Assembly: GCA_041497675.1 (NCBI GenBank)
Contig: JBGQGY010000109.1
Location: forward strand, 1-12,514
Direction: 5' to 3'
DNA length: 12,514 nucleotides
Origin: a bacterium
GTDB lineage: Bacteria > Sysuimicrobiota > Sysuimicrobiia > Sysuimicrobiales > Humicultoraceae
Made by a program: the position numbers and the translations under genes. Positions 1 to 12,514 of the stretch are shown one piece after another. A model generated the notes under the pieces. That model saw nothing but the letters and a program-made list of their open reading frames with translations, was not told the DNA's origin and did not search any database. Position 1 is the stretch's first letter. Every line of letters starts with the position of its first letter.

Positions 1-420
1 GCCCGCCGGCCCCGCGACTGGCCCGCCCTCGCCCACCCCGCCGGGTGCCGCGCCCTGTTGCTGCTGCCGGCCCCGCGACTGGAACTCCTGCCGGGCGACC
101 TCCAAGGCGGCCTTCTGCTCGGCTGTAAAGGTGTCCCGAATCGCGCGCGCGATAATGACTCCCGCGTCATCGGAAGCGGGCACGTCCTTGAGGGCCTTGA
201 TAAACGGCAGAATCTTCGCAATCTGCTCCTTGCTGAGCCGGGTCTCGTCCGTCCGCTCAACGGTCCGGATGGCAAAGAGCACGGTGAGCCCGGGATCCCG
301 CGGTCGTGGGGGCTCGGCGACCGGCTGGCCGCGCGTGTAGTACACGCCGCCCGCGGCCAGGACGACCGCGGCGGCAATGAGCCCCACCCACACCCAGCGC
401 TTCTTCGTTGCCACGTTCAC
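1..420 (-). CDS. Partial (3' end outside window) hypothetical membrane-anchored protein with two LTxxQ-like helical motifs and a Gly/Pro/Gln-rich segment
   Basis: Absent from the ORF track. Manual translation from GTG at 420 (alternative GTG at 414), 4 nt after the permease stop, is open for 140 codons to the window edge: MNVATKKRWVWVGLIAAAVVLAAGGVYYTRGQP...RLSKEQIAKILPFIKALKD...IRDTFTAEQKAALEVARQEFQSRGRQQQQGAAPGGVGEGGPVAGPAG. It has a basic N-terminus followed by one hydrophobic helix. Confidence 0.8.
   Translation of the reverse strand, partial: MNVATKKRWVWVGLIAAAVVLAAGGVYYTRGQPVAEPPRPRDPGLTVLFAIRTVERTDETRLSKEQIAKILPFIKALKDVPASDDAGVIIARAIRDTFTAEQKAALEVARQEFQSRGRQQQQGAAPGGVGEGGPVAGPAG
5..82. 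repeat. Perfect 17-bp direct repeat GCCGGCCCCGCGACTGG at 5-21 and 66-82
   Basis: Read directly from the sequence. The copies are 61 nt apart and lie inside the low-complexity part of the 1..420 ORF. Confidence 0.85.
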
Positions 421-424
421 CGCG

Positions 425-1636
425 CTACTCATGACGCAGGGCGACGATGGGATCAAGCCCCGCAGCCCGTCGCGCCGGGTACAGCCCAAAAAACACCCCG
501 ACGGCGACCGCAAATGAAAACGCCATGATGACGGCCTGCGCCGACAACAGGACCGGCCACCCCGCCGACTGGCTGATCACCCTCGACCCGACCACGCCAA
601 TCCCGATGCCGATGAGTCCCCCGGTCACGCTGAGCGCCACCGCCTCGACCAGAAACTGCAGCAGCACGTCCCGGCGGCGCGCTCCCACGGCCTTACGAAT
701 GCCGATCTCGCGCGTGCGCTCGATGACCGACACCAACATGATGTTCATGATGCCGATGCCGCCGACGATCAATGACACGGCGGCTACGCCGCCCAGCAGC
801 GTGGTCATCGTCTGCGAGACGCTCGTCAGCGCCTGCAGCACATCCGCCTGGTTGCGCACCTGGAAGTCGTTGTCCTGGTTGGGGGTCAGTTTGTGGCGCG
901 TGCGCAGGAGTTCGGTCAACGCCGTCTGCGTCTCCGCCATCTCCTCTTGCGACGCCACCTGCACGTTGATCGAGCGGACATACGTGACGCCGAACAACCG
1001 GCGCTGGGCGGTCGTCAGGGGGACAAAGACGATGTTATCCCGATCCTGGAACGCGGACGCCCCCTTCTCTTCCATCACGCCAACCACCGTGAAGGTAATG
1101 CCGCGGATCTTGATGGTCTGGCCGATCGGGTCGGTGTCGCCGAAGAGCTGGTTGATGACCGTGCGGCCGACGATCGCGATCTTGGCGCGTGACCGCATGT
1201 CGTCTTCGGTCACGAACGCGCCGCGCTCGACGCGGAAGTTGCGCACCGTCTGAAACTCGGGCGTCACGCCGTTGACCGGGGCGTTCGTATTCTGGTTTCG
1301 ATAGACGACTTGGACCGATCGGGCAAACTCAGAGCTCACACCGATGACACCGGGCACCTGGTGCCTGATCGCCTCCGCATCTTCGGTGGTCAGGTTCACG
1401 ACCTGATCGCCGCGCGAGACCCCACCGAAACTGGCGGTCCCGGCGAACACCGTGAGGAGGTTGCTTCCCAGCGCCTGTACCTGCTGCTGCACGTTCTGAC
1501 GCGCGCCCTGACCGATCGCCACCATTGCGACCACGGCGCCGACGCCGATGATCACGCCGAGCATGGTGAGCAGCGAGCGCAGCGGGTTGCTGGCCAAGGC
1601 CCGCATGGCAATACGAACACTCGCGCCCAGATTCAT
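425..1636 (-). CDS. MacB/FtsX-family (YknZ-like) ABC transporter permease
   Basis: 403 aa. N-terminal RSLLTMLGVIIGVGAVVAMVAIGQG, a large extracytoplasmic domain, C-terminal VGGIGIMNIMLVSVIERTREIGIRKAVGA and FFGLYPARRAAGLDPIVALRHE. ATGA overlap with the ATPase gene. Confidence 0.96.
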   Translation of the reverse strand: MNLGASVRIAMRALASNPLRSLLTMLGVIIGVGAVVAMVAIGQGARQNVQQQVQALGSNLLTVFAGTASFGGVSRGDQVVNLTTEDAEAIRHQVPGVIGVSSEFARSVQVVYRNQNTNAPVNGVTPEFQTVRNFRVERGAFVTEDDMRSRAKIAIVGRTVINQLFGDTDPIGQTIKIRGITFTVVGVMEEKGASAFQDRDNIVFVPLTTAQRRLFGVTYVRSINVQVASQEEMAETQTALTELLRTRHKLTPNQDNDFQVRNQADVLQALTSVSQTMTTLLGGVAAVSLIVGGIGIMNIMLVSVIERTREIGIRKAVGARRRDVLLQFLVEAVALSVTGGLIGIGIGVVGSRVISQSAGWPVLLSAQAVIMAFSFAVAVGVFFGLYPARRAAGLDPIVALRHE

Positions 1637-2343
1637 CGCGGTGGGCCTCCGGGGGCCACGACCTGGCGGTGCGCGTGGTCGTCGCGCACGATCCGCCCGT
1701 CGCGGAATTGGATGAAGCGCCGTGCGTGAGCGGCGATATCGGCTTCGTGCGTCACCATCACGATGGTGATACCCTTCCGCGAGAGGTTCTCCAGCAACAT
1801 CATGATCTCGCCTGAGGTCGTGGTATCCAGGTTGCCGGTTGGCTCGTCCGCCAGGATGATCGACGGCGACATGACCAGGGCGCGCGCGATGGCGACGCGC
1901 TGTTGCTCACCACCGGACAACTGCGTCGGCATGTGACCGGCGCGGGCCTTGAGGTTGACCGCCTCGAGGGCCCCCAGGGCCTTCGCCCGCCGGTCGGGCG
2001 TGCCGGCATAGATCATCGGGAGTTCGACGTTCTCTACCGCCGGGGTCCGCGGCAGCAGGTTGAACGACTGGAAGACGAACCCCAGGCGCTGGTTTCTCAG
2101 CCGAGCCAGGGCGACGTCGTCGAGGCGGGTAATGTCTTGACCTTCGAACAGGTACGTGCCGGCGGTCGGCCGGTCGAGCAGCCCGATGATGTTCATGCAG
2201 GTCGACTTCCCGGAGCCGCTCGGGCCCATGATGGCTACGAACTCGCCCGGTTCAATGGTCAGCGAAATCCCTCGCAGTGCGCGGACCTCGACGCCGTCCA
2301 TTCGGTAGACCTTCTCGACGTCGGTGAGCCGGATCAACGGCAT
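1633..2343 (-). CDS. ABC transporter ATP-binding protein, MacB/LolD/YknY subfamily
   Basis: 236 aa. Walker [21 protein letters not shown]-loop, signature [15 protein letters not shown], Walker B/D-loop [12 protein letters not shown]-loop VTHE. Confidence 0.97.
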
Positions 2344-2350
2344 CGGCGCG

Positions 2351-3826
2351 CTACCGACCTGCCGGCCGCCGCTGCTGGAACTGCGGCATGAAGGGGTTCA
2401 CCTGTTGGGGACGGCCGGTGCTGCCTCCCGGCTGGCGCGACGGGCCCAGATAGACCGTCTGCCCGACCTCGACGCCCTTGACGATCTCGACCTGGCGGCC
2501 ATCCGTGGCGCCCGTTTCGACGACGATCGGCGTGAGCGTCTCGCCTTCGACCAGGATGATCACCTTGGCGTCCTGGCCGCGCACCGCCTCCACGGGCACC
2601 AACAGCACGTTCTCGCGGCCCGTCACCACGAACTCGGCATCCACACCCATCCCGAGCCGCAGCGCCTCCTCGGGATGGTCGATCGCGACGATGACCTCGT
2701 ACTGCGTCACGTTCTGGATGACCTGGGACTGCGGCGCGATCCGGCGCACCTTGCCGCTGAACGTGCGGCCGCGCAGCGCATCGGCCGTGACACGCACCCC
2801 CATGCCGGTCGTGACCTTGGCGATGTCCGTCTCGTCGACCATCACGGAGGCCTGGATGATGCGGGTGTCGGCGAGCATCATGACGAGCGTCCCACCGCTG
2901 CTCACGCCGCCGATCACGTTCTGACCGACCTGCACCGACAGCTTGGACACGATGCCCGCGATCGGGGCGGTCACCTGAGTCTCGCGGAGCCGGTCCCGGG
3001 CCTGCTGCGCCAGGGCGGCCGCGTTGCGCACCTGGGCGGTCACGGCATCGACGTCGGCGGCAAGCACGCGCTCCTGGAGCACCGCGACGCGGGCCTGAGC
3101 AACGGCGGCTTCGGCCTCGCGAACCTGGGCGCGAACGACCGCGATGTCCTCTTGGGTGCTCCCCGTCTGCAACTCGCGCAGGCGCGCCTGCGCGGTGCTG
3201 ATCTGCGTCTGGGCCACGTCAAACTGCGTCTGCGCCTGCTCGAGCTGCGTCTTCGGCACCATACCGTCGCTGAAGAGCGTGCGCGCGCGGTCGAGGTTCT
3301 GACGCGCCAGGTTGAGGTTGACCTCGGCCTGCCGTACCACTTCGCGGGCCTGGTCGAGCTGCTCGGGCCGCGTGCCGGCCGTGAGCTGCTGGAACCGGGC
3401 GCGCGCCGTGGCCAGCGCCGCCTCTGTCTGCGCGATACGCGTGCGATTTTGGGCCCTCGTCGAGACCAGGGTGGCGCGTGACTGCTCAAGACGCGCCTGT
3501 GCCGCCGCCAGCGACGCCTGGGCGGTCTCGTATCCGGCCCGTGCGTCCCGGTCGTCGATGTCGAGCAACAGCGCGCCCTGCTTGACCCGATCGCCCTCCT
3601 GGACGTGTACGTCAACAACGGTCCCGGTCGCGCGTGACCGCACCTCAACTTGCGAGTACGGCTGCACGGCGCCGGTCGCCGTCACGCTCACGCTGATGTT
3701 GCCGCGCGTCACGCGCGCCGTCCGGAATGCCTCGGCCGCCGGCTGCGACGCCCTTCGCGTCCGGTAGGCCCATCCGCCGGCCACGACAAGCGCGATCACC
3801 GCCGCCACCACCAGAATGCGCTTCAA
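2351..3826 (-). CDS. HlyD/MacA-family periplasmic adaptor (membrane fusion protein) with extended alpha-helical hairpin
   Basis: N-terminal membrane anchor, lipoyl half-motifs GTVVDVHVQEGDRVKQGALL and VTAPIAGIV, beta-barrel motif VDETDIAKV, membrane-proximal LLVPVEAV...VETG. Start placed at TTG 3826 because GGAGGAG (3832-3838) lies 5 nt upstream; the ORF track uses GTG 3844. Confidence 0.93.
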   Translation of the reverse strand: MKRILVVAAVIALVVAGGWAYRTRRASQPAAEAFRTARVTRGNISVSVTATGAVQPYSQVEVRSRATGTVVDVHVQEGDRVKQGALLLDIDDRDARAGYETAQASLAAAQARLEQSRATLVSTRAQNRTRIAQTEAALATARARFQQLTAGTRPEQLDQAREVVRQAEVNLNLARQNLDRARTLFSDGMVPKTQLEQAQTQFDVAQTQISTAQARLRELQTGSTQEDIAVVRAQVREAEAAVAQARVAVLQERVLAADVDAVTAQVRNAAALAQQARDRLRETQVTAPIAGIVSKLSVQVGQNVIGGVSSGGTLVMMLADTRIIQASVMVDETDIAKVTTGMGVRVTADALRGRTFSGKVRRIAPQSQVIQNVTQYEVIVAIDHPEEALRLGMGVDAEFVVTGRENVLLVPVEAVRGQDAKVIILVEGETLTPIVVETGATDGRQVEIVKGVEVGQTVYLGPSRQPGGSTGRPQQVNPFMPQFQQRRPAGR

Positions 3827-3860
3827 CTGGGCTCCTCCGCGCACGACCGTCTACCCATTC

Positions 3861-4325
3861 TCAACGCGCGCCCACCGGGACCGGTTCCCGCTCCGGCGCA
3901 AACACGCCCCGGAGCGCTCGCATCGCCTGTGCCACCGTTGATCGCTCTGACGGGGTCAACCGGATCAGGACCGCGGCCAGGTAGTCCTCCGCCGCCCGCT
4001 GCGCCGCGTCGAGCGCCCCGCGCCCCGTCGCCGTCAGGGCCAGCGCCACGCGGCGTCGGTCGGTGGCGTGAGGTTGACGGCGCACCAGACCGCGCACCAC
4101 CAGCCCGTCGATCAACCGCGACACGGACGGGAGCGCGATCTCGAGATGTTCGGCGACGTCCGAGATCGACGCCCCCTCGTGCCGGCGCAGGAACATCAGT
4201 GTCCGAAGCTGTGGAATCGAAAGGTTGAGGCCGGTTTGCGACCGCAGGTGAGATCCCAGACCCCGCATCATCACCGGGACGGTTTGCAACACAACCCGCG
4301 CGCACTCCGCAGCAGAGGTGTCCAA
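3861..4325 (-). CDS. MarR-family transcriptional regulator
   Basis: 154 aa. LSIPQLRTLMFL...SISDVAEHLEIALPSVSRLIDGLVVRGLVRRQPHATDRRRVALALTATGR matches the MarR winged helix with the DRR motif. TTG start with SD AGGAGAGG at 4333-4340. Confidence 0.95.
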   Translation of the reverse strand: MDTSAAECARVVLQTVPVMMRGLGSHLRSQTGLNLSIPQLRTLMFLRRHEGASISDVAEHLEIALPSVSRLIDGLVVRGLVRRQPHATDRRRVALALTATGRGALDAAQRAAEDYLAAVLIRLTPSERSTVAQAMRALRGVFAPEREPVPVGAR

Positions 4326-4341
4326 TTGATTACCTCTCCTA

Positions 4342-4362
4342 ATAGTTAGGATATCTAACTAT
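4342..4362. promoter_or_regulatory. Putative MarR operator: perfect inverted repeat ATAGTTAG-N5-CTAACTAT
   Basis: Arms at 4342-4349 and 4355-4362 are exact reverse complements. The site is AT-rich in a GC-rich context and sits between the -10 box and the SD of the marR gene. Confidence 0.85.
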
Positions 4363-4385
4363 ATCACTGCAACTCTGCGCGTCAA
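4358..4385 (-). promoter_or_regulatory. Sigma70-type promoter for the marR-exporter operon
   Basis: On the minus strand: -35 TTGACG (4385-4380), 16-nt spacer, -10 TATAGT (4363-4358) preceded by TGA, giving an extended -10 (TGn). Each hexamer matches consensus at 5 of 6 positions. Confidence 0.8.
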
Positions 4386-4390
4386 GCAAT

Positions 4391-4831
4391 CTACGAGTTG
4401 GACGCCGGCCGGCCCTGCAAAGTTGGGCGCTCGGGAGGATCCACCAGGACCACCGCTTCGCCCTCGAGGACGGTCTCATCGCGCTGGTTGACGCACGTGG
4501 TCCGGAGCCGCAACCGCCGCCGGGCCGCATCGTAGGACAGCACCTCGGCGGCGGCGGTGATAGTGTCGCCGATGCGGACGGGCTTGAGGAAGTTGAGGGT
4601 CTGGCTGATGTAGATGCCGCCGGGGCCTGGCAGCTGCATGCCGATGACGGTCGAGATCAAGCCGGCGGTCAGGATGCCGTGGGCGATGCGTCCGCCGAAG
4701 CGGCTGCGGCTCGCGAAGTCTGCGTCCACGTGCAGCGGGTTGACGTCGCCTGTAATCTCCGCGAATCCGGTCACATCGGCGTCGCCGATCGTCTTGGTGA
4801 ATGAGGCCCGCTGCCCGGCCGTGAACGTCAC
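4391..4831 (-). CDS. MaoC-family dehydratase, (R)-specific enoyl-CoA hydratase (PhaJ-like)
   Basis: 146 aa from GTG 4831, in a GTGA overlap with the upstream stop. Hydratase-2 motif FAEITGDVNPLHVDADFA with catalytic Asp/His, plus FGGRIAHG, LPGPG and FLKPVRIGD. The 300-aa ORF-track call is over-extended. Confidence 0.92.
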   Translation of the reverse strand: MTFTAGQRASFTKTIGDADVTGFAEITGDVNPLHVDADFASRSRFGGRIAHGILTAGLISTVIGMQLPGPGGIYISQTLNFLKPVRIGDTITAAAEVLSYDAARRRLRLRTTCVNQRDETVLEGEAVVLVDPPERPTLQGRPASNS

Positions 4832-5613
4832 CGCGCGGTCCATCCTCCGTCGATCGAGTGCGTGACCCCGGTGATCATACCCGCGGCGTCGCCCGAGAGA
4901 AACACCGCGAGCGCGGCCACCTCTTCCGGTTCGATCAGTCGCTTGATCGCGACCGGCGCCAAAAAGACGCGCTCCACGACGTCGGAGGCGGGCACGCCTT
5001 GCGCGCGCGCCACGTCGGCGATCTGCCCCTCCACGAGCGGCGTGCGCACGTACCCCGGACAGATCGCGTTCACCGTGATGCCGTACTCGCCCAGTTCCAG
5101 CGCGGCCACTTTGGTGAAGCCGACGATGCCGTGCTTGGCCGACACATAGGCGGACTTGAAGGGCGACGCAATCAGCCCATGGGCCGACGCGATGTTGATC
5201 ACACGGCCCCACCCTTGACGCGTCATGTGGGGCGCGGCGTGCTTCGTGCACAGGAAGGTACCGGTGAGCATGACGCGCAGCAGCAGATCCCACTTCTCCT
5301 CCGGATAGTCGGCGATCGGCGAGACAAACTGGAGACCGGCGTTGTTGACCAGGATATCAAGCCGGCCGAAGTGGCGCGCCGTGGCGTCGACCATCGACCG
5401 TACGGAGGCGCCGTCCGACACATCCGCCGTAATCGCGTGCGCGCGCCCGCCTCCGCGCGTGATCTCTCCCGCAACCGCCTGCCCCCGCCCTGCGTCCATG
5501 TCGGCGACGCAGACACCGGTGCCCGCCTCCGCCAGCGCGAGCGCAATCGCCCGGCCGATGCCCGACCCCCCGCCGGTGACGATCGCCGCCTTCCCACTCA
5601 GCGTGCCGGTCAT
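4828..5613 (-). CDS. bdhA: D-3-hydroxybutyrate dehydrogenase (classical SDR)
   Basis: 261 aa. TGGGSGIG, NNAGLQ, SAHGLIASPFKSAYVSAKHG (YxxxK plus the Gln/His/Lys substrate residues typical of HBDH), ICPGYVRTPLVEGQI, C-terminal DGGWTAR. GGAGG SD upstream. Confidence 0.9.
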   Translation of the reverse strand: MTGTLSGKAAIVTGGGSGIGRAIALALAEAGTGVCVADMDAGRGQAVAGEITRGGGRAHAITADVSDGASVRSMVDATARHFGRLDILVNNAGLQFVSPIADYPEEKWDLLLRVMLTGTFLCTKHAAPHMTRQGWGRVINIASAHGLIASPFKSAYVSAKHGIVGFTKVAALELGEYGITVNAICPGYVRTPLVEGQIADVARAQGVPASDVVERVFLAPVAIKRLIEPEEVAALAVFLSGDAAGMITGVTHSIDGGWTAR

Positions 5614-5635
5614 GTGATCCTCCGTGTCTGGCCCG

Positions 5636-6361
5636 TCACAGTCCCAGGTAGGCCTGCCTGACGTGATCGTTCTTCAAGAGGTCGGGGCCGGTCCCTTCGA
5701 GCACGATCCGCCCGTTTTCCAGCACATAGCCTCTATGAGCCATCGCGAGCGTCTGGCGCGCGTTCTGCTCGACCAGGATGATCGTGGTGCCCGCACGGTT
5801 GACCTGCCGCAGGGCGTCGAAGACCGCGGCCATGAGCACAGGCGCCAAACCCAGCGACGGCTCGTCAACCAGGAGCATCGTCGGGCGTGCCATCAGCGCC
5901 CGCGCGATGGCCAGCATCTGTTGCTCGCCGCCGCTCATCGTGCCTGCAACCTGATGCTGCCGCTCGCGCAGACGCGGGAAGAGATCGAACACGGCCTGCA
6001 TCGTCTCCCCGCGGCGCTCCCACGCGCCGGGGACAAAGGCCGCGCCCAGTTCGAGGTGCTCGAGCACCGGCATCGCGGGGAAGAGTTGCCGGCCCTCCGG
6101 GACATGCGCGATCCCCATCCGCGCAATGGCCGCGGGCGACCGCCCCGCGATCAGGCGATCGCTGAAGATCACGCGGCCGGCGGGTCGCACCAGGCCTGAG
6201 ATCGCACGCAACAGTGTGGTCTTCCCCGCGCCGTTCGCGCCGACCAAACAGACGATCTCGCCCCGGTCGACGTGGAACCCCAGGTCCCACAGCACCTGCA
6301 CACGGCCGTACCCGGCGTTGAGGCGTTCGACACGGAGCAGGGCGCGGTCAGGAGCCACCAC
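5636..6361 (-). CDS. livF: HAAT-family ABC transporter ATP-binding protein, LivF-like
   Basis: GANGAGKTT, HVPEGRQLF, MSGGEQQMLAIARALM, VDEPSLGLAP, LVEQN, VRQAYLGL. Start placed at GTG 6361, 6 nt after GGAGG (6368-6372). The symbol denotes the family, not proven amino-acid transport. Confidence 0.94.
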   Translation of the reverse strand: MVAPDRALLRVERLNAGYGRVQVLWDLGFHVDRGEIVCLVGANGAGKTTLLRAISGLVRPAGRVIFSDRLIAGRSPAAIARMGIAHVPEGRQLFPAMPVLEHLELGAAFVPGAWERRGETMQAVFDLFPRLRERQHQVAGTMSGGEQQMLAIARALMARPTMLLVDEPSLGLAPVLMAAVFDALRQVNRAGTTIILVEQNARQTLAMAHRGYVLENGRIVLEGTGPDLLKNDHVRQAYLGL

Positions 6362-7088
6362 TTGCGCCCTCCGGACCGAGATACGCTTCAATCACCGCCG
6401 GGTCGCGGGCCACGGTGTCAAATGGGCCTTCGGCGATCTTGCGTCCGAAGTTCAGCACCGTCACGCGGTCGGCAAGATCGCGCACGCCGCTCATGACATG
6501 ATCGATCAGCAGCACGGTCACCCCCGCCGTCCTGATCCGGCGGATCATGTCGACCGCCCGCGCCGCTTCGGCGGGAGTCAAACCCGCCATCACCTCATCG
6601 AGCAGCAGCAGTCGGGGGTGCGTGGCCAGGGCGCGCGCGACCTCGAGCCGCTTCAGGTCGGCGACGCCCAGCTCCGAGACGTCCCGGAGCATGAGGTGGG
6701 CGATCGCGACGAGATCGCAGACGGCCTCGGCGTCCCGGCGCGCCGCGGCGGTCGACTTCGGTGTCGTATGGCCGAACAGCTCGCCGACCATCACGTTCTC
6801 CAGCACCGTCATGTCGTGGAACGGCTGCATCAACTGAAAGGTCCGGCCGATGCCCAGACGGGCGCGTTCGTGGGGCTTGCGCGTCGTGATATCGACATCG
6901 TCGAACAGGACGCGTCCAGAATCCGGTGGTGTCAGACCCGAGATAACATTAAATGTCGTCGACTTGCCGGCCCCGTTGGGACCGATCAGCGCCAGAATCT
7001 CGCCCTGACGCACCTCGAGCGATAAGTCGTCGATCGCGACCAGCCCGCCGAAGGCTTTGGTGACGTCGATCAGCGTCAGGAGGCTCAC
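6348..7088 (-). CDS. livG: HAAT-family ABC transporter ATP-binding protein, LivG-like
   Basis: KAFGGLVAI, GPNGAGKST, GIGRTFQ, LLLLDEVMAGL, DPAVIEAYLG. Start placed at GTG 7088 (GTGA overlap with the livM stop). Confidence 0.94.
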   Translation of the reverse strand: MSLLTLIDVTKAFGGLVAIDDLSLEVRQGEILALIGPNGAGKSTTFNVISGLTPPDSGRVLFDDVDITTRKPHERARLGIGRTFQLMQPFHDMTVLENVMVGELFGHTTPKSTAAARRDAEAVCDLVAIAHLMLRDVSELGVADLKRLEVARALATHPRLLLLDEVMAGLTPAEAARAVDMIRRIRTAGVTVLLIDHVMSGVRDLADRVTVLNFGRKIAEGPFDTVARDPAVIEAYLGPEGASGGS

Positions 7089-8017
7089 GAGCCGCCGCCG
7101 CGCCGCCGCATCGACGCCCACAGACCGACCAGGCCTCGCGGGAGATACAGGATGACGATCGCCAGAATGAGCCCGTAGATGATGAGGTAGCCGCTGCGAA
7201 ACTTGGTGCGCAGGATCTCCTCGCCGACGCGCAGCACCGCGGCGCCCACCAGCGGCCCGACCGTGCTGTACAACCCGCCGAAGATGGGCGCGACCAGGGC
7301 GCCGACCGAGGTCGCGATGCTGAACGCTTCAAACGGGTTGATGAACAGGAAGACGTGGGCGTAGAACGCGCCCGCGAGCCCCGCGAACGCCGCGCTGATC
7401 GCAAACGCCACGACCTTGAACCGGACGACGTCCACGCCCATCGCCCCGGCCACTTCCTCGTTGGTGCGGATGGCGGTAAAGGCGAAGTACCAGCGCGAGC
7501 GGTTGATGCCCCATGAGACCGCGACCGCCGCGACCAGGATCGCCAGGATCACGAGATACTGCGCCAGGAGGCTGCCCCCCAGCAGGGGTGGGACGATGAG
7601 ACCGGACGACCCGCCGGTAAAGCGCACCTGCTTGGCAATCACCCGCAGCGTCTCGCTGAACGCCAGCGTGGCGATCGCGAAGTAGATGCCGCGCAACCGC
7701 AGCGTCAGCACACCGAGCGCCGTGGCCGCGATCGCGGCGACGAGACCGCCGGCCGCGATGCCGAGGGCGACAGGCAGCTGTGCGAGTGTGACCAACAGCG
7801 CCGACGCGTAGGCGCCCAGCCCGAAGAACGCGGCGTGCGCGAGCGACAGCTGGCCGGTGCGCGCCAGCAGATCCCATGACAGCGCGAGCACGGCAAAGAT
7901 CAAGATATTGAGCGCGAGCTGCAGATAGTAGGGGTGCGCGCGGCCGGCCCAGAATGGGAGCGCCACGGCCGCCGCGAGCAGCGCTGCCAGCGTGACACCG
8001 GCGCCCGCCCGCCGCAT
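7085..8017 (-). CDS. livM: HAAT-family ABC transporter permease, LivM-like
   Basis: ALSWDLL..TGQLSLAHAAFFGLGAY, LRLRGIYFAIATLAF, AIRTNEEVAGAMGVD, multiple hydrophobic helices. ATG 8017 overlaps the livH stop (TGATG); GTG 8020 is an alternative start. Confidence 0.94.
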   Translation of the reverse strand: MRRAGAGVTLAALLAAAVALPFWAGRAHPYYLQLALNILIFAVLALSWDLLARTGQLSLAHAAFFGLGAYASALLVTLAQLPVALGIAAGGLVAAIAATALGVLTLRLRGIYFAIATLAFSETLRVIAKQVRFTGGSSGLIVPPLLGGSLLAQYLVILAILVAAVAVSWGINRSRWYFAFTAIRTNEEVAGAMGVDVVRFKVVAFAISAAFAGLAGAFYAHVFLFINPFEAFSIATSVGALVAPIFGGLYSTVGPLVGAAVLRVGEEILRTKFRSGYLIIYGLILAIVILYLPRGLVGLWASMRRRGGGS

Positions 8018-8913
8018 CACGACTGGAACAGCCCCTTGGGTCGCATCAACAGCACCACCAGGATGAGCAGGAAGAACACACCCTCAGACCATCCACCACC
8101 CTGCGGCACGTAGAACTCGACAAACGCTTCGGACAGCCCCAGCACCAGGCTTGCGTAAATCACGCCGTTGATGTTGCCGAGCCCAGCCATCACGATGATG
8201 GCAAACGCCTTCAGCGTGTAGAGCAGGCCGATGAACGGCGACGTCGAGAGTTGCAGCGTGACCATCATCCCGGCAACGCCGGCGAGCGCGCAGGCGAGCC
8301 CGAAGGTCAGCAGGTAGATGCGATCGACCTCGATGCCGATGAGACTCGCGCCGACGCGGTTCTGCGCCACGGCACGCATCGCTTTGCCCAGGCGCGACCG
8401 GCCCAGCACCAGATAGAGCCCCAGCACGAACGCCATCGCCAGCGCGAAGACGATCAGTTGCGGCAGCCCGACGACGAGCGGGCCCAGCGGGACGGCGGTC
8501 GCTTTGTACGGCACCGCCGCGGTACGCGGGTCGCCCGTCCACAAGATAATGGCGAGGTTTTGGAGGAAGATCGAGATGCCAAACGTGAGCAGCATTTGGT
8601 TCAGTTCGGGCGCGCGGAGCACGCGCTGGATACCCGCCCGATAGACGACGCCGCCGATCGCGAACAACGCCGCTGCGCCGATCGGGATGGCCAGCAGCGG
8701 ATCGATCCCGTACGACACGAACAGCCAGTACCCGAGATAGGCGCCCAGCATCAGGAACTCTCCGTGGGCGAAGTTCACGATTCCGATCACGCCCACGGAG
8801 AGCGCGAGCCCCACCGAGGTCAACGCATAGAGCCCCGAGCGGAGCACCCCGAAGACCAGCATCTGGGCGAGGTCTTGGATAGCGTCCCCCGTCTGCGCGC
8901 CGTCCTGCGGCAC
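8017..8913 (-). CDS. livH: HAAT-family ABC transporter permease, LivH-like
   Basis: YALTSVGLAL..GVIGIVNFAHGEFLMLGAY, SRLGKAMRAVAQN, AFAIIVMAGLGNING, LLMRPKGLF. Exact start uncertain. Confidence 0.94.
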   Translation of the reverse strand: MPQDGAQTGDAIQDLAQMLVFGVLRSGLYALTSVGLALSVGVIGIVNFAHGEFLMLGAYLGYWLFVSYGIDPLLAIPIGAAALFAIGGVVYRAGIQRVLRAPELNQMLLTFGISIFLQNLAIILWTGDPRTAAVPYKATAVPLGPLVVGLPQLIVFALAMAFVLGLYLVLGRSRLGKAMRAVAQNRVGASLIGIEVDRIYLLTFGLACALAGVAGMMVTLQLSTSPFIGLLYTLKAFAIIVMAGLGNINGVIYASLVLGLSEAFVEFYVPQGGGWSEGVFFLLILVVLLMRPKGLFQS

Positions 8914-8924
8914 GCCGCCCGAGA

Positions 8925-10127
8925 CTACCGGCCGTACGGCGCCGGATACGCGAGCTTGCCCCCCGCGATCTCAGTCGGGTAGACGACGACCTGTTTGCCG
9001 CTGACCCACTGGAACGCGATCAATTTCGTGAAGCCCTGGTTCTTCCCGTAGATCGACCGCTTGAAGGTGAGGGGCAGACCGATCGGGCCATCATACTCGG
9101 TGGCCTTCATGGCGGCGGTGAGCGCGTTCAAATCGGTGCTACCCGCGCGACGGATTGCCTCCGCGACGGTAAACAGGTTCGTGTACGCGAGCGGCCCCCA
9201 GTACGATGCGGGGTCCTCGTTGAACTGTTCTCGGTACCGTTGCACGAAGCGGCGTGAGGCGGCATGGCTATTCTCCGCCGTCCACAGCGCCATCCCGGCG
9301 ACGTTGTTGCCCGCCGGCAGTTTCTCGAAACCGACCGGCCACGACGGCGGCGCGGCCAGGATCAATTTGGGATTGAAGGCGACCTGCCGTGCCTGCGTGA
9401 CCATCGGCACGACGTCCTGGTCAAAGCCCACGAACACAAAGACATCGGCCCCGGCGCCCTTGGCCTTCGACAGCAGGGGTGTGAGGTCGGGCGAGCCGGT
9501 CTTGAACGCCTCCTTAAAGATGACGCTCAGGCCGTAGTTCCTGGCAAACGCCTCGGCCTGATCGGCCGACCCGCTGCCAAACGGACCGTCCTCATAGGCC
9601 AGCGCCACGGTCTTCGCGCCGGTACTGCGGATGAATCCATAGGTCGAGTCCGCGTTATGGTACTCCCACGGATGATAGTGGAAGAACCAATCGGCATCCG
9701 CCAGGGCGCGCTCGACGAGGCTGGAGGCCGCACCGGTCCACGCCATCAGGATCGGTCGCTGCCGCGCCTGCGCCGCCACGGCGATCGACACGTTCGACTG
9801 CAGCCCACCGATCAGCACGTCGATGCGGTCGCGGGTCACGAGCTTCAGAAAGGCCGCGGCGCCGGTCGGGGGATCGCCACGGTCGTCCTCGACGATCAGC
9901 TCGACCCTGCGGTTGAGCACCCCGGTCCGGTTGACTTCCTGCAGCGCGAGTTGATAGCCCTTCTGCATCGCCTGGCCGCTGGTCCCCGACGGCCCGGTCA
10001 AGGGCACGATGGCGCCGATCTTGATCGGCTCACGCTGGGCCAGCGCGGGTTGATGGGCTGCGATCAGCAGCAGGACGGCGGCAATCGCAAGTCCGACCGC
10101 GCCGCGTGTGGTGAAGATCCCCTTCAT
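8925..10127 (-). CDS. HAAT-family (LivJ/K-like, type I fold) ABC substrate-binding protein
   Basis: Signal peptide MKGIFTTRGAVGLAIAAVLLLIAAHQPALA|Q, then PIKIGAIVPLTG, VELIVEDDRGDP, AEAIRRAGSTD. Start placed at ATG 10127, 7 nt after GGAGG (10135-10139). Confidence 0.93.
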   Translation of the reverse strand: MKGIFTTRGAVGLAIAAVLLLIAAHQPALAQREPIKIGAIVPLTGPSGTSGQAMQKGYQLALQEVNRTGVLNRRVELIVEDDRGDPPTGAAAFLKLVTRDRIDVLIGGLQSNVSIAVAAQARQRPILMAWTGAASSLVERALADADWFFHYHPWEYHNADSTYGFIRSTGAKTVALAYEDGPFGSGSADQAEAFARNYGLSVIFKEAFKTGSPDLTPLLSKAKGAGADVFVFVGFDQDVVPMVTQARQVAFNPKLILAAPPSWPVGFEKLPAGNNVAGMALWTAENSHAASRRFVQRYREQFNEDPASYWGPLAYTNLFTVAEAIRRAGSTDLNALTAAMKATEYDGPIGLPLTFKRSIYGKNQGFTKLIAFQWVSGKQVVVYPTEIAGGKLAYPAPYGR

Positions 10128-10159
10128 GATCATCCCTCCCTGTGATGGACGTTGCGCGA

Positions 10160-10951
10160 TCACGCGTTCAGAAACTCGACGAGCATCCGGTTGGCTTCGT
10201 CGGCGTATTCCCAGAGAAACAGGTGCCCGGCGTCTGGGAACACGTGCACTCGTGCGCCGGGAATCCGGGCGGCCATCAAATGTGCGTTGCCGACAGGAAC
10301 GACGCGATCCTGACCGCCGTGGAGGATCAGTACGGGCATGCGTAACTGACCGAGCCGCGACTCGGTGTCGTGATCTGCCGTCGCCGCCAGCTGGCGCTGG
10401 AACGCCGGCAGCGGTTGCGGGTGCGCGACGCGCCAGGCCATGTACTCGTCCAGCTCCTGAGCGTGCACCTGCGGATAGTCGGTGCCAAACTGCACCCGAA
10501 GAAACCCCCGCAGGTCATGGGTCGGATCGCCCGTGCGGCTCTGCAGCAAGGCGACGGTATCCTGAGGAATGGGAACGCTGTGCGGGCCACCAAACGCCGT
10601 GCAGCACAGGATCAATTTTCGAACATGGTAGGGATAGGCCAACGCGAACTCCTGCGCGATCGCACCGCCCATCGACGCGCCGACCACGTGCGCCGCCGAA
10701 ATGTGCACACGATCCAGCAAGCCGGCCAGGTCATCGGCCATCGTCCGTATCGCGTAGGGCTCGTCGGGCGCATCAGTCCGGCCGGCGCCGCGGTTGTCGG
10801 GCGTGATGACCTGGAACCGTACCGCAAGGACCGGCGCCTGCTTGTACCAGAGGTGCCCGTCCGATCCCAGCCCGCCGATGAGCAGCAGCGGCGGGCCTTC
10901 CCCGTGGGCCTCGTAATACATCGTGATGCCGTTGGTCTGCGCGTAGGGCAT
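10160..10951 (-). CDS. Alpha/beta-fold serine hydrolase (PcaD/enol-lactonase-like esterase)
   Basis: 263 aa from ATG 10951 (TGATG overlap with the upstream stop). GPPLLLIGG, DNRGAGRTD, nucleophile elbow GASMGG, acid in HGGQDRVVP, histidine in DAGHLF. No signal peptide. Confidence 0.92.
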   Translation of the reverse strand: MPYAQTNGITMYYEAHGEGPPLLLIGGLGSDGHLWYKQAPVLAVRFQVITPDNRGAGRTDAPDEPYAIRTMADDLAGLLDRVHISAAHVVGASMGGAIAQEFALAYPYHVRKLILCCTAFGGPHSVPIPQDTVALLQSRTGDPTHDLRGFLRVQFGTDYPQVHAQELDEYMAWRVAHPQPLPAFQRQLAATADHDTESRLGQLRMPVLILHGGQDRVVPVGNAHLMAARIPGARVHVFPDAGHLFLWEYADEANRMLVEFLNA

Positions 10952-12471
10952 CACGCGGTCACCTGCTCCCGCAGGACGCGTTTCAGCACCTTGCCCGCGG
11001 CGTTGCGCGGCAGCACGTCCACAAACGCGACCGATCTGGGGATCTTGTAGCGCGCCAGCCTGCCATCGCAGAATGCCACGAGGTCCTGGGCCGTCAGTCG
11101 CGCGCCGGGTTTGAGGACGACGATCGCCCGTGGCGCTTCTCCCCACTTCTCATGCGGGACGCCGATGACCGCCACGTCGGCGATGGCCGGATGCCGGTAG
11201 AGGACGTCCTCGATTTCCGCCGGATAGATGTTCTCGCCGCCGGAGATCATCATGTCCTTCTTCCGGTCGACGATATAGATGAAGCCTTCGGTATCGATCC
11301 GCGCCAGATCGCCGGTCTTGAACCAACCGTCGCTGAACGCTTGGGCCGTCGCGTCGGGCCGCTGCCAGTAGCCGGAGAAGAGATTGGGGCCGCGGGTCCA
11401 CACCTCGCCGGTGCCGCCGGGCGGCACGTCTCGGCCGTCGTCATCAACGACGCGCACCTCGACGTGCATCGCGGCCTTCCCGGCTGATCCGGCCTTCCGG
11501 AAGGCATCGGCCGCAGGGATCAGCAGACACGTCGGCGCAGTCTCGGTGAGACCATACCCCTGTTGAAAGAGCAGACGCCGCTCGCGGAATGCCTCGATGA
11601 TCGTGAGCGGACACGGTGCGCCCCCGCAGGAAAATCGGGTGCGGCTGAGGTCCGCCCCGCGGAACGCTTCCGAAGCCAGCAACGCCAGATAGATCGCCGG
11701 GACACCAAACATCGCCGTCACACCATGACGCGCGATGAGACGCGTTGTCTCCTCGGGATCAAACTCGCGCTGCAAGATGGCCGTTGCGCCGTGGTGCACG
11801 CTCGGCAGCGTGAACAATCCGATGCCGCCGGTGTGGAACATGGGAAGGAGGTTCAACGTGACGTCGGCGGATGTCAGATCGATTGAGGTCCCGATGTTCA
11901 CGCTGTTCCACAGTTGGGTCGCCTGCGTAAGCACTGCACCCTTTGGCCGGCCGGTCGTGCCGGCCGTGTACATGATGAGCAACGGATCGTCAAACCGACC
12001 CTCCGGGGGCGTTGCTCCACCCTGGAGCAGCGCAGCGTAGGGCTCAGCCCACGGCACCCGCGGTCCGTCGCCATCGAAGCCCACGAATGTCTCGATCGTC
12101 TGCGCTTCCGCCCGCGTGCGGACGGTATTGGCCAACTCGAACAGGTGTTGGTCGACGAGCAGGACTTTGGGCCCGCTGTCTCCGAGCTGGAAGGCCACTT
12201 CGGGCGCGGAGAGCCGCCAATTGAGTGGGACGGCGATGGCGCCCAAACGCGCGGCGGCAAACAACGCTTCAACGTACTCGGCGCGGTTCATGGATAGGAT
12301 CCCCACGCGGTCCCCACGCACGACGCCGCGCGCGCGCAGACCCGCGGCGACGGCCGCCACTCGGTCGCGTAGCGCCAGATACGTCACAACGCGCTCGCCG
12401 TCAACGAGTGCGGGTTTGTCCGGGTGGATGTCGGCGCGCCGCTCGAGCCAGTGCCAGATCCCCCACATCAT
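10951..12471 (-). CDS. Acyl-CoA synthetase / AMP-dependent ligase (FadD/MenE-like, ANL superfamily)
   Basis: 506 aa. P-loop YTAGTTGRPKG, LPMFHTGG, GYGLTET, GWFKTGD, DRKKDMMISGGENIYPAEIE, catalytic Lys in LPRNAAGKVLK. Confidence 0.95.
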   Translation of the reverse strand: MMWGIWHWLERRADIHPDKPALVDGERVVTYLALRDRVAAVAAGLRARGVVRGDRVGILSMNRAEYVEALFAAARLGAIAVPLNWRLSAPEVAFQLGDSGPKVLLVDQHLFELANTVRTRAEAQTIETFVGFDGDGPRVPWAEPYAALLQGGATPPEGRFDDPLLIMYTAGTTGRPKGAVLTQATQLWNSVNIGTSIDLTSADVTLNLLPMFHTGGIGLFTLPSVHHGATAILQREFDPEETTRLIARHGVTAMFGVPAIYLALLASEAFRGADLSRTRFSCGGAPCPLTIIEAFRERRLLFQQGYGLTETAPTCLLIPAADAFRKAGSAGKAAMHVEVRVVDDDGRDVPPGGTGEVWTRGPNLFSGYWQRPDATAQAFSDGWFKTGDLARIDTEGFIYIVDRKKDMMISGGENIYPAEIEDVLYRHPAIADVAVIGVPHEKWGEAPRAIVVLKPGARLTAQDLVAFCDGRLARYKIPRSVAFVDVLPRNAAGKVLKRVLREQVTA

Positions 12472-12478
12472 CGAGGGC

Positions 12479-12514
12479 TCACCACTGGATGACCGCGGCG
12501 GCCCACGTGTAGCC
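12479..12514 (-). CDS. C-terminal fragment of a probable FabH/KAS III-like (3-oxoacyl-ACP synthase III family) protein
   Basis: The minus strand reads GGC TAC ACG TGG GCC GCC GCG GTC ATC CAG TGG TGA = GYTWAAAVIQW*, resembling the GxTWxAxxxxW end of KAS III enzymes. The stop is 7 nt before the ligase ATG. Only 11 residues are visible. Confidence 0.6.
   Translation of the reverse strand, partial: GYTWAAAVIQW

Follow-up and report, generated by a model that had tools for sequence, protein, structure and literature searches.

A Liv-type ABC importer encoded with a BdhA-family dehydrogenase and a PhaJ-like hydratase in phylum CSP1-3: a possible uptake system for short (R)-3-hydroxy acids

Closest described systems and layout of the locus

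Importers of the LivJ/K-HMGF type, members of the HAAT family of ABC importers (which we take to be TC 3.A.1.4), combine one Peripla_BP_6 substrate-binding protein (SBP), two BPD_transp_2 permeases and two ATPases, one of which has a BCA_ABC_TP_C tail. HAAT carboxylate importers are encoded beside CoA ligases in Rhodopseudomonas palustris, where CouPSTU occurs with couAB and a further transporter belongs to the pim cluster. A dedicated 3-hydroxybutyrate (3HB) uptake system, hbtABC (SPO2571-2573), has been described in Ruegeria pomeroyi (Schroer et al.); going by that description it comprises three genes, whereas the locus analyzed here encodes a five-gene HAAT ABC system.

The analyzed DNA (the window) is an entire 12.5-kb contig of one MAG from the phylum CSP1-3. 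Tightly packed on its minus strand are the tail of a KAS III-like gene (12480..12514), an AMP-forming acyl-CoA ligase (ACS) of 506 aa (10951..12471), a predicted cytoplasmic alpha/beta-fold serine hydrolase of 263 aa (10160..10951), the five importer genes, a BdhA-family (R)-3-hydroxybutyrate dehydrogenase (BDH), which is an SDR of 261 aa (4828..5613), and a PhaJ-like (R)-specific enoyl-CoA hydratase (MaoC) of 146 aa (4391..4831). The importer genes encode a predicted periplasmic or extracytoplasmic SBP (8925..10163), LivH-type (8017..8913) and LivM-type (7085..8020) permeases, and LivG-type (6348..7121) and LivF-type (5636..6391) ABC ATPases. Eight nucleotides separate the KAS tail stop from the ACS start, and ACS and the hydrolase overlap by 1 nt. 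The SBP likely starts at ATG 10133 or 10127, directly followed by a signal peptide, which leaves 26 or 32 nt after the hydrolase. The SBP-permease gap is 11 nt, the two permeases overlap by 4 nt, the ATPase genes overlap their upstream neighbors by 37 and 44 nt (with longest-ORF starts), the LivF-BDH gap is 22 nt, and BDH and MaoC overlap by 4 nt. All the co-oriented, closely spaced genes named in the original prediction were located on the minus strand at the expected positions. The same gene order was found again in the 12 related loci mapped, and also in 18 CSP1-3 loci among the 54 loci at which the SBP subfamily (motif FHYHPW.YHN) is present; the arrangement is not mere chance.

The importer has the same composition as the LivJ/K-HMGF systems, with matches to Peripla_BP_6 (219.5 bits) in the SBP, to BPD_transp_2 in the LivH-type (132.9 bits) and LivM-type (118.3 bits) permeases, to ABC_tran in both ATPases and to BCA_ABC_TP_C in the LivG-type one. 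Unlike those systems, its SBP is distant from any solved or named member (82 bits to the nearest solved structures with the single sequence, 126 bits with a profile), and the importer is embedded among acyl-CoA and 3HB genes. In having a Liv-type importer, here for a putative organic acid, encoded beside a CoA ligase and a hydratase that would process it, the locus resembles the CouPSTU and pim systems, but its SBP belongs to a different subfamily, and in place of an enoyl-CoA hydratase/lyase it has BdhA, a PhaJ-type hydratase and a KAS III-like protein as partners.

The dehydrogenase, the hydratase and their linkage to the importer

The SDR, predicted originally to be a 3-hydroxybutyrate dehydrogenase, proved to be a genuine BdhA-family member. 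It scored 342.9 bits against TIGR01963 (PHB_DH; cut-off 307), 328.9 bits against NF009093 (cut-off 258) and 246-251 bits against solved D-3-hydroxybutyrate dehydrogenases. Alignment to the solved enzymes showed that it keeps positions equivalent to Q94, S142, H144, K152, Y155, K159 and Q196, which are presumably the catalytic and carboxylate-binding residues of P. fragi HBDH. It is also the sole copy over the family cut-off in the window genome. The PhaJ-like assignment of MaoC (PF01575, 81.6 bits) agreed with its best PDB matches, the (R)-specific enoyl-CoA hydratases 5cpg and 1iq6, and its translation contains the hydratase-2 motif ITGDVNPLH.

A neighborhood survey of SBP homologs, which had been set beforehand as a possible refutation of the prediction, found the synteny to be conserved. 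The SBP has an ortholog in 22 of 94 genomes of the phylum, and in 16 of these 22 the single BDH of the genome lies on the same contig within 10 kb of the SBP. BDH was not seen beside the importer in the remaining six: the contigs of four are too short to judge adjacency, BDH is absent from one complete genome (G028), and in another (G014) it is on a different contig, though the whole operon sits on an 84-kb contig. This SBP is absent from 32 of the 53 BDH-bearing genomes of the phylum.

Links to 3HB genes were also found outside CSP1-3. In Deinococcota the SBP subfamily is present at 21 loci, of which 15 hold bdh (51-53% identical; 312 bits against TIGR01963 in the one scanned) and/or scoAB (260 bits against TIGR02429). 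At the Deinococcus loci bdh, scoAB and cytoplasmic esterases adjoin the SBP, and the KAS III-like gene and the ligase are missing. As a paralog control, we compared 40 Peripla_BP_6 genes in four Deinococcus genomes, four of them subfamily members, and only these four were near the single BDH-family gene. In the two genomes whose BDH passes the cut-off, about 8-9 kb separates it from the SBP; the remaining two, with a BDH of 302-304 bits (cut-off 307), show a distance of about 11-12 kb. ScoA lies 2-9 kb from the SBP in three of the four. The Deinococcus loci are kin and therefore count as roughly one event. No 3HB or PHA marker was found at 24 of the 54 subfamily loci, including all seven from Bacillota/Peptococcaceae and full-length loci in a deltaproteobacterium, a spirochaete and two Deinococcaceae. 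A BDH-family search (E <= 1e-60) of four markerless Bacillota/Peptococcaceae genomes gave no match in three and a match of 218 bits, under the cut-off, in the fourth.

The KAS III-like protein, the ligase and the hydrolase

Only the last 11 codons of the KAS III-like gene (GYTWAAAVIQW; stop at 12480-12482) are visible, because the contig ends there, and its identity rests on orthologous loci that carry a full-length gene of 333-337 aa, ending in GYTWAATAIRW, directly upstream of ACS. The orthologs share the fold families ACP_syn_III and ACP_syn_III_C with FabH/KAS III condensing enzymes and score 442 bits against NF005308 (cut-off 315), whereas FabH models stay far under their cut-offs on them. 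Unlike FabH, the family has Ser at the catalytic Cys112 position in 126 of 130 members (Cys in the other four) and His at the Asn274 position in all 130. Because Ser replaces the FabH Cys, the protein appears to resemble an acyl-transferring more than a condensing enzyme. The original prediction gave this gene no role, although the KAS III-like gene and the ligase, and not BDH, are the tightest partners of the importer, occurring with the SBP in 21 of 22 genomes.

ACS (PF00501, PF13193) passes the cut-off of NF004837, a fatty-acid-CoA ligase subfamily (523.6 bits against 476), and its best PDB matches are a feruloyl-CoA synthetase/fatty-acyl-CoA synthase (408 bits), followed by FadD5 and FadD13. 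Its substrate may be 3-hydroxybutyrate, acetoacetate or some other short acid. Searches of the window genome for the ScoA family gave no match, and those for acetoacetyl-CoA synthetase (AacS) none over the cut-off, which would leave a job for the ligase of the operon; thiolases are encoded. In its BdhA ortholog, and in the importer adjoining bdh and scoAB in Deinococcus relatives, the system resembles the PHB cycle and ketone-body catabolism, where BdhA is joined by thiolase and ScoAB or acetoacetyl-CoA synthetase; it differs in that a FadD-like ligase, PhaJ and the KAS III-like protein replace ScoA/AacS in the window genome.

The hydrolase matches Abhydrolase_1 (127 bits) and shows the serine motif GASMG. 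Its best PDB match is the esterase Est1 (191 bits), its best NCBIfam score is to PcaD (155 against a cut-off of 256), and it reached no NCBIfam cut-off at all, those of the PHA-depolymerase and oligomer-hydrolase families included. Two linked hydrolases match best to the intracellular scl-PHA depolymerase model, under its cut-off. Judged by eye, a signal peptide is missing from its N-terminus (MPYAQTNG) and from every other linked hydrolase examined, whereas the SBPs have one. Cytoplasmic hydrolases in genomes without a PHA synthase match are consistent with ester import.

Possible functions of the operon

We tentatively propose, at somewhat less than an even chance, that through this operon the cell imports a short (R)-3-hydroxy acid from its surroundings and consumes it, likeliest (R)-3-hydroxybutyrate or short 3HB esters or oligomers from the PHB of other organisms. 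For this reading we infer the ligand, the ligase and hydrolase substrates and the direction of flux as follows. The secreted SBP would pass what it binds on to the LivHMGF-type ABC importer, and the cytoplasmic serine hydrolase would release the monomer if the substrate is an ester. Free 3HB would be oxidized to acetoacetate by BdhA, and the operon ligase would convert acetoacetate and/or 3HB to the CoA thioester. The PhaJ-like hydratase would convert (R)-3-hydroxybutyryl-CoA to crotonyl-CoA, and both branches would thereby reach acetyl-CoA. The uptake and scavenging reading of the original prediction is partly supported. The BdhA identity, the PhaJ-like MaoC, the synteny, the independent links of the SBP subfamily to bdh, scoAB and PhaC-like genes, the cytoplasmic hydrolases in genomes without a PHA synthase match and the missing amino-acid signature of the SBP speak for it; the coupling to the KAS III-like gene and ligase, the many BDH-bearing genomes of the phylum without the importer, the module relatives without BDH in Bacillota/Peptococcaceae and the hydrolase scores under cut-offs weigh against it.

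That coupling in 21 of 22 genomes would be explained if the importer supplies a general acyl-CoA pathway centered on the KAS III-like enzyme, with a ligase or CoA-transferase, a FabG/SDR, MaoC and the hydrolase as further members, another short or medium carboxylate (enoic, branched or aromatic) as substrate and BDH as a lineage-specific add-on. We regard this as a serious but rather doubtful alternative. It agrees with the fatty-acid-CoA ligase assignment and feruloyl-CoA/fatty-acyl-CoA synthetase likeness of ACS and with Bacillota, where NF005308 is over the cut-off in 32 of 401 sampled and, among 20 loci examined, 16 have within 10 kb a Liv-type ABC system whose SBP is a different one (19-37% identity), MaoC occurs in nine and a hydrolase 42-49% identical to that of the window in eight, the SDRs being FabG-type. 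However, a butyryl-CoA:acetate-type CoA-transferase takes the place of the ligase there (7 of 7 proteins submitted), which still points to C4 acids. The pathway also leaves unexplained why the SBP subfamily occurs with bdh/scoAB in Deinococcus without the KAS III-like gene and ligase, why PhaC-like genes entered the operon and why 16 genomes retain their only BDH inside it.

Those PhaC-like genes raise the question of PHA storage in place of catabolism, in which an imported or endogenous 3-hydroxy acid would be CoA-activated and polymerized by PhaC with PhaJ-type supply, the hydrolase and BDH mobilizing the polymer. PhaJ is a known monomer supplier. In CSP1-3 and Limnocylindria, class III PhaC-like genes separate MaoC from BDH or LivF at four loci (L062, L067, L068 and L071, with a PhaR-like gene also at L068) and adjoin the operon at a fifth (L075). 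But these are only five of 54 loci, one from an unpublished genome, and the proteins score 280-284 bits against a cut-off of 365. The window genome (98.6% complete) keeps the operon without a match to PF07167 or TIGR01836 or by tblastn, and four Deinococcus carriers likewise have no match to the two families, so storage seems unlikely. We think it very improbable that the importer is an ordinary one for branched-chain or other, possibly beta-, amino acids that merely adjoins lipid-type genes. In its favor, all five transporter genes carry Liv/Urt-type Pfam and NCBIfam names, the closest SBPs of solved structure bear Leu/Ile/Val-binding annotations and MaoC faintly matches 3-aminobutyryl-CoA ammonia-lyase (22.7 bits). 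Yet no Liv or Urt equivalog cut-off was reached by the transporter genes, with all scores far under (LivJ-type, 76 bits against 477 for the SBP; LivF, 272 against 441; LivG and UrtD, about 190 for the LivG-type ATPase). The SBP has AAPP where four aligned amino-acid-binding structures carry the acidic residue of G-[DE]-G, and by this alignment it is probably not an amino-acid binder. The shared neighborhood with genes for CoA ligase, hydratase and BDH is conserved across phyla, and the operon contains no amino-acid catabolic gene.

Since the carriers tested have no PHA synthase match, 3HB would be exogenous to them, which is consistent with the proposed uptake of a short (R)-3-hydroxy acid. 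If that proposal is true, a carrier of this kind probably scavenges from other cells either 3-hydroxybutyrate itself or short esters of it.

Layout and enzymes of the importer operon

The host MAG (3.97 Mb in 272 contigs, 98.6% complete) carries the window as its entire contig C109, with a G+C content of about 67%; its sequence occurs in sediments and hot springs. Pfam and NCBIfam scans bore out the original prediction of a co-oriented and tightly packed gene set, as all genes lie on the minus strand and the operon genes either overlap or are separated by gaps of 8, 26–32, 11 and 22 nt. At the contig end, positions 12480–12514 hold 11 codons (GYTWAAAVIQW) and a stop, assigned to the C-terminus of a KAS III-like gene. 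This stub alone cannot carry the identity first read from it, and the assignment stands on orthologous loci, which carry a KAS III-like gene at this place.

The signal-bearing Peripla_BP_6 substrate-binding protein (SBP; 8925–10163; PF13458, 219.5 bits), two BPD_transp_2 permeases (8017–8913 and 7085–8020; PF02653) and two ABC ATPases (6348–7121 and 5636–6391; PF00005 in both, PF12399 on the LivG-like one) are encoded together, as in a HAAT importer. The N-terminus of the SBP, MKGIFTTRGAVGLAIAAVLLLIAAHQPALAQ, resembles an export signal as judged by eye. The protein is far from all solved structures (82 bits for the single sequence and 126 bits for a profile of six sequences), and it fell far short of the LivJ/LivK equivalog cut-off (NF011933, 76 vs 477 bits).

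The SDR (4828–5613) passed both curated cut-offs for 3-hydroxybutyrate (3HB) dehydrogenases (TIGR01963, 342.9 vs 307.05 bits; NF009093, 328.9 vs 258 bits) and scored 246–251 bits to solved D-3-hydroxybutyrate dehydrogenases. Relative to the Pseudomonas fragi HBDH (1wmb; numbering by hand from the alignment), it keeps Ser142, Tyr155 and Lys159 together with Gln94, His144, Lys152 and Gln196, which we take to be the substrate-carboxylate-binding set. The retained set argues for a free acid rather than a CoA ester as the probable substrate, and the predicted membership in the 3HB dehydrogenase family (BDH) was upheld by both the scores and the catalytic and carboxylate residues. The assignment of the MaoC protein (4391–4831; PF01575, 81.6 bits) as a putative PhaJ-like hydratase likewise held: its nearest PDB matches are the PhaJ (R)-specific enoyl-CoA hydratases 5cpg and 1iq6, and its translation carries FAEITGDVNPLHVDADFAS, the hydratase-2 Asp/His motif as we take it to be defined.

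The ligase (10951–12471; AMP-binding and AMP-binding_C domains) passed the cut-off of a fatty-acid/acyl-CoA ligase subfamily (NF004837, 523.6 vs 476 bits), and the acetoacetyl-CoA synthetase family AacS (TIGR01217) did not appear in the best 25 of its 106 family matches. Its best PDB match was an entry named 'feruloyl-CoA synthetase / fatty-acyl-CoA synthase' (408 bits), followed by FadD5 and FadD13, and such neighbors would not fix its substrate. The alpha/beta serine hydrolase (10160–10951) has the nucleophile motif GASMG, lacks a signal peptide by eye, and is closest in the PDB to an esterase named Est1 (191 bits). Since a literature search on PDB codes 6EB3 and 8WEV returned nothing relevant, 'Est1' and 'feruloyl-CoA synthetase' are used here as PDB molecule names only. 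The hydrolase fell below all curated cut-offs, the best being 3-oxoadipate enol-lactonase (155 vs 256 bits), and those for PHA depolymerases were also missed (TIGR02240, 90 vs 250.6 bits; NF050089, 73.6 vs 300 bits). A Pfam scan returned generic alpha/beta-hydrolase families only and no 3HB-oligomer-hydrolase family, which we take to be PF10605. The missed depolymerase cut-offs lower the claim of a known depolymerase, not that of 3HB-ester hydrolysis.

Following a 65-nt gap after the MaoC gene, positions 425–4325 encode a MarR protein, a MacA-like adaptor, a MacB-type ATPase and an FtsX-type permease, and the synteny of this block extends to several genera of the family (L027, L033–L035, L063, L081, L082, L085 and L100). 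At 1–513, an ORF that spans at least 171 aa and is predicted to begin with a transmembrane segment had no Pfam or NCBIfam match, and is kept after the MacB permease in relatives at 47–63% identity.

Conserved partners of the importer and the KAS III-like protein

A survey of the neighborhoods of SBP homologues, which the original prediction had proposed as a check, showed conserved synteny. The gene order at 12 related loci is TetR, KAS III-like gene (333–337 aa), ligase, hydrolase, SBP, LivHMGF (two permeases and two ATPases), BDH and MaoC, with the loss of the hydrolase at L028 and L032, of BDH at L024 and of BDH and MaoC at L025; at L026, a distance of about 4.7 kb separates the last transporter gene from BDH downstream of it. 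Among 94 species genomes of the CSP1-3 phylum, 22 had an SBP orthologue and 22 a KAS III-like gene of the NF005308 (PRK06840) family (20 over the cut-off), and the two sets overlapped in 21 genomes. The two genomes outside the overlap are the window genome, whose KAS III-like gene is truncated at the contig end, and one that is 78% complete. BDH was found in 53 of the 94 genomes (51 over the cut-off), 32 of which are without this importer. The sole BDH of the genome was located within 10 kb of the SBP on the same contig in 16 of the 22 SBP genomes. One complete SBP genome (G028) is without any BDH, another (G014) has it on a different contig from the operon, which is whole on an 84-kb contig, and in G018, G087, G010 and G019 the contigs are too short to place BDH relative to the SBP. 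Two of the genomes counted, G010 and G019, are unpublished and appear to correspond to loci L067 and L061; no conclusion rests on them. The importer is thus most strictly coupled to the KAS III-like gene and the ligase. BDH accompanies it frequently, yet is dispensable.

Several relatives carry a CoxS/M/L-type molybdenum hydroxylase (2Fe-2S, FAD and MoCo subunits) directly upstream of the operon TetR gene (L027:14548–18233, L030, L033:4800–5276 and L034:14460–14948). The Sinorhizobium bdhA gene presumably shares an operon with xanthine-dehydrogenase-like genes; the adjacency seen here may be coincidence. In one genus of the family, an acetate-CoA ligase gene (L033:2670–4643; NF001208, 669 bits against a cut-off of 657) lies upstream of the TetR start, about 0.7 kb away and in divergent orientation; a small 2Fe-2S gene separates the two.

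The orthologue at L027 (L027:12666–13667) passed the NF005308 cut-off (441.6 vs 315 bits), no member was found in 14 control genomes, and public records name the family '3-oxoacyl-ACP synthase' only. We aligned 130 KAS III-like sequences, the best 120 homologues and 10 derived from the loci. The position of the FabH catalytic Cys is Ser in 126 and Cys in 4 of them, that of FabH Asn274 is His in all 130, and a Cys two residues past the nucleophile position occurs in only 93; an [HF]-x-K-R-S motif is nearly invariant. The Cys-His-Asn triad of FabH/KAS III is therefore absent from these orthologues, the window itself holding only 11 codons of the gene, and the NF005308 protein is probably not a condensing enzyme. 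A nucleophile position at which Ser and Cys are interchangeable suggests acyl transfer as its activity. DpsC presumably provides a precedent for a Ser nucleophile in the KAS III fold, and was absent from the PDB matches.

The co-occurrence of a KAS III-like protein, a hydrolase, an AMP-ligase and an SDR also brought to mind Ole-type olefin or beta-lactone synthesis (OleA/B/C/D). We set this candidate aside because the ligase is over an acyl-CoA-ligase subfamily cut-off, the SDR is of the classical BdhA type and over its cut-off, the KAS III-like protein is without the Cys, and an importer sits inside the operon.

The NF005308 family was also found in 32 of 401 sampled Bacillota genomes. Among 20 Bacillota genes examined, 16 had a Liv-type ABC system with a different SBP within 10 kb, nine had a MaoC gene, and eight had a hydrolase 42–49% identical to that of the window. 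The ligase was often replaced by a protein of about 430 aa; all seven scanned with Pfam belonged to the acetyl-CoA hydrolase/transferase family, and for two scanned with NCBIfam the best model was butyryl-CoA:acetate CoA-transferase, at 291–313 bits against a cut-off of 675. The SDRs at these loci are FabG-type, not BdhA-type, and sigma-54 activators are common. The KAS III-like gene adjoins the CoA-transferase gene at L150, L151, L153, L156, L161, L163 and L167, and these clusters often include a further, divergent KAS III-like gene as well as a FabG-type SDR, a sigma-54 activator and a Liv-type ABC system. An NHL-repeat beta-propeller protein (621–639 aa) is encoded within the module at L148:10935–12800 (Bacillus-like) and L108:7968–9887 (Peptococcaceae). 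As judged from gene content, the window operon is one variant of a widespread module that combines an importer with KAS III-like acyl-CoA genes in CSP1-3, Limnocylindria and Bacillota. The C4-type CoA-transferases hint at short acids as module substrates, and with the SBPs varying, substrates may differ between variants.

Association of the binding protein with 3HB and PHA genes

A scan of species-representative genomes with the two most conserved peptide patterns of the SBP subfamily (motif FHYHPW.YHN) returned at least 54 loci, of which 54 were mapped by tblastn with the window proteins and extra queries. Among the matches listed, 30 of the 54 carry a 3HB or PHA marker; in the same matches none was seen at 7 of 7 Bacillota/Peptococcaceae loci or at the deltaproteobacterial, spirochaete, Smithella, Thermoleophilaceae and Gemmatimonadales loci.

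Deinococcota account for 21 loci among the matches listed, none with a KAS III-like, ligase or MaoC gene. In these matches, a divergently transcribed MetX-like esterase-type hydrolase occurs at 18 of the 21 loci, and a 350–365-aa hydrolase lies between the SBP and permease genes at 11, its best NCBIfam model being an intracellular scl-PHA depolymerase (106 vs 300 bits for the cut-off). Either scoAB is located just upstream, or a large regulator and then bdh downstream. The bdh products are 51–53% identical to the window BDH, and the one scanned gave TIGR01963 at 312 bits, its gene being followed by one for ScoA (260 bits). Among the matches listed, bdh and/or sco occurred within the stretch covered at 15 of the 21 loci; of the six loci with neither, four are contigs of 2.5–6.3 kb. 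As a paralogue control, we examined four Deinococcus genomes with 40 Peripla_BP_6 genes; proximity to the single BDH-family gene was confined to the four subfamily members. The distance is about 8–9 kb in two genomes, with BDH over the cut-off, and about 11–12 kb in the other two, with BDH at 302–304 against 307 bits; ScoA lies 2–9 kb from the subfamily SBP in three of the four.

CSP1-3 relatives at L062, L067, L068 and L071 carry an inserted class III PhaC-like gene behind BDH or LivF (twice at the last locus), and at L068 a PhaR-like gene comes next; at the Limnocylindria locus L075, a PhaC-like gene is located just upstream. These PhaC-like proteins scored 280–284 bits against a cut-off of 365. 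The PhaC families PF07167 and TIGR01836 had no match in the window genome or the four Deinococcus carriers, and tblastn with a PhaC-like protein found nothing in the window genome. The linked hydrolases all appear cytoplasmic and the SBPs exported, with signal peptides judged by eye. Taken together, the missing synthases, cytoplasmic hydrolases and exported SBPs would most simply be read as an ester or free hydroxy acid being taken in from outside. The window genome also had no match to the ScoA family and no gene over the TIGR01217 cut-off for acetoacetyl-CoA synthetase (best 385 vs 521 bits, on another contig), and thiolases are present, which leaves a possible job for the operon ligase: it would activate acetoacetate and/or 3HB.

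Candidate substrates and their significance

We tentatively put the chance of a 3HB-type substrate, free or esterified, at slightly below even. The scavenging of 3HB or its oligomers, as originally proposed, gained from an association with 3HB/PHA genes in two or three independent cases and from the paralogue control, and further from the missing synthases, the lack of an amino-acid signature and the apparently cytoplasmic esterases. It argues from guilt by association, however, leaves the best-coupled partner, the KAS III-like protein, unexplained, and fails in the BDH-less relatives, where a route from 3HB-CoA through MaoC to crotonyl-CoA would need assuming. Another short or medium carboxylate that feeds a KAS III-centered pathway is a possible alternative of lower probability; it would give the strictest partner of the importer a role, and leaves the recurrent bdh, sco and pha neighbors to one side. 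Merged into it is a hydroxycinnamate substrate, raised by the feruloyl-CoA synthetase match of the ligase and supported by no other gene.

A part for the operon in PHA synthesis for storage, to which the PhaC-like insertions in relatives would speak, is improbable, the window genome itself having yielded no synthase. Least probable of all is an amino-acid importer, the function suggested by the Liv-type architecture. The SBP subfamily has an invariant A-A-P-P-S-W-P where amino-acid binders have G-[DE]-G, the AAPP aligning to that motif in 3td9, 4n0q, 4gnr and 3ip5, and we take the acidic residue to hold the alpha-amino group of the ligand in LivJ. Its absence argues against an amino-acid ligand, though only moderately, because the alignment is at about 25% identity.

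The 3HB reading can be extended to a larger proposal, which we regard as unlikely as a whole. The FHYHPW.YHN subfamily would be the first ABC-type uptake system for 3HB or, more boldly, for 3HB oligomers or esters, with which PHB non-producers (CSP1-3, Deinococcus) would scavenge the polymer of others by means of dedicated cytoplasmic esterases; a Ser-nucleophile KAS III-fold acyltransferase and the ligase would act on 3HB-derived (thio)esters. To our knowledge, such acyl transfer is an activity not yet described for the KAS III fold.

PHB is among the most abundant microbial storage polymers, and we know of little characterization of the uptake of its breakdown products. In the available part of Schroer et al. 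2023 (PMC10130141), hbtABC, three genes of Ruegeria pomeroyi, is the only confirmed bacterial 3HB uptake system; the available parts of PMC9038784 and PMC12542648 held nothing on 3HB transport. In full-text searches that covered few of the subscription journals, the titles and abstracts shown mentioned no ABC-type import of 3HB or 3HB oligomers, and no paper on this gene combination came up. Whatever the ligand, the combination of a KAS III-like protein, a ligase or CoA-transferase, MaoC, an SDR and a hydrolase with a HAAT importer represents an uncharacterized pathway with an unusual Ser-for-Cys KAS III-fold core enzyme. If the 3HB reading is true, the link of a Liv-type importer to bdh, sco and pha genes across two unrelated phyla would correct many 'branched-chain amino acid transporter' annotations, provide a metagenome marker gene for the scavenging of 3HB or its oligomers, and explain how PHB non-producers feed on PHB necromass.
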